From assembly GCA_964481835.1 (NCBI GenBank), contig CAYZTT010000001.1:9964-73963 (forward strand): a DNA stretch of 64,000 bases, written 5' to 3'. How positions within the stretch are numbered: the stretch's first letter is position 1; each line of letters opens with the position of its first letter. Shown piece by piece: positions 1-64,000 of the stretch. The position numbers and the translations under genes are program-made. The DNA is from Candidatus Woesearchaeota archaeon. Lineage in GTDB: Archaea; Nanobdellota; Nanobdellia; SCGC-AAA011-G17; PNOQ01. Under the pieces are notes generated by a model. It saw only the letters and a list, made by a program, of their open reading frames with translations, had not been told where the DNA came from and searched no databases.

Positions 1-219
1 CCATACATCAAGCCCCCTCATTCTTTTGAATCTGAGTACTGCATCCTTCATCGAATTGTTCCATGCTTGGCCAATATGGATTCTCCCAGAGGTATAGGGA
101 GGCCCCTGCAGAAAATAGAATGGCTTTTTCCCCTTGCCTTTTTCTTTGTTCTTAGAGTAAATATTATTCTTTTCCCAGAATTCTACTATTTCTTTCTCTA
201 TCTTTCTGTGGTCAAACAT
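1..219 (-). CDS. ileS: Isoleucyl-tRNA synthetase, N-terminal fragment (gene continues past window start)
   Basis: The reverse-complement translation from the ATG at 217-219 gives MFDHRKIEKEIVEFWEKNNIYS...PFYFLQGPPYTSGRIHIGQAWNNSMKD, a class I aaRS HIGH-type motif in the archaeal IleRS context. It is truncated at the window edge. Confidence 0.7.
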   Translation of the reverse strand, partial: MFDHRKIEKEIVEFWEKNNIYSKNKEKGKGKKPFYFLQGPPYTSGRIHIGQAWNNSMKDAVLRFKRMRGLDVW

Positions 220-527
220 CCTTAATTCCTTGAGTTTTATTTTTGTTTAAATAATTTGCCATTGAAGAACCTCCCTTGCCTAGAGGCAGTACTAGATAAT
301 GATAGAAGTAATCTTAGTTATGGTGTTGATCATAATGGGTTTTTTGAGGGAGGGGGCCTATTTAAATGTTCCTTATTCCTTAAAAAACGAAAGATATTTA
401 TAATGGCTTCATCTCCCTTGTTTGTATGGAAGAGAATAATAAAGAAATAAACCTAAAAGAGAAGAATTGGAAGTTAAGCATGAAGGAAGTTATTAAATCT
501 GGTTGCTTAATCAACTCTAACTAATTT

Positions 528-1574
528 TTGGGTTTAAAGATGGAGATTGAACTGGGCGGAGAAGAATTTAAGAAAAAGTTATATGTTAGCCCGTTATATG
601 TTCAACTTGATTTGACCAATAAATGTAATTTGAATTGTGCGTATTGTTATAATCGAAATGTAAAATATTCTTCCGAATTGAGTGATATGCAACTTTTAGA
701 CATTGTTAATCAGATAAAAGAGGAAGTTAAACCTCTATTTGTGACTTTTTCTGGAGGAGAACCATTTGTTAGGAAAGAAATTATGTTTAGATTAATTAAA
801 ATATTGAAAGAATCGGATATTGAGATTTTTGTTAATACCAATGGGACTTTAATTGATGAATCTGTGGCTAAAAAAATTGGTGAATTAGATATAGATAAAA
901 TAAATATAAACTTGGATGGTATTGATAAAGAGAAACATGATAACCTAAGGGGATTACCTGGATGCTTCGATAGAGCATTAAAGGCCATTGAATTATTAAA
1001 AAAGCATGCCCCCACCGCCCTAGTTTCTATTCGTACTGTTATTACTAAAGAAAACTACGGAGAGATAGAGCACATTGCAAAGTTCGTTAAGGAAGTGGGG
1101 TTGAAAGAATATATGTTAATTGATTTCATACCCAAATATGATGATCATCATCTCATGATGAAGAAGGAGGAGTGGTTAGAATTTTATGAGATTTATAAAA
1201 AAATAAAGGAGCTTGGATTAAGAATTATTCCAAATCATGCCATTTTATTTTTGGAACGTAAAAGAGATGTGGGAATTCCATTTTGCATGGCCGGTAGAAT
1301 AAAGCTATCTATCGGGGCAAATGGAGATGTCTTTGCTTGCGATCATTTGAAAGAGAGAAAATTTGTTGCGGGCAATGTATTAACTGAGAAAATTTTAGAT
1401 ATCTGGCAGAATTCAGAAATCATAAATAAATTTAGAGGTTTAGAACCCAGTGAATGCAAGGGTTGTGATTTTGTAAAGCAATGCGAAGGAGGATGCCATG
1501 CAATGGCGTATTATATTCATAAAAATGTTGAAGGAATGGATCCATATTGTAAAATGGGATTAGAAAATGGGTAA
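528..1574 (+). CDS. Radical SAM enzyme with C-terminal SPASM domain
   Basis: It has a CNLNCAYC (CX3CX2C) radical-SAM cluster motif and GGEP. The C-terminus carries the Cys pattern of a SPASM/twitch auxiliary-cluster domain (C...C...CKGC...C...C...C). Confidence 0.8.
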   Translation: MGLKMEIELGGEEFKKKLYVSPLYVQLDLTNKCNLNCAYCYNRNVKYSSELSDMQLLDIVNQIKEEVKPLFVTFSGGEPFVRKEIMFRLIKILKESDIEIFVNTNGTLIDESVAKKIGELDIDKININLDGIDKEKHDNLRGLPGCFDRALKAIELLKKHAPTALVSIRTVITKENYGEIEHIAKFVKEVGLKEYMLIDFIPKYDDHHLMMKKEEWLEFYEIYKKIKELGLRIIPNHAILFLERKRDVGIPFCMAGRIKLSIGANGDVFACDHLKERKFVAGNVLTEKILDIWQNSEIINKFRGLEPSECKGCDFVKQCEGGCHAMAYYIHKNVEGMDPYCKMGLENG

Positions 1575-2556
1575 TGAATCTGGGTTACAAATATTAGAGA
1601 TAGAGATAACTACACGATGTAATTTAGATTGTAAACATTGTTATGTAGACAAATCTACCCCTTCCGACATGAAGGATGATTTATTGAAAAAGGTTATTGA
1701 TGAAGGGAGTATTTTAGCCCCCCATGACTTGATTTTTACTGGGGGTGAACCCCTTTTGTGCAGGGACCTCTTATTAAAATTTGCAAATTATGCTAAGAAG
1801 AAGAATTTTGAAAGAGTAGGCCTATTAACCAATGGCCTTTTGATTAATAGTGAAATTGCTAGGGAGTTAAGGGCATTCGATTTCGTACAATTAAGTCTTG
1901 ATGATGTAACCCATAACCGAGAAGGATATAGGATAGATTACTTGGATAGATTAAAACAGGTTGCCTCTCTTTTGAAAGAGGAAGGAATCCATGTGGTATT
2001 TATGTGCACAGTAAATAAACAAAATATAAAAAACATTGGTGCGATTGTTGATTTTGCCAAGAAACTAGGGGTACAAATAGGTTTTAATAGGACTTGCCCA
2101 GTGGGATCCGCCTGTGGATTGAATAAAAATGTTATTTTGGCGGAAGAAGGGCTGAGAGATGCCTTGGTATCAATCTCAAAATTTGTTGATGGAGCGCGGG
2201 TTCGCTGTTCTGACCCCTTGACTATTCTAGTAAATGAGGCTAAAAAGAAAAATGCCTTAGAGAGTGAGAAATCAATTGTTGGAGGATGCACTGCAGGAAT
2301 TGCAGGGTGTTACGTTGCAGTAAATTGTGATGTATACCCTTGCCCATTACTAAGGAAAGCAGTGGACAATGTTTCTGAAAAATCTTTGGTGGAAGTTTGG
2401 GAAACTAATGATATATTTACAAAATTTAGAGATAGAGATAACTTAAAGGGAAAATGCGGAAAGTGTGAATTGAGAAGTGGGTGTGGAGGGTGTAGGGCCA
2501 CGGCACTTTCAATCAAAAAAGATATCTTAGAATCAGACCCCTTCTGCTGGATTTAG
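1567..2556 (+). CDS. Second radical SAM/SPASM enzyme, overlapping upstream gene by 8 nt
   Basis: It has CNLDCKHC (CX3CX2C), GGEP, and a C-terminal Cys-rich SPASM-like segment (GGCTAGIAGCYVAVNCDVYPC...GKCGKCELRSGCGGC). It is translationally coupled to the 528-1574 gene. Confidence 0.8.
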   Translation: MGNESGLQILEIEITTRCNLDCKHCYVDKSTPSDMKDDLLKKVIDEGSILAPHDLIFTGGEPLLCRDLLLKFANYAKKKNFERVGLLTNGLLINSEIARELRAFDFVQLSLDDVTHNREGYRIDYLDRLKQVASLLKEEGIHVVFMCTVNKQNIKNIGAIVDFAKKLGVQIGFNRTCPVGSACGLNKNVILAEEGLRDALVSISKFVDGARVRCSDPLTILVNEAKKKNALESEKSIVGGCTAGIAGCYVAVNCDVYPCPLLRKAVDNVSEKSLVEVWETNDIFTKFRDRDNLKGKCGKCELRSGCGGCRATALSIKKDILESDPFCWI

Positions 2557-2590
2557 TTAGTTTTTTAAATTGTTTTAGATTTCTAGTTTT
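2557..2590 (+). terminator. T-rich tract downstream of the rSAM pair, possible archaeal oligo-T terminator
   Basis: A run of T-stretches (tagttttttaaattgttttagatttctagtttt) lies immediately after the stop codon. Confidence 0.25.
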
Positions 2591-3554
2591 ATGTCAATCC
2601 ATAAGGGAATCTCTGCCCGTAGTGGTTGGAAATTAGGTATCAGCCTATTTCTGTTGCTTATTGCAGGACAATCTCCGCAGGTAAATCGGCATTGGCAAAC
2701 ATTCATTGATCAGAGATTTGATATTGATAGTGACGGTATGCTGGAGCAAATAGCTTTGCAATGGAAAGTAAGTGAATTTAGGGGGATTGATTATCGGCTT
2801 GTGGTGAAAGATTTTGGTTATGGTGGAAGTCCGGAAAGGAGGGTAGAGTTCGATCTTGAGGGCAAACCCGATGTATTTGAAATCTCTGATGGCAATGATG
2901 ATGGAAACTATGAGTTGTTCTTGGAAACAGTAGATGGGAAAACTCGAGATAGATATAGGTTTCGGGGAAATGTCCGAGATGGGTTTGAGCTGCCAGTATT
3001 GGCAGGCACTAGGTATTCTAGATAATTTTATAAGCAGTTTATATTTCCCTTTTTTTATGTTTCTATACAGAATAAATCATCCGGATAATAAAGTTAGGGA
3101 AGAACCTCTGCCCTTTAGAGGATATGTTATCGATTATGGATTTGATGAATCGTATGGGGGCGATGTTGAGAGGGCTACAGAATTATTGCAGAGAGTTATG
3201 CAAAGATCTGGACCCACATGGTTTGCTACCAATATTGATTTTATGTTGGGCGTTTTCTGGGGAGACCCAGAGGGGCACCTGGGCGGGCCTGCACAGGTAA
3301 TGGACTTGTATGGATATATTTTGAATTAGGAATCTGCCCCTATTTCAGATGGCCCTGGCAACCCAGACGCAAAACCATATGTTTTGAAGAATGGAGTATG
3401 GCAATGTGCTAGGCCCACATTTTGTGAGGATAGTTTTATTATGCTGGGTAGAGAAGGGGAGCATCGGAGGCGGTGTGATAATCTTGAAACGGCGATGAGA
3501 ACGTGGCCAAATTTGGAGGATATTGAGCCTTCAGAGACGGTTGAGCTAAGTTAA
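2591..3554 (+). pseudogene. Disrupted gene for a signal-peptide-bearing secreted protein (frameshift plus in-frame TAG)
   Basis: Two overlapping ORFs in different frames (2591-3025 and 2934-3329). The frame of the second stays open after an in-frame TAG at 3327-3329, through to the TAA at 3552-3554. The N-terminus is signal-peptide-like (LGISLFLLLIAG). G+C is visibly higher than the flanks. Confidence 0.35.
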
Positions 3555-3561
3555 TTTTGAA

Positions 3562-3819
3562 ATGGAATTAAGCGAAAAATTGTATAGTTGGCTTATTGAA
3601 GAAGAATCTATTTCTGGAAGATTTGACCTATATCTGCTCTTTAGAGGAAAAGGGCTTGACCCTCGGGGGGCAATTTTGGGGGCTAGAGTATGTGAAGAAA
3701 CCTATATGCCTGAATTGAGAGAAAGAGGATATAACTTAGAAAGTATTCCTGACAAATTTGAACGTTTAGAAAAAAGTTTGGGTGCGTTGAATAGTTTATT
3801 TGATTTTGGAGAGAATTAA
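3562..3819 (+). CDS. Hypothetical small protein
   Basis: An 85-aa ORF with non-low-complexity composition and no recognisable motif. Confidence 0.25.
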   Translation: MELSEKLYSWLIEEESISGRFDLYLLFRGKGLDPRGAILGARVCEETYMPELRERGYNLESIPDKFERLEKSLGALNSLFDFGEN

Positions 3820-4442
3820 AGTGTGCATCTTATGTCATCTGAATCAAAGCTTTCATCGCTCCGGGTAAGTTGATCTGTACAGTCCCTCTTTATGTTGCAA
3901 CCATATCCTATCTCTTCCCAGGTGTTTTCATGGACATATGCATCTGCTGCCTCATTGTATACTCTTTCTGAGCCTGTTTTTTCCTCACATATTCCCTCGT
4001 AATTGTTTTCTTCCTGTGTTGTATCTTCTTCAATATCAGTTGTGTTGGTTTCTGTTGTCGTGTTAATTGTATCATTAATTGTATCTTCTTCAGTATTTGC
4101 AGTAGAATGCCCCTCAAGTTCGAATGGGGACAGGCCAGCCAGGAAAACTACTGAGATTACGATTAAGACAAATAATAGTACAGAAGGGATTACGATTAAT
4201 TTTGTGGATACCTTTTCTGGCATATGTTTTGGATCTTTGTGCCTGGTAAGTGTTAACTCTATAATTAATCCAATTATAAATCCAATTATTAACCAGATGG
4301 CAGTATTTAGGTAAATATTAGAAACAAATAAAGGAGCTACCTCAATTGCTGCCTTTTGATTTATTTGGTTGACTAGGTAAGTAATTACTCCAAAAACTAC
4401 GGCGAAATTCACTGCATTGAAAATGGGTACCTTGAGTCTCAT
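3816..4442 (-). CDS. Membrane protein with Thr-rich stalk and Cys-containing extracytoplasmic C-terminal region
   Basis: It has three predicted TM helices, a T/N/E-rich low-complexity segment (TINTTTETNTTDIEEDTT), and C-terminal cysteines. Confidence 0.4.
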   Translation of the reverse strand: MRLKVPIFNAVNFAVVFGVITYLVNQINQKAAIEVAPLFVSNIYLNTAIWLIIGFIIGLIIELTLTRHKDPKHMPEKVSTKLIVIPSVLLFVLIVISVVFLAGLSPFELEGHSTANTEEDTINDTINTTTETNTTDIEEDTTQEENNYEGICEEKTGSERVYNEAADAYVHENTWEEIGYGCNIKRDCTDQLTRSDESFDSDDIRCTL

Positions 4443-4467
4443 AGTATTCTTTATTTGTTTTTTGTTT

Positions 4468-6615
4468 TTAAAGTTTTTTGTTTCTCAATAGATTGGCATT
4501 TGTGACTACAGTGATACTTGAGAGGGCCATTGCTAGCTCTGCGATCACTGGACTAAGAATCCCGGTCATTGCAAGAGGGATAGCTATGACATTATAGAAG
4601 AATGCCCAAAATAGATTTTGTTTAATTTTTGAGAAGGTTGATTTAGATAAATTGATCGCTTGTACTACGCCTATGAGAGATCCTTTCGCCAAAACTATAT
4701 CTCCTGATTCTATTGCAATATCTGTCCCTGTACCCATAGCAATTCCAACATTTGCTTGTTTTAGTGCAGGAGCATCATTAATTCCATCCCCTACAAAAGC
4801 TACAAATCCTTTCTTTTGAAGTTCCTTGATTTTTTTAGATTTATCTTCTGGCAAAACTTTTGCGATTGCTTCTTTGATCCCTACTTGCTTTGCAATGGCG
4901 TTAGCCGTAATTTCATTGTCCCCCGTTAGCATAACTGTCCTGTATCCTTGCCGGTTTAGTGCCCTGATAGATTTTATCGAGTCATTTTTTAGGGCATCTG
5001 CAACCCCAATAACCCCAATAACCTTCTTATTCTCTGAGACTATCATTGTTGTTTGGCCCTGTTCTTCAAATTCCTTTATTTTTTCGGAGAGTCCTCTTAG
5101 ATTAACTTTATTTTCCTGCATTAGGGATTCATTGCCTATTAAAATCTTTTTAGTGCCTATTGTACCTTGAATTCCTTTCCCCCGAATGTTTTTGAAATTT
5201 TTTACTGGCCTATATCTTTTTAGGTTAGCTTTCTTTACGATGGCTTTTGCTATTGGATGTTCAGATAATTTTTCAAGGCTCCCTGCGATTTCTAATAATT
5301 GTTTTTTGTTTTTTGCGTGGATGTTAATTACTTCTGGTTGGCCTTTTGTTATTGTTCCAGTTTTATCAAATACAATTGTTTTTATTTCTTTCATGGTTTG
5401 GATTGCTTCTCCTTTTCGGATTAGAATTCCTTTTTTGGCCCCCATCCCGGAACCCACCATTAGAGATATTGGTACTGCTAGCCCTAATGAACATGGGCAA
5501 GCAATAACTAATACTGCTATGGCCACCCCAATCGCTCTGCTCATTTCTGCAGGCAGGATAAATACCCAAAATAAAAATGTTAACACAGAGAGTACTAAAA
5601 TAACGGGAACGAATATATTTGTTATTTTGTCAGCTATTTTTTGAATTGGAACTTGCGTTCCTTGTGCTTCTTCCACCAGCTTAATTATGTGGGACAAGAA
5701 AGTATCTTTTCCTATTTTTGTGGCCTTTACATATAAAATTCCATCCTGGTTTATTGTTGCGCCAATTACGTGACCCCTTAATTTCTTTTCTACTGGTAGA
5801 CTTTCTCCAGTTACCATAGATTCATCAACACTACTGGCCCCCCTTGTTATTATTCCGTCTGTGGGAATTTTTTCTCCAGGCTTTACTATAAAAATATCGC
5901 CAAGCTTAACCTCCGAAATTGGGAGTTCTATTTCTTCTTTTCCTCTTAAAACTCTTGCTTTCTTTGCCCCCAGTTCTAATAGCTTTTTTATTTCTGATGT
6001 TGCTTTTCCTCTTGCTCGATCTTCAATATACTTTCCAGTTATGAAGATTGTCATAATCATCCCAGAAACTCCGGAGAAATCTTGGATAGGCATGAAAAAA
6101 CTTAATATCCCTGTTGAAAATGCAATCACAGTACCTAATGCTATTAGGGAATCCATAGTAAAATATAATTTGTAAAATCCTCGTAGGCCTGCTTTTATTG
6201 TTGAAAATCCGAATATGAAGATAATTGGGAATGATAAAATTAACATTATTGGGGTCATTATATCCATCGAAACAATGGCTGTGCCAATTAATTTCTCAGA
6301 ATACATAATAAACATTATTGGGATTGTAAGTAACCAAACTCCGATTAGTTTGGTTAGCCAAAATTTAGTTTTTTTAGAAGGAGAAGCTGAAGAAGATGAT
6401 TCTTCAAATTCAACTTCTTTTGGATTGAAACCAGCATCTTTTATTGCAGCTTTTAGTTTATCTTTGCTTACCTTCTTATCTACTTCAAGAAAGGCTTTTC
6501 CCGCAATAGGATTTACGTTTATGTTATTTGTTCCTTTTATTTTTGAAAGACTCCTCTTTACGTTACTAGCACAGCTGGCACAATGCATTCCTTCTATGTT
6601 TATCTTGGCCTTCAT
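4468..6615 (-). CDS. copA: Copper/heavy-metal translocating P1B-type ATPase
   Basis: The N-terminal HMA domain has GMHCASC. It has the CPC transmembrane metal site (ACPCSLGLA), DKTGTIT phosphorylation motif and GDGINDAP hinge. Length is 715 aa. Confidence 0.9.
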
Positions 6616-6652
6616 TTTTTAACTCCCAATTTTATAAAGAAAAAAAGAATAT

Positions 6653-7108
6653 TTAAAACCTATATTTTCCTGCTTCAATGTCAGAGTGTTTTATAACTAA
6701 TGTTCCTCCTTGAATTTCGCTGGGTAGGTAGCCTGGCCAACACCCTCCTCCGGCCCTATTTTCAGTTCCTAAGCCACTTATTGGATATTTATTTCCACAG
6801 TTATTGCAGATCATTTGAGCTCCTTCTTGCCTATAGCCTTTCTTGCTTCCGTAGCAAACATCGCAGGCGTCAAACGCAGTCTTTATGGATCCATCAGATG
6901 ATTTTACGGCAAAGAATTTTACCTTTTTTCCATCTGCATCGTACTCATACCATTTTGCTTCTTCAGTTATCTCTGTTAAAGGAATCTCAGTTATACCTGT
7001 TGTTAGAGGTATAGTTTGTGTGGCATTGCCTGTTGTAGTTCCCTTGCTAATAAAGAAAATTGCTGCAAGGAGTACTAGCATTGTTATTATTATTGTTTTC
7101 TTCTTCAT
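6653..7108 (-). CDS. Signal-anchored Cys-rich protein with zinc-ribbon-like CxxC-x15-CxxC module (start trimmed to internal ATG at 7106-7108)
   Basis: It begins MKKKTIIITMLVLLAAIFF (signal/anchor) and contains CDVCYGSKKGYRQEGAQMICNNCG and GGGCWPG. It lies immediately downstream of a second Cys-rich membrane protein and next to copA. Confidence 0.4.
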   Translation of the reverse strand: MKKKTIIITMLVLLAAIFFISKGTTTGNATQTIPLTTGITEIPLTEITEEAKWYEYDADGKKVKFFAVKSSDGSIKTAFDACDVCYGSKKGYRQEGAQMICNNCGNKYPISGLGTENRAGGGCWPGYLPSEIQGGTLVIKHSDIEAGKYRF

Positions 7109-7109
7109 T

Positions 7110-7859
7110 TTATTTATTGTAGTTGCATGTTGGGCTTCCGCAACTTCCTCCACATGTTCCTGCGCCCCCACACCCTCCAGAACAAGATCCCCCTGGAGAG
7201 TTTGATGCCGTATTTGGTTGTACTTGCTGAACTCCCGTATTTTCCCCTAGTACCGTGGCAGGATATTCTTCAAATACATCTAGAGAAAGGATTTCTTCTT
7301 TGGATGTTACCGAAGAATCATAGTAAACCTCGAAATCATTTGGGAAAGTATATTCTGATCCCTTAACCCCTTCAATAGTACTTAGTTCATTAGTTATTAA
7401 TGGTGCATGGCCGGGACAAGGAATGTCTACAGATATCTTTAGTATATCAGAACCCAGTGCATCCGTTTCGGTTACTCCGCCTGTTGCAGATGCCAAGAAA
7501 GGGAATACTAAGAATATTAACAAAATATTAATTCCCACGGTTGACCCATACATTGTTGTTAGGTATTTCTTCTTTTTCTTTATCCCTGCTTTTGAGAGGA
7601 GTTTATTTTTTCTCAGGTATATGTATGCGGAAATAGTTGCAAATACAACCGATATCAATATTAAATAATAAAAAATATTTCTATTTAGTAATAATGGTTT
7701 GAAGAACTGCATTAGTACTGTTGTTCCTAAGACTGCTGCAATAATGAAGAGTATACACCCTATGTGAGGAACTAGGCCATAAATTATGCCCATAAACGGA
7801 TTATCGCCTTTGTATTCTTTCTTTGGCTTGCAACAATCTGGTAGATTATCTTTTTCCAT
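7110..7859 (-). CDS. Putative metal-binding membrane protein (N-terminal CC motif, 3 TM, HMA-like domain, C-terminal Cys/Gly-rich tail)
   Basis: DCCKPKK at the N-terminus. The segment VDIPCPGHAPLITNELSTIEGVKGSEY resembles a ferredoxin-like metal-binding fold. The tail is GGSCSGGCGGAGTCGGSCGSPTC. Confidence 0.35.
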   Translation of the reverse strand: MEKDNLPDCCKPKKEYKGDNPFMGIIYGLVPHIGCILFIIAAVLGTTVLMQFFKPLLLNRNIFYYLILISVVFATISAYIYLRKNKLLSKAGIKKKKKYLTTMYGSTVGINILLIFLVFPFLASATGGVTETDALGSDILKISVDIPCPGHAPLITNELSTIEGVKGSEYTFPNDFEVYYDSSVTSKEEILSLDVFEEYPATVLGENTGVQQVQPNTASNSPGGSCSGGCGGAGTCGGSCGSPTCNYNK

Positions 7860-7908
7860 GAGAACTTTATTATTATCCTTTTATATAACCGCTTTGGTGA
7901 AACTAGTT

Positions 7909-8376
7909 TCACTCCTTTAGAACTATGATATTATTCATTCCTCTTCGTTTTCTTTCAATAATTTGTTTGGATTCTAATTTGTCTAGAAGCCTTGTTGTCT
8001 TAACTTTCCCTATTTCGAGCTTTTCCATTAGATCTCTTTGGAACATTGCTTTGTTCTCTTTTCTGAGTAATTTTACTACGTTTAGCTCTTCCTCGTTTAA
8101 CCCAGTTGTGTTTACTTTCTTTGCTTTTTCTTTTTTTATGATAGTTTTTGTTTCGGGTTTTGAGAACATTATGAATAACCCAATGAATAAAATAAATCCT
8201 GTAACTACCAGGCTAATATTTGTTTGTGTGGCGATAGTATCATACATCGTACATTCTGGCCCATGGCTACAACTTTGTGATACTATACTTTTCATTGAAA
8301 TATTGAATGTGAAGATAATAATGGCTAGAATTATTGCTATTGCCACGATTAATATCCCTACATTTTTGTTTTTCAT
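7909..8376 (-). CDS. Membrane-anchored winged-helix transcriptional regulator
   Basis: The start is trimmed to MKNKNVGILIVAIAIIL (TM helix). The C-terminus reads LNEEELNVVKLLRKENKAMFQRDLMEKLEIGKVKTTRLLDKLESKQIIERKRRG, which is typical of MarR/TrmB-like wHTH. Confidence 0.5.
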   Translation of the reverse strand: MKNKNVGILIVAIAIILAIIIFTFNISMKSIVSQSCSHGPECTMYDTIATQTNISLVVTGFILFIGLFIMFSKPETKTIIKKEKAKKVNTTGLNEEELNVVKLLRKENKAMFQRDLMEKLEIGKVKTTRLLDKLESKQIIERKRRGMNNIIVLKE

Positions 8377-8411
8377 AGAAAAAGAAGAAAATGGGTGTTT
8401 ATAATGTTTAT

Positions 8412-8645
8412 CTATTGCTGTTCTTTTATTGCTGGTTGCGCTTTTGCCACTTGTTGTTCTTTTTTGAACATTAATGCAAATGGCCTTATTGCAGCCAGTA
8501 TTCCTATTGCTAGGTACCAGTACCACTCTAATGCTAGAAGTCCTGACCACAACTTTGCAACCATTAATATTATTGCTGCGGTGCTTAACTTAATTAGAGA
8601 TATGTCAAACCATTTAAGATTCTTTAACATAGTTTTTATGCACAT
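8412..8645 (-). CDS. Small membrane protein
   Basis: 77 aa with two predicted TM helices, directly upstream of the membrane-anchored regulator. Confidence 0.3.
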   Translation of the reverse strand: MCIKTMLKNLKWFDISLIKLSTAAIILMVAKLWSGLLALEWYWYLAIGILAAIRPFALMFKKEQQVAKAQPAIKEQQ

Positions 8646-8679
8646 CGAATATCACCTCTATTATTCCCTTTATTTGAGG

Positions 8680-9243
8680 TTATTTAAGTTTTACTCTTCT
8701 TCTATAAAAGTCTGCTATAAACATATTCTCCGTAAAAGCTAGTGCAGGTAGGCCGATTAGGACAATACACATAACTACAAAGATTATTGCTAACAGGATG
8801 CTTTTTAAGATGGCAACTATATAATCCCCTAGATCTGTGAACACTGGTTTTAATGCTTTAAATTCGAAATAGGAACTTACTGTCCCTTTTACGAAGAAAT
8901 TTATGGTCAGTATTGGTACTATGAATAATTCCAATAGAACAGTAACAAAGTCTTCTGCACCTTTACCAAAGAGACCAAACCCTTCTGTGATTAAGAAATA
9001 TACTAGTATGAAGGGTATTGCTTTCAGAAACATAAAAAATCCTAGTTTAAAATCAGATTTGAATTGGAAAGTTGGTAATTTTTTGAATTTTCCGTTGGTA
9101 AACTCTTTAATAATTCTAATCCCATAACCACCTAACGGGAACCAACCAATGATCGGTAAAAGTATCCATAGAATATTCCACATTCCTTTTGCTCTGTTAA
9201 AGGGATAGCTGAAAGCTGTCTTGAATCTTAATGTTTTCATCAT
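8680..9243 (-). CDS. Polytopic membrane protein (DUF4013-like)
   Basis: 187 aa with 4-5 hydrophobic helices and a GWFPLGGYG motif. Confidence 0.4.
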   Translation of the reverse strand: MMKTLRFKTAFSYPFNRAKGMWNILWILLPIIGWFPLGGYGIRIIKEFTNGKFKKLPTFQFKSDFKLGFFMFLKAIPFILVYFLITEGFGLFGKGAEDFVTVLLELFIVPILTINFFVKGTVSSYFEFKALKPVFTDLGDYIVAILKSILLAIIFVVMCIVLIGLPALAFTENMFIADFYRRRVKLK

Positions 9244-9303
9244 ATTGAAAGGTTTATTGTGTATTTAAGGTTTTTTAATTTCTTGTCAATCACACCCAAA
9301 ATA

Positions 9304-9313
9304 CTTATAAATT
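9304..9313 (+). promoter_or_regulatory. TATA-box-like element upstream of rfcS, consistent with a leaderless transcript
   Basis: The sequence cttataaatt lies about 20 nt upstream of the ATG at 9333. Confidence 0.3.
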
Positions 9314-9332
9314 AAATGACTTTCTCCCAAGT

Positions 9333-10265
9333 ATGTTCGTAGAAAAATATAGACCTAAAGATTTTAATGAGATGAAGGGTCAAGAAAAGATAGTTGAAAG
9401 GGTTAAAGCTTTAGTTGAAACCGATAATATGCCTCATTTACTTTTCAGTGGTCCGGCAGGCATAGGAAAAACTACTCTATCATTAATTATTGGTAATAAA
9501 TTATTTGGAGATGAAAGAAATAACTTATTCTTAGAATTGAATGCATCAGACGAGAGAGGCATTGATGTAGTAAGAAATAAAGTCAAAGATTTTGCTAGAA
9601 CTAGAGCAATAAAAGATGTTCCTTTCAAAGTAATTTACCTAGATGAATGCGACTCTTTGACAAAAGACGCTCAGCAGGCATTGAGAAGGACCATGGAAAC
9701 ATATTCTAATACTTGTAGATTCATTTTAAGTTGTAACTATTCGAGCAAAATCATTGATCCCATACAATCTAGGTGTACAGTGTTTAGATTCAAACCTTTA
9801 ACTTTTGAAAATATGAAAGAGATTATCCATAACATCTCAGAAAAAGAAGGTTTGAAGGTAACTGAAGAAGCAGGAGAGGCCCTATATGAAATAAGTAATG
9901 GAGATGTTAGAAAATTAGAAAATACCTTACAATCGTGTTCTGTCATGGGTAAGGAGATAACTAAAGACCTAGTTTATGAAGTAGCTAGTGCCGCAAGACC
10001 AAAAGAGATTAAAGAAGTTTTGAATCTAGCAACAAAAGGTTTTTTTGCTGATGCCCGTACGTTACTATTAAAGACAATGTTGAACCATGGTTTGTCTGGA
10101 GTTGATATTATTAAACAGATTCAAAGAGAAATTTTAGCCTTAGATGTAGAGGATAAGAAAAAGATGGAAATGATTGAGAAATGTGGAGAAGCAGAATTTC
10201 GTTTAGTTGAAGGTTCAGATGAGTATATTCAGTTAGAAGCTTTGATTGCTAATTTTTGTCGATAG
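9333..10265 (+). CDS. rfcS: Replication factor C small subunit
   Basis: KYRPKDFNEMKGQEKIVERVKALV, Walker A GPAGIGKTT, DEC(D) box, SRC motif, 310 aa. Confidence 0.9.
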   Translation: MFVEKYRPKDFNEMKGQEKIVERVKALVETDNMPHLLFSGPAGIGKTTLSLIIGNKLFGDERNNLFLELNASDERGIDVVRNKVKDFARTRAIKDVPFKVIYLDECDSLTKDAQQALRRTMETYSNTCRFILSCNYSSKIIDPIQSRCTVFRFKPLTFENMKEIIHNISEKEGLKVTEEAGEALYEISNGDVRKLENTLQSCSVMGKEITKDLVYEVASAARPKEIKEVLNLATKGFFADARTLLLKTMLNHGLSGVDIIKQIQREILALDVEDKKKMEMIEKCGEAEFRLVEGSDEYIQLEALIANFCR

Positions 10266-10296
10266 GTTTTTAAATAAACTCCGGCCTACTTTTTTT

Positions 10297-10608
10297 ATGG
10301 TTGTTAATGCTAAAGAGATCGCGACGTCAATGGCCGAAATTAGAGAACGGCTATATGGAGATCGATCTCCGATTGGCCATCCCCCAATTATGGTGGCAAA
10401 AAATGAAAAGGGGAAATTCTGTAGGGGGGAGAATCCTGCAGACAGCTTACCCATAATATTGGCTGAAGATGCAAGAGGGTTCCTTGAAATCCAGGTTGGA
10501 GAAGATAGAACTTATAGATCTATTGAAGTAGGAATTGGCAACTATCTTAGAAAAAAGGGCCCTGTTTTTGAAGAGCAGTATGAGATATTGGCTAAAAAAA
10601 GTGCTTAG
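10297..10608 (+). CDS. Hypothetical protein in GC-elevated insert between rfcS and rfcL
   Basis: ORF trimmed to internal ATG (MVVNAKEIATSMAEIRERLYG...). No recognisable motif. Base composition differs from flanking genes. Confidence 0.3.
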   Translation: MVVNAKEIATSMAEIRERLYGDRSPIGHPPIMVAKNEKGKFCRGENPADSLPIILAEDARGFLEIQVGEDRTYRSIEVGIGNYLRKKGPVFEEQYEILAKKSA

Positions 10609-10824
10609 ATTTTTAGAAGAAAATTTATAAATGCCAAATAAAATTGATTATTATGTTTGGATTCATAAAGAGATATTGGAGATTTTTTATAATTTTTATA
10701 ACAGTGGTTTTGATATTTTTAGCCATCTTCAGCCAATATTATAATTATTGGAATTAATTTCTCAGATAAATCTTCTTGATTAATATTTCAGAAATTTTAT
10801 AAGTTTAAATTTGCTTAGAGGATT

Positions 10825-11091
10825 ATGGTTGACTCCGATCGTGCGTATTCCCATCAAGAATTTTTAGAAAAACACCCCCTCTTGCAAGACCCTGATATGG
10901 CAAGTCGTTTCCCAAACCTAGTGGATGCGGCCAGGGTCTGTGAGAGCTCCCTAAAATGCCGTAACTGTCCTTTGGCCGTGGCAGGAATAGTGAGTGTGGA
11001 CCAATATCTTGAAGGGCTAAGGGAAGATGTTCCAGAAGCAATAGAACACTATAGGGGGATTTTTAGGTGCATTGTTACTGAAACCCATTAG
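10825..11091 (+). CDS. Hypothetical small Cys-containing protein in GC-elevated insert
   Basis: 88 aa with CESSLKCRNCPLA and no recognisable family. Confidence 0.3.
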   Translation: MVDSDRAYSHQEFLEKHPLLQDPDMASRFPNLVDAARVCESSLKCRNCPLAVAGIVSVDQYLEGLREDVPEAIEHYRGIFRCIVTETH

Positions 11092-11150
11092 GTATTTTTC
11101 TTGTCAATTACGTAGAAAAGTATTATAAATTATCTTAGTATCCCTGAATT

Positions 11151-12332
11151 ATGATATGGGCCGATAAGCATTCTCCCAAATTATTGAAAGATATAAAAGG
11201 AAACTCTATGTCTATTGAATTATTAGTGGATTTTATTCAAAATTTTGAAAAACACCCTAAGAAATCTGTTGTTTTAGTTGGTCCTACGGGTAGTGGGAAG
11301 ACTAGTTTTGTATACGCGTTTGCAGAGGAAAATAATTATGAGGTATTGGAATTAAATGCCTCTGATTTTAGAAATAAGGCGAGCATTGAAGGATTTATGA
11401 ATTCTGCCATGAACCAAATGAGTTTGTTTATGAAACCAAAAATTATCTTAATTGATGAGATTGATGGTTTATCGGGTATGAAAGATCGCGGAGGTGCACA
11501 GGCCCTGGCTAAATTAATGGAAAAGAGTTCTTTCCCAGTTATCATGACTGCTAATGATGTAGAGATAGATAAGCTATCCACATTAGTAAAAAAATCTAAA
11601 GTTTTAGAGTTTAATCAATTAACAAGCTCTGAAGTTGGAGAGCGACTTGGAGAAATACTGAAACTAGAAAATTTGGAAGGAGATGACTTTATCGTAAAGA
11701 GTATTTCTTCCAGAAGCGGGGGAGATATGAGGGCGGCCATAAATGATTTACAAACTTTATTTTCTGGAAAATTAAACAAAGAAAACTTAGAGTTAATTGG
11801 AGATAGGAAACAGGAAGAAGAAATTGAAAATGTATTGAGGTTAATCTTTAAATCTAAGGACATAAATCTTATTGAAAATTCTTTGGATGACATAAAATTA
11901 GATGATTTGCAGGCGTGGGTTGACAGAAACGTTGTTCTCGAATACGATAGGGAAAGTATTCCAGGAGCAATTGACTCTATAAGTAAGGCGGATCTTTTCA
12001 AAGGGAGAATTATGAGATGGCAATACTGGAGATTTTTAGTGTATCAAAAATTCTTTATGTCTAGTGGTGTTGCGCTTTCAAAAAATAAGAAATCTCCTAA
12101 AATTATAAAATATAAAAGGCCCAACATCGGCTTGATGGTTTGGCAATCTAGAATGAAGACTGCTAAAAGAAAATCTATTTCGAATAAATTGGCTGATTAT
12201 TACAATATTTCCCAAAAAAGAGCTTTTCAGATGTTTCCAGACATAGTCCAGTTATTGAAATCTCCTGGCCCTCAAGAAGAATTGGCTTTAGAGGAAGAAG
12301 AAGTCGACTGGATAAGAGAAAAATTATTGTGA
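11151..12332 (+). CDS. rfcL: Replication factor C large subunit
   Basis: MIWADKHSPKLLKDIKGN, Walker A GPTGSGKTS, DEID box, and the RFC-large C-terminal region. Confidence 0.85.
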   Translation: MIWADKHSPKLLKDIKGNSMSIELLVDFIQNFEKHPKKSVVLVGPTGSGKTSFVYAFAEENNYEVLELNASDFRNKASIEGFMNSAMNQMSLFMKPKIILIDEIDGLSGMKDRGGAQALAKLMEKSSFPVIMTANDVEIDKLSTLVKKSKVLEFNQLTSSEVGERLGEILKLENLEGDDFIVKSISSRSGGDMRAAINDLQTLFSGKLNKENLELIGDRKQEEEIENVLRLIFKSKDINLIENSLDDIKLDDLQAWVDRNVVLEYDRESIPGAIDSISKADLFKGRIMRWQYWRFLVYQKFFMSSGVALSKNKKSPKIIKYKRPNIGLMVWQSRMKTAKRKSISNKLADYYNISQKRAFQMFPDIVQLLKSPGPQEELALEEEEVDWIREKLL

Positions 12333-13157
12333 GAATGCCATCTTTCTTAATCGCTTTAACCTGGACTGCAATGTAGGGTGAGTACTCATTAAATTGATTA
12401 AGATTGAACTCCGATATGGATTTGTGATAAATAAATTTGCTAACGCAGGATTTCCAAATTCTATTTTCCTATTTGTTGAATGAATTTTTATCAATGCCTC
12501 CCCAATTATCTTTGGGTTTTTGATCATTTCTGCACCTTTTTTATCGGCAGAGAATTCCCTCATCCGGGGAATTGTTAGATTTATCAGTGTGGCAGATATT
12601 GGTGCCAAAATAGAAAACACAGTAGTTTCAATTATGTTTGTTTCTTTATTTTTGAAAAATATATTGAATGGCCTAGAAACATTGGTTAGGTATAAAACCA
12701 TTGCTGCCAAAAAAGAGGATACAGTGGTTAATAAAATGTCTTTGCTTGATAGGTGTGCGATCTCATGTGCCAGTGCCCCCCTCAATTCTTGATCCTCCAA
12801 TTCAGATAACAATCCGTTTGTAATTGCCAGGTACGGTTTTCTTGGCCTCCCGGTTGCAAAAGCATTTGGAGAATTGCTTGGGATTATGTAAACCTGGGGG
12901 GCCTTTATTTTTGCCCTAGTGGATAGTTCTCTAATTAATTCATGCAATTCTGGTTTTTCAGAGTAGCTTGATTTTCTGGCTTTAAAAATTCTTAAGATTA
13001 GTTTGTCAGAATAGAAAAATGCTGTAATGTTTAGGGCGATCACCAGCAATAAGGCAATAGTCAATCCTGGTGCCCCTGCTAACGCAAAGAAAAAAATCAA
13101 CACGAAGAAGGTTAGAGTTAGTAACAAAACCCACGTTTTTAAGTAATCCACCCACAT
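12324..13157 (-). CDS. htpX: HtpX-like M48 zinc metalloprotease (membrane)
   Basis: HEIAHL zinc-binding motif (GALAHEIAHLSSKD) and N-terminal TM helices. Start trimmed to the ATG at 13155-13157. Confidence 0.8.
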   Translation of the reverse strand: MWVDYLKTWVLLLTLTFFVLIFFFALAGAPGLTIALLLVIALNITAFFYSDKLILRIFKARKSSYSEKPELHELIRELSTRAKIKAPQVYIIPSNSPNAFATGRPRKPYLAITNGLLSELEDQELRGALAHEIAHLSSKDILLTTVSSFLAAMVLYLTNVSRPFNIFFKNKETNIIETTVFSILAPISATLINLTIPRMREFSADKKGAEMIKNPKIIGEALIKIHSTNRKIEFGNPALANLFITNPYRSSILINLMSTHPTLQSRLKRLRKMAFSQ

Positions 13158-13253
13158 TTTTGTAGGATTTAGAATTTTAAGGGATATATAAATGTTATTA
13201 TGCGATTTTTGGAGAATAAAAAGCCTTTTAAGAATAATCCTTGTCCCCCATTT

Positions 13254-14369
13254 ATGGCAAACATGAAGCAAAATGTTCAAAATATTTTGGATTTGGCAGA
13301 CATCAAGCTAAATGGTGATCGGCCTTGGGACATAAAAGTTAGAAATCCCGGATTCTATTCAGGGGTTCTGGCAGGAGGGTCCCTTGCCCTTGGAGAATCT
13401 TACATGGATGGATGGTGGGAATGTGATAATCTTGATCAATTCTTCCATAGAATACTAAAGGCCAATTTAGATAAAAAAGTTGTAAACTTAAGACAACTTA
13501 TTTGGGCAGTTTTAAAGGCTAAATTAATTAATCGCCAGAGTAGATCTAGGGCGCATGTTGTTGGAGAAAAGCATTACGATGCAGGAAATGACCTTTACAG
13601 TTTGATGTTAGATAAGAGACTTACATATAGTTGCGGCTATTGGAAAAGTGCGAAAAACCTTAATAGTGCCCAAGAAGCCAAATTAGATTTGATTTGTAAA
13701 AAACTTGGGCTAAAAAAAGGAATGAGTGTTCTAGACATTGGCTGTGGCTGGGGGAGCTTTGCTAAATTTGCCGCGGAAAAATACAAGGTTAAGGTCGTGG
13801 GCATTACAGTTTCTAAAGAGCAAGTAAAACTTGGAAGAGAAATATGTAAGGGTTTGCCTGTTGAAATAAAGTTGCAAGATTATCGGAGTTTAAGAGGCAA
13901 ATATGATAGGATAGTTTCTGTGGGCATGATTGAACATGTCGGTTGCAAGAATTATAGAAAATACATGAAGGTTGCAAACCGATGTTTAAAGAAAGATGGT
14001 TTATTCTTATTGCATACCATTGGAGGAAACGTGTCTGTAAATGGTGTGGACCCCTGGATAGATAAATATATTTTCCCGAATGGGATGTTGCCTTCTGTAA
14101 AACAACTTTCAAAGGCAAGTGAGGGTCTGTTTGTCATGGAAGATTGGCATAATTTTGGGACGGATTACGATAAAACCTTGATGGCATGGCATAAGAACTT
14201 TATAGAAGATTGGGATAAAATAAAGGATAAATATAATGCAAGATTTTTTAGAATGTGGGAATATTATCTTTTATGCTGTGCAGGCTCATTTAGGGCTAGA
14301 AAAAATCAATTGTGGCAGATTGTATTCTCCAAAGATGGTTTAAAAGAGGGTTATCGGAGCATACGGTAG
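13254..14369 (+). CDS. cfa: Cyclopropane-fatty-acyl-phospholipid synthase family SAM-dependent methyltransferase (bacterial type)
   Basis: Long collinear similarity to E. coli Cfa as I recall it: DIKVRNPGFY...GESYMDGWWECDNLD, VLDIGCGWG SAM motif, RIVSVGMIEHVG, LLHTIG, VDPWIDKYIFPNGMLPS, FVMEDWHNFGTDYDKTLMAW, YYLLCCAGSFRAR, LWQIVFS. Confidence 0.85.
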   Translation: MANMKQNVQNILDLADIKLNGDRPWDIKVRNPGFYSGVLAGGSLALGESYMDGWWECDNLDQFFHRILKANLDKKVVNLRQLIWAVLKAKLINRQSRSRAHVVGEKHYDAGNDLYSLMLDKRLTYSCGYWKSAKNLNSAQEAKLDLICKKLGLKKGMSVLDIGCGWGSFAKFAAEKYKVKVVGITVSKEQVKLGREICKGLPVEIKLQDYRSLRGKYDRIVSVGMIEHVGCKNYRKYMKVANRCLKKDGLFLLHTIGGNVSVNGVDPWIDKYIFPNGMLPSVKQLSKASEGLFVMEDWHNFGTDYDKTLMAWHKNFIEDWDKIKDKYNARFFRMWEYYLLCCAGSFRARKNQLWQIVFSKDGLKEGYRSIR

Positions 14370-14410
14370 CTTTTAGAAAGTTTTAATAAAGAACCTTCTT
14401 ATTTAGGAAT

Positions 14411-15757
14411 ATGGCTTATGATATTGTCATAGGTAGGACTGATTCAGACAGAAAAAAGCTTGGTGATGCAGGAACTATTTTCTTAGGTAGGCACTATGTA
14501 AAAATGGGACAGACCGTTTCATTAAGCTCCAATATTCGGATGGATGTAGCAAGAGCACATGTTGTTTTAGTTTCTGGAAAGCGGGGAAGTGGGAAGTCAT
14601 ATACCTTGGGGGTTATGGCCGAAGAAATGTCTTCTCTGCCCGAAGAAGTAGCTGAAAATCTTGGGATTCTGATATTTGATACGATGGGTATTTTTTGGAC
14701 TATGAAATATGCTAATCAGAAAGAAGAAGACCTTTTAGCTGGATGGAAATTGGCCCCCAAAAAACTAGGCACTATTGATGTATATACTCCCCATGGTTTT
14801 TCTGAAGAATATAAAAGAAAAAAGATCCCGGTAGACTTTCCATTCTCTATTCGAACTTCAGAGTTGAATGCGGGAGATTGGGCTAACGTATTTAATCTGG
14901 ATCCTATGCAACCCATAGGAATATTGATTGAGAGAGTTATTTCTGAATTTCAGGATTCGGGAAAGGCATATTCAATAGAGGATGTTATTGAGAGAATAAA
15001 AAAAGAGAGTAAAATCGAAAATAATGTGAAGGATGCAGCCATTAACTTATTCGAAGCAACAAAGAGTTGGGGTTTATTTTCGGAAAGGGGAACCGAAATA
15101 AAAGATTTGATTAAACCTGGAAGGGTATCTGTTTTGGACGTAAGTTGTTATTCTAACCTTGCGGGGAATTGGGGCATAAAAAATCTTGTTGTTGGTTTGA
15201 TTTGTAAGAAATTATTAATTGAGCGTATGGCAGCGAGGAAATTTGAGGAAATTCATACTATTGAAAGTGGAGAGAGTTATTTTGGTTTTGGATCAAGGAA
15301 AAGAGATAAAGATGATATGCCCTTGGTTTGGTTAATGCTGGATGAGGCCCATGAGTTCTTGCCGAAGGATGGAAAAACTGCAGCCAGCGATTCCCTGATC
15401 CAACTTCTTAGAGAGGGAAGGCAGCCTGGAATTTCAATGATATTAGCGACCCAACAACCTGGAGAAATCCATAAAGATGTCATAACCCAATCGGATATTG
15501 TACTCAGCCATAGGGTTACTGCAAGAAAGGATATTACTGCGTTGAATGATATGATGCAAACTTATCTATTGAGTGATATTCAAACATATATCAATAATTT
15601 GCCTAGACTTAAAGGATCTGCAATTATCTTGGATGATAATTCTGAGCGAATATTCCCGATGAATGTTCGCCCAAGATTTACATGGCATGGCGGAGAGGCA
15701 CCAACTGCGGTTAAAGGAGAAGGAAAGCTTGTTGAAGAATTAAACTTTGAGATCTAA
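14411..15757 (+). CDS. HerA/FtsK-superfamily P-loop ATPase (DUF87-like), standalone
   Basis: Walker A VSGKRGSGKSYTLG, Walker B/DEAH-like LMLDEAHEFLP, ILATQQP arginine-finger region. Only a short N-terminal region precedes the ATPase core. Confidence 0.6.
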   Translation: MAYDIVIGRTDSDRKKLGDAGTIFLGRHYVKMGQTVSLSSNIRMDVARAHVVLVSGKRGSGKSYTLGVMAEEMSSLPEEVAENLGILIFDTMGIFWTMKYANQKEEDLLAGWKLAPKKLGTIDVYTPHGFSEEYKRKKIPVDFPFSIRTSELNAGDWANVFNLDPMQPIGILIERVISEFQDSGKAYSIEDVIERIKKESKIENNVKDAAINLFEATKSWGLFSERGTEIKDLIKPGRVSVLDVSCYSNLAGNWGIKNLVVGLICKKLLIERMAARKFEEIHTIESGESYFGFGSRKRDKDDMPLVWLMLDEAHEFLPKDGKTAASDSLIQLLREGRQPGISMILATQQPGEIHKDVITQSDIVLSHRVTARKDITALNDMMQTYLLSDIQTYINNLPRLKGSAIILDDNSERIFPMNVRPRFTWHGGEAPTAVKGEGKLVEELNFEI

Positions 15758-16507
15758 ACATAATCTATATTTGCCTGGAGCAGGATTTCCGGCCTTGACA
15801 AGTTTTGGTTTGAATTTTTTGTATTTCTCTTTTATTTTTTTGAAATCCTTTTCATGAACAAACATGTAAATATGTATTTTTCCGTTTTTCTTAAGATATC
15901 TTAGTGCTAAATCTAAATAATCTTCTGAATTTTTTGGGAGAGGCATTATGATTCTATCAAATTTTTTATTTATTTTTGGCAAAACTTTCTTTACATTTCC
16001 CTTGAGTGCGTGGACATTGTGAAGTTTGTTGATTTTAATGTTTTTTTTGGCATATTTATGGGCATGCTTGTTTATCTCTATCCCGTAAACCTTCTTAGCA
16101 TTGGTATTCTTCCCTATCACCAAACCAAACGGCATAACTCCTGAGAACATGACTAAAACCTCTTCTCCTTTTTTTACTAGCTTTGATACCCTAAGTCGTT
16201 CATTACTTGATCTTGGAGAGAAATATGCCTTTTCTGGATTTATTTTTATTAGAACTCCTGATTCCTTATGGATTGTTTCTTTTCTTTTTTCTCCAGCCAA
16301 GATTTTTAACTTGGGGGTCCTGTATTTTCCGGAATAGAATTTAGATTTTTTTGCTACTACTTTTATGTTTTTTATTTTCTTAAGTAAATAATTTCCAACC
16401 TCTTTTTCTTTTTTCTTTAGCTCTTTTGGGAATTCTGAGAAAATCAATATATCTCCAACTATGTCAAATGACTTTGGTATTTTCTTGATTTCTGTACTAG
16501 TGAGCAT
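15740..16507 (-). CDS. Trm5/TYW2-family class I SAM-dependent tRNA methyltransferase (COG2520-like), Lys-rich
   Basis: It has the Met-10+ like architecture: DIVGDILIF, SAM-binding VLVMFSGVMPFGL, and RIIMPLP (an NLP-like catalytic motif). Confidence 0.5.
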   Translation of the reverse strand: MLTSTEIKKIPKSFDIVGDILIFSEFPKELKKKEKEVGNYLLKKIKNIKVVAKKSKFYSGKYRTPKLKILAGEKRKETIHKESGVLIKINPEKAYFSPRSSNERLRVSKLVKKGEEVLVMFSGVMPFGLVIGKNTNAKKVYGIEINKHAHKYAKKNIKINKLHNVHALKGNVKKVLPKINKKFDRIIMPLPKNSEDYLDLALRYLKKNGKIHIYMFVHEKDFKKIKEKYKKFKPKLVKAGNPAPGKYRLCLDLKV

Positions 16508-16572
16508 AATCTCTATTAAATTAAATAGTTTATAATAATTTCCGATAGTTTTAAATATAAATTTTCTTTGAA

Positions 16573-16968
16573 TTGATTATGGATAAAAAGGGTGCATTTG
16601 TCTGGCCGAGAAGTTTTATATGGGTACTAATTGGTGCCATTTTCCTCTATTTGGGGTTAATGCCCTTTTTCGATGTATTCCCATATAACTTTGAAATCGG
16701 AGAGGAACTTTTGCGGTTAATTATTGTCATAGTAGGTATTTTAATTTTAATTGAATCTTTTAAGAGGGAAAGGGGATTCAGGAATTTTATGTGGATTATT
16801 GTAGGAATCGTTATTGCTGCTTTTGGGATTTATATCTTTTTGATGGGGATAAATGTCACCTTGCCATTTGAATTTGATATAAGTGATGTTGTGTTACAAG
16901 TTATATTGATCTTATTTTCACTCTACCTTGTCTGGGGATCATTTGGGCAAGTAAAAATAGTCGAATAA
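16573..16968 (+). CDS. Small polytopic membrane protein
   Basis: 131 aa with 4 hydrophobic helices, immediately upstream of the CorC-family gene. Confidence 0.35.
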   Translation: MIMDKKGAFVWPRSFIWVLIGAIFLYLGLMPFFDVFPYNFEIGEELLRLIIVIVGILILIESFKRERGFRNFMWIIVGIVIAAFGIYIFLMGINVTLPFEFDISDVVLQVILILFSLYLVWGSFGQVKIVE

Positions 16969-16969
16969 A

Positions 16970-18199
16970 ATGCTATTAACTCAAATAATAATACTGATTG
17001 TACTCATCTTTCTGTCTGCATTCTTTTCTGGAATTGAAACTGCCTTGGTTTCCTTGAATATGGTTAAAGTTAGGGCACTGGTTAAGCAGAAGAAACGAGG
17101 ATCAAAGGCGCTGTTTAGATTAAAACAAGACCCCCATAAGATGATAATTACAATTCTAATTGGAAATAATCTTGTTAATATTGGTGCGGCATCATTTGCA
17201 ACGGTAGTTTTTACTCAGCTTTTTGGCTCTAGCGGTGTTGGAATAGCTACTGGAGTTATGACTTTCCTTATCTTGGTATTTGGAGAAATTACTCCAAAAA
17301 CACTTGCTTCCCAGAATGCAGAAAAAGTATCACTAGCAGTTGCGAAACCTGTAGAGGTTCTCTCTTATGCTTTATCCCCCTTGGTCTATATTTTTGGTTT
17401 GATTGCAAAATTGGCTACCAAGCTGTTTGGAGGGGATAAAGAAAAACTTTCTGAAGAAGAATTAAGGACTATTGTGACAATGGGCCGGAGGGAGGGGATA
17501 TTGAGTAGAGAATCCGCGGATATGATGCATAATGTTTTGAAATTTGAAGGTACAAGGGCCACCCAAATTATGACACCTCGGTTGGAAATTGAGATGTTAA
17601 ATGCAGAAGATACCCTGGGGAAGGTAATTGATTTTGTTGCAAAGAGCCCTTATTCGAGATTCCCCGTTTATCATAAGAATAAAGATAACATTATTGGCAT
17701 TGTGGATGTTGATGATATCCTTACTTATGTCAAAGATAATAGAATGGGGGTAAGGGTGAGAAGATTGAAGAAACATGTCCACTTAGTTCCGGAGAGTGAA
17801 GAAATTGATGATATTTTGGAGCATTTTGAGGGAAGGCATGTTCCGATGGCCATTGTTAAAAATAAAAATAAAAAGGTTGTAGGATTAGTGACCGTAGAAG
17901 ATATTTTAGAGGAAATTGTAGGGGACATTTTTGATAAAAGTGAAAGGAAGAAAGCGAGGGTAAAAAGAATCAATAGGAAATTAATACGGGCAGATGCAAA
18001 GGCTTCTGTTGAAGAAATTAACAATCTCCTACATTTAGGAGTAAGAGTTAGGCACTTTGATACACTTGCAGGCTATCTCGAGAGGAAACTGGGAAGAGTT
18101 CCAAGAAAAGGGGAAAAAATTAAATTAAAGAAGGCTATTATTACTGTGCATAAAATTAGAGACCATAGGATAGAGAGCTTTAATATAAGGAAAGTTTAG
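16970..18199 (+). CDS. CNNM/CorC-HlyC family transporter (DUF21 membrane domain, CBS pair, CorC_HlyC C-terminal domain)
   Basis: The N-terminal DUF21 region has FFSGIETALVSLN and ILIGNNLVNI. It is followed by a CBS pair and a C-terminal transporter-associated domain. Confidence 0.8.
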   Translation: MLLTQIIILIVLIFLSAFFSGIETALVSLNMVKVRALVKQKKRGSKALFRLKQDPHKMIITILIGNNLVNIGAASFATVVFTQLFGSSGVGIATGVMTFLILVFGEITPKTLASQNAEKVSLAVAKPVEVLSYALSPLVYIFGLIAKLATKLFGGDKEKLSEEELRTIVTMGRREGILSRESADMMHNVLKFEGTRATQIMTPRLEIEMLNAEDTLGKVIDFVAKSPYSRFPVYHKNKDNIIGIVDVDDILTYVKDNRMGVRVRRLKKHVHLVPESEEIDDILEHFEGRHVPMAIVKNKNKKVVGLVTVEDILEEIVGDIFDKSERKKARVKRINRKLIRADAKASVEEINNLLHLGVRVRHFDTLAGYLERKLGRVPRKGEKIKLKKAIITVHKIRDHRIESFNIRKV

Positions 18200-19194
18200 A
18201 ACCAATTGTCTAATTCTTTTTGCTGTTTTGGCTGTAATCTTTCTAATAACTTATCGACCCTTTCTTCCGAAAAATCACGTTTTAGAAGTATCTTTTTTAT
18301 TTTATCTAAATCTGGTTCTTTCCATTTTAGTTGGTAATTCTTCATGATTGGCATACTCTTGAAAGTTGCATAAACTTTTTTCCAATCAAATTCGGCTTCT
18401 ACGTTGGCGAAGATCTTTTCAAATGATTTGTGCTCTTGGACAAGTTTTAGGGCCGTTTTGGGGCCTATTCTTTTTACTCCGCCTGGATTATAATCAGTGC
18501 CAACTAATATTGATAGTGCCAATAGTTGGTCTTGGTTTATTTTCATATTTTTCAGAACATCTCTCAGTTCTATCATTTCTGGGTGAACGGATACGTACAT
18601 TCCTTTTATCTTCCTTTTTGGGGACACTGTAATGTTTTTTATCATTCTTGGTGCGTTGTATAATAGAGAATCATGATCTTGGGAAACTATTGCGTAAACA
18701 TCTCCCTTTTCGGCCATAAATGCGGCCTGTGCTTCAGCTTCAGAGGGGGCCCGGATTGTTGGCAAGCCTAATGCCTTGACAAACTCTTCGGATTCCTTTA
18801 CGATATCTTTTGTAATCCTTATTGATTGTTTTTTGTATTTTGCAATTGATTCTGTGTCTTCTTCTTCGATTGCCTCTTTAAGTTTTTCTTCAGCTTTCTT
18901 TTTTCTTTTTTCCCTAATCTGGGATTCCCCAAATTTGGCTTCTGGAGGCTTTCCGTCAAAAACAAATGCTAACTTGATTCCTTGTTCCATTAGTTTTGGA
19001 ATTCTGGTAGAAATTCCCATGATGTGAGATGTAACGTTCTTATTGCTATCCATTAAGGGGGTTCCATCTGGCTGCCTTATTGAAGATAAAAATTGGTAGA
19101 TTACCGGAGAGGCATCTATTGCTAGTTTTTTTCCTTTTAATTCTTGTAGAGAAATTTCTTTTTTTGGAATTAATTCAGAGATTGCTATTCCCAT
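18196..19194 (-). CDS. fen: Flap endonuclease 1
   Basis: The XPG N and I domains are present (LAIDASPVIYQF and the LVGTDYNPGGVKRIGPKTALKL H3TH motif). The C-terminal PIP box reads QKELDNWF. Confidence 0.9.
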   Translation of the reverse strand: MGIAISELIPKKEISLQELKGKKLAIDASPVIYQFLSSIRQPDGTPLMDSNKNVTSHIMGISTRIPKLMEQGIKLAFVFDGKPPEAKFGESQIREKRKKKAEEKLKEAIEEEDTESIAKYKKQSIRITKDIVKESEEFVKALGLPTIRAPSEAEAQAAFMAEKGDVYAIVSQDHDSLLYNAPRMIKNITVSPKRKIKGMYVSVHPEMIELRDVLKNMKINQDQLLALSILVGTDYNPGGVKRIGPKTALKLVQEHKSFEKIFANVEAEFDWKKVYATFKSMPIMKNYQLKWKEPDLDKIKKILLKRDFSEERVDKLLERLQPKQQKELDNWF

Positions 19195-19225
19195 AGAAAA
19201 GAAAAGCGCGAGATTTATTTAAAGG

Positions 19226-21538
19226 TTATGAATAGCCAAATAAGGTAGATTGTGTTGATCCTTTAATTAGGTCCTCAAAAGCTATGTTAAAGAAGGAGAG
19301 TACTGTATCTGCAATTGGTTTTATTTGTTTTTCTATGTAATGATCATAATCTATATCATGTTTTAACAGCTGTATTGGCTCCGGACCCGAAGTAGTCATA
19401 TAATATTCTATTGTGCTTGATTCTAATTTTTTTAGTTTTCTGGCTGCCTTCACATGGGGAGGGGTTGTTTTAGTATATTCTTCTAGGTCCTTCCTGATTG
19501 ATTTTCGATATACTAAATCTTCGTCATACTTGCCCTTTTGTATATCTTCTACGAATTTTTTAATGAATTTAGTAACTTCTTCCTTATGAAATATTTTGTC
19601 CAATAGCTCTTGTTGGAATTTCTTGGCTGCGTTTGTCCAGTCAGATCTTACTGTCTCAAGACCCACTATGTCTAATTTTTCCTTTCCATCTTTTTTAAGC
19701 AGGCCAGCATATCTCTTTTTAGCTCCAGCCTCTCCGCCCCTTATCTTTGGCATTAGGAATCTTAAGTATAATTTCTCATATTCTAATTCTAAATTGGATT
19801 CTCGGCGGTATTCTTCCTTTATGTGTTTTTTATAGAACTCATTTATTTCCTTCTCTAGCTTTTTACCTATTTGATCTGCTTTTGTTTCGGATTTCTCTTT
19901 TGTATCTACAAATACTGAATCTGTATCGGAGTATATCACATTATATCCAAGCTCTTCTACCTTCTGTGCGGTTTGTTTGATTATGTGTCTCCCAAACCCG
20001 GTTAGGCCATTTGCCATTTTTAAGTTGTAGAATCTACAAGTGGGATTGGCTAAGACTCCCCAGAATGAAAGCATAATTATTTTTATTGCTTGTATTGCCA
20101 ACTTATTTTTCTTTTTCTTGGCTTTATCTCTCTCGCCCCATATCTTCTCCAATATGCCGGGCAATATGCCTTCTTTTGAGATATCAAAGTATGTTTTATT
20201 TGGTGCCCCTATAAATCCTTTTTTCTTTTTTTCTGAAAATGTATATGGATCTATGTTGAATGTTCTAATCATTGAGGGGTATAGGGACTTAAAATCTAAA
20301 ACAATTAAATTGTCATAAATTCCCGGGGCAGAACTCATTACGTATCCTCCCTTTATTCTGGCCTCTCGTTCTGGGTTTATTGTTGTTGGAGCAACCAGTT
20401 TCCTTTCTTTTGTTTTTTGTAGATACAAGAAATCCAGGGAAGATATGGAGGCATTTACCCTATCTAAAGACATCCCGGTCAATAGAGACCGTTGTATTGC
20501 CAAATCAATAAGATTTGCCTCTGTTACTATTCGGTAGGCTAATTCTGAATCTAGTATATTATATTCAATTAACTTTTTTTGGTCCTCTTTAAACAATCTA
20601 TCAATTTCATTATATTTTTGTTTCCCGGTATCTTTGATTAATTTTCCTACCCCTAATAGACTCTCTGCAGCAGTATCTAATTTATAATTCTCGAGTTTTA
20701 TGAATGAAGATTTTGTTAGGTCAATTCCATCCAATACTACGCGCCCAGGCATATCTGCTTTGCTTGTTCTGAAGAAGTTAGTTTCTAACCTTAGTTTTGT
20801 TGGAGTGTTTTCTCTCCCGAGATCGAAAGGTATTTTATGTTTCTTGAATTTATCTCTTAAATATTGTAAATCAAAATCGATTACGTTCCAACCGGTGACT
20901 ATATCCGGATCCAAGTCTAAAACTGCTTCCCTGAATTTTTCTAATAATTCTGCCTCATTTTTGCAGGATACGGCCCGTGGAACTTTGTCTTTTGAGATAA
21001 TAAATGCTTTCTCATAATTTTTAGAGTATAGCGAGATACAATATATTTTTTTCCCGGCTTTATCCGATTCAATATCAAAGGAAAGTATCTTCAAGTTTTT
21101 TGGAACATAATCTGTTGATTTTAAATCCGGATCCTTGTATATCCTATCAATTGTTTCATTCCCTTCATAGTCGCCATCAATTTCTAGGGAACCTTGTATA
21201 TTGTTATCTATCAGGAATCTGATTGGAAATCTTATATCTGATTCATATGTCTTAATCTTTGCATCCTCTAATTCCCTTCGTATATCTGAAACATCTTTTG
21301 GAAATCCAATTACTAGTTTTGCCATAGGCTCTTCTTGAAAATTTGTAAAATCGGTTTTTTCTGATTTGAATTCGGCTAGTTTTTTTGCTTTGCTTAAATC
21401 ACTTGACTTTATGTAGAAGTATGGTTTGAATTTGTTTATAGTCAAGAAAGATTGGTTGTTTTCTAATCTGCCATAGAGTAAGACATACGGTTCTCCGTTT
21501 ATTATACGGTAGGTGGGATAAATAATAAAACCTTTCAT
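19226..21538 (-). CDS. polB: Family B DNA polymerase
   Basis: YSDTDSVFV (PolC motif), SLYPSMI (motif A region), exonuclease domain FDIE, 770 aa with no intein. Confidence 0.9.
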   Translation of the reverse strand: MKGFIIYPTYRIINGEPYVLLYGRLENNQSFLTINKFKPYFYIKSSDLSKAKKLAEFKSEKTDFTNFQEEPMAKLVIGFPKDVSDIRRELEDAKIKTYESDIRFPIRFLIDNNIQGSLEIDGDYEGNETIDRIYKDPDLKSTDYVPKNLKILSFDIESDKAGKKIYCISLYSKNYEKAFIISKDKVPRAVSCKNEAELLEKFREAVLDLDPDIVTGWNVIDFDLQYLRDKFKKHKIPFDLGRENTPTKLRLETNFFRTSKADMPGRVVLDGIDLTKSSFIKLENYKLDTAAESLLGVGKLIKDTGKQKYNEIDRLFKEDQKKLIEYNILDSELAYRIVTEANLIDLAIQRSLLTGMSLDRVNASISSLDFLYLQKTKERKLVAPTTINPEREARIKGGYVMSSAPGIYDNLIVLDFKSLYPSMIRTFNIDPYTFSEKKKKGFIGAPNKTYFDISKEGILPGILEKIWGERDKAKKKKNKLAIQAIKIIMLSFWGVLANPTCRFYNLKMANGLTGFGRHIIKQTAQKVEELGYNVIYSDTDSVFVDTKEKSETKADQIGKKLEKEINEFYKKHIKEEYRRESNLELEYEKLYLRFLMPKIRGGEAGAKKRYAGLLKKDGKEKLDIVGLETVRSDWTNAAKKFQQELLDKIFHKEEVTKFIKKFVEDIQKGKYDEDLVYRKSIRKDLEEYTKTTPPHVKAARKLKKLESSTIEYYMTTSGPEPIQLLKHDIDYDHYIEKQIKPIADTVLSFFNIAFEDLIKGSTQSTLFGYS

Positions 21539-21588
21539 GTTTTGATGTATTTGGTTAGGTTTTTAAATGTTTTATTATTACAGATAGT

Positions 21589-22461
21589 ATGAAAGATTGG
21601 ATCAAAGCGGGGGAGATCGCTGCAGAGGCTAGAGAGTATGGCAAGAAATTAATAAAGCCGGGGAAATCTCATTTGGATGTAACAGAGAAGATTGAAGCCA
21701 AAATTCTAGAGCTTGGGGGAAGAATTGCGTTTCCTACTCAAATGTCCTTAAATCATGTTGCTGCACATTATACTGCCCTCCTCAATAAAGATATTGAATT
21801 TAAGGAAGGGGATTTAATTAAATTAGATCTTGGAGTCCATATAGATGGGGCCATAGGAGATACAGCTGTTAGTGTTGATTTGGGAGATAATAAGAAACTA
21901 GTGAAGGCAAGTGAAAATGCCTTAAGTGCTGCATTAGAAATCATCAAGCCAGGATTAGAGATAAGAGAGATTGGAAAGGCAATACATTCTGAAATAACTC
22001 AACTGGGGTTTGCCCCTGTGAAAAATCTCGGTGGCCATGGGCTAGATAAATACCAGATACATACTAGTCCAACAATTCCAAACTATGATAATGGAGATTC
22101 AAGCAAATTGGAGAACGGTCAAATAATTGCAATAGAACCATTTGCTAGCAGTGGAAGTGGGTTGGTAGGTGAAGGAAACCCCTCCGAGATATTTCAATTG
22201 ATGAACCCTAAAAATATTAGAAATCAAAATGCTAGATTAATATTGAGATATATTTCAGAAGAATATAAAACATTGCCATTTGCAAAGCGGCAATTATTAA
22301 ATAAGTTTAATAAATTGCAGATTGCTACCGGCCTTGTTGCTTTGAAAAGAGAGGGGATATTACATGAATATGGAACTTTACCTGAAAGGGTCAAGGATTC
22401 AATGGTTAGTCAGACGGAACACACCGTAATTGTTGGGGAAAAAATAACAACAAAAATATGA
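21589..22461 (+). CDS. map: Methionine aminopeptidase, type 2 (archaeal)
   Basis: AAHYT and DLGVHIDG, GHG, EPF metal-binding residues, and the type-2 helical insert. 290 aa. Confidence 0.85.
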   Translation: MKDWIKAGEIAAEAREYGKKLIKPGKSHLDVTEKIEAKILELGGRIAFPTQMSLNHVAAHYTALLNKDIEFKEGDLIKLDLGVHIDGAIGDTAVSVDLGDNKKLVKASENALSAALEIIKPGLEIREIGKAIHSEITQLGFAPVKNLGGHGLDKYQIHTSPTIPNYDNGDSSKLENGQIIAIEPFASSGSGLVGEGNPSEIFQLMNPKNIRNQNARLILRYISEEYKTLPFAKRQLLNKFNKLQIATGLVALKREGILHEYGTLPERVKDSMVSQTEHTVIVGEKITTKI

Positions 22462-23378
22462 AATTTAAATCTAAAGTTTTTTTAGCACCAATGGTGGATG
22501 TGACTGATGTTTCATTTAGGCTTATATGTAAAAAATATGGTGCAGGGCTAACTTTTACGGAAATGTTGTCTTCGATTGCATTAGCTAGAAAGAATAGTTC
22601 TACTTTGAAATTATTTGATGTGGTTAAGGGGGAAAGCCCTATTGGGGTGCAATTAATGGGGCAGAATATCGACGAAATAAAAAAAGCTATTAAGATTGTT
22701 GAGAAAAAAGTGGATTTAATTGATTTTAATTTTGGGTGTCCTGTTCAAAAAATTGTTAACCAGGGATGTGGGGCTGCATTATTGAAAAGGCCTGAGAAGA
22801 TTAGAGAAATTTTAAGAGAAGCCGTAAACTCTACTAAGAAACCCATTAGTTGTAAGATCCGTGCAGGGTGGGATAGGCGCAGCATTAATGCTATTGAGAT
22901 TGCTAAAATAGCGGAAGAAGAGGGGTGTTCCTTTATTACGGTCCATGGAAAGACAAAATCCCAGGATCGCGGGAGTAAAGCAGATTGGAAGATAATTAAA
23001 GAAGTCAAAGAAAGTGTTAAAATTCCTGTAATTGGTAATGGGGGAATTAATTCCCCAGAAGATGCAAAAAGAATGTTTGAAGAGACTGGATGCGATTATG
23101 TTATGATTGGAAGGGAGGCCTCTAGAAACCCTTTCATTTTCAAGCAAGTAAATGATTATTTAGAGAGGGGAGATTACAAGGAAATAACTAGAAAGGATAA
23201 AATTAGAGTTTTTAAGGAATATCTTGAACTGGCAGAAAAACATAAACCTAGATTTAGATACATTAAAGATCATGCCCTCTATCTGAGCAGAGGATTTAAG
23301 GGGAGTAAAGATATTAGAAGAGAAATAAGTCAGGCTAAAACTGTTTCTGAAATCAAAAAAGTATTACAAATAAAATAA
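22458..23378 (+). CDS. dus: tRNA-dihydrouridine synthase
   Basis: LAPMVDVTDVSFRL, FTEMLSS, FNFGCP and HGKT TIM-barrel Dus motifs. The start overlaps the map stop. Confidence 0.85.
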   Translation: MKFKSKVFLAPMVDVTDVSFRLICKKYGAGLTFTEMLSSIALARKNSSTLKLFDVVKGESPIGVQLMGQNIDEIKKAIKIVEKKVDLIDFNFGCPVQKIVNQGCGAALLKRPEKIREILREAVNSTKKPISCKIRAGWDRRSINAIEIAKIAEEEGCSFITVHGKTKSQDRGSKADWKIIKEVKESVKIPVIGNGGINSPEDAKRMFEETGCDYVMIGREASRNPFIFKQVNDYLERGDYKEITRKDKIRVFKEYLELAEKHKPRFRYIKDHALYLSRGFKGSKDIRREISQAKTVSEIKKVLQIK

Positions 23379-23388
23379 AAAAGAAAAA

Positions 23389-23817
23389 TTATTTGCCCCA
23401 TGCAAATACCCCTAGCATAATTAAATTAACTATGGGGATTACCATGAGAATTCCTTGCCATCCTTCTCTCTTGATGCTTTCTGCTACTTTCCACCACCAA
23501 AATGCTGAAACCACTAGGAATGCTAGTCCGCCTACTGCTGGGATAAAGTATAGCAATAATGCGAAGATATGCCACCAGGGTTGTTTAGCAATCTGGATTA
23601 TTAGAAAAATATTGGCGATTGGGATCCATGCAAGCCAGCCATTTGGAGTCTTTGTTTTCTTTGCGATAGCCATTAGTGCCAATGCACTATAAATATAAAC
23701 GGCTAAGAAAATCAATAAGAAAACAAGTGCCATTGCGGTTAGTGCAGCCAGTATAGCTGCCATGTCTCCTGTTGAGAGCGCCATGACGAAATCGTTAATT
23801 GCGAATTCTTCGGCCAA
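23389..23817 (-). CDS. Polytopic membrane protein (hypothetical)
   Basis: 142 aa with 4 TM helices and a Trp-rich region. Confidence 0.35.
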   Translation of the reverse strand: MAEEFAINDFVMALSTGDMAAILAALTAMALVFLLIFLAVYIYSALALMAIAKKTKTPNGWLAWIPIANIFLIIQIAKQPWWHIFALLLYFIPAVGGLAFLVVSAFWWWKVAESIKREGWQGILMVIPIVNLIMLGVFAWGK

Positions 23818-23863
23818 TGTTTCACCTCCTTAAATAAAATATAAAGAAAAATAGTTTTTAAAA

Positions 23864-26152
23864 CTATCCCATGTAGCTTTTTTCTTGAATTGCGGCACCC
23901 CTTGCAGTTCTTAGATATTGGGCCTCGATTTCTTGGTATTTCTTAATATCTTGTTCCCTTATAGAGGGTTGAACTTTTTTTAGTGCCTCTTCAAAGTATT
24001 TCATTGTTATTTCTTTTGCATTAAGATTTTCCCTTAATGTAAGCATGGCTGCTTCCCTGCAAACTGCCTCTATATCTGATCCGACATATTGTTTTGTTCT
24101 TTCTGCTAACTCCAGGAGCTTTACATCTTTAGCCAGGGGCATATCTTGAGTATGTACCTTGAATATTTCCTCTCTTGCCTTTTTTTCTGGAACATTGACT
24201 AAAAGTATTCTATCAAACCTTCCTGGTCTGAGCAATGCAGGATCCAATATGTCTGGTCTATTTGTTGCTGCCATTACAACTACGTCGTTTAGTTCTTCTA
24301 AACCATCCATTTCTGTCAAAATTTGGTTGACCATCCTTTCTGTGGTCCGTGTTCCTTGTGTTTCCATCCCTCTTCTGGAGGCTATGGAATCCACTTCATC
24401 AAAGAAAATTATTGAGGGTGCTGCTTGTCTTGCTTTCTCAAATATCTTTCTAACTCCTTTCTCGGATTCTCCCATCCACATAGACAATAACTCTGGACCC
24501 TTAACTAATATGAAGTTTGCATTTGTCTCATTGGCTACTGCTTTTGCTAATAGTGTCTTTCCTGTTCCAGGTGGGCCATAAAGTAGAACCCCTTTTGGAG
24601 CCTTAATTCCCATCCTATTAAATGAATCCGAATATTTCATTGGCCATTCCACGACCTCTTTCAATTCTTGCTTCATGTTTTCTAATCCGCCAATATCTGT
24701 CCATTTAACGTTCGGTCTCTCTACTAGAACTTCTCTCATTGCAGAAGGCCTAACTATCCTTAGTGCTTCTTTGAAATCCTTGTCATAGATAATTAGCTTA
24801 TTTAGTAGTTCATCAGAAAGATTTACTTTCTCCCTTAAATTCAATTCGGGGATCATTCTCCTTAATACATTCATTGCTGCTTCTTTAGCTAATGAAGAGA
24901 GATCTGCGCCCACAAATCCATGTGTAATCTCAGCTAGTGCATCTATGTCCACATCTTTTGCTAAGGGCATATTCCTTGTGTGAATTTTTAGAATCTCTAA
25001 TCTTCCTTTCTTATTTGGAACTCCGAATGTGATTTCTCTATCGAATCTTCCAGGCCGTCTAAGAGCTTCGTCTATAGCGTTTGGCCTATTTGTTGCACCT
25101 ATAACTGTAACTTTCCCTCTTGTGTTTAGGCCGTCCATCATAGTTAGTAATTGGGCCACGACTCTTCTTTCGACCTCTCCACGAGTTTCCTCTCTTTTTG
25201 GAGCGATCGCATCGATTTCATCTATGAAGATTATCGAGGGTGCTTTTTCTGCGGCGTCTTCGAAGATCTGCCTTATTTTCTTTTCAGATTCACCATAGAA
25301 CTTATTCATTATTTCTGGTCCATTGACTAGTACAAAATTTGAATCTGTTTCGTTGGCTACTGCTTTCGCTAGTAGTGTCTTCCCCGTTCCTGGGGGGCCA
25401 TGTAATAAAACTCCTGCAGGAGGTTCAACCCCAAGTCTATTAAATAATTCGGGGTGCTTCATTGGAAGCTCTACCATTTCCCTAATTTTTCTTATTTCTT
25501 CACTTAATCCCCCAATGTCCTCATATGTTACATCTGGGATTATTTCTTCCTTGATTTCTACTGTTTTTGAGCTAACTTGTACTTGTGTATTTTCTGTGAT
25601 AATAACTGCATCATTTGGAGATGAATCTGCTACAATGAATCTTATACTCCCCAATCCTCCAAGAAATCCCCCGGATTGTAGGCCTTCAAATATGTCTGAG
25701 AAAATATCCCCAAATGGACTATCAGATAGTGTAGATTTTCTTCTTGTTGTTCCACCCAAAGCAATAATGTCTCCCTTAAGTACAACCCTCCCTAGTAAAC
25801 TCCTTTGGAATACTGAAGGGTCTGCTTGGATTGTCATTCCTTTTTGTGCAGGTGCGATTGTGATTTTTTTTGCTTCTTTGACTTGGATTTTTCTTATCTT
25901 TACTTGTTCCCCTATGCTTGTTTTGGCATTTCTCCTTAAGATTCCGTCCATTCTAATGACGGCCTCGCCTACATCGGTTGGATATGCCCTATCTATGATA
26001 CCGACTGTTTTTCTTCCGCCTTCGATTTCTACTATGTCCCCGGCACGAACTCCAATTTCTTTCATGTCTTGAGAATCAACCCTAACTATTCCTTTGTATG
26101 CCTCTTCTTGCATTGCTTCTTGTACCCTTAGTTCCACTTCTTTCTTAGCCAT
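23864..26152 (-). CDS. cdc48: Cdc48/VCP-like AAA+ ATPase (two AAA domains)
   Basis: An N-terminal double-psi barrel region followed by two GPPGTGKT Walker A and DE(I/V)D Walker B modules. 762 aa. Confidence 0.9.
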
Positions 26153-26513
26153 TTTGTTTCTCCAATAGTTTTCTAAAATGTAGACTTAATCTTCCTGGTT
26201 CTTCGAGAGTGAGCCTCATAATATTGTCCATTTCTTTTTCCATCTGTGCAAATTTTTCTTCGAACTCGATTATTTCTTTTGGTATCGTAACCGAAAATGA
26301 GTTTCCAACCATCCTTAATTTAACTTGGAAATTTCTTTCTCTTAATTTATTAAATTCTTTATATTCTCTTAAATCTAATGGGTGATAAATTTTTTCGGGG
26401 CATTTTTTGCATTTTAAAAATCTTAATCTGAAGCCTTCTCTGGCTTCTTGGACCTTTAACATTAGGCTGCCACATTCGGGGCAAGAGATTTTTGCATCAA
26501 ATATATCTTTCAT
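26145..26513 (-). CDS. Zinc-ribbon plus SpoVT/AbrB-like swapped-hairpin domain protein, translationally coupled to cdc48
   Basis: CPECGS...CKKCPEK four-Cys ribbon. VKLRMVGNSFSVTIPKEII matches the AbrB/MazE-type fold. Its stop overlaps the cdc48 start by 8 nt. Confidence 0.45.
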   Translation of the reverse strand: MKDIFDAKISCPECGSLMLKVQEAREGFRLRFLKCKKCPEKIYHPLDLREYKEFNKLRERNFQVKLRMVGNSFSVTIPKEIIEFEEKFAQMEKEMDNIMRLTLEEPGRLSLHFRKLLEKQNG

Positions 26514-26637
26514 TTTGTGTATACGGGGGGTATATACGGTTTATATATAAAGATTTCTATAATTAAACAAAACCTTTAAAAAAGTTAAAATAAAGGGATA
26601 ATTATATGTTTTTTAAAAAATTAAAGGGGGTGAAAAC

Positions 26638-26958
26638 TTGGCAAATAGTATTGGCGGTTGGGCATTTCTGATTGGTGTTCTTCTTGCAATAATCTTAGCA
26701 TTCTTTTCTGATATGGCTTCTTTTGCATGGATCATAGTGGTTCTAGGTCTTATTATTGGATTGTTAAATATTAGTGAGGGCGAAACACAGAAATTCTTGA
26801 TGGCAGGAGTAATACTTGTTATTGTGGGTGCGCTTGCAGGAAACATGTTTGCATCAATAATGTACCTGACTGACATCTTTAACAATTTGGTAGCCCTATT
26901 TGCTCCAGCAGTTGTTGTTGTAGCACTTAAGTCTGTTTTTGAAATGGCTAAGAAATAA
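26638..26958 (+). CDS. Small membrane protein (3 TM)
   Basis: 106 aa, hydrophobic, with no motif. Confidence 0.3.
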   Translation: MANSIGGWAFLIGVLLAIILAFFSDMASFAWIIVVLGLIIGLLNISEGETQKFLMAGVILVIVGALAGNMFASIMYLTDIFNNLVALFAPAVVVVALKSVFEMAKK

Positions 26959-27087
26959 AAAACTTAGTCTTTTTTTCTTATTTTTTAGTAACTATCTATC
27001 AGTAGCAAAAATAGTAAGATTTATAAACAGTTAGATTGTCCTATATTCTACATAATATATATTATAACACGGGGGTTATATTCAAAA

Positions 27088-28524
27088 ATGAAAAAATCAA
27101 CCATTGGAAAAGGACTTTTAGTTTTAGGAGGTGTAGCTTACGGTGCAGGCGCTTCTGCAGATGATGCTACAGTTACTTCAGTTTCAGAAGATTTAGACAC
27201 AAGGGGCGGGGTTGTTTCCACTGATCCTTTGCCGGATGGTGCAGCTTTGCCGGATGGCGTTGTATTAAATGATGATAATATTGGTTCAAATTCAGAGGGA
27301 GATTCTCCTCATGCGCCTATTTGTGGACCCACTGGAGAGCCAATTCCTCTGGGCCCAGTATATGATATCGGCGACGGATGTTGCACCGCTGCAGAATCTC
27401 AAGATCCTGCTTCTGGCGGAGATCAAACTTCTCCAGTAAAATGGAGTCCTTTATTCTCACAGCCTGATTCTATGGTTTGGTATTTCCAAACTAAAGGTGG
27501 AGAAAAATTCCCAATACCTACTGATGGCTTGGGAGGAAATCCCGCTGGAGATGGGATGTCTGGTCAAGAACTAATAAACCATTTGTATCAATCCTCAGCA
27601 GATAGCTTGGGCATTAGTGGCCCTTGGACAAGTTTGGATGATTCTACACAGGCATTAATTGCAGGATGTGCATATGAGATTGGAAAGGATATGGGTATAT
27701 GTGTTGATAATACATATGCAACAAATGATTCTACTAGACAACAAATTGTTGCTAGACGGCCAACCTCAGATTCATTGGAGGCGGAACTTAGAAGGAATGC
27801 TAGATTAGAGGGTCTTGCTGCTGCAGCAGACTCTACTGAAGGTAGAGAACCTGAAGATGAAGGCAAGGACAAGCCAGATTCTGGAAATGGATCTGATGAT
27901 GTACCTGGTCCAGGAGATTCAACAGAAGGCAAAGAATCGGAAGCAATGAGATATTTCAGAGCAACATCCCTTATATACAAAAATACTGGGGCTGCAGTTG
28001 ATGCATTCATTGGAAATGCTGCCGCAAAATTTGGTATTGGCGGGGGTGTTTCATACAATGGAGTGAGAAATGCTTCAACTACAACTGATTCTAGCTCAGT
28101 TAGGTATAATAATCCTCTTGGTTTCTCCGAGGAAGGGAGTGTTATAGATACTGAGACTGGATTAGGGAACTTGGTTCTGACATTCCCAAGATTAAGTCTT
28201 AATGTTGGGAGAGTTACACTTACAGGAATGCTGGACCACTATCAGATAGAAGAATCTAAATCTGGATTAGCTTTCGTGAGAAATGTTGTTGATGGTATTC
28301 AAGAAGACTATGATGATGAAAGGATACCTGAAACAAGCAAATCTGCTTGGAAATCAAGTTGGGGTGCCGGAGCAGATGTTAGAATAAAGGGTAACTGGGG
28401 AATCGCTGGAAAATACAGTGGTTTCAACAAGAAAGGTTCCCTCGGTGTTTCATATACTTGGGGACAAAGTAGAAATGGAAACCTAAAAGCTGCAGAAGCA
28501 AAAAGAGCAGCGAGGGGGAATTAA
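27088..28524 (+). CDS. Secreted G/D/S/T-rich protein with C-terminal amphipathic beta-strand-rich (porin/beta-barrel-like) domain
   Basis: Signal peptide MKKSTIGKGLLVLGGVAYGAGASA. Acidic/Gly-rich N-terminal half with CGPTGEP and DGCC motifs. The C-terminal ~200 aa has alternating hydrophobic patterns (GNLVLTFPRLSLNVGRVTLTG, GADVRIKGNWGIAGKYSGF, GSLGVSYTWGQ). G+C and amino-acid usage are unlike the flanks. Confidence 0.45.
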   Translation: MKKSTIGKGLLVLGGVAYGAGASADDATVTSVSEDLDTRGGVVSTDPLPDGAALPDGVVLNDDNIGSNSEGDSPHAPICGPTGEPIPLGPVYDIGDGCCTAAESQDPASGGDQTSPVKWSPLFSQPDSMVWYFQTKGGEKFPIPTDGLGGNPAGDGMSGQELINHLYQSSADSLGISGPWTSLDDSTQALIAGCAYEIGKDMGICVDNTYATNDSTRQQIVARRPTSDSLEAELRRNARLEGLAAAADSTEGREPEDEGKDKPDSGNGSDDVPGPGDSTEGKESEAMRYFRATSLIYKNTGAAVDAFIGNAAAKFGIGGGVSYNGVRNASTTTDSSSVRYNNPLGFSEEGSVIDTETGLGNLVLTFPRLSLNVGRVTLTGMLDHYQIEESKSGLAFVRNVVDGIQEDYDDERIPETSKSAWKSSWGAGADVRIKGNWGIAGKYSGFNKKGSLGVSYTWGQSRNGNLKAAEAKRAARGN

Positions 28525-28525
28525 A

Positions 28526-29836
28526 ATGAATAAACTAATACCATTTGTATTAATCTTTTTATTTTCTGCATTTATGGCAGCTGGACTTCCAGATTTAATT
28601 GCTTTAGATTCAGAATGGGTAGACGAATATGGACAACCCATTGGAAATAGTGTTAGTGTGTATCAAGGAGAGCCTGTTGAATATTACATGATGATTGTAA
28701 CGGATAGTGACGTTATTGGATATAAGGTATGGCTAACTCAAAATGGACATGCAATAGATACTATAACTCCGCATACTAATATTAATGATAATCATTATTT
28801 TGCATATGAGGCAATCGATACTTCAAGTTATGCTCCCGGAGACTATACTGTAAAGGTTGGGGCAAATAATGATGGTGTCGAAAATGCTTATGATGAGACC
28901 AGATATTTATATCTAGAAATTTTACCTATAGAGGAAGTTAACGAACCTCCATATACTCCGAGTAATCCTAGCCCAGTGGACGGGCAGACAGCAGTAGGTA
29001 CAGAAGGTGTCATGTTGGTTTGGACAGGTGGAGATCCTGATGGAGATGAGGTTACTTATGATGTCTTATTTGGGGAAGATGGAGAACTTATGACCCTAAT
29101 AGCGGAAGATATAAGTGAAACCTTTTTCTGGAATGACGAGAACTTAGATTTCGAAACTTCATATAACTGGATGATTGTTTCCAAAGATTCTGAGTTTGAC
29201 ATTGCAGGTTATGTCTGGAGTTTCACAACCAGGGCAGAGGATGTTGAAGAAAATCATGACCCTGTGATTGAGAATATTGAGAATCAACGAGCTAAATGTA
29301 ACCGAAACTTTAGGTTATGGGTTGATGTAGATGATGAGGATAACGATGACTTAACATTCTACGACAATACAGACTTATTTAATATTGATTCGGAAACAGG
29401 AGAGATTTCATTTAAACCAGATTGTAGTGATAGGGGAACTTACCACATCACAATCACAGTAGTTGATGAACATGGTGGAGAGGATAGTGAAACATTTAGA
29501 CTAAGGATTTATAGGGAGGGCTCAGGTGACGATGATGACGATGATGATGGAGACAACATTGAAAGTGTTATTGAATACGGAGAATGTATTGAGGACAATG
29601 ATGGAGATAATCTGGGCATAAGGCAAGTAATCTACACCTTGTTAGATAGCAACAGTGGAGGATTCATATCTGTTCAATCTTCACAAGAGATTTGTCAATT
29701 GGTAGTTGACGAGATTCCTGTTTATGAATTCAGGGGATTTTTAGAAGATGAGCTGGTTACAGTGATCCTGGTTATCATTATTTTCTTGATGATAACGATT
29801 CCATTGGCATTATATGTATTTAATAAACTATCTTAG
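28526..29836 (+). CDS. Cell-surface acidic adhesin-like protein with cadherin-like/Ig-like repeats and C-terminal TM anchor
   Basis: It has a signal peptide. The segment TFYDNTDLFNIDSETGEISFKPDCSDRGTYHITITVVDEHGGEDSETFRLRI is cadherin-like. It has a DDDDDDDGDN acidic run and the C-terminal TM VTVILVIIIFLMITIPLALYVF. It starts 2 nt after the upstream stop. Confidence 0.5.
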   Translation: MNKLIPFVLIFLFSAFMAAGLPDLIALDSEWVDEYGQPIGNSVSVYQGEPVEYYMMIVTDSDVIGYKVWLTQNGHAIDTITPHTNINDNHYFAYEAIDTSSYAPGDYTVKVGANNDGVENAYDETRYLYLEILPIEEVNEPPYTPSNPSPVDGQTAVGTEGVMLVWTGGDPDGDEVTYDVLFGEDGELMTLIAEDISETFFWNDENLDFETSYNWMIVSKDSEFDIAGYVWSFTTRAEDVEENHDPVIENIENQRAKCNRNFRLWVDVDDEDNDDLTFYDNTDLFNIDSETGEISFKPDCSDRGTYHITITVVDEHGGEDSETFRLRIYREGSGDDDDDDDGDNIESVIEYGECIEDNDGDNLGIRQVIYTLLDSNSGGFISVQSSQEICQLVVDEIPVYEFRGFLEDELVTVILVIIIFLMITIPLALYVFNKLS

Positions 29837-29868
29837 TTTATTTAAACCTCTAATTCTTTCTTTTTGTT

Positions 29869-30486
29869 ATGTATTTCGGAAATGATTTAGATAATTGCTT
29901 AAAAGGCCCAGCCGGGCTGATTTTGATGTATGGCCCTTCGGCTAGTGGGAAGAGCACATTTGCTATGCAAAGCTCTTTAGAATTTGCTAAGAAAGGCCGG
30001 GTTTTATTTTTGGATACTGAAAAAAGTTTTGCCATAGATCGAATTAAACTTATGAATCCCAAATATGAAAGGCTATTAGAAAATATTATGGTTGTAAATA
30101 TAAAGAATTTCGAAGATCAGATCATAAAATTAAGGGATATTGAGAATTTGGTGGAGAAAGGAAATTTTAGTTACGTGGTGGTGGATAGTTTTGGAAATTT
30201 CTATAGGCACGCCTTGCATAACCAAGAATATTCAGATGTTAATGAGAAAGTAGTTTTAATGTTGAGAAACCTTAAACATGTTGTTGAAAGAGGGGTGCCC
30301 GTTTTGATAACGAACCAAGTTTATGAGACTAAAGAAGGCGGAATAAAGGCTATTGGCGGAACAATGATCCGTAATTTCTCAAATACCATAATTGAATTGG
30401 GTTTGGAGCCAAGGCAGATATTGGTTCATAAGCCTAATGAAGAAAAATTAGATTTTAAGATTGATAATTCAGGTCTTCTTCCCTGA
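29869..30486 (+). CDS. radB: RadB-like RecA-superfamily ATPase
   Basis: Walker A GPSASGKST, LFLDTE, Walker B-like YVVVDS, ~205 aa typical of RadB. Confidence 0.65.
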   Translation: MYFGNDLDNCLKGPAGLILMYGPSASGKSTFAMQSSLEFAKKGRVLFLDTEKSFAIDRIKLMNPKYERLLENIMVVNIKNFEDQIIKLRDIENLVEKGNFSYVVVDSFGNFYRHALHNQEYSDVNEKVVLMLRNLKHVVERGVPVLITNQVYETKEGGIKAIGGTMIRNFSNTIIELGLEPRQILVHKPNEEKLDFKIDNSGLLP

Positions 30487-32709
30487 TTTTTTAGTTGATT
30501 TCTTAGGAGATTCTGTTTTCTCTGTAAATCTGCATTTTGGATATTGATCGCATGCAATAAAAGAACCATATACCGATCTCCTCACTTTTAACGTTCCTTT
30601 CTCACATTTAGGGCACTTTTTTATTATTTTTCCAGATTCTATGCCCTCCATTTCTTTTATTTCTTTAGCAGAATAGTCTTCTAGTTTTGAAGGACATTTT
30701 GGATTAATACACACTGTTTGTGGCCCTCCTCTTTTTTTTATGATTTGGACCTTGGGCAGAGAACAAGAATCGCAGATTTCTTTTGTAGGTTTTACTAAAG
30801 TTTGGGGAATTGTAAATGTTGTTTTACAATCCGGATATTTGTTACAGGCTATGAATTGTCCAAATTTTCCTTTCCGTATTGATAAAATTCCTTCTTTACA
30901 ATTTGGGCATTTTCCTATTTCTGTTGCCTTTCTTTGTGTTTCTTTAGATGCCTCTACTAAATCTTCCCCTATCTTGCTTTCGTTTTGTTTGAATCCTTTA
31001 AGAATTTTTATTAAAGATTTTTTTGCTTTTTCAATTACCTTTTCTTTACTGTTTTTACCTTCTCTAATTTCTTCCATATCTTCTTCAAAAGTCCTGGTTA
31101 ATTTCTCGTCTATAATTTCTGGAGAATATTTTTTTAAAGTTTTGATAAGTTTTAGTCCTAAGTTTGTTGCTTCCAGGGGCTGATTTTGTATATAGTGTCT
31201 ATCGTAAAGGGTTTCAACTATTATTGCCCTTGTAGATTTCGTTCCTAAATTTCTCTTCTCTAGCTCTTTTAATATAGATGCCTGATTATACCTTTTTGAG
31301 GGTTGAGTTTCTTTTTCTTCTTCGTATATTTTATTGACTTTGATTTCTTCCCCTTCTTTCATTTCTGGAAGCTCCTCTTCCTTGAATTTTGCATATTTCC
31401 CGTAAAGGGTGTGCCAGCCAGGGTCTATTGTAGTAGTTCCGGTTAATCCAAATATTTCTTTATTTACACCGATATCGACTGAGATTGTTTGTCTTTTTGC
31501 TGGTTCTCCAAAAACGGCCAAGAATCTACGAACTATTAAATCATATAATCTCTCTTGCCTCCCTGATAATTTGGCAGGTTCTCCGGTTGGATAAATTGCC
31601 GGGTGTGCAGGATCACTCTTTTTTCCTTCATTTGGTTTTAATTTTTTATCTAATAATAATTTGCAAGAGGGAGAATATTCTTTTTGTTTTTGCAGCCCTT
31701 TCAATATCTTACCATAATTTATGGAGGGGGGTAATTTTTGAGATGATGTTCTTGGGTAAGAGATTAAACCTGCAATATATAACTCTTGAGCTATAGATGC
31801 TGTGTCTTTTGGAGTAAATTTTAGATGCCGGAAGGATTCTGTTTGTAATGTTGTTAAATCAAAGGGTGTTGGGGGGCTCTGATTTGAGGTTTTCTTTCTT
31901 ATTTGCTCTATTATTGCTTTTTTTCCTTTTGTATTTTTTAAAATATCAGAAACCTTTTTCTTATCAAAAATTTTATCTGCTTTGTGTTGTGCTAAAATAT
32001 TATTTTTCTTATACGTTCCATCTAAATATATTTCCCAGAAAGTTTCAGGTTTAAACCTTTGGATTTCTTCTTCTCGTTCCGCTATGATTTTAAGGGCTGG
32101 CCCCTGGACACGGCCAGTGGATAAAACTTGAAAATATCCTTGTGAACTTTTTATTGCCATAGTTAGTGCCTTTGTTAAATTAATACCATAGAACCAGTCG
32201 AGGTAATGTCTTACTACCCCTGCATTTACCATCCCCATTTCGAGAGTTTTGTCTGCATCCTTGTAAGATTTTTGAAGTTCATCTTTTGTAAGTGTAGAGA
32301 ACTTCATCCGTCTAGCGTTATCTTTACCTAGGCCATATTTTACTGTTGTGTACCCTATAACTGCCCCCTCGGTATCATAATCCGTTGCTACCGTCAATGT
32401 ATCTACTTTTTTTCCTAGTTGTTTAAGTGTTGTTAGATAAGATTTTGTGTATGCAGAGGCTTTGTTGATATCAGATTTGGGGATCCAATCAATATCAAAA
32501 GAAGGATAATCTGCCCATTTTGTTTTAATTTTTTCTGCTAAACCAAATAAATGGCCTACCGCACACCCTATAAATATATGATTGTCTCCGTGTTTAATCT
32601 CATAATAAACTGTTTTTCCTTTTTTGTGAGATATTGGTTTTGTGTCTGCTAGTGCTGTAGCTATCTTTAAAGCCGCTTGTGGTTTCTCTGTTATGATTAA
32701 TTCTGTCAT
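30469..32709 (-). CDS. topA: Type IA DNA topoisomerase (topoisomerase I/III) with C-terminal zinc ribbons
   Basis: Toprim domain MTELIITEKP, the catalytic Tyr region (LISYPRTSS), and three or four C4 zinc-ribbon repeats (CPNCKEG...CNKYPDC; CPKCEKG...CDQYPKC). Confidence 0.85.
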   Translation of the reverse strand: MTELIITEKPQAALKIATALADTKPISHKKGKTVYYEIKHGDNHIFIGCAVGHLFGLAEKIKTKWADYPSFDIDWIPKSDINKASAYTKSYLTTLKQLGKKVDTLTVATDYDTEGAVIGYTTVKYGLGKDNARRMKFSTLTKDELQKSYKDADKTLEMGMVNAGVVRHYLDWFYGINLTKALTMAIKSSQGYFQVLSTGRVQGPALKIIAEREEEIQRFKPETFWEIYLDGTYKKNNILAQHKADKIFDKKKVSDILKNTKGKKAIIEQIRKKTSNQSPPTPFDLTTLQTESFRHLKFTPKDTASIAQELYIAGLISYPRTSSQKLPPSINYGKILKGLQKQKEYSPSCKLLLDKKLKPNEGKKSDPAHPAIYPTGEPAKLSGRQERLYDLIVRRFLAVFGEPAKRQTISVDIGVNKEIFGLTGTTTIDPGWHTLYGKYAKFKEEELPEMKEGEEIKVNKIYEEEKETQPSKRYNQASILKELEKRNLGTKSTRAIIVETLYDRHYIQNQPLEATNLGLKLIKTLKKYSPEIIDEKLTRTFEEDMEEIREGKNSKEKVIEKAKKSLIKILKGFKQNESKIGEDLVEASKETQRKATEIGKCPNCKEGILSIRKGKFGQFIACNKYPDCKTTFTIPQTLVKPTKEICDSCSLPKVQIIKKRGGPQTVCINPKCPSKLEDYSAKEIKEMEGIESGKIIKKCPKCEKGTLKVRRSVYGSFIACDQYPKCRFTEKTESPKKSTKKSGKKT

Positions 32710-32791
32710 TGGAGAATGACTAAAGAGAGGTTTATTTAAAGGTTTTGATAAATTTAGGTAGAAATATCTACAAAAAAGAAATTAATTTTAT

Positions 32792-33043
32792 TTATACGTG
32801 GTTTTTTTGTCTTTCAAACTTTTCGGCATGCTCTTCACAGCAAAACCTGTATCGCTCGTCATCTATTTCCCTTTCCACTATATCTTCTCCTAGGACTTTG
32901 TCGCAATATGCACATACTGCAGGATTCGAATCGTCATCATAGCCTTGCATGAATCCTTCTTCATCTGCACTTATCTCATCTGCGTCTCTTAGTTCTTCTC
33001 GGTAATCTTCTTTATAGACGTTAGCTTCTTTATCTCCTTCCAT
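32792..33043 (-). CDS. Acidic TRASH/YHS-like zinc-ribbon domain protein, overlapping serS stop
   Basis: CAYCDK-x19-CCEEHAEKF resembles the TRASH C-x2-C-x19-22-C-x3-(C/H) metal-binding module. The protein is highly acidic. Confidence 0.35.
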   Translation of the reverse strand: MEGDKEANVYKEDYREELRDADEISADEEGFMQGYDDDSNPAVCAYCDKVLGEDIVEREIDDERYRFCCEEHAEKFERQKNHV

Positions 33044-34337
33044 TCTTCAATCCCCCGATTTTCTTTTTGTTGTTCATATACTTTCTTAAAGGTTTTGGAA
33101 TTGTAATCGTACCATCTTCGTTTTGAAAATTCTCTAGAATTGCGACCATTGCCCTGGATGTTGCGACCATTGTGTTGTTTAACATATGGCAAAATTTCTT
33201 TTCGTCTCCGTCGATATATTTCACATTTAAGGTTGCAGATTGATATTCCCCAGTATTACTTGCGGATGTAAGTTCTTGATATTCATTCTGCCTTGGAAAC
33301 CACCCTTCAATATCATATTGTTTGGTTTGTTTTCCCCCCATATCCCCGGAGCATATCTCGACGACGCGGAATGGAATTCCTAATTTTTTGAAAAATGCCT
33401 CTGTTATCGATTCCATCTCTTCAAGTAATCCATACGAGGATTCATGATCGGATATAACTACTTGTTCCACTTTGTTAAACTGGTGCATCCGGAATAGTCC
33501 TTTTGTGTCTACCCCTCTGGAGCCAATTTCTTTTCTAAAGCAAGGCGTTACAGTGCATATCTTGATAGGCAGATCTTTTTTGTTTAAAGTTTTATTAATG
33601 TACATAGAGACTAGGGGATGTTCCCCTGTGCCAATTAAATATAGGTCTTCTTTTTCTAATTTGTAGATAGTATCCTCGAAATCTTGGAGTGTTACCGTCC
33701 CTCCAAGTGTTTTACGGTTTAATGCCAATGGGGGTGAAACTAATTTGAACCCTTTGTCCAATAAGAAATCCACTCCAAATCGTTGTAATGCAAGGTCTAG
33801 TTCAGCCATTTCCCCTATAAGAAAATTGAATCCTTGCCCTGTGGATATTCTAGCAGCTTCAAAATTGGCTAATCCTGCTTTCTCGATTAGCTCGCTGTGG
33901 GATTTTAATTCAAATTTGAACTCTGGTTTTTTCCCTGAAAACCGGAAAGGTATATTGTCTTTTGCATCTTTTCCAGTCGGAACTTTTTCATGCAATACAT
34001 TTGGAATTCTTTCTAAATAGGATTCAATTTGCCCCATTAGTTCGGTCATCTCATTCTCGAGTAGACTTATTTTTTGGGGAACTTCCTTGGCTTGTTTTAA
34101 GATATTTTCATATGGTTTTTTCTCAGTTTTTAATTTCCTGATTTGTTCTGTAAGTTCATTCCTTTTGTGTCTAAGTTTATCCGTTTTTTGCTTTAATAGA
34201 CGCCATTTCTTATCTCTTTCAAGAATTAAATCCAACCACTCTATCTTCTCAGATTGATTCCTCTGGGTAAAAGACTCCTTTAATTTATCATAATTTTCTT
34301 TTATAAACCGGAGGTATAACATACTATAAAATTCCAA
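33030..34337 (-). CDS. serS: Seryl-tRNA synthetase
   Basis: An N-terminal coiled-coil arm and the class II motifs (FRKE region CFRKEIGS and GSRGVD), 435 aa. Confidence 0.9.
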   Translation of the reverse strand: MEFYSMLYLRFIKENYDKLKESFTQRNQSEKIEWLDLILERDKKWRLLKQKTDKLRHKRNELTEQIRKLKTEKKPYENILKQAKEVPQKISLLENEMTELMGQIESYLERIPNVLHEKVPTGKDAKDNIPFRFSGKKPEFKFELKSHSELIEKAGLANFEAARISTGQGFNFLIGEMAELDLALQRFGVDFLLDKGFKLVSPPLALNRKTLGGTVTLQDFEDTIYKLEKEDLYLIGTGEHPLVSMYINKTLNKKDLPIKICTVTPCFRKEIGSRGVDTKGLFRMHQFNKVEQVVISDHESSYGLLEEMESITEAFFKKLGIPFRVVEICSGDMGGKQTKQYDIEGWFPRQNEYQELTSASNTGEYQSATLNVKYIDGDEKKFCHMLNNTMVATSRAMVAILENFQNEDGTITIPKPLRKYMNNKKKIGGLKNGRR

Positions 34338-34455
34338 AAAAATAGTTATATAAATGTTTTGTTACCCCTAGATTACATGACTCATTTTGAAATAGATACT
34401 AAAAAACATAAACATTTAAAAATAGATAATAAGTTATACATTTGAGGGGTTAATC

Positions 34456-34725
34456 GTGAATAAGAAAGATATGTTCGAAGTTTTTTTCAGGCGAAAACCA
34501 GCCATGATACTTGTGGCCTTGAGGAATAGTTCTAAAAATCGTTATGGATCTGTTTTGGCAAAAGAAGTAGATTGTACTTATTCTCACGCTGTTAAAATAC
34601 TCCAAGAGATGGAAAAAAATAAGCTTGTTTTATTCGAGAAGAAAGGAAGAATAAAGACTATTCAGCTAACTGAATCTGGTGAACAGGTTGCAGACCATAT
34701 AGAAAGAATAAGAAATATTTTATAA
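34456..34725 (+). CDS. Small winged-helix transcriptional regulator
   Basis: 89 aa. RYGSVLAKEVDCTYSHAVKILQEMEKNKLV is HTH-like. Confidence 0.45.
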   Translation: MNKKDMFEVFFRRKPAMILVALRNSSKNRYGSVLAKEVDCTYSHAVKILQEMEKNKLVLFEKKGRIKTIQLTESGEQVADHIERIRNIL

Positions 34726-35030
34726 TGACTTTTTCTAAAAGTTTCCCACGGACAACGGAAAAAAGTACTTACCCTGTTTGGGAAGAGATTTATTTGAGTG
34801 AAGAAGAGGAAAAAGATGCAGATTTAGAAACTAAAACTGATTCTATATCTTTGATGAGAGAATGCATTGAAGACGCTAAGAAAATAATTTTAGACAAAGG
34901 CTTGAAAGATTATCAGAGTGATGTTATTTCTATGGCCATTTCTTTGTTTGAGAAAAGAGCTAGCCATTCTGTATATAGGAAAGAGCAGAAAGCTAAAGAA
35001 AAGTTTGATGAGAAATTTGGACTTAACTAA
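34725..35030 (+). CDS. Hypothetical protein
   Basis: 101 aa, charged, no motif. Its start overlaps the upstream stop. Confidence 0.3.
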   Translation: MTFSKSFPRTTEKSTYPVWEEIYLSEEEEKDADLETKTDSISLMRECIEDAKKIILDKGLKDYQSDVISMAISLFEKRASHSVYRKEQKAKEKFDEKFGLN

Positions 35031-35250
35031 TTTTTTTCTTACTATCTATAATAAAATGTAATATTAAGGGCATCACTAACACGGGCATTATTGCCAAAGC
35101 GATTGAAAAGTAACCAACAATCCACCCCCCGGATACATTAAAGACTTCTTTAAGTATTATTGGGAGCAATGTTACGGCAATCCCTCCTGCAACTATGAGT
35201 ATTACTGTTGTGATCGCAATTTTTAACCCGTATCGTGTTGTTTCTTTCAT
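35023..35250 (-). CDS. Small membrane protein (2 TM)
   Basis: 75 aa, hydrophobic. Confidence 0.3.
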   Translation of the reverse strand: MKETTRYGLKIAITTVILIVAGGIAVTLLPIILKEVFNVSGGWIVGYFSIALAIMPVLVMPLILHFIIDSKKKIS

Positions 35251-35262
35251 TTAAAATAAATA

Positions 35263-35337
35263 TGGGCCCGATGGGATTTGAACCCACGACCCCCTGGTTA
35301 AGAGCCAGGTGCTACCACCAAACTGAGCTACGGACCC
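35263..35337 (-). tRNA. tRNA-Lys (anticodon CTT)
   Basis: The reverse complement is GGGTCCGTAGCTCAGTTTGGTGGTAGCACCTGGCTCTTAACCAGGGGGTCGTGGGTTCAAATCCCATCGGGCCCA. It folds into a cloverleaf with a 7-bp acceptor stem, a 5-bp anticodon stem with loop CTCTTAA, and a GTTCAAATC T-loop. There is no intron and no encoded CCA. Confidence 0.85.
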
Positions 35338-35377
35338 AATAAGAAAAAGAGCTAAAACTCAATTTAAAAAACTTTTG

Positions 35378-36136
35378 TTACACATTATTTGCGACTAACC
35401 ACATAAATAACATGTAACAGATAAATAAGAAGAAAATTATATTTGCGATCCAGACTAGTTTTTCCTTCCCCGGTATGAATGCGTGCAATAATACCAAAAC
35501 TAGGGATATGGCAAGTGCAAGAGATATAATCAAAACCTGGTTGTCTCCAATATTCTGATATATGTGTTCTTTCATATCACTACAGTCTTCTTGTAAACAA
35601 TATCCTCGGAGTTCGTCCCCAGTATTTGGATCTGTGATTGTATATCCTACCATTGCCTGTATGTAGAAGAATACGCCAAGAGACAATGCCATGACTGCAG
35701 AAATTAAGATGAATACGCCAACATAGATTAATACCTTCTTGTAGTTGAAGGACATTTTTGGTTTGAATTCTGATTTGGATTTTTCTTGTTTTTTTGTTTC
35801 AGAAAAAGTTTTCTTTTCACTTGCGGGCTTGTTTGCATTCTGGAATGCGATATCAATCTTTTCCTTGGGCCAGTTTTTTGAAGCAAGGGCCTGTCTGATT
35901 TTAGATTCGGGGATTCCTTTTGCTAATGCTCCATTGATAAATGTCAATAGTGTTTTATCTGGGGCCTCACCGGTTGATTTTACTTCTTCAGCTGGTTTTT
36001 TTTCGAGGGCGCCAAATGCCTCATTGATCTCCACATTAGACCAGCCATTTTCTTTGAGAATTTTTTCAAGCTCAGGTTTTTTATAACCCTTTTTTAACCC
36101 GTCTTTAATGTAATCTGCTAAACTTTGATCTACCAT
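35378..36136 (-). CDS. Membrane protein with two N-terminal ~35-aa helical repeats and C-terminal TM helices
   Basis: The repeats are KKGYKKPELEKILKENGWSNVEINEAF and AKGIPESKIRQALASKNWPKEKIDIAF. The C-terminal half has 3 TM helices. Confidence 0.35.
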   Translation of the reverse strand: MVDQSLADYIKDGLKKGYKKPELEKILKENGWSNVEINEAFGALEKKPAEEVKSTGEAPDKTLLTFINGALAKGIPESKIRQALASKNWPKEKIDIAFQNANKPASEKKTFSETKKQEKSKSEFKPKMSFNYKKVLIYVGVFILISAVMALSLGVFFYIQAMVGYTITDPNTGDELRGYCLQEDCSDMKEHIYQNIGDNQVLIISLALAISLVLVLLHAFIPGKEKLVWIANIIFFLFICYMLFMWLVANNV

Positions 36137-36243
36137 TAAATCATTTTCTAGATTTTAGATTTATATAGTTTACTATTCACTAAAGAATCATAACTTAGAA
36201 AAAATAGAAAGTTATTTAAAGAATTTTAAAGGGGAAGAAGTAT

Positions 36244-36948
36244 ATGAAGATAGATTTGAAAAAGAAACCACAGAACGTTACAATTGTTGGGGGATTTCCT
36301 GGCTTTGGTTTGGTTGGAACGATTTCTTCTGAGTATTTGATAGACCATTTACAAGCAGAAAAAATAGGCTCAATATGGTTTTCGGAGATGACTCCAATGC
36401 TAGCAATTCACGAAAGTAAAGTTGTGGAGCCTTTTGGAGTATTTTATAGTAAAAAGTACAATTTAGTTATCTTACATGCAATCACAAATGTTGCGGGAAT
36501 GGAATGGAAAATCGCAGTAGCAGTGGGAGAATTATATAAAAAATTGAAAGCCAAGGAAATAATCTGCATTGAAGGTGTAGGGAGTGTAGGCGGAAAGGGT
36601 GGAGAAGATTATTATTATTACACTAATAAAAAAATAAAAAAATGGGAAGCTACTGGAGTTAAGAAATTGAAAGAAGGAGTGGTTGTTGGGCCAACTGCTA
36701 GTTTGATGTTGAAGCTAGATAACATCCCCATTTCATGTGTGTTTGCGGAGACCGCATCTAAGTTGCCGGATAGCAGAGCTGCAGCGTTAACTATCAAGGC
36801 CTTGGATACTTATCTTGGATTAAAGGTAGATTATCAGCCACTTTTGAAGAAGGCAGAAGAATTTGAAGGAAAGCTGAAGAAGATCTTGGAAGGAACTAAG
36901 AAGGCTAAGCAGGTCAAGGATAAAAAAGACGTTACATACATGGGTTAA
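36244..36948 (+). CDS. PAC2-family (proteasome assembly chaperone-like, COG1938) protein
   Basis: IVGGFPGFGLVG N-terminal motif and ~230 aa length, as in archaeal PAC2-family proteins. Confidence 0.5.
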   Translation: MKIDLKKKPQNVTIVGGFPGFGLVGTISSEYLIDHLQAEKIGSIWFSEMTPMLAIHESKVVEPFGVFYSKKYNLVILHAITNVAGMEWKIAVAVGELYKKLKAKEIICIEGVGSVGGKGGEDYYYYTNKKIKKWEATGVKKLKEGVVVGPTASLMLKLDNIPISCVFAETASKLPDSRAAALTIKALDTYLGLKVDYQPLLKKAEEFEGKLKKILEGTKKAKQVKDKKDVTYMG

Positions 36949-36978
36949 GTTTATATATTCTTTAGGATTTACTTTTTT

Positions 36979-37389
36979 ATGTCATTTGATAATTTAGCAA
37001 AGGTAAGGATTATCCCGGGAATAAGCATATTTGTTGCCAGTTTTATAGTAATATTTATTGCATTATCTTTGCTCGATACATTGACAAATAAATACCTTTT
37101 GAGTATAATCTATTCGTTTTTAGTATTGGTCTTGATTAAGATTTTATTAATCTATAATGGATTAAATAAGATTCCTGCTAGCTTGACAGGGAGTAACATG
37201 ATCCGATATAGTATGCTTTGCCATAGCTGCAATTGGGAGTGGATGTCAAACACAACTGACAAAGAAAGTCCAACTAAATGTCCAAATTGTGGAGAAAGAT
37301 CCAAGTTAGAGTTAGTAGGCTATAGGAAAGTCCAGAAACTCCCGAAGAAGAGTGAGAAGGATCTTACTAGTTTTTTTACAGAAAAATAA
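36979..37389 (+). CDS. Membrane protein with C-terminal zinc ribbon
   Basis: Two TM helices followed by CHSCNWEW...CPNCGE. Confidence 0.35.
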   Translation: MSFDNLAKVRIIPGISIFVASFIVIFIALSLLDTLTNKYLLSIIYSFLVLVLIKILLIYNGLNKIPASLTGSNMIRYSMLCHSCNWEWMSNTTDKESPTKCPNCGERSKLELVGYRKVQKLPKKSEKDLTSFFTEK

Positions 37390-37408
37390 AAAATAAAAGA
37401 ATAAAGGT

Positions 37409-37621
37409 TTACTTTTTTTTCTTTTTGACAGCTTTTTTCTTAGTTGTTTTTTTCTTTACAGCCTTCTTTTTGGCTGCTGGCTTTTTCTTAGCGGCTTTTT
37501 TCTTTTTTCCGCCTCTAGCCATTTTAGCCTCACAAACATTACCTTTTCCATCTACATAATAAAGGTAACCTGGCTTTCTTGTAACAACATTTTTAGCAAC
37601 GACCTTCCCCAATAAATTCAC
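37409..37621 (-). CDS. Small basic protein with histone-H1-like Lys/Ala-rich tail (candidate nucleoid-associated protein)
   Basis: 70 aa. The N-terminal 35 aa is beta-rich (VVTRKPGYLYYVDGKGNVCEA). The C-terminus is GGKKKKAAKKKPAAKKKAVKKKTTKKKAVKKKKK. Confidence 0.4.
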   Translation of the reverse strand: MNLLGKVVAKNVVTRKPGYLYYVDGKGNVCEAKMARGGKKKKAAKKKPAAKKKAVKKKTTKKKAVKKKKK

Positions 37622-37689
37622 CTCCTTGAAACATGATATCTAAATTTTGATTATATAGTATTTAAATATTTCCATTTGTCGACGACGAA

Positions 37690-38283
37690 TCAAGTATTTT
37701 CGTCTCTAGCGGATAGTGCTCGAGTCATAGAGTAAACTACTCTCAGAATTAATTCTAAAGCAAAGACGAAGACAAAATAGTAGATTAGGATGTCCAACAG
37801 CGAGGGTACTTGCATAATTAATGACCATGACTGCGTCCAATCAAATGCGGTTATCCCGTCTGTAAGGAAAACTGCCAATAAAGCAAAGGGGACTAGTTTG
37901 GCTATATCTTTGGCTAAATCCTGGTGGTAATATGAAGCAATTCTGATGGCAGCGATCATTGCCATGGAAATCAGCAGTATATTGGAGACTATTGCATCCG
38001 GACTTTGCGCCATGAATATCGCTGCGAATGCTACGAACCATACCATCAAAAATAATGGAAAAAATAGTAAATATTCTAATATATATAGGAGAAGTGCAAA
38101 AAATTTGAATAGGAATGCGTGCTCAACATGGTTATATTGACCCAGGTTTAAATTGAATATATCTCTCGTAGCTACAAATTTATAGAGATTGTATACTATT
38201 ATTGCATATACTGCTAAACCCACTATAAATAAAATTAGGGGCCTTAGAATCTCATATGCTCCCCCTGGAGATAGTTGTATCAT
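37690..38283 (-). CDS. Polytopic membrane protein (hypothetical)
   Basis: 197 aa with 5-6 TM helices. Confidence 0.35.
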   Translation of the reverse strand: MIQLSPGGAYEILRPLILFIVGLAVYAIIVYNLYKFVATRDIFNLNLGQYNHVEHAFLFKFFALLLYILEYLLFFPLFLMVWFVAFAAIFMAQSPDAIVSNILLISMAMIAAIRIASYYHQDLAKDIAKLVPFALLAVFLTDGITAFDWTQSWSLIMQVPSLLDILIYYFVFVFALELILRVVYSMTRALSARDENT

Positions 38284-38420
38284 ATTTTTATATTCTTGTT
38301 AGTAAGTTTATAAAATTTTTGTTGAACTACTTTTAGTCTTTGATAGAATTATTTTATAATAAATATTATTGTATATTCTTAGAACTTTTAGGGACAGTAT
38401 ATTTTGTTATTGCTTAAAGG

Positions 38421-38972
38421 TTATAAACTCAAATAAACTCGTTTTTCATCAAATGGGCCTTTCTCATCTGGACCAATATCCTCATATATTCTTTTTAATT
38501 GATATGCTATCCTATCCGCCAAATTTACTAAGGGATATAGTCTATCTCCGTCCTTTTCTTGTCTGAATCTCCGTCGGGAAAGCTCTGTATGGAACATTTC
38601 CCCCACTAAAGGAACAAGATCTTCTAGAAGGGGGGATCTTTGGTCGCGCCCGTCTATAATTATGGAAGTTCGGGCGATGTCTATCTGGCCAGATAATCCT
38701 TCTATAAGCTGGGCAATAGTTGGCACCCTTCCGCTCATTCGGCCTATCTTTCTAAAATGCTCTTCGCCCAGAACCATGAACCTAAAATCCTGTGGCCCAG
38801 AAAGGGTTGTGGCGATATCTACTTGTTTTCTTTGTTTTCCAAGCATTTCTTGTGCTTTTCTTACATCTCTTGGGTTTGTAGAAAGTGTGGCAACATATAT
38901 CTCTGGGATTGCCCCATGGTTCGATTCATCTATCCCTATCCAATACCCTATATTTGTTGCTATGGAAGTCAC
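38421..38972 (-). CDS. Hypothetical protein with RNase-H-like N-terminal signature (GIDESNHG), GC-elevated
   Basis: WIGIDESNHGAIPEIYV resembles the RNase HII GIDEAGRG start. A second acidic cluster IIIDGRDQ is present. It sits directly downstream of the tyrosine recombinase. Confidence 0.3.
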   Translation of the reverse strand: MTSIATNIGYWIGIDESNHGAIPEIYVATLSTNPRDVRKAQEMLGKQRKQVDIATTLSGPQDFRFMVLGEEHFRKIGRMSGRVPTIAQLIEGLSGQIDIARTSIIIDGRDQRSPLLEDLVPLVGEMFHTELSRRRFRQEKDGDRLYPLVNLADRIAYQLKRIYEDIGPDEKGPFDEKRVYLSL

Positions 38973-39027
38973 CCCTTCAAGTAATTGGTGTTAGGAGAAA
39001 TTTATAAGCATTTATTGATTAGAACTG

Positions 39028-39873
39028 TTATTCTTCAATATCGTCAAGGACATTTCTCACTTTTTTTAGTTGCTCTTTTGATACATGCGTGTAAATTTGA
39101 GTAGTAGACAGATCCGAATGGCCAAGTAACTCCTGAATTATTCGTATATCTACTCCTGCATCTAGATTGTGGGTGGCAAAGGAGTGCCTTAGTTTGTGTG
39201 CAGTCACCTTTTTGCTTATTTTTGCCAATTTTGCGGTATTTGATATTATTTTTTGAACATTTCTTGCCGAAAGGTGATCTTTTTTCCCAGGAAAGAGATA
39301 TTGTTCTCTTTCGTCTATTGTTTGTATATATTTCTTAATTTCATGTGTTAGTTTCTCTGATAAGAAAAATGCCCTATCTTTTCCGCCTTTTCCAGATCTG
39401 ACCCACCCCATGCCATTTTCTAATTCAATATCCATGATCTTTAGGTTTACACATTCACTCACCCTCAACCCAGTGGAGTATAGTAGTCTCATAATCAATA
39501 GGGATTTTTTTGAAGGAGCTCTTTCAAACAATCTCCTTACTTCTTCTTTTGTTAGGAATATCGGTATTGACTTGGGGATTTTTGGAGTTTTTAGATTTAC
39601 TATACTCATCCCCATAACTTCATGGAAAAAGAACTTTAATGCCGCCTTCTTTACTGCGATGGATCTGGGAGCATGATCTGAGTCGGAAACTAAATATGCA
39701 AAATATTCTTTGATATCTTCTTCAAGAATTTGGGGAGGATGCCTATCTTCAGGAAGATTCTTATTTACATGATTTAGAAAAAGTTTGACATTTTGGACAT
39801 ATGATTCTCTTGTTCTTTGAGAGAACCCCCTTAATTTCATTTCAGTAACTAGCCTTTTTAGACAAATCCCCAT
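39028..39873 (-). CDS. Tyrosine site-specific recombinase (XerA/XerC/D-like integrase)
   Basis: N-terminal SAM-like core-binding domain. The catalytic residues are R (GLRVSE), K, HxxR (HKLRHSFAT), R and Y (LGHSDLSTTQIYTHV). 281 aa. Confidence 0.85.
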   Translation of the reverse strand: MGICLKRLVTEMKLRGFSQRTRESYVQNVKLFLNHVNKNLPEDRHPPQILEEDIKEYFAYLVSDSDHAPRSIAVKKAALKFFFHEVMGMSIVNLKTPKIPKSIPIFLTKEEVRRLFERAPSKKSLLIMRLLYSTGLRVSECVNLKIMDIELENGMGWVRSGKGGKDRAFFLSEKLTHEIKKYIQTIDEREQYLFPGKKDHLSARNVQKIISNTAKLAKISKKVTAHKLRHSFATHNLDAGVDIRIIQELLGHSDLSTTQIYTHVSKEQLKKVRNVLDDIEE

Positions 39874-40015
39874 GAAAATCCCTCTTTTTAGAGTATTTTT
39901 AGGATAAATGGTATATAAAAGTTCGCATAAGGTATGTTAGGCGAATTAGTGTTCTATTTTGCCTTCTTGAGGAGTAAATAATACTCTATTCAGAGAAATT
40001 TAAAAATCTACCGAA

Positions 40016-40396
40016 TTATGCAAGCTCTTCCAAAAGTGCTTGATATTCCCGGGACCTTCTTAAGGCATCTTTCTTTTTGCCTTTCCGTGTAAGAATGTAA
40101 ATTGCTCCTTCGCCTTCTTCCATCCTTCTTTCTACTGCGAAGGAAGTTGCACTAAACCCAGTTATATCTGTCAAATTCTCTGGGAGTTCATATCCTGAAT
40201 GGGACCTGAATGGACCTGAACGGCAAGTTAAATCTATTATCCTAAGTTCTCTGTCAAAGTACAATTCATACCCTTTGCTAGTATTAACTACATGAATCAC
40301 ATCTCCATCTCTCTCAGGAACGCTTGCAAATAAGGACTCTATAGTCCTTACTAGATTAGAGGAAAAATCGTGTGGGATGAATATTGGGGCTTTCAT
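40016..40396 (-). CDS. Hypothetical protein (GC-elevated block)
   Basis: 126 aa with no motif. Same strand and compositional block as the recombinase. Confidence 0.3.
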   Translation of the reverse strand: MKAPIFIPHDFSSNLVRTIESLFASVPERDGDVIHVVNTSKGYELYFDRELRIIDLTCRSGPFRSHSGYELPENLTDITGFSATSFAVERRMEEGEGAIYILTRKGKKKDALRRSREYQALLEELA

Positions 40397-40433
40397 TTTG
40401 AATTATTTATCTTTTAATTTTTGCTAAAAGGTT

Positions 40434-40769
40434 TTAAACATGCAAATAGAGTCCCTGATGCCTTCCTTCTTGACGCTTCTCTACGAGAAAATAGTCTGGA
40501 TCTGGGCCTATAAATTCATAAAATCTCCGGGGCATTTCGCTCCCAGATAATGAAGTGAAGGGACCTAGTTCCTTTAAATCTCCGAGTTCCTTTAACTCTT
40601 GTACCTTTGAAGGTTTTCTTCCGAGAGGATATAGTAAAAATTCTCCGTCTTTTGTTTGGGCTACACCCACTGCAATCGCGTTCTCAAAGGTTGCCAGAGT
40701 TAGCTCTATTGATCTCCTTAGCCTTTGCCATCTTGGCACTCTCACTGATGTAGGTTGTTTTTGTTTCAT
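40434..40769 (-). CDS. Hypothetical protein (GC-elevated block)
   Basis: 111 aa, basic N-terminus, no motif. Confidence 0.3.
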   Translation of the reverse strand: MKQKQPTSVRVPRWQRLRRSIELTLATFENAIAVGVAQTKDGEFLLYPLGRKPSKVQELKELGDLKELGPFTSLSGSEMPRRFYEFIGPDPDYFLVEKRQEGRHQGLYLHV

Positions 40770-40812
40770 TTTTTAATTGCGGAGGTTTGTAGAAAATTAG
40801 CTATTTATAAAA

Positions 40813-41115
40813 CTATCTCTCTTTTCTCTCTGGCCTTTTCAGGGGTTCTGCCTTTACGGCTTTGGGGTTTAATCCTAAAATTATATCCACTAGTTCTGCT
40901 ACTTTTCCTGTTTCTTGGGGATCTTGTGTAGCTACAACCCCTACTTTTCTTTTTAATATACCTTCTGCTGCGAGATAGCTCTCGACCCACTTCGTAAGTC
41001 CTTCTTCCCCGTCTTTGAAGGTTGAAAGATTTGCATGGTTGAATCCCCCGTATGCATCTAGAGACAATAAATATTGGCCATTTACCATATTGTATCCTGC
41101 GGATAATAGTTTCAT
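40813..41115 (-). CDS. Hypothetical protein (GC-elevated block)
   Basis: 100 aa, no motif. Confidence 0.3.
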   Translation of the reverse strand: MKLLSAGYNMVNGQYLLSLDAYGGFNHANLSTFKDGEEGLTKWVESYLAAEGILKRKVGVVATQDPQETGKVAELVDIILGLNPKAVKAEPLKRPERKER

Positions 41116-41212
41116 TTTTCTTAATATCTCCTATAAAATAAGGACCGCCAGGCCCTTTTTAAATGTATCTATTTGTAGCTATTGTATAGTGACAAAAGAT
41201 TTAAAGAAAATA

Positions 41213-41440
41213 TTACATATGTTTTTTCATATATTCATACCAAATGGCAACTAGGAATGGTACAAATGCAATTAGAATCCAATTTATTTTATGATACCAA
41301 GCCCCAAATACAACTAAAACAAATGTTATTAAGAATAATGCCAATGTTAAAGAATCAAAGCTTTTGTTCACTGTTTGGGCAGGCTTTTTAATTTTCCTTT
41401 TAGTTGACTTCTTTTTTGTAACCTTCTTTTTCTTGGGCAT
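41213..41440 (-). CDS. Small membrane protein with Lys-rich N-terminus
   Basis: MPKKKKVTKKKSTKRKIKKP followed by two TM helices. Confidence 0.35.
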   Translation of the reverse strand: MPKKKKVTKKKSTKRKIKKPAQTVNKSFDSLTLALFLITFVLVVFGAWYHKINWILIAFVPFLVAIWYEYMKKHM

Positions 41441-41540
41441 TAAATATCACCTATTAATTAATTTTTGAAATTTTAAGTATATAAATCTTATGTTTGAAAA
41501 GCAAAAAGTTTAATAACTAGTTTAGTTAAAAAGTTAAATA

Positions 41541-42185
41541 ATGGTTTTTAGATTGTTCAAAAAAAGACGCGATGTGGAAGAGAAACTGTCTGGTTTGCAC
41601 GATAGTCTGAATGATTCTTTTTCTAAAATTAAGGATGATATGGGGAGTGTTGGGGAGTGGATTAAACACTTCGATCAAACTAAAGAAACTCACCATAGTA
41701 AAATAGAGAATTTAGATACCCGATTGAGATCTGTTGAAGAATTCGTTATGAACCTTATAGAACAGTCTCCCGTCGAGGAAATGTCCAAACAGCTGTCCAA
41801 ACAAGGACAAACAGCTGTCCGTCCGAATCAAACGGATAGTGTGTCCAAACAGATGTTTGAACAGCCGTCCAAACAGCAAAAAGTTGTCCAAACGGATCTA
41901 GAGAGGGCATTAATTAGTTTGACAGCAATGGAAAGGGCATTAGTGTGGAGCCTTTTGAATACAGACATTCTATTAAGTTATGAGGATATGGGTAGGATTT
42001 TAGGCAAAGACCAATCTACAGTGAGAGGACAAATAAATAATATAAAAAGGAAGATTCCTGGGCTAATAGAGGAGAAAAGTGAGGACACAGGAAAGAAGAG
42101 ATACTATGTAAATGAGGGAAAGAAGAGGGATATATGGGTAAAATATACGGGTAAACGGGCAAAAAAGGTCGAAAGTGAGAGCTAA
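41541..42185 (+). CDS. Coiled-coil protein with internal SKQ repeats and C-terminal sigma-70-region-4/HTH_10-like DNA-binding domain
   Basis: N-terminal heptad-like region, (x-S-K-Q) x4 encoded by gtccaaacag repeats, then LTAMERALVWSLLN...LSYEDMGRILGKDQSTVRGQINNIKRKI. Confidence 0.45.
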   Translation: MVFRLFKKRRDVEEKLSGLHDSLNDSFSKIKDDMGSVGEWIKHFDQTKETHHSKIENLDTRLRSVEEFVMNLIEQSPVEEMSKQLSKQGQTAVRPNQTDSVSKQMFEQPSKQQKVVQTDLERALISLTAMERALVWSLLNTDILLSYEDMGRILGKDQSTVRGQINNIKRKIPGLIEEKSEDTGKKRYYVNEGKKRDIWVKYTGKRAKKVESES

Positions 42186-42260
42186 TTTTGAGTAATATTG
42201 ATTAATTTGGGGTATTTTAAGGAATAAATCAGGGCATTTATGTTAAAAGTGAGAGTAGAA

Positions 42261-43058
42261 TCAGATATAATGACGCAAATGGCCAGTTAACCGTGTTTGT
42301 GAGTGATCCTTCTCTCTGAGAGCTAGAAGATTTTCTAGCATTTTGAGCGTTCTAAACTCTTTTTTTATGGTTAAGTATACCTTTCTATTGGGAGATACAT
42401 TCTTTGTGAGAGGTATTTTCCTTAAAACAAGGTCGCTTATGTAATCTCTAACTGCACTTTGAGATATTAGGAGATCTTTTGCCAGATCAGCATATGTTAT
42501 GGGGGCCTTAAGTTCTTCTTCTAATCGATAGATGGCCATAAAAACCCTGAATTGTGCCTCTGTAAGGCTCAGAAACCTCGATTCTAGGTCCTCTTTAAGG
42601 GTTTGAACGTCATAATAATCTTTTAATCCTTCTGTCGGAGCAGTGTCTGTCTGTCGTCTTTCTGTCGGCAGGTTGTCGGCAGGTTGTCGGCGCAGGACCC
42701 CTTCATTTCCTATGGAACTTTCTTGGATTTTCGGCTTAGGAGGCTCAAAACCATTAAATTTGGGGGTTTTAGGGTTTTTGGGGGTTTTTGTCTCTGGTTC
42801 AGGCACTCTTTGCATGTGTAGAGATTGCTCTAACAAGACCTTAATCTCCTTTATTTCACTCTCAAGCCCTGAAATGCGCAAATCTAGCTCAGAAATAGAT
42901 TCTTTTACCTTTTGAAAGGACAATCTTACTTTACTTTGAAAATCCAATTTAACCCCAATGTAGAAATCTGTGTCGAATTTATAACAATTTATGTGTCGGA
43001 GCAGTGTCGTCTGTGTGTCGAAAGTGTGTCGAAGTGAGAGTATTCTTGTATTAGGCAC
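42261..43058 (-). CDS. Paralogous coiled-coil / low-complexity linker / HTH_10-like protein (non-ATG start likely)
   Basis: Same architecture as 41541-42185: coiled coil (ISELDLRISGLESEIKEIKVLLEQ), P/K/T-rich linker, and C-terminal LSLTEAQFRVFMAIY...ITYADLAKDLLISQSAVRDYISDLVLRKI. The ORF begins with GTG. It is convergent with its paralog. Confidence 0.4.
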   Translation of the reverse strand: MPNTRILSLRHTFDTQTTLLRHINCYKFDTDFYIGVKLDFQSKVRLSFQKVKESISELDLRISGLESEIKEIKVLLEQSLHMQRVPEPETKTPKNPKTPKFNGFEPPKPKIQESSIGNEGVLRRQPADNLPTERRQTDTAPTEGLKDYYDVQTLKEDLESRFLSLTEAQFRVFMAIYRLEEELKAPITYADLAKDLLISQSAVRDYISDLVLRKIPLTKNVSPNRKVYLTIKKEFRTLKMLENLLALREKDHSQTRLTGHLRHYI

Positions 43059-43100
43059 TATACGGAGTTATAGGTATTTTGTGAGAATACGCCTTGAGAA

Positions 43101-43640
43101 CTATAAATTCTGGGGTTTGACTTGGTTATTGTAGATATCGATGAATGAGGTGTGGTGGAGGTTTATCCCCGCAGATATAAAGGATTCTGCAATACCTTTT
43201 ATCAGTTCTTTTTCATTGAGATTCTCTGCATTGAATCTAAGGAGATTTGTGAGAGTGAGTGTACATAGGAACCCTTCATTTAGCTCTAGGCAAACACTTC
43301 TATTCCCTTCTTTTACCGTCGAGGATTCTAGATCGATATTAATGTTTCCCTTGGTGAGATTCCTTTCTTGTTTAGAAAATCCCCATGGCAAGAGCTCGTT
43401 AATGATGGCTTCTTCCATTGTCGAAGCCACTGTCTGTTTGTCGGCAATGCCCAAATTTATTACTTTTCCAAGGTATTTTGTAGACTTTTGTCGAGATTGT
43501 TTTTTCTTTTTGTTATATCTATTTTCTACAAGATATGCATATTCTTTTCCGTTGATAACTTTCTTCCTTATGAACATATTATTATTGTACAAACATAATT
43601 TATAAGAATTACCCATATACTGAAAACCTATCTGACTCAC
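43101..43640 (-). CDS. Hypothetical protein with basic N-terminal segment (FIRKKVINGKEYAYLVENRYNKKKKQSRQKSTKYLGKV)
   Basis: 179 aa with no assignable family. Its start overlaps the 3' end of the JAMM gene by ~30 nt. Confidence 0.3.
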   Translation of the reverse strand: MSQIGFQYMGNSYKLCLYNNNMFIRKKVINGKEYAYLVENRYNKKKKQSRQKSTKYLGKVINLGIADKQTVASTMEEAIINELLPWGFSKQERNLTKGNINIDLESSTVKEGNRSVCLELNEGFLCTLTLTNLLRFNAENLNEKELIKGIAESFISAGINLHHTSFIDIYNNQVKPQNL

Positions 43641-44130
43641 ACATTATTATCATTAGAGAATGGGGGTTTTTCTCCTTGCTAGAATTGAGTGTTATAAGAT
43701 CTTGCTGGGAGGCTATACATCTTCTAAAGGGGTGAGAATGTAATAAAATTATTGTGTCTTCTGAACAAGTCTTAAAGGTCACATGGTTAAAAGTTTGTTC
43801 AGTTATATCTGGTTGATATACTTCATTTATCGTATAGTCTCTACTTATCTCCCCTTTCAAACAAACCACCATCTCTACAGAGAGATCTTTGTTATAATAC
43901 TCTTGCAAATCATTATATGTGTCTTCTGTGAACATTATTGAGAATTCTTCAAGGACTATTGTTTTATTCTCTGCTAATTTTGATTCAGATATGCTCTCTA
44001 GTATGGGAAATATTGGATACCCCAATAATATGTACGAGGTAATCAAAAATAATAAGGCTATGGCTATAAACATTATAATAATTTTCCTCCATATGGAATC
44101 CCTTTCTTCTATTTGATTTTCTTCAATCAT
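43609..44130 (-). CDS. Membrane-anchored JAMM/MPN+ (JAB) metalloprotease-domain protein
   Basis: N-terminal TM helix (IIIMFIAIALLFLITSYILLGY). The C-terminal domain has the exact JAMM signature H-x-H-x7-S-x2-D (LLHSHPFRRCIASQQDL), with an upstream conserved Glu candidate (KGEISRD). Confidence 0.55.
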   Translation of the reverse strand: MIEENQIEERDSIWRKIIIMFIAIALLFLITSYILLGYPIFPILESISESKLAENKTIVLEEFSIMFTEDTYNDLQEYYNKDLSVEMVVCLKGEISRDYTINEVYQPDITEQTFNHVTFKTCSEDTIILLHSHPFRRCIASQQDLITLNSSKEKNPHSLMIIMCESDRFSVYG

Positions 44131-45020
44131 GCATGTAGATGTAGATGTAATTGTTTTGTTATTTTTCTAATGTGTTTCTTCCGGATATAGTGTAGTACTA
44201 TCCCTGCAAGTATAAGAATTGTTCCCCCCAGTAATATTCTAAAATCCAGGGTTTCATTTATGAACATTATTGCGAAGGCTATTGATGCGATAGGGGTTAC
44301 TAAGAGACTTATTATTGAAATTGTATCTGCATGTAATCTCTTTGCGCTATATCCAATTAACAAGAATGGAAGTGCGGTGCATAATACCCCCAATACGATT
44401 AAGAGAGGTATGTGGGGCAATATATTATTTCCTAGACCAAATATGAATACAAAGGGGACATAAAATAGTGTTGCAAAGAAAAAGAACCACATGATGGACC
44501 CTATTGAGTGTGTTTTCTCTTCAGATCTAAGGAAAACTAATAATAGTGCATAAAATAATGCGTTACCAAGAGATATCATATTCCCTATAAAAAATCCACT
44601 TTTGAAATTGAATGGATTTATGACAGATAACCCAATCAATGCTACAATAATTGCTAATTTTTGGTTGAACTTTAATTTTTCCTTTAGGAAAAAGAATGCA
44701 AAGATAGTTACAAAGACTACAGAAAAGGAGGAAATTAATATTACATTTGAAACTGGTGCATATGAAAGCGCATATATGAATGACCCTAAAGCTAATGCCT
44801 TTAACATTCCAATTGATATATAATTTGGCAGATCTTTTCTTTTTACTCTATATGCTTTTTTATCTAACATGGGCATTAAAATTGCTAGAAAGATAGATGC
44901 AAATAATAACCTAAAGAAAGTGATTGCCACAGGGTTTATGTCTGGCACAAGAACTTTAGTTATTACACCTACAAATCCTACCAGGATCCCTGCAAGGATT
45001 ATATTGAACTTGGATTTCAT
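44127..45020 (-). CDS. EamA/DMT-superfamily transporter (10 TM)
   Basis: Two EamA-like repeats. Start trimmed to MKSKFNIILAGILVGF to avoid overlap with the divergent nth-like gene. Confidence 0.65.
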   Translation of the reverse strand: MKSKFNIILAGILVGFVGVITKVLVPDINPVAITFFRLLFASIFLAILMPMLDKKAYRVKRKDLPNYISIGMLKALALGSFIYALSYAPVSNVILISSFSVVFVTIFAFFFLKEKLKFNQKLAIIVALIGLSVINPFNFKSGFFIGNMISLGNALFYALLLVFLRSEEKTHSIGSIMWFFFFATLFYVPFVFIFGLGNNILPHIPLLIVLGVLCTALPFLLIGYSAKRLHADTISIISLLVTPIASIAFAIMFINETLDFRILLGGTILILAGIVLHYIRKKHIRKITKQLHLHLHA

Positions 45021-45069
45021 TATTAGCTTTAGGGTTAAGTTTTTAAAAATGTTTGCCCAAACTAATTGT

Positions 45070-45678
45070 ATGAATAAAAAGAAAGCTGTGCAGCAATTGG
45101 GTGAATTGAGAAAGAATACTAAAAATATGCGATTGACTGCAGAAAAATGGGATAGGCCATGGAAAACTCTGATTGCCATATTGTTGTCTGCTAGGACCCG
45201 TGATGAAATGACTATCCCTGTAGCTAGAGAGTTGTTTAAGAGATATTCTAGTTTGAATAAACTCAGTAATGCAAAATTAAGGGATGTTGAGAAAATAATC
45301 AGACCGATAAATTTTTACAAAAATAAATCCAAAAATGTTTTAGGTTGCTCAAAAATGTTATTGGAGACCCATGGGGGAAAGGTCCCTAAGAATTTTGAGG
45401 AGTTGTTACATTTGCCTGGTGTTGGTAGGAAGACTGCCAATGTATTTTTGTCTGAATATGGAGGTGCAGCAATCGGTGTGGACACACACGTGTTTTACAT
45501 TTCCAAGAAACTGAGTTGGAGTAATGGAAAAACCCCTGAGAAGGTAGAGGGCGACCTTAAGAGATTGTTTCCTAAGAACTACTGGACCAAGGTAAACCCA
45601 GTATTGGTAAGATTCGGAAAAACGTATACAAGTAGAAAGGTGAAAGATAAATTGCTTCTTAAGATTAAAAATTTATGA
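45070..45678 (+). CDS. nth: HhH-GPD DNA glycosylase, endonuclease III-like, lacking the C-terminal Fe-S loop
   Basis: Helix-hairpin-helix LPGVGRKTANVFL with the catalytic Lys, and VDTHV with the catalytic Asp. There is no C-terminal Cys cluster. The start is uncertain (45049 or 45070). Confidence 0.7.
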   Translation: MNKKKAVQQLGELRKNTKNMRLTAEKWDRPWKTLIAILLSARTRDEMTIPVARELFKRYSSLNKLSNAKLRDVEKIIRPINFYKNKSKNVLGCSKMLLETHGGKVPKNFEELLHLPGVGRKTANVFLSEYGGAAIGVDTHVFYISKKLSWSNGKTPEKVEGDLKRLFPKNYWTKVNPVLVRFGKTYTSRKVKDKLLLKIKNL

Positions 45679-45897
45679 GTTTAGAGTGTAATGACTATTA
45701 CTTTTAGAGTGGTATCGGCTTCTAATATATAGGTGAAAATTGTTATAATGAAATTGGAGAATATATATAAATGAAAGTTGGGATAGTCAAGATATGAATA
45801 AAGAAATTAAGATCTTGAAGATAATGAAAGAAGAGAGATGTGATTGGGAAGAGGCACAGAAACGCGAAGAAGAAAGAAAAGATCTAAAAGAATTCTT

Positions 45898-46302
45898 TTA
45901 GTTTGCTTTTAATGTTGGAAGCCTTACATGTGGTGGCAAATTTACATCTTGGCTTAACACTAGCGCCTTAATGTTGCATCTTGCTAGAATCGAGTTTATT
46001 ATTAGTGGAGAAATGTCCTTTTGCAGACTTTTGCTTTTGTTCCACTCCTTTGTGATTCCATCAATTTTTTTTGGATCATCCATATATAGAACATGCCCAT
46101 TCAGTTGAATTGCGCCCACTTCTGGATCGTACGTAGATTTAAACTCAAAGCTAATCTTGAGTATATCATCTGAACTAGAAACAGAGAGCTTCTCCTGCTC
46201 AACATTCTTTATATCAATATTATTTTTTATTTGGACTTTCCCAACTATCTTGTTATCTTTCTTCGCACCGATTTTATCAAAGTTTAATCCTACTATAGGC
46301 AT
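45898..46302 (-). CDS. Hypothetical protein
   Basis: 134 aa with no motif recognised. Confidence 0.3.
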   Translation of the reverse strand: MPIVGLNFDKIGAKKDNKIVGKVQIKNNIDIKNVEQEKLSVSSSDDILKISFEFKSTYDPEVGAIQLNGHVLYMDDPKKIDGITKEWNKSKSLQKDISPLIINSILARCNIKALVLSQDVNLPPHVRLPTLKAN

Positions 46303-46348
46303 TTAACATCACCAGAATAAAGAATTTCTAGTTCATTTATAAGTGTTT

Positions 46349-48028
46349 CTACATTTCCTTGGGCAGGGGGATATTTAGTATTGTGAATGTATTTCTAAAT
46401 ACTTGTTGTGTTGCCTTTATCATCTCTATCCTGGCCCCTTTTAGGCCCTTCTCGGATTGATTTATATGGCATGAATGGTAGAACTCATTAAAAATCCTAG
46501 CTAGTTCTAGGATGTAGTTAGTTAGTGTGTGTGGAGAGTTTTTTTCTTTAGATTTTTTTATAATCTCTGGAAATGAGGAAAGTTTCTTAATTAGTTTAAA
46601 TTCTACTTTGTTCTTTACTAATTTGTAGTTAGGAGTATCTGCTTTTACTTTTTTAAGTATTGAGTTTATTCTGGCATTAGAATATTGTAAATATGGGCAA
46701 GTATCTCCTTCAAAACTCAATGCTTTCTCCATATCAAAAATTATGTCTTTATTTGAATCTTGATTTAGCATTGTAAATTTAATTGCCCCCAGAACTATCT
46801 CTGTTGCGATTCTTTCCGTTTTTGTTTTTGTCCAGGATTTATATCTCGATTTTAGATCTTTGATTGTTTTTTGTAAAACTTTATCGTAAAAATCTTCATA
46901 TAGTTCTACTCTCCCTGTTCTTGAAGATATACTGCCCCCTTTTAGTTTTACTTGTCCGTGTGGGACATGTATCATTGATTTTTTAAATCCAATTATATCT
47001 AATGTTCTGAATAGTTGTTGAAAATAGAACTTTTGTTCGTCCCCGGTAACGTATATAGATTCATTTATTCTGTATTCATTAAATTTTATCTTGGCCAATG
47101 CAAGATCTTTAGTAGAATAAAGTGAAGTTCCATCTGATTTTCTTAATAAAAACTTTTTAAGATTATATTTCTCTAAATCTATTAGTATTGCTCCTTCATC
47201 CTCATATGCTATTTTTTTCTTTATTAGATCATCAACTATCTTTTGTCCTGGTTTTTCAACTTCTGACTCTAAAAAATATCTTTCAATTTTTATGTTTAGT
47301 TGTTTTGCTATCTCTTTGAATTCATCTAGACTCCACTTTCTAGTTTCTCTCCATATTTTGGTTAAGTGAGGATCTCCACTTTCTAGTTTTTTTAATATTT
47401 CAGAGACCTCCTCTTTGTATTTTTTGTTTTTTTCTAATTCTCGATTTGCCTTAACATAAATCTCCCCCATATATTTTCCTTTATTTTTTGGTAGTTTGTC
47501 TCCCTTATGGAATTTCTCCAATGCCCAGATACTTTTGGCTACGTGGGTACCTATGTCTCCTAGGTAAGATACAGGTATTGTCTTATAGTTTGTAAAATTA
47601 TATAGGTTAACAAGAAAATTTCCAATCACAGTATTTCTTAAATGTCCAACATGTATTACTTTATGCGTATTTTGGTTATAGAATTCCACCATAACTTTTT
47701 TGTTTTTCCCGATGTTTGAGTATCCGTATTCTTTTGTCTCTTTTAAAATATTTTTTATTGTGTTCTCTATGAATTCTGCCTTATTTAAGAAGATATTTAG
47801 ATATGGGCCATTGGATTCTAATTTGTTTATGAAATTGGGTAATTTTATTTTTTCTAGGTTTTTTGATATGTCCTCTGGAGATTTTTTTAGTTTTTTAGAT
47901 AATATAAAACATGGAAAGGTGTAATCTCCTAAATCTAATGAAGGGGGAACTTTTAATGTATTTTCATTTAAAGTTTCCTTTAGCTCCTTGTTAAGAAATT
48001 GAATGGTCTTTTTCTTGTAATCGATCAT
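46349..48028 (-). CDS. argS: Arginyl-tRNA synthetase
   Basis: Class I HVGH motif (HVGHLRNTVIGN), a C-terminal DALR anticodon-binding region, 559 aa. Confidence 0.9.
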   Translation of the reverse strand: MIDYKKKTIQFLNKELKETLNENTLKVPPSLDLGDYTFPCFILSKKLKKSPEDISKNLEKIKLPNFINKLESNGPYLNIFLNKAEFIENTIKNILKETKEYGYSNIGKNKKVMVEFYNQNTHKVIHVGHLRNTVIGNFLVNLYNFTNYKTIPVSYLGDIGTHVAKSIWALEKFHKGDKLPKNKGKYMGEIYVKANRELEKNKKYKEEVSEILKKLESGDPHLTKIWRETRKWSLDEFKEIAKQLNIKIERYFLESEVEKPGQKIVDDLIKKKIAYEDEGAILIDLEKYNLKKFLLRKSDGTSLYSTKDLALAKIKFNEYRINESIYVTGDEQKFYFQQLFRTLDIIGFKKSMIHVPHGQVKLKGGSISSRTGRVELYEDFYDKVLQKTIKDLKSRYKSWTKTKTERIATEIVLGAIKFTMLNQDSNKDIIFDMEKALSFEGDTCPYLQYSNARINSILKKVKADTPNYKLVKNKVEFKLIKKLSSFPEIIKKSKEKNSPHTLTNYILELARIFNEFYHSCHINQSEKGLKGARIEMIKATQQVFRNTFTILNIPLPKEM

Positions 48029-48036
48029 ATAGAGAA

Positions 48037-49887
48037 TTATTTGAACTTCCTTAAGAAAGTTTTGTTTTTTCTTAGATCTAGTGCATGCTCTAAAACCTGT
48101 TTTATATTGTTTACAGGGATTATTTTTATTTTAGCTAATTTGTCTTTTGGCAAAACTATATCTTTTTCATTAGATTTAGGAACAATTACTTGTTTAAGCC
48201 CGGCTTCTACTGCTGCCTCTACCTTTGCATTGACTCCTCCAACTGCCAATACATCCCCTCTAACTGAAAGTGAGCCTGTCATTGCAGTATCCTGTCTTAT
48301 AGGTATCTTCTTTAGTGCAGAAAAGATGGCTGTTGCAACAGCTATTGATGCTGAATCTCCTTCTACCCCCTCATGGGTTTGTAGAAATTGTACATAAATA
48401 TCATATTTCTCTTTGATATCTTCACCAAAATATTTCATAATAATTGCAGATACATTTTTTATCGCTTCTTTGGCTATATTTCCTAAAGACCCGGTTGCAA
48501 TGAATTCTGCTTTTTTCCCTCCAGGAGTGATCTCTGATTCTATTGGGAGTATCATTCCTGAAAAATTAGGTGAAGACCCTAAAACCGCCAGTCCGTTTAC
48601 TCTGCCAATTACGGAATCTTCAGTTTTTATGATATCATATTCTTTTTTTGTTTCTATATATTTATCTGCAATCTGTTTTTCTAATGACCTGGCCATCCTT
48701 TTTGCTTTCTTTATGTGGATTGGTTCTACTAACTTAGCTCCCTCTTCTTGGGCTACATCCCCCGATGCCCTAATTAGTCCTCCAAGATCCCTAAGGTGAA
48801 GTGTTAATTTGTTTGACTTCCCAGATTTTATTTTTGACTCCTGTACAATATCTTTTATTGCTGCAGTTGAAAAATGAGGTATTTTTTTATCTTTTTTTAC
48901 TTCTTGTGCTATGAACCTTGCGATCTTCTTTCTGTTTTTCTCGTTATCATCCATTTCATTATCCATATATATTTCATAACCATACCCGCGTATTCTAGAC
49001 CTTAATGCGGGGTGCATAGTTTTTACAGTCTCTAGGTTTCCAGCAGCTATTAAAACAAAATCACATGGAACTGGTTCTGTCCTTACCATTGCACCAGCAG
49101 ATCTTTCTGATTGTCCAGTTATAGAATATTTTTTCTCTTGGAGTGCTGTTAAAAGCTCTTGTTGGGTCTCAGATCTAAGTGTAGCTATTTCATCAATAAA
49201 TAAAACCCCCCTGTTAGCCCTATGAATCATCCCAGGAACTACTCTCTCGTGTGCAGGGGTTCCAAGCCCGCCAGATTGAAATGGGTCGTGGAGAACATCA
49301 CCAAGTAGTGCGCCTGCATGTGAACCTGTAGCTTCTATGAATGGTGCCTGTTGTGTAGTTTTATGATTAATTATTAATTTGGGTATTCCTTTTTCCCCAG
49401 TTTTCATTTTTTTATTAAGATTGAAAAATATTACAAACATGGCTAAAATTACCATAGACCCTATAAGGGATGCTGCCCCCATAATATCTCCATATTCACT
49501 TCTGATCCACCAAGGGGTAAACATTGTTAATAAAAAAACTATTATTAATAGTATATTTTTACCCTTCATAGAATTCCGATCTTCAAGCTTGAGTGTAGTA
49601 ATTAGTTCTTTCCCCTTCCCAGGTAAAAAGGTTTGAATCTTGGGTACATTTTCATCTTCAGAATTAACTAATGATACCACATCTTGTAAATTTTCTTTAG
49701 GTAATAATTCTGCTAATGCCTGGCCTAACATTGATTTTCCAGTTCCTGGATCCCCAATGAGGAGAACGTGCCTTCTTTGTTTTGCTGCTTTTTTTATAAT
49801 CTCTAAGGCGTGCTCTTGTCCAATAACTTGATCATGTGTTTTTTCAGGAACTGCAATATCCTTTGTAGTTTTAATAATTTTAGGCAT
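48037..49887 (-). CDS. lonB: Archaeal membrane-bound Lon protease (LonB)
   Basis: Walker A GDPGTGKS, a TM insertion inside the AAA module ([15 protein letters not shown]...[10 protein letters not shown]), and a C-terminal S16 domain with catalytic Ser in EGDSASIA plus the Lys dyad. Confidence 0.85.
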
Positions 49888-49914
49888 TTTGTGAATATAG
49901 AAAGTTGAAAAGAA

Positions 49915-50178
49915 TTAGATTATGTCTTCTTCGGCAACAACTATAAAATCACCGATTGCGATTACTGCGCTAAAAGGAATTAATAATCGTCCTTCGTCTG
50001 TTCTTTCCAAATCTAAATTAGAAGCAAGTGATGTTGGACTTTTCAGTTCAAGCTGCAATAGTTCTCCTGTTTTTGTTTCAAAATGAATATTTCCTAAATC
50101 TCCAAATTTCTTTCCAGTCTTACTAACTATTGTTTTTCCAAGAAGATGTTTTGAATATCTTTTATCATTATTTGACAT
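49915..50178 (-). CDS. PRC-barrel domain protein
   Basis: 87 aa. LLGKTIVSKTGKKFGDLGNIHFETKTGELLQL is the typical PRC-barrel core. Confidence 0.45.
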   Translation of the reverse strand: MSNNDKRYSKHLLGKTIVSKTGKKFGDLGNIHFETKTGELLQLELKSPTSLASNLDLERTDEGRLLIPFSAVIAIGDFIVVAEEDII

Positions 50179-50228
50179 TTTAGGGGCCTCCTTAAATAAG
50201 GGAGTATTATCTGCTTTATAAAATTTTC

Positions 50229-50540
50229 TTAATCTACTTCTAGGGCATTAGCCAATGTTTCTCTTAATTCTTCAAATGAAGACTTTATACTGTTCTTTAT
50301 TTCTACTATAAGTGGTTCATCATTAACTGATTGGGCAATAGATGCTCCCGTTTGGATATATTCATTATCTGATTGTATTGCTTGATCAACAGACAGACTG
50401 CCCATTATTGTAAAAAATAAAATCATTACTATAATAGCAATTACAATTAATTTTAATGCAGTTCTTGTGAATAAATGTTTAGATATTTCTAAGACTATTA
50501 CCCCTACTACTATTATAATAATAATTGATATTATATCCAT
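50229..50540 (-). CDS. Small membrane protein
   Basis: 103 aa with two TM helices. Confidence 0.3.
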   Translation of the reverse strand: MDIISIIIIIVVGVIVLEISKHLFTRTALKLIVIAIIVMILFFTIMGSLSVDQAIQSDNEYIQTGASIAQSVNDEPLIVEIKNSIKSSFEELRETLANALEVD

Positions 50541-51003
50541 ATCAATATAATAAGAGTTTTTATTTATAAGGTTTTTTATGGCTGAATAAATCGGGGACTC
50601 CCACCCCTATTTCTATTGGAATTATTGTATTTATGGATGTGATGGGTATTTCATATGGAATTATTTTTTAAGGTATTTTTTGTATGGGGTTTTACGTGTG
50701 TTTAAGTGTATTTTTATTGATTTTTAGTAAAAATTTTTATGTTTCAAATTTATGGTTTAGAAGTCTTGAAAGTGAAGAATTTGATTATATATTATATATT
50801 ATATTTATAAGTTTTATTATTATATATATATTATATTATTATATATATATTTTATAGTGTTACTATTGAAAAGTTTCTATAGGAAGAAGGGGTGTACCCA
50901 TCTGCAAACATGAATCAAGAAAGTTCCATTGGAAATATAGGTCCGTGTCTCTATTTTTTAGTATAGCAATATTTATAATCATAATTTATCAGTCGTTTTT
51001 AAG
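50541..51003. other. Predicted chromosomal replication origin (oriC) with ORB-like repeats and AT-rich unwinding element
   Basis: A 460-bp non-coding region sits immediately upstream of orc1/cdc6. It holds three copies of a (t)tcyatTGGAAt core: 50611-50624 tttctattggaatt, 50651-50663 ttcatatggaatt, and the palindromic 50923-50936 gttccattggaaat. A (ta)n-type AT tract lies at ~50784-50858, and a G-string ggggactcccacccc at 50594-50608. Confidence 0.6.
50971..50978 (+). promoter_or_regulatory. TATA-box-like element for orc1/cdc6 (leaderless spacing)
   Basis: atttataa lies ~26 nt upstream of the ATG at 51004. Confidence 0.3.
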
Positions 51004-52221
51004 ATGACTAAATCAGATATTAATGAATTTTTTGAAGATTATTTGAGTAAGGACGGGTTATTTAGGGATAAGAAAGTATTGCAATCTAGTTACACTCCAG
51101 ATAACATACCTCACAGGGATGCAGAGATAAAAGAAATTGCGAGTATGATGGCGCCTGCACTTAGGGGAGAAAAACCTTCTAATTTATTTTTATATGGGAA
51201 AACTGGGACTGGGAAGACTCTTTCTGTATTGCATGTTGTTGAAAAGTTAAGGAAAATTGCTAAGCAAAAGAATATTAATATGATTATACACACTTTAAAT
51301 TGTAAATTAAAAAAAGTTGCAGATACTGAATATAGGTTGATTTCTAACTTGGCTAGACATTTTGGAGAAGATGTACCTGTTACGGGGTTGGCAACTGATG
51401 AAATCTATAAAAGATTTATAGATAGTATAGATAGTATAGATAATAAAAACCAAAATATAATTTTAGTATTGGATGAAATAGATCAATTAGTTAAAAAAGC
51501 AGGAGATGAGATATTATATAATTTAACAAGGTTAAATTCTGAGCTGAAAAATACACAAATTACATTTGTAGGAATTTCTAATGATTTAAGATTTGCAAAT
51601 GATTTGGATCCAAGGGTAAAATCTTCATTAACTGAAGAAGATATTAATTTCCCATCTTACAATGCACTCCAGTTACAAGACATTTTGAATGAACGAGCAA
51701 AAAATGCATTCAAAGAAGGAAGAATAGAACAAGGCGCAATAGAAAAGTGTGCTGCATTAGCGGCTAGGGAGCATGGAGATGCTAGGAGGGCATTAGATTT
51801 ACTTAGGGTTGCTGGAGAACTCTCTGAGAGGAAAGGATCGGACAAATTATTGATAAATCATATTGATGAAGCAGAAGATAAAATCGAGAGAGACTTAGTT
51901 TCAGATGTAGTGAGTACCTTACCAAAACAATCGCAATTAGTTCTTTTAGCGGCTTTTAGATTATATGGGAAGGATAATTCTAAAATATTTACTGGAGATG
52001 TATATGATTTGTATAAAACTTTATCTTCAAATGTAGGCTTAAAACCATTAACACAGAGAAGGATGTCTGATTTGATTGCAGAATTGGATATGTTGGGAAT
52101 AATAAATGCCAAAGTAATTAGCAAAGGCAGGTATGGTAGGACAAGAGAAATTAGTATGTCCATCCCAGATACAGAGGTTCCAGAATTGATGGGTGCATTA
52201 ACAAAATGGCTGAATCTGTAA
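51004..52221 (+). CDS. cdc6: Orc1/Cdc6 replication initiator
   Basis: AAA+ Walker A YGKTGTGKT, Walker B VLDEID, a C-terminal winged-helix domain, 405 aa. Confidence 0.9.
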   Translation: MTKSDINEFFEDYLSKDGLFRDKKVLQSSYTPDNIPHRDAEIKEIASMMAPALRGEKPSNLFLYGKTGTGKTLSVLHVVEKLRKIAKQKNINMIIHTLNCKLKKVADTEYRLISNLARHFGEDVPVTGLATDEIYKRFIDSIDSIDNKNQNIILVLDEIDQLVKKAGDEILYNLTRLNSELKNTQITFVGISNDLRFANDLDPRVKSSLTEEDINFPSYNALQLQDILNERAKNAFKEGRIEQGAIEKCAALAAREHGDARRALDLLRVAGELSERKGSDKLLINHIDEAEDKIERDLVSDVVSTLPKQSQLVLLAAFRLYGKDNSKIFTGDVYDLYKTLSSNVGLKPLTQRRMSDLIAELDMLGIINAKVISKGRYGRTREISMSIPDTEVPELMGALTKWLNL

Positions 52222-53699
52222 AAGGTATCATTAAGATATTTTTAGATAGGGGATATTTGATCGATCCTGGGTTAATAGATGGGATTGATCTAGATAGCGA
52301 ATTTATTGATAAAAATTTAGAATCAAATGACAGTGGCGAATTATTAATGTTTAATAAAACAATGATGGCTAAACTTCTTGCAAAAAATACCAGTGTCGAA
52401 TTAGAAAAACCATTAATGGAAAAAGATAATGGTCTAAGGCCGTTTAAGATAGTAAAATCTTTTGATAAGAAACCTAGGAAGGTCCAAGTTCAAGATTTTG
52501 TAACACATTATGTAAATCGTTACAACACCTTAAGAACAATACTTCAAAATAGGAATGCATTAATTGCTCCCCTATCTATAAGCAGGATTTTAACAAAGAG
52601 GGAGAGGGATAATGTATCTACTATAGGATTAGTTTATGGAAAGAGGTATACAAAAAATAATAATTTAATTTTAAGATTAGAGGATAATACCGGAACAATA
52701 AATGTGTTAATTAATAGTAATAAACAAGAACTTTTTGAGAAATGCAAAGACATAGTGTTGGATGAGGCAATTGGAGTAAAAGGATCCAATGGAGAAAAAA
52801 TAATTTTTGCTGATGAAGTTTTCTTCCCTGATGTGGTTTTAGGGGGAAAAGAGATGAAAAAATCTGAGAAGGAAGAATATGCCGCCTTCATATCTGATTT
52901 GCATGTTGGTTCTAAGATGTTCTTAGAGGATCAATTTTTAGATTTTATAAAATGGATAAATGGCGAGACTGGTTCTTCTGAACAAAAGGAGATATCTAAA
53001 TCTGTAAAATATCTTTTTGTTATTGGGGATATTGTGGATGGAATTGGCATATATCCCAATCAAGAAGGGGAGTTAAATGTTTTCGATTTGGAGGAACAAT
53101 ACAAATTATGTGCAGAGTTATTGGGAAAGATTCGTAAGGACGTTCAAATTTTTATTTGCCCTGGAAATCATGATGCAATTCGGTTGGCAGAACCTCAACC
53201 TATATTTGATAAGAATATGGCTGAAAGTTTATATAACTTGCAGAATGCAACATTGGTATCTAATCCGGCTACAATAAATATAGGGTCCTATGAAGGATTT
53301 TCTGGGTTTGATGTATTGTTGTATCATGGATATTCATTTGACTATTATATTGACCAAATAGAAAGTATTAGGTTTGGAGGGGGGTATGATAGGGGAGATC
53401 TAGTGATGAAATTTTTACTCCAGAAGAGGCATTTGGCTCCTTCCCATGGATCTACACCCATAATTATTGATACCGATGAAGATAATTTGATTATAGATAA
53501 AGTGCCTGATTTTTTTGCTTCAGGGCATATCCATAAAACTAGTATAAGCAATTATGGAAAAACGACTATGATATCTGGGAGTTGTTGGCAGAGTAGAACA
53601 ACATTTCAGGATAAAGTAGGACACCATCCTGAACCGGGAAGGGTCCCAATTATTAATCTTAAGACTAGGGATGTAAAACTGATGAAATTTTGTGACTAA
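52206..53699 (+). CDS. DNA polymerase II (PolD) small subunit DP1, calcineurin-like phosphoesterase/exonuclease
   Basis: N-terminal OB region, then phosphoesterase motifs GDIVDG, GNHD and GH.H. Its start overlaps the cdc6 stop. Confidence 0.85.
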   Translation: MAESVKGIIKIFLDRGYLIDPGLIDGIDLDSEFIDKNLESNDSGELLMFNKTMMAKLLAKNTSVELEKPLMEKDNGLRPFKIVKSFDKKPRKVQVQDFVTHYVNRYNTLRTILQNRNALIAPLSISRILTKRERDNVSTIGLVYGKRYTKNNNLILRLEDNTGTINVLINSNKQELFEKCKDIVLDEAIGVKGSNGEKIIFADEVFFPDVVLGGKEMKKSEKEEYAAFISDLHVGSKMFLEDQFLDFIKWINGETGSSEQKEISKSVKYLFVIGDIVDGIGIYPNQEGELNVFDLEEQYKLCAELLGKIRKDVQIFICPGNHDAIRLAEPQPIFDKNMAESLYNLQNATLVSNPATINIGSYEGFSGFDVLLYHGYSFDYYIDQIESIRFGGGYDRGDLVMKFLLQKRHLAPSHGSTPIIIDTDEDNLIIDKVPDFFASGHIHKTSISNYGKTTMISGSCWQSRTTFQDKVGHHPEPGRVPIINLKTRDVKLMKFCD

Positions 53700-56600
53700 A
53701 ATGGAAGATAAATCAATGGAGAGATACTTTAAGAGTTTTGACAAATATATTGAGAAATCTTATTCCTTGGCCGACCAAGCTAGAGCCAGGGGATTGGACC
53801 CTGTCAATCAGGTTGAAATTCCACTTGCAAAGAATATGGCAGAGAGGGTCGAAGGACTAATTAGTGTTGCTGCCCCTCAGTTAGGCGGCTCAGGTGTTAG
53901 TGAGAGGATACTTGAATTGGAGAAGGAACATGGGACCCAACATCCGATTATAGCCTTTTTCTTGGCAGAAGAGGTGGCAAAACAAAAATTCTGCAAGTTT
54001 GATAATGAAAAAGATGCCATAGAAATTGGCTTGAGAGTGGGGTTGGCTTACATTACTAATGGGGTTGTGGCTTCTCCTCTGGAAGGATTTGTTAGACTAG
54101 AGCTAAAAGATACGATGGATGGAAAAGGAAAATATTTTGCTCTTTATTTTGGGGGGCCGATACGTAGTGCAGGTACTACTGCCACCTGTTTTTTCGTTGC
54201 GTGTGCAGATTATGTGCGGAGAAAAATGGGATATCTTCCTTACGACCCTACTGAAGATGAAATTAGTAGAACTTTTTCTGAATTAGATTTTTTTCATGAT
54301 AGAATTACAAATTTACAATATATGCCATCCCAAGAAGAGGCAACATATATTACAAAAAATCTCCCCCTTCAAATTGATGGAGATGGTAGTGAGAGATTGG
54401 AGGTTCCAAATTATAAGGATCTCCCTAGAGTAAAATCAAATATACTTAGGAATGGTTTTTGTCTGGTTTATGGAGAATCTTTAGCTTTGAAATGGAAAAA
54501 ATTTTGGGGGAAATTTTCTAAGTGGTGTGATCGTGTAGACATGGAAGACTGGAAATTTGTAGAAGGTTTTGTAAAGCTTCAAGAAAAGATTCGAGCTAAG
54601 AGCACAATAAAAAAGGACTCGGGAGAGGATAAGGTTTTGCCAGATTTTGGATTTATTAAAGATCTTGTTGCAGGGAGACCCGTGTTTGGACACCCATTAA
54701 AACCTGGAGGATTTAGATTGAGGTATGGTAGGTCTAGGATGTCGGGGTTTTCTGTTGATGGATTGCATCCTGCTACGATGGTTGTACTGGACGGGTATGT
54801 GGCTTCTGGAACCCAATTAAAACCTGAGAGGCCTAAGAAGGGGAATACCGTAATTTCTTGTGATTCTATTGAGGGACCAATTGTGCGGTTGAAAAATGGA
54901 AACGTAATTCGTTTAGAGGATGAGGAAACTGCGAAAAAACATAATTTGGATGTTGAAGAGGTCTTGTATCTTGGAGATATATTGGTAGATTATGGGGATT
55001 TTTTAGATAGGGGATCTATGCTTTACCCTCCAGGATATTGTGAAGAATGGTGGTTTAAAGAGTTAGAATCTAAGAATAAATCCCCGGAGGAGATTAATAA
55101 ATTAACTGGGATATCCTTGCCCAACCTGAAGGAAACATTTAGTAACCCAATGCAAACTAAATTATCTGCTGAAGATTGCTTTAAACTTTCTAAAGAATTG
55201 AAGATACCTTTACATCCAAAATATACTTTTCACTGGAAGGGGATCAAGGTTAAAGAATTTTTAGTTCTAGTTCACTGGTTATCCCGGTCTGTTTTGAAAA
55301 AAGAGGAGAAAAAAGTAATTTTGCCATTAGATTATGAGGTGGAAGGATATGAATCTCCAAAAAGAGTTCTTGAACTATTGGGGGTGCCTCATTCTATTGT
55401 GCACCGAGAACATATATTGGTTGAAGGAGAGTGGTCTATTGCCCTTATGGCAAATTTAGGATTATTTGATAAGGAGTCTAAATTTAAGGAAATGGTATCC
55501 TATACCTCAGATAAGAAAAATGTTTTGGGGATTGTGAATAAATTTTCGGATATAGCCATCAAAGATAAATCAGGGATATTTATTGGAGCTAGAATGGGAA
55601 GACCAGAGAAAGCAAAGATGAGGAAATTAACTGGAAGCCCACATTCTTTATTTCCTGTTGGTGAAGAAGGGGGGAGACTTAGATCTTTTCAATCTGCAAA
55701 AGAAATGGGGAGAATAATATCGGATTTCCCTACATATATTTGTAATGGGTGTGGTAAACAGGGGGCCTATAATGTCTGCCCATATTGTGGATCTTTAGAT
55801 ATGAAGAAGATGTTTTATTGTCCGAGATGTGATAAATCAACTGAAGAAGAGAAATGCTCTAAACATCCTCTTGAAAATGGACAAACCGAACATCTAGATA
55901 ACCAGGTGTATAGTCGTAAGGAGATTGACATAAGAGAATATCTAGATTTTGCCATGAAAAAACTAGAGCTTGGGGAACTCCCCCCTTTAGTGAAGGGAGT
56001 TAGGGGAACCTCCAATAAAGAGCACATACCTGAAAATTTAGTTAAGGGGATACTAAGATCGATACACGATATTTATGTTAATAAGGATGGGACGACTAGG
56101 TATGATATGACTGAGATGGCGTTAACACATTTTAGACCATCTGAGATAAGAACCCCTGTAGAAAAACTTAAGGAGTTGGGATATGAACATGATATATATG
56201 GGGAGGAATTGACAAGAGATGATCAAATATTAGAATTAAAGGCACAGGATATTGTTTTGCCTGCATCTCCAGATTCTCCGGATGAGGGGGCAGATGTAAT
56301 TTTATTTAAAGTAACTAAGTTTATTGATGATCTACTTGAGAAATTTTATGGTGTTGAAAAATTCTACAATTTGAAAACTAGATTGGATTTAGTGGGGCAT
56401 ATGGCTATAGGTCTGAGCCCCCATACTTGTGCAGGAATTGTGTGTAGAATTATTGGGTTTTCTAAAATGCAAGGATTAGTTGCACACCCTTATCTACATT
56501 CTATTATGCGTAGAGATTGCGATGGGGATGAAGCAGGCGTTATGATGATGATGGATGCACTCCTTAATTTTTCTAGGAAACTGCTTGGGGGACATAGGGG

Positions 56601-57267
56601 GGCAACACAAGATGAACCACTAGTTTTAACATCTCATCTATTGCCTACTGAGGTTGACGATCAAGTGTATAGTATGGGTATTGCTTGGGAATACCCCCTA
56701 GAATTTTATGAGGCATGTGAAAAATATAAATATCCCTGGGATGTAAAAATAGATACTGTCCAAACAAATATAGATAAAGGAAAACCTTACTCTGGGTTTG
56801 GGTTTACACATAATACTAGTGATATTAATTCTGGGGTGTTATGTAGTTCGTATAAATTATTGCCAACAATGAAAGAGAAGGTAGATGGCCAGATGTATCT
56901 GGCCACCAAACTAAGATCTGCGGACAGAGACGACGTTGCAAGGTTAGTTATCGAGAGACATTTTATTAGGGATTTGAAGGGAAACCTGCGTAAATTTAGT
57001 ATGCAACAATTTAGGTGTGTTGATTGTAATGAGAAGTTTAGAAGACCTCCTTTAGTTGGCAAATGTACTAAATGTGGGGGGAGATTGTTATTTACCATTT
57101 CAGAAGGATCTGTAACTAAATACTTATTGCATATTCTTTTTTTAGCTAAACAATATAATTTGCCCCATTACTCGCAACAATCCATTGAGATATTGAATCA
57201 GAGAGTGGAAAGTGTTTTTGGGAAAGACCCAGAAAAACAAGAAGACTTGGGAAAATGGTTTAGCTAG
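53692..57267 (+). CDS. DNA polymerase II (PolD) large subunit DP2
   Basis: 1191 aa with the conserved DP2 zinc fingers (CNGCGKQGAYNVCPYCG; CVDCNEKFRRPPLVGKCTKCGG) and a catalytic double-psi barrel region. No intein is present. Its start overlaps the DP1 stop. Confidence 0.9.
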   Translation: MTKMEDKSMERYFKSFDKYIEKSYSLADQARARGLDPVNQVEIPLAKNMAERVEGLISVAAPQLGGSGVSERILELEKEHGTQHPIIAFFLAEEVAKQKFCKFDNEKDAIEIGLRVGLAYITNGVVASPLEGFVRLELKDTMDGKGKYFALYFGGPIRSAGTTATCFFVACADYVRRKMGYLPYDPTEDEISRTFSELDFFHDRITNLQYMPSQEEATYITKNLPLQIDGDGSERLEVPNYKDLPRVKSNILRNGFCLVYGESLALKWKKFWGKFSKWCDRVDMEDWKFVEGFVKLQEKIRAKSTIKKDSGEDKVLPDFGFIKDLVAGRPVFGHPLKPGGFRLRYGRSRMSGFSVDGLHPATMVVLDGYVASGTQLKPERPKKGNTVISCDSIEGPIVRLKNGNVIRLEDEETAKKHNLDVEEVLYLGDILVDYGDFLDRGSMLYPPGYCEEWWFKELESKNKSPEEINKLTGISLPNLKETFSNPMQTKLSAEDCFKLSKELKIPLHPKYTFHWKGIKVKEFLVLVHWLSRSVLKKEEKKVILPLDYEVEGYESPKRVLELLGVPHSIVHREHILVEGEWSIALMANLGLFDKESKFKEMVSYTSDKKNVLGIVNKFSDIAIKDKSGIFIGARMGRPEKAKMRKLTGSPHSLFPVGEEGGRLRSFQSAKEMGRIISDFPTYICNGCGKQGAYNVCPYCGSLDMKKMFYCPRCDKSTEEEKCSKHPLENGQTEHLDNQVYSRKEIDIREYLDFAMKKLELGELPPLVKGVRGTSNKEHIPENLVKGILRSIHDIYVNKDGTTRYDMTEMALTHFRPSEIRTPVEKLKELGYEHDIYGEELTRDDQILELKAQDIVLPASPDSPDEGADVILFKVTKFIDDLLEKFYGVEKFYNLKTRLDLVGHMAIGLSPHTCAGIVCRIIGFSKMQGLVAHPYLHSIMRRDCDGDEAGVMMMMDALLNFSRKLLGGHRGATQDEPLVLTSHLLPTEVDDQVYSMGIAWEYPLEFYEACEKYKYPWDVKIDTVQTNIDKGKPYSGFGFTHNTSDINSGVLCSSYKLLPTMKEKVDGQMYLATKLRSADRDDVARLVIERHFIRDLKGNLRKFSMQQFRCVDCNEKFRRPPLVGKCTKCGGRLLFTISEGSVTKYLLHILFLAKQYNLPHYSQQSIEILNQRVESVFGKDPEKQEDLGKWFS

Positions 57268-57318
57268 ATAATTTTAGTTATTGGTGCCGCTGTTATGACC
57301 ATGGGATTTGATAAGTAA

Positions 57319-58527
57319 TTAGAGTAAAAAATAAAGTATTACTGGGAATAGAAGACATCCCATTAGGTGGTTTCTTCCAATTCCTAATTTTACTGGAACG
57401 ATCCCTAGAAATGTAGCAGTTGTTAGTATTAATAGTCCGATGAAATTGCTTGAGAGAATAAATACCATAACAAATATGAGAAATATTATTGATACTAATA
57501 ATTTCCTATAGTTTACTTTTTCTAAAATCTTTGAAAATATTTTCGTTATTCTTATTGTTATGAACACTGCAATTCCTCCAGCGGCCATGGAGGAGGCAAA
57601 GAAGATTAGGAGTTCCATTGGGCCTACATTTTCCATTATTTTAGAGATTATAACTACTGCACCATTTCTTGCTTTATCTAGGAGGTATAATGCAATAAAA
57701 CTTAGTATCATGTTTATTGTGTTTAGGCCCCCTACAAGGACTAAAAAATATTCATTTGTTATCTTTTTATAAAATTCTGAACCAATTATTGCGGCTTGTG
57801 CAGGACCTAGCCCTGGAAGAAAACTACAGAGGGATCCGGCTATTAGTGAAGCCCCCATTGTTTTATTTAATTTAGTTTTGTCTATTCTAGGAAAAGTTAT
57901 TTTCTGTTTTGGTATTCTTGTTTTATCAGAGAGACTAACTATTAAGGTGCTTGTTCCAAATAGTCCTGAGAGAAGGGGAAATAAGGGATTTTTTAGATTT
58001 ACCAACCCTAATGTTGACAAGCCCAATACCCCGGAAAGAAGAAAAATTATCAGAGCCCACATGCGAGATTTTCTTTCTCTTATTATTAGAAATCCAGATG
58101 CGAATATCAAGATATATCCCATTATTTTTTGAAGATAGGGATAAATTGATCCAACTAATATCCCTACTGGATATGAAATCACAATTGCTAATATTAATGC
58201 GAAGAAACTGCCTATTAAAGTTAACATTACTGCTTCGTATCCTCTGCCTTCTAGAAGCATTTTGTGCCCAGGAAGAACTGAGAGGGCATTATCCCCTCCC
58301 TCGGGGGCACCCAAAAAGATGGAAGGAATTGAATCTAAAAATGTGTGGGTTATTGCCATAGATATTATGAATACAGAAATTGTCAATGGAGAGGTTATGT
58401 TTAATAAATATGCAGACATACTGAGCACTAATAAGGATATTAAATTTATGTGGATCCCGGGGATTAGTCCGGTAAAAATTCCAAATAAACAACCCAATGT
58501 AATTGCAATAATTATTTCTAAAAACAT
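57319..58527 (-). CDS. TctA-like (DUF112/COG1784) polytopic membrane protein
   Basis: 402 aa with ~10 TM helices, Gly-rich loops GLIPGIH and PGLGPAQAAI. Confidence 0.4.
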   Translation of the reverse strand: MFLEIIIAITLGCLFGIFTGLIPGIHINLISLLVLSMSAYLLNITSPLTISVFIISMAITHTFLDSIPSIFLGAPEGGDNALSVLPGHKMLLEGRGYEAVMLTLIGSFFALILAIVISYPVGILVGSIYPYLQKIMGYILIFASGFLIIRERKSRMWALIIFLLSGVLGLSTLGLVNLKNPLFPLLSGLFGTSTLIVSLSDKTRIPKQKITFPRIDKTKLNKTMGASLIAGSLCSFLPGLGPAQAAIIGSEFYKKITNEYFLVLVGGLNTINMILSFIALYLLDKARNGAVVIISKIMENVGPMELLIFFASSMAAGGIAVFITIRITKIFSKILEKVNYRKLLVSIIFLIFVMVFILSSNFIGLLILTTATFLGIVPVKLGIGRNHLMGCLLFPVILYFLL

Positions 58528-58532
58528 TTGTG

Positions 58533-58880
58533 TTATCCTGTAACTTGGTCTGCAATTATTTCTAGTTCCCCTTTATATTCGGCCAGTATTCCAATTATAT
58601 CTATTACTTGATTCCTTTCTAAATTGATTGTTGAATTATCTTTGAATAGGATTGCAACCATAATTCCTGTGGAATCTTTTACATTGACTATCATTAATCC
58701 TGGAGTGTCCCCGATGGAGATTATTTCCCCTTCAATTCTTACTATTTTATCTAAATCATCTTTTGATAAATATGAAATCTTGGAGAGATCTACAGAAGTG
58801 GTTTCTGAAATGTAAAAGATTGTTAAAATTCCTATGAGGGACAATATGAGCGATATTTTAAGTAGCGAATTTTCGTTCAT
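58533..58880 (-). CDS. Signal-anchored OB-fold (tRNA_anti/BOF-like) domain protein
   Basis: An N-terminal TM helix, then VRIEGEIISIGDTPGLMIVNVKDSTGIMVAILFKD, typical of an OB-fold. Confidence 0.35.
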   Translation of the reverse strand: MNENSLLKISLILSLIGILTIFYISETTSVDLSKISYLSKDDLDKIVRIEGEIISIGDTPGLMIVNVKDSTGIMVAILFKDNSTINLERNQVIDIIGILAEYKGELEIIADQVTG

Positions 58881-58968
58881 AAAAAGAGGAATTTAGTAGG
58901 ATTATTAATTATTTCTTTTCTAAAAGAGCAATATTTATATATAAAGTCCATTTTTCTCTTTTAATTCC

Positions 58969-60084
58969 ATGATATCATTAGGAAAAAAAGGAGGGGAGGT
59001 GTCTAGTTATCTTTCCGAGGAGAATCGGAAATTAAGGGATACTGTTTCTAAATTAAAGCGGGAGCTGGATATACTAAAAGAGCCCCCATTACTTGTCTGT
59101 GATGTTCTAAAAATAGTCGATAAAAAAGCAATAGTTAGATTGCCTAATGGGAGCCATTTTTTTGTAAATGTATCCCCTTTGTTGATTGGAAAGATTGGTA
59201 CTGGAGATAGAGTGTTGGCGGAGCAGAAATCTTTAGTTTTAGTTGATAGAATGGATAAGTCTAAAACGCATGAAGTGGAGGATTTTTTGATTATTGATAA
59301 ACCTGCAATGAACTGGGAAGAGATTGGTGGTTTGAAAGATCAGATCCGAGAAATACAAGAGGTCATTGAATTACCTTTGAAAAATCCTGAGTTGTTTAAG
59401 AAAATAGGAATTTGCCCTCCTAAGGGGATATTATTGCATGGGCCTCCTGGAACTGGGAAGACTTTATTAGGGAGGGCAGTCGCAGCGAGTACAAATTCTA
59501 CATTTATTGAGATTGTTGGCTCTGAGTTAGTTCAGAAATTTATTGGAGAGGGGGCAAAATTGGTTAAGGATATTTTTAAGCTTGCTAGAGAAAAAGCACC
59601 TTCAATTATATTCATTGATGAGATCGATGCGATTGCAGCAGAAAGAGTCGATATCGGAACTTCTGGGGAGCGGGAAGTGCAGAGGACATTTATGCAATTA
59701 TTGAGTGAGGTAGATGGGTTTAACCACCTGGACAATGTTAAGATTATTGGGGCCACGAATCGAGCAGACATATTAGATCCTGCAGTTGTACGGCCAGGAA
59801 GATTGGATAGGCTTATTGAGATCCCAATACCCCAATTTGAGGAGCGAGCAGAAATCTTTAGGATACACAGTAAAAATATGAACTTGCATAATATTGACCT
59901 TAAGTTTTTGTCTTCTCAGACGGATAAATTTTCGGGGGCAGAGATAAGATCCGCATGCACTGAGGCAGGATATTTTGCAATTAGGGATAAAAGGACTAAA
60001 ATAGTTAAATCGGACTTTTTAAAAGCCATAAAGAAGATAAAACAGGGAGAGGAGGACAAGAGTCACAAAAGTATGTTTGGATAA
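58969..60084 (+). CDS. pan: Proteasome-activating nucleotidase (PAN, Rpt-like AAA ATPase)
   Basis: N-terminal coiled coil ([19 protein letters not shown]), OB region, single AAA module GPPGTGKT with DEID, and a C-terminal hydrophobic HbYX-like end. Confidence 0.85.
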
Positions 60085-60186
60085 AATGGCAGATCTATTA
60101 GTTTTCATATTGTCTTTGTTGTCTTTTTTTGTTTTATACTGGATATTCTTTGGAGAGAAATTAATGAAGAAAAAGATGGAAGGAAA

Positions 60187-60723
60187 ATGAGATTATTTGT
60201 GGGCATTGAGTTGTCTAAAAAAGTTAGAGATGATTTATTTAGAGTTCAAAAAATTATTTCTGGTGATGTTGCAAAAATAAATTGGGTTGCAAAAAAAAAT
60301 CTACATATAACCTTAAAATTTATTGGAGAAGTGGATGAATCTAAATTGGAGAATATTGTTTTAAGGCTTAAGAAAATAAATTTCAGGAAATTTGATTTAT
60401 CTTTTAACGAACTAGGATTTTATCTTTATAGGCAAGAACCTAAAGTAATAAGGCTGGGGTTCGGAGATGATTCCAAGCTGAAGGAATTACAGAAAGCTAT
60501 TGATGAGGAACTTTTAGACATGGTTAGCTCAGATCAGAAGTTTACTGCACATTTAACTTTAGGGAGGATAAAGTTAGTTAAAAAGAAAGATCAGTTTTTT
60601 GATAAGATTGGGGGCTTTGAATTCTCGAGAGAACCATTTAAGGTAGATTCTTTTTGCTTGATAAAGAGTAGTTTAACAAAAGATGGCCCAAAATATGAGT
60701 GTATTGAGACATTCAAATCATAA
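60187..60723 (+). CDS. RNA 2',3'-cyclic phosphodiesterase (2H phosphoesterase, LigT/ThpR-like)
   Basis: Two H-x-T-x motifs (LHITLKFIGE and AHLTLGRIK) about 85 aa apart in a ~178-aa protein. Confidence 0.7.
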   Translation: MRLFVGIELSKKVRDDLFRVQKIISGDVAKINWVAKKNLHITLKFIGEVDESKLENIVLRLKKINFRKFDLSFNELGFYLYRQEPKVIRLGFGDDSKLKELQKAIDEELLDMVSSDQKFTAHLTLGRIKLVKKKDQFFDKIGGFEFSREPFKVDSFCLIKSSLTKDGPKYECIETFKS

Positions 60724-60755
60724 ATTTTATTAATGACACCTTTAATTATTAATAG

Positions 60756-61979
60756 ATGGAAGAATATACCTATGAAGAGGAACATCATACAAGATGGTGG
60801 CCTTTTGCATTGTTTTCTGTGTTAATTATTACAGGAGTTTTAGTATTTATATTCACTGGAGATGATAATCTACGTTCTCCTGGGTCTCCTGGAACGGGGT
60901 GCGTAGTCATGCAGGATAGTGGAGATTACGAGGATAGCATTAATATTGTATTTCTTGGAACTGAGTATGAGAGTGTTGAAGAATTTAGGGCAGACACAGA
61001 CGGATTTATGGAAAGTTTTCTAAGGGTGGTCCCACATAATAATTATAGAGATAGATTTAATTTTTTTAGGATAGAGGATTTTGGGAGTTATGGATGTAAA
61101 TATGAAGATGCAGTTATATGTAACCCTCAAACTGTTCAACGAGAAGCTACAAAATGCCCTGGGCAAGATATGAATGTAGTATTGGTCAGTAGGAGCAAGG
61201 TAAATAACTTTTTCAAACATCTAAGATCCTCTGCGTGGTTAACTTTAGTTTCTCTTAACTCTGCGGATGATCCCTTGGTGTTGTCTCATGAGGCTGCGCA
61301 TGTCTTGTATGATTTTGCTGATGAGTATGTCTATGGCGGAGTTATAACCTGGGATGCACCTAACTGTGATTCTGATAAAAACACTTGTCCAAAGTTTTCT
61401 GCTGTTGAAGGGGCAGAATGTCTTATTGGATGTGTTAATGAAGAGAACTCAAGACCTGCAGAATATGATATTATGAGTAATTATTGGAAGAGCGATAGGT
61501 ATGAAATATATAATGAGTGGTGGATAGGGAACTATCTAGAAGAAAATACAGTGGGAGGATCTTCTGATGCAATAACTGAGGGAGACCCGGTTGAAAGTCC
61601 ACAGGATGTCTATATTGTAGATGGGGAATGTACTTCTGATGGAGATTGTACTATAACTCAAGTTGATTATAGCCCCGCAGCATACCCAACTAAATCCAAG
61701 ATCCCTACATACGGAAGTCCGAATGTTTACATAAAACATGGGGGGAAGTCAGTTAATGTGCCAACAGATAACATTTTGTTTAAAGATTTTGGTCCGGAGG
61801 GAAATATTGAGAAGAGGCCTTACGCTTTTTCATTAGCTATTCCTGTAAATGATAAAGATCCTAATGTGGAATTACATGAAGAAGGGGAAGTAAAAGAAGT
61901 TTATGTAGTAAAAAGAACTGAATCTTCTGACCGATCTGGGGCAGGCTCTAAGGTTTTGAATATCCCTGAAGTCAGTTAA
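60756..61979 (+). CDS. Membrane-anchored zinc metalloprotease, peptidase M64-like (HExxHx6DEY)
   Basis: N-terminal TM anchor (WWPFALFSVLIITGVLVFIF). The extracytoplasmic domain carries VLSHEAAHVLYDFADEYVYGG, matching the HEXXH...DEY arrangement of IgA-peptidase-type M64 zincins. Confidence 0.4.
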   Translation: MEEYTYEEEHHTRWWPFALFSVLIITGVLVFIFTGDDNLRSPGSPGTGCVVMQDSGDYEDSINIVFLGTEYESVEEFRADTDGFMESFLRVVPHNNYRDRFNFFRIEDFGSYGCKYEDAVICNPQTVQREATKCPGQDMNVVLVSRSKVNNFFKHLRSSAWLTLVSLNSADDPLVLSHEAAHVLYDFADEYVYGGVITWDAPNCDSDKNTCPKFSAVEGAECLIGCVNEENSRPAEYDIMSNYWKSDRYEIYNEWWIGNYLEENTVGGSSDAITEGDPVESPQDVYIVDGECTSDGDCTITQVDYSPAAYPTKSKIPTYGSPNVYIKHGGKSVNVPTDNILFKDFGPEGNIEKRPYAFSLAIPVNDKDPNVELHEEGEVKEVYVVKRTESSDRSGAGSKVLNIPEVS

Positions 61980-64000
61980 TCTTCTGGATAAATTTCCTCT
62001 AAAATATTTTTTATATCTTGTGCTTTTTTAGATCCTATTTTTTCTACTTTTTCTAGCCTTTTTATACTTGCATTACTAAGCTTCTTTATTGTTTTAAATT
62101 CTTTTAAGAGGGATTTAGCTAATGAAGGGCCTATCCCCGGAAATGATTCAACAATGAATTCTTGTTGCTCCATTGTCGTCATTGGCATTTTATTTGTTCG
62201 TATAGAAATCTCCTTCTCAGAATGATTTTGCTCCCTTTGTGCGATTGATTTCACTAATTCTGCAGTATCCTGTGAGTCTTTAGTTCTTATTATTGGAATT
62301 TGGAAGGATGTAACGATTGTGGCAAGCATACCTCTAATTGCGTTTGGATGTACATTTCTTACAGAATAAAGGTCTTCTTCCCCCTCCAGGATTATTATTG
62401 GATTTTCAAAGTTATTTTTTAAATCTTTTAATTGTGTGAATATCCTCCTATCTATTATGGAGTTGACGAAATCAGGAACGGTCTTTCTTTCTATCCCTAT
62501 TTTGTCTGAGAGGATTATATCTGCGGTTGCTAAGGTTTGTATTTTTACGTCCATTCCAGTTTCTAAGAGTCTTTTTGATAGGTTCGAACCTTTTTCTCTA
62601 GTATCAACAAGTACTTTCAATTTGGTTTCTTTTTTTATGTAATCCTTAAGTGTTGGTTCTTTCTTTTCTAATTTTATTCCATCTTTAAGGGTCGTTAGAA
62701 TTCTATGCATTCTTTTTTCTTTATTTATAGCGACCCAATGATATGCTTCATCACGAGTATTTTTAGTCATTAGCACGATGGCCCTTCCTTCTTTATGCCT
62801 TGCTGTCCTCCCTCTCCTTTGAATAGATCTTATGGCCGAGGGGATAGGTTCGTAGAAGATCACTAATTCCACATTAGGTATATCCAAACCTTCTTCTCCA
62901 ATAGAAGTAGAGATTAAACAATTATATATTCCTGATTCGAATTGGCTAAGAATCTCTATTTGCTCTTTTTGGGTTAATCCTGTTCCTGATTTTTTGGCCT
63001 GTCCTACAAATAGTTTAGCGTTTATATTTTCCATAGAGTTTAATTCTTTCTCAATTTCTTTAGCAGAATCTCGATATTGATTAAAAATTATAATTTTTGA
63101 ATGAGGGCATTTACTTATCTCTTGCTTTACTATTTTTTTTAGCTCCAACAGTTTTGGGTGTTTTACCTTTTTTTCTTCTAGTATTTTTGCTTTTACGAAA
63201 GCAGACTTTATGTTTAAGTCTGAAGCTAAGTTTTTTACTGCTTTAGTTTTAGTATCCTTATAGAGTGTATCTAGATATTTTTTTAATGCGGAAACTCCTT
63301 GAGTCTCTAGCATTTCTATGGAGTGGTTTATTTTTATTGCCTCTGCAGATGTGGATATAGATCTAAATACCTGGAAATCTTTTTCCCCTCGTGCGATTCT
63401 TCCCTGTAATGAGGATTGAATTATCAATAGTTCTTTTTTTGAAGTACTATTATTGTTCCTTACGAATCCCATTTGGGAAAGGGATTGCAATCTTTGTTTT
63501 AAAGCAGCATCAAGAAAATCCTTTATATCTTTCAATTCTTTTGGAAAATCTAATTTTATCCAATTAATATTGAGATCTTGTATGTATTGCTTTACATCTG
63601 GGTCCTCATCAGTTCTTACTTCTATTTTCTTTACGTAGAGGTTCTTTATTATCTCTGAGATCGTATCCTTATCTGATCCAGGGGATGCAGTAAGTCCAAT
63701 TATCCTTTCAACTTTAGAATTCTTATGGTATTGTTTTGCAATCCAGGAATAAGCGTAATCTTTTACTGCCCGATGGGCTTCATCAATTACAAGTAATGAG
63801 ACGGTTGAATAATCTATTGAGCTATTTATTATATCATTCTCTATTGTTTGGGGCGTACTTATTATTATCTTGGAACCTTTCCATAGTTCTGCTCTCTTTT
63901 TTGGGGAGACCGTTCCTGTAAAGAGGTTTATTTCATTAATATTGGTCTCTACCTTAAATTCATTGAATATTTGGTTTGCTAGTGGCTTCGTGGGGGTTAA
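61976..64000 (-). CDS. hef: Hef helicase/nuclease (SF2 helicase plus ERCC4 nuclease plus HhH2), 5' end beyond window
   Basis: Reverse translation of 63536-64000 continues in frame upstream of the annotated ORF and contains the DEAH box LVIDEAHRAV and motif III GLTASPG. The downstream region has helicase C-terminal motifs (QRRGRTAR), an ERCC4 nuclease domain (VDTREKGS...ERKTVPD) and a C-terminal HhH2. Confidence 0.8.
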   Translation of the reverse strand, partial: LTPTKPLANQIFNEFKVETNINEINLFTGTVSPKKRAELWKGSKIIISTPQTIENDIINSSIDYSTVSLLVIDEAHRAVKDYAYSWIAKQYHKNSKVERIIGLTASPGSDKDTISEIIKNLYVKKIEVRTDEDPDVKQYIQDLNINWIKLDFPKELKDIKDFLDAALKQRLQSLSQMGFVRNNNSTSKKELLIIQSSLQGRIARGEKDFQVFRSISTSAEAIKINHSIEMLETQGVSALKKYLDTLYKDTKTKAVKNLASDLNIKSAFVKAKILEEKKVKHPKLLELKKIVKQEISKCPHSKIIIFNQYRDSAKEIEKELNSMENINAKLFVGQAKKSGTGLTQKEQIEILSQFESGIYNCLISTSIGEEGLDIPNVELVIFYEPIPSAIRSIQRRGRTARHKEGRAIVLMTKNTRDEAYHWVAINKEKRMHRILTTLKDGIKLEKKEPTLKDYIKKETKLKVLVDTREKGSNLSKRLLETGMDVKIQTLATADIILSDKIGIERKTVPDFVNSIIDRRIFTQLKDLKNNFENPIIILEGEEDLYSVRNVHPNAIRGMLATIVTSFQIPIIRTKDSQDTAELVKSIAQREQNHSEKEISIRTNKMPMTTMEQQEFIVESFPGIGPSLAKSLLKEFKTIKKLSNASIKRLEKVEKIGSKKAQDIKNILEEIYPED

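What the first reader, a model, noticed from the sequence alone, without database searches (positions are those of the whole stretch)
41541..43058. Convergent paralogous coiled-coil/HTH regulators with DNA-level tandem and dispersed repeats
Two genes facing each other encode the same architecture: a coiled coil, a low-complexity linker, and a sigma-70-region-4/HTH_10-like DNA-binding domain. The linker of the first is encoded by four to five copies of gtccaaacag (giving SKQ repeats). The second contains ttgtcggcagg tandem copies (42663-42692). It also has a 15-nt direct repeat, tgtcggagcagtgtc, present at both 42634-42648 and 42993-43007, read in different frames at the two sites and therefore a DNA-level rather than protein-level repeat. 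The second gene appears to start with GTG. Repeat-bearing regulator pairs of this kind are typical of mobile-element or virus control regions and could be phase- or recombination-variable.
Basis: seen in the sequence. Interest (0 to 1): 0.5.

Follow-up and report, generated by a model that had tools for sequence, protein, structure and literature searches.

The report
Origin-type DNA sites inside regulator genes
Two facing regulator genes, 8 kb from the replication origin of a tiny (DPANN) archaeon, carry conserved DNA sites in their flexible-linker coding sequence: a copy of the origin's initiator-binding box and arrays of short repeats, so the DNA sites, not the protein, shape the odd linker sequence.

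Summary
The repeats are real, within 1 nt of the stated coordinates, and they act at the DNA level. The mobile-element and phase-variation reading is not supported.

- **Genes:** 41541-42185 (+) and 42261-42947 (-) are paralogs. Each has a coiled coil, a disordered linker and a MarR-like winged helix. The second gene starts at TTG 42947, not at the GTG.
- **Conservation:** the convergent pair recurs in about 54 of 62 related loci. The gene-2 family has about 700 clusters at 50% identity.
- **Position:** the pair lies 1.7-8.5 kb from orc1/cdc6 wherever the flanks reach that far. In this window oriC is at 50541-51003.
- **Origin box:** the gene-2 linker holds an origin recognition box (ORB), TTCCATAGGAAATGAAGGGGT at 42697-42717. 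It matches this genome's own oriC boxes and is fixed at synonymous sites across 56 genes.
- **Gene-2 repeats:** CGACA boxes are phased every 11 nt and read in all three frames. The same boxes recur around the gene's TATA box.
- **Gene-1 repeats:** the palindromic box TGTYYRAACA occurs only in gene 1 and its promoter.

Best reading: these are cis-elements embedded in coding DNA, an ORB for Orc1/Cdc6 plus operator arrays for the two encoded proteins. DNA-level constraint is shown. Who binds each element is inferred.

The parts
41541..42185 (+). Gene 1: 214-aa protein with an N-terminal long helix (coiled coil), a disordered linker (residues ~76-117) and a C-terminal winged helix-turn-helix
   Evidence: ORF. 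37 homologs. AF2 model with helix 2-75, linker pLDDT <50 and wHTH pLDDT >90. Foldseek finds MarR/MepR/AbfR2-like folds.
41782..41895 (+). Gene-1 linker box array. TGTCCAAACAG-type boxes (general form TGT[TC][TC][AG]AACA, a TGT..ACA palindrome) are read as S-K-Q in one frame and V-Q-T in another.
   Evidence: Across 47 distinct loci the box occurs 145 times in gene 1, 39 times in the 300 nt upstream of gene 1, and once in the other 258 kb. Codons are fixed: SKQ Ser is TCC in 37/41 cases against a 7% background.
41478..41500 (+). Putative gene-1 promoter: TATA-like TATATAAAT (41478-41486) followed by the degenerate box TGTTTGAAAA (41491-41500)
   Evidence: Read from the sequence. The box-like element is conserved only in the closest loci. 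Distant loci carry clear TGTTTAAACA boxes upstream of gene 1. Promoter function is inferred.
42261..42947 (-). Gene 2: 228-aa paralog with TTG start at 42945-42947, coiled coil, disordered linker (residues ~48-111) and MarR-like winged helix
   Evidence: Homologs are 221-228 aa. ATG sits at the equivalent position in L001, L003, L005, L007 and L011. AF2 model. Foldseek. The family has 697 representatives at 50% clustering.
42697..42717 (-). Origin-recognition-box (ORB)-type element TTCCATAGGAAATGAAGGGGT. It encodes S-I-G-N-E-G-V in the disordered linker.
   Evidence: It has the same pattern as this genome's oriC ORBs and as Pyrococcus ORB1 (PMC1904270). Synonymous sites are invariant in 56 genes: Ser TCC 55/55, Gly GGA 55/55, Gly GGG 56/56. 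It is one of only 3 strict-pattern hits in the 64-kb window. In 445 kb of related loci, 66 of 78 hits fall in gene 2 and 11 at oriC.
42633..42689 (-). Gene-2 linker array: five CGACA boxes (TGTCG on the + strand at 42633, 42652, 42663, 42674, 42685), spaced 19,11,11,11 nt and read in all three frames as R-Q, D and P-T. It includes a CGACAGACAGACA remnant of the (GACA)n tract.
   Evidence: The 11-nt phasing is conserved in 11 related loci. Distant relatives carry (GACA)3-12 here, with Asp always GAC (98/98).
42970..43031 (-). Gene-2 promoter array: five CGACAC boxes. Four lie upstream of a TATA-like TTATAAAT (42977-42984) at 11-nt phasing. One lies between the TATA box and the start region.
   Evidence: The array is conserved in all 11 close loci. 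It is non-coding in most of them because the upstream frame is closed. Operator function is inferred.
43032..43062 (-). Conserved non-coding elements just upstream of the promoter boxes: CTCTCACTT (43032-43040) and ATAGTGCCTAA (43052-43062).
   Evidence: Nearly invariant in the 12 aligned upstream regions. Function unknown.
43419..43443 (-). Outlying box pair CGACA-(A/G)ACAGACAG-N5-TTCGACA inside the upstream 179-aa gene, read in two different frames
   Evidence: Conserved at -386/-366 in 7 close loci.
50541..51003 (.). Context: the chromosomal origin oriC. An AT-rich unwinding region (~50780-50856) is flanked by inverted ORBs at 50603-50621 (-), 50648-50660 (-), 50874-50893 (+) and 50924-50936 (+).
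   Evidence: GC is 0.24. The same layout sits next to cdc6 in L065 and L067.
51004..52221 (+). Context: the orc1/cdc6 initiator gene, followed by PolD DP1 (52206-53699) and DP2 (53692-57267)
   Evidence: Pfam Cdc6_C 6.7e-28 and Cdc6_lid 3.3e-23. DP1 and DP2.

Best explanation
The locus is a conserved, origin-proximal cluster of DNA sites written into the coding sequence of two paralogous DNA-binding proteins. Both proteins have an intrinsically disordered linker between a coiled coil and a winged helix. That linker tolerates almost any sequence, so its DNA has been taken over by cis-elements. The odd peptide repeats (SKQ/VQT, RQ/D/PT, TDRQ) are by-products of those elements.

1. **ORB in gene 2.** Gene 2's linker carries one origin recognition box (two in many relatives). 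It is of the same type as the boxes flanking the unwinding region of this genome's own oriC. It is most likely bound by Orc1/Cdc6.
2. **Box arrays.** Each gene carries arrays of its own short box at about one-helical-turn spacing. Gene 2 has asymmetric CGACA(C)/GACA boxes at 11-12 nt. Gene 1 has the palindromic TGTYYRAACA box at about 12 nt. The same box type recurs in that gene's own non-coding promoter. These arrays are most likely operators for the encoded proteins.
3. **Proposed action.** The proteins would oligomerise through the coiled coil. They would then autoregulate by occluding the TATA/start region. They may also bridge the promoter and intragenic arrays into a larger complex next to the Orc1-bound box.

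**Shown:** nucleotide-level constraint, ORB-type identity of the sequence, box specificity for gene and promoter, origin proximity, and the protein architecture.
**Inferred:** which protein binds which element, and the consequence for regulation or chromosome architecture.
For: **Nucleotide-level selection**
- In 56 distinct gene-2 homologs, down to 25% amino-acid identity, the ORB codons are fixed: Ser TCC 55/55 (background 12%), Gly GGA 55/55, Gly GGG 56/56, Asp GAC 42/42 and 40/40 (background 20%).
- The control is the invariant protein motif LSQSSIRDY. It uses 5-6 Ser codons, and its Asp is GAT 41 / GAC 8.
- T-S-T is ACT-TCG-ACA in 27/28 cases (TCG background 4%). T-D is ACA-GAC in 98/98 cases.
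- In the close family, codon sameness peaks in the linker (0.88-0.95) against 0.6-0.8 in the folded domain.
- The 11-nt boxes are read in three frames and recur in non-coding promoter DNA.
- The conserved 'motif' lies in a region AF2 predicts as disordered.

**ORB identity**
- The element shares the bipartite pattern of this genome's oriC boxes and of Pyrococcus ORB1: a TTCC..GGAAAT dyad, a variable 3 nt, then GGGGT.
- A strict pattern hits 78 times in 445 kb from 66 loci. Of these, 66 are in gene 2 on the sense strand, 11 are at orc1-adjacent origins and 1 is elsewhere. Shuffles give 0.2.
- Only 3 hits occur in the 64-kb window: two at oriC and one in gene 2.
- Intragenic ORB clusters near an origin have a precedent. 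The Pyrococcus dp1 cluster is bound by Cdc6 in vivo.

**Origin proximity**
- orc1/cdc6 lies 1.7-8.5 kb from gene 2, in the same relative orientation, in the window, in L016, L017, L020, L046, L048, L056 and L059, and in L063, L065 and L067.

**Own-box specificity**
- The gene-1 box occurs 145 times in gene 1, 39 times in the 300 nt upstream of it (29 of 47 loci) and once in the other 258 kb.
- Gene-2 boxes reach 3.2 per kb in gene 2 and in its upstream 300 nt, against 0.08 per kb elsewhere. None lie on gene 2's antisense strand.
- Five boxes bracket a TATA-like element ahead of gene 2.

**Proteins**
- Both are MarR-like winged helices with invariant recognition helices.
Against: - No binding data exist. 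Orc1/Cdc6 binding to the intragenic box is inferred from sequence alone.
- The ORB could instead be bound by the gene-2 protein.
- The intragenic ORBs are in direct orientation and have no adjacent AT-rich unwinding region, so they do not form a canonical origin.
- Promoter CGACAC arrays occur only in the window's sub-family (12 loci). Distant gene-2 promoters are plain TATA boxes, so autoregulation through promoter boxes is not universal for gene 2.
- Repeat arrays can keep uniform codons through slippage or conversion without any selection. This weakens the codon argument for the (GACA)n tracts, but not for the single-copy ORB.
- Sense-strand conservation alone cannot separate a DNA site from an RNA site.
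Confidence: 0.55

Rival explanations
1. Protein-level explanation. The linker motifs (SxGNxGV, TDRQ, TPTH/TSTH, SKQ/VQT) are functional short linear peptide motifs or plain low complexity. Uniform codons would then arise from replication slippage and gene conversion inside the repeats.
For: The motifs are conserved as peptides across the family: 169 of 200 members have S[IT]GNxGV. In distant relatives the box spacings are multiples of 3. Repeat copy number does change by whole units between near-identical loci.
Against: - The single-copy ORB has fixed synonymous sites, while an invariant motif in the folded domain does not.
- In the window's family the boxes are phased every 11 nt, are read in three frames, and recur in non-coding promoter DNA.
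- The only variable part of the 'peptide motif' is the 3-nt spacer of the bipartite ORB.
- The region is predicted disordered.
- The same box types occur in non-coding DNA upstream of gene 1.
Confidence: 0.07
2. RNA-level element. The conserved nucleotides act in the mRNA, for example as binding sites for an RNA-binding protein or small RNA, or as a translation or stability signal.
For: All gene-2 boxes and the ORB lie on the sense strand only. CA-rich, unstructured stretches such as (GACA)n could serve as single-stranded RNA sites. The linker RNA is less structured than shuffled controls (z = +1.77).
Against: - There is no Rfam match even at E <= 1.
- There is no stable fold.
- The same bipartite pattern otherwise marks only non-transcribed origin DNA next to orc1.
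- Four of the five promoter boxes lie upstream of the TATA-like element.
- The gene-1 box is a palindrome, as expected for a dimeric DNA-binding protein.
Confidence: 0.1
3. One reading: a mobile-element or virus control region whose repeats make the regulators phase-variable or recombination-variable.
For: An 11-nt tandem repeat (2.6 copies) inside an ORF would shift the frame if its copy number changed. Relatives carry (GACA)n tracts of up to 8-12 units. A tyrosine recombinase gene lies 2.4 kb away, at 39028-39873.
Against: - Synteny with oriC, orc1 and polD is conserved across divergent lineages.
- There are no homologs in phage, plasmid or IMG/VR collections.
- All 56 distinct genes are in frame, and box number and position are conserved among 11 close loci.
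- No mobile-element hallmark genes are adjacent.
Confidence: 0.04
4. A second or vestigial replication origin lies inside the gene pair.
For: ORB-type elements (one or two) lie next to repeat arrays close to orc1.
Against: - The ORBs are in direct, not inverted, orientation.
- There is no AT-rich unwinding element. GC at 42-44 kb is 0.367, against 0.24 for the oriC intergenic region.
- A canonical oriC already lies 8 kb away.
Confidence: 0.05
5. An overlapping antisense gene constrains the nucleotides.
For: Antisense stop-free stretches cover the ORB with a median of 90 codons and a range of 44-157. In the window the ORF 42643-42915 (+) is 90 aa.
Against: - Dual coding does not predict invariance at all three codon positions together with a free 3-nt spacer.
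- Repeats such as (TGTC)n lack stop codons by composition.
- The open length varies more than three-fold between loci.
Confidence: 0.03

Closest known systems
Archaeal origin recognition boxes (ORB / mini-ORB) bound by Orc1/Cdc6, including the intragenic ORB cluster in Pyrococcus dp1 (PMC1904270)
   Same: - Bipartite sequence: a TTCC..GGAAAT dyad plus a G-string. 14 of 16 bases match the Pyrococcus ORB1 core.
- It matches the ORBs of this genome's own oriC.
- It lies near orc1 and oriC.
- ORBs inside a coding gene next to an origin have a precedent.
   Different: - It sits in the disordered-linker coding sequence of a winged-helix regulator.
- It is conserved at synonymous sites across a family of about 700 clusters.
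- The orientation is direct, there is no unwinding element, and it lies 1.7-8.5 kb from oriC.
- Binding by Orc1 has not been shown.
ParR/parC of plasmid R1: two clusters of five 11-bp iterons around the par promoter (from memory, not checked here)
   Same: - There are two clusters of five boxes at 11-nt phasing, one of them around the core promoter.
- The geometry implies cooperative binding on one face of the helix and autoregulation.
   Different: - The proteins are winged helices with a coiled coil, not ribbon-helix-helix.
- The locus is chromosomal and archaeal.
- The second cluster lies inside the ORF.
- No partner NTPase was seen among the neighbours examined.
ParB/parS, where a parS site lies inside the spo0J/parB coding sequence near oriC in Bacillus subtilis (from memory)
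   Same: The locus is origin-proximal, and the presumed cognate sites of a DNA-binding protein are embedded in its own gene.
   Different: There is no ParB fold and no ParA. The sites are arrays of short boxes rather than a single 16-bp palindrome. The resemblance is an analogy only.
MarR-family winged-helix autoregulators
   Same: The C-terminal fold matches (Foldseek E about 1e-4). The gene-1 box is a palindrome and lies in its own promoter.
   Different: - Pfam MarR models score below threshold.
- Dimerisation would go through a separate N-terminal coiled coil joined by a 40-65-residue disordered linker.
- The operators lie inside the ORF.
Simple-sequence contingency loci, such as tetranucleotide (GACA)n tracts in Haemophilus phase-variable genes (from memory)
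   Same: Relatives carry (GACA)n tracts inside an ORF.
   Different: All copies are in frame and the tract position is conserved. The observed variation is in 12-nt units. The genes are core, origin-proximal genes.

Membership tests
Archaeal ORB (Orc1/Cdc6 origin recognition box) | Dyad core with conserved TTCC ... GAA(A) motifs | tested here: met
   TTCCATAGGAAAT at 42705-42717 (-). It matches the Pyrococcus ORB core 'TTCC'/'GAA' and this genome's oriC boxes.
Archaeal ORB (Orc1/Cdc6 origin recognition box) | G-rich string on one side of the dyad (long-ORB form) | tested here: met
   GGGGT lies 3 nt after GGAAAT. It is invariant in 56 genes (GGG 56/56), while the 3-nt spacer varies.
Archaeal ORB (Orc1/Cdc6 origin recognition box) | Located at or next to an orc1/cdc6-linked origin | tested here: met
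   The element lies 1.7-8.5 kb from orc1 in the window and in 10 other loci. The strict pattern is otherwise found almost only at oriC.
Archaeal ORB (Orc1/Cdc6 origin recognition box) | Inverted copies flanking an AT-rich unwinding element | tested here: not met
   There is a single copy, or two direct copies about 43-45 nt apart, and no AT-rich element. So it is an ORB-type site, not an origin.
Archaeal ORB (Orc1/Cdc6 origin recognition box) | Bound by Orc1/Cdc6 | not testable with these tools
   This needs EMSA, footprinting or ChIP.
MarR-type winged helix-turn-helix regulators | Winged-helix fold (H-H-H plus beta wing) | tested here: met
   AF2 pLDDT >90 for the C-terminal domains. Foldseek top hits are MepR, MarR, ST1889 and AbfR2.
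MarR-type winged helix-turn-helix regulators | Sequence-profile membership (Pfam MarR/MarR_2 at or above the gathering score) | tested here: not met
   MarR_2 scores 15.7 bits against a 27-bit cut-off, and HTH_24 scores 15.9 against 21.9.
   Sigma70_r4_2 scores 13.1 bits against 25.7 in gene 1. There is no HTH_10 or GerE hit. Fold hits are winged helices.
Phase-variable simple-sequence contingency locus | Copy-number differences that shift the reading frame between strains | tested here: not met
   All 56 distinct genes are in frame. L027 and L031 differ by one 12-nt unit. Read-level heterogeneity could not be tested.
Mobile-element / viral control region | Homologs or context in viruses or plasmids, with adjacent mobile-element genes | tested here: not met
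   There are no hits in phages, plasmids or IMG/VR. The neighbours are housekeeping genes such as LonB, ArgRS, EamA, PRC-barrel, orc1 and PolD.
Iteron/centromere systems (ParR-parC-like) | Helically phased direct repeats around the promoter | tested here: met
   Five CGACAC boxes spaced 11,11,11,23 nt bracket the TATA-like element.
Iteron/centromere systems (ParR-parC-like) | Adjacent partition NTPase (ParA/ParM-type) | tested here: not met
   None was found among the neighbours scanned with Pfam. Several small neighbours have no Pfam match.

The most novel reading that the evidence does not exclude
The two coiled-coil winged-helix proteins, their intragenic and promoter box arrays, and the embedded Orc1/Cdc6 box form a dedicated origin-proximal nucleoprotein complex in Nanobdellota (Woesearchaeales/Pacearchaeales). 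This complex controls replication initiation or origin positioning and segregation. It would be a functional analogue of parS-ParB or of the initiator-titrating datA locus, built from unrelated parts and encoded inside the genes of its own components.
Probability: 0.2. Interest if true: 0.85.

Novelty: new variant of a known kind. Interest (0 to 1): 0.7.

Why it matters
- **A clean case of one DNA stretch serving two purposes.** Binding sites, including an initiator box identical in type to those at the origin, are embedded in the coding sequence of a disordered protein linker. They are kept fixed at synonymous sites across a large, deeply diverged archaeal clade. The case comes with its own internal control.
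- **Unexplained linker conservation may have this cause elsewhere.** Conserved "motifs" in disordered regions can be shadows of DNA elements. This matters most in small, gene-dense genomes.
- **It gives a handle on replication control in uncultivated archaea.** It names two conserved origin-neighbour proteins and a defined set of DNA sites. These can be tested directly in vitro for interplay with Orc1/Cdc6 in DPANN archaea.
- **It corrects annotation.** The gene-2 start is TTG, and gene callers have sometimes produced a long form that runs through the promoter boxes.

Tried and rejected
- **Family libraries.** Pfam, NCBIfam and PHROGs scans of both proteins gave only sub-threshold helix-turn-helix hits.
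- **Structured RNA.** Rfam found nothing at the gathering threshold on the whole window, nor at E <= 1 on 41400-43200. The linker mRNA folds less well than shuffled controls.
- **Mobile element or virus.** tblastn against the phage and plasmid collections and an IMG/VR scan found no relatives.
- **Phase variation.** No out-of-frame alleles occur among 56 distinct genes.
- **Second origin.** There is no AT-rich element and the ORBs are in direct orientation.
- **ORB in gene 1.** None was found with the strict pattern.
- **CGACA arrays at oriC itself.** None are present.
- **Loose ORB pattern.** TCCANNGGAAAT with one mismatch is not enriched window-wide (11 hits against 9.3 expected). Only the full bipartite pattern is specific.
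- **Nanobdellota preprint.** It lists a single-copy core winged-helix regulator, OG0000296. I could not establish whether that is this family.
- **Promoter/terminator scanner.** It was not used because it models bacterial sigma-70 promoters.
Full report
**1.

The region holds two convergent ORFs, 41541-42185 (+, 214 aa) and 42261-43058 (-, 265 aa from a GTG).
- GTCCAAAC occurs five times, at 41783, 41795, 41843, 41867 and 41886.
- An 11-nt tandem repeat, TGTCGGCAGGT, lies at 42663-42691.
- The 15-mer TGTCGGAGCAGTGTC occurs exactly twice in the window, at 42633 and 42994.

The underlying unit is the pentamer TGTCG, which is CGACA on the gene-2 sense strand. It occurs 25 times on both strands of the 64-kb window. 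Ten copies form two five-box clusters with nearly the same spacing. One is at 42633, 42652, 42663, 42674 and 42685. The other is at 42971, 42994, 43005, 43016 and 43027.

**2. Genes and proteins**

Most gene-2 homologs are 221-228 aa. In related loci the position matching window 42947 (TTG) is ATG. The upstream frame is closed in most of them. Gene 2 is therefore 42261-42947. The second TGTCG cluster is promoter DNA, not coding sequence.

AlphaFold2 models give both proteins the same architecture:
- an N-terminal long helix;
- a disordered linker with pLDDT below 50;
- a confident C-terminal winged helix with pLDDT above 90.

The closest solved folds are MarR-family and related archaeal regulators. 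Profile-profile comparison shows the two winged helices are homologous (97% probability, E 6e-11). Pairwise BLASTP is weak (E 4e-4). Pfam, NCBIfam and PHROGs give only sub-threshold hits. The "paralogous coiled-coil/HTH" description is right. The sigma-70 region 4 / HTH_10 label is not.

**3. Distribution and context**

Homologs come from Woesearchaeota, Pacearchaeota and unclassified DPANN archaea. An exhaustive profile search finds 697 representatives at 50% clustering. I fetched 62 related loci. The convergent gene-2/gene-1 pair is present in about 54 of them, including loci with only 25-35% identity.

The window itself contains a canonical archaeal origin region.
- orc1/cdc6 lies at 51004-52221, followed by PolD DP1 and DP2.
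- Upstream of orc1 is a 463-nt intergenic region with GC 0.24.
- That region has an AT-rich stretch flanked by inverted origin recognition boxes.

Between this oriC and the pair lie a PRC-barrel gene, LonB, ArgRS, an EamA transporter and several unannotated genes.

In distant loci with 10-kb flanks the order is PolD-DP2, DP1, Cdc6 | oriC | PRC-barrel, one or more further genes (two small ones in L065, one in L067, eight including an Lhr-type helicase in L063), gene 2, gene 1. Cdc6 lies 1.7-8.5 kb from gene 2. Seven more loci have orc1 within the 4-kb flank. No relatives exist in phage, plasmid or IMG/VR collections. This is a core chromosomal neighbour of the origin, not a mobile element.

**4. 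The linker "motifs" are nucleic-acid elements**

Alignment of the gene-2 family shows that the invariant linker residues are exactly those encoded by CGACA in the three frames:
- CGA-CAx gives R-Q or R-H;
- xxC-GAC-Axx gives D;
- xCG-ACA gives P/S/T-T.

In 11 close loci the boxes keep their 11-nt phasing and position in two places. Four or five lie around a TATA-like element ahead of the start. Three to seven lie in the linker. A further pair lies inside the upstream gene.

Across about 50 distinct loci the linker carries an invariant nucleotide string:

TCC-A[TC]A-GGA-AAT-nnn-GGG-GTT-nCn-ACA-GAC-AGA-CAG-ACA...

A codon test with an internal control is decisive.

| Position | Codon use | Background |
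|---|---|---|
| Ser in the element | TCC 55/55 | 12% |
| First Gly | GGA 55/55 | 46% |
| Second Gly | GGG 56/56 | 27% |
| Asp (two positions) | GAC 42/42 and 40/40 | 20% |
| Gln | CAG 39/42 | 21% |
| Control motif LSQSSIRDY, Ser | 5-6 different codons | n/a |
| Control motif LSQSSIRDY, Asp | GAT 41, GAC 8 | n/a |

Other boxes behave the same way. T-S-T is ACT-TCG-ACA in 27 of 28 cases, against a TCG background of 4%. T-D is ACA-GAC in 98 of 98 cases. In the close family, codon sameness peaks in the linker at 0.88-0.95. It is 0.6-0.8 in the more conserved folded domain. The conserved peptide lies in a region predicted to be disordered.

**5. The invariant string is an origin recognition box**

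On the sense strand the window's element reads GAAAGTTCCATAGGAAATGAAGGGGTCC.
- The proximal oriC box of the same genome reads GAAAGTTCCATTGGAAATATAGGTCC.
- The boxes flanking the unwinding region read TTCCAATAGAAATAGGGGT and TTTCTATAGGAAGAAGGGGT.
- Pyrococcus ORB1, taken from the methods of PMC1904270, reads TTCCAGTGGAAATGAAACTCTGGGGGGT when reverse-complemented.

The conservation pattern follows the bipartite ORB, not the peptide. The dyad and the G-string are fixed. The 3 nt between them vary in both base and amino acid.

A strict pattern, T[CT]C[CT]A-N2-3-G[AG]AA-N2-7-GGGG, has three hits in the window: two at oriC and one in gene 2. In 445 kb from 66 loci it has 78 hits. Of these, 66 are in gene 2 on the sense strand, 11 are in orc1-adjacent intergenic regions, and one is elsewhere. 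Shuffles give 0.2. Many distant relatives carry two tandem ORBs about 43-45 nt apart. The first encodes VPQEIEGLK. The same Pyrococcus paper reports an ORB cluster inside the dp1 gene beside oriC that is bound by Cdc6 in vivo. An intragenic ORB near an origin therefore has a precedent.

**6. Each paralog has its own box, in its own gene and promoter**

*Gene 1.* Its linker is a run of roughly 12-nt units, cTGT[TC]CAAACAg. These are read as V-Q-T or S-K-Q depending on frame, and they form TGT..ACA palindromes. The 10-bp box TGT[TC][TC][AG]AACA occurs 145 times in gene 1. It occurs 39 times in the 300 nt upstream of gene 1, in 29 of 47 loci. It occurs once in the remaining 258 kb. Some promoters carry arrays of it. 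L049 has five 19-nt repeats containing TGTTTTAAACA.

*Gene 2.* Its boxes, CGACA[CG] and GACAGACA, are 40-80-fold denser in gene 2's sense strand than elsewhere. CGACA[CG] is equally dense in the upstream 300 nt, and GACAGACA is about 17-fold enriched there. Neither occurs on gene 2's antisense strand. Distant relatives replace the 11-nt CGACA array with (GACA)3-12 after the ORB. Before the ORB they have ACT-YCR-ACA boxes spaced 9, 12 or 18 nt apart. Promoter CGACAC arrays are confined to the window's sub-family.

**7. Mechanism**

*Shown:*
- nucleotide-level constraint;
- ORB-type identity of the sequence;
- box specificity for gene and promoter;
- one-helical-turn spacing;
- origin proximity;
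- the protein architecture.

*Inferred, with my estimates:*
- Orc1/Cdc6 binds the intragenic ORB (about 0.65).
- Each winged-helix protein binds its own boxes (about 0.45-0.5). The palindromic gene-1 box suits a symmetric dimer. The asymmetric gene-2 boxes suit head-to-tail arrays.
- Binding around the TATA box gives autoregulation.
- The coiled coils could bridge the promoter and intragenic arrays beside the Orc1-bound site.

The disordered linker is the one part of the gene where such sites can be written without harming the protein. That explains the strange peptide repeats.

**8. Rivals**

- **Protein-level motifs with slippage-driven codon uniformity.** This fails on the single-copy ORB, on the three-frame reading and on the non-coding copies.
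- **RNA element.** It is not formally excluded because the elements are sense-strand only. It has no Rfam match and no fold. It also does not explain why the same pattern marks origin DNA.
- **Phase variation or mobile-element control.** Conserved synteny, in-frame alleles and the absence of viral or plasmid relatives all argue against it.
- **A second origin.** This is unlikely, because the ORBs are direct and there is no AT-rich element.
- **An overlapping antisense gene.** Stop-free antisense stretches have a median of 90 codons. This does not predict the observed pattern.

**9. Novelty and verdict**

ORBs, operator arrays and MarR-like regulators are all known kinds. What I could not find described is the combination (literature searches):
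- an ORB and helically phased operator-like boxes embedded in the linker coding sequence of an origin-neighbour regulator pair;
- both fixed at synonymous sites across a clade-wide family.

I rate it a new variant of a known kind, with interest 0.7.

Noticed in passing
window 50541-51003 (with 51004-57267): This looks like the chromosomal replication origin. An AT-rich stretch (~50780-50856) is flanked by inverted ORBs at 50603-50621 (-), 50648-50660 (-), 50874-50893 (+) and 50924-50936 (+). It lies directly upstream of orc1/cdc6, which is followed by PolD DP1 and DP2.
   Followed up: yes
window 49915-50178 (-); L063/L064 2176-2436, L065 8939-9199, L066 596-856, L067 8860-9120: A small PRC-barrel protein gene (86-87 aa) is the conserved first or second gene on the other side of oriC from orc1, between the origin and the regulator pair. 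PRC-barrel proteins have been linked to archaeal cell division (from memory), so the whole origin flank may form a functional module.
   Followed up: partly
window 43032-43062 (-): Two nearly invariant non-coding elements, CTCTCACTT and ATAGTGCCTAA, lie just upstream of the promoter CGACAC boxes in all 12 close loci. The second contains the GTG that creates the spurious long ORF. Function unknown.
   Followed up: partly
window 43419-43443 (-), inside ORF 43101-43640: A miniature copy of the gene-2 element set, CGACA-(A/G)ACAGACAG-N5-TTCGACA, lies inside the upstream 179-aa gene, which has no Pfam match. It is read in two frames and is conserved at the same relative position in 7 close loci.
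   Followed up: partly
L049 (about 130 nt upstream of gene 1) and L031, L040, L041, L058: Upstream of gene 1, some distant loci carry tandem arrays of the gene-1 box. L049 has five 19-nt repeats, AATGTTTTAAACAACAAAG. These are much more elaborate than in the window.
   Followed up: partly
L027 vs L031; L039 vs L042/L043: Near-identical loci differ by whole repeat units in the gene-2 linker, one 12-nt ACAGACAAACCA unit or a duplicated TPTH block. The arrays expand and contract but stay in frame.
   Followed up: partly
window and L001-L011, promoter array to linker array: The distance from the first promoter box to the first linker box is 319-351 nt. In all 12 loci it falls within 3 nt of a multiple of 11. 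This may mean the two arrays keep the same helical face, or it may reflect shared ancestry. It was computed by hand from the positions (WIN row) and has not been tested statistically.
   Followed up: no
L063/L064 1-1556: The orc1/cdc6 gene next to the pair in these loci contains an intein with a LAGLIDADG homing endonuclease domain (Pfam Intein_splicing, LAGLIDADG_3).
   Followed up: no
window 39028-39873 (-): A 281-aa tyrosine recombinase (Phage_integrase 1.3e-45 with a SAM-like N-terminal domain) lies 1.7 kb from gene 1, with no other mobile-element genes nearby. It may be the chromosomal XerA-type resolvase. A similar gene also lies near the pair in L065.
   Followed up: no
window 44127-45179 (-) and 44869-45678 (+): The mechanically listed ORFs for the EamA transporter and the HhH-GPD glycosylase overlap by about 300 nt on opposite strands. 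The Pfam matches start well inside both ORFs, so one or both real starts are probably further downstream.
   Followed up: no
gene-2 start region, window 42945-42956 (-): GGGGT sits 4 nt ahead of the TTG/ATG start (GGGGTTAAA-TTG) in most close loci. It could pair with the 16S 3' end as a Shine-Dalgarno-like site. The same GGGGT(T) is also the ORB G-string, and in distant loci 'GGGGTTAAAA' follows the first intragenic ORB.
   Followed up: no
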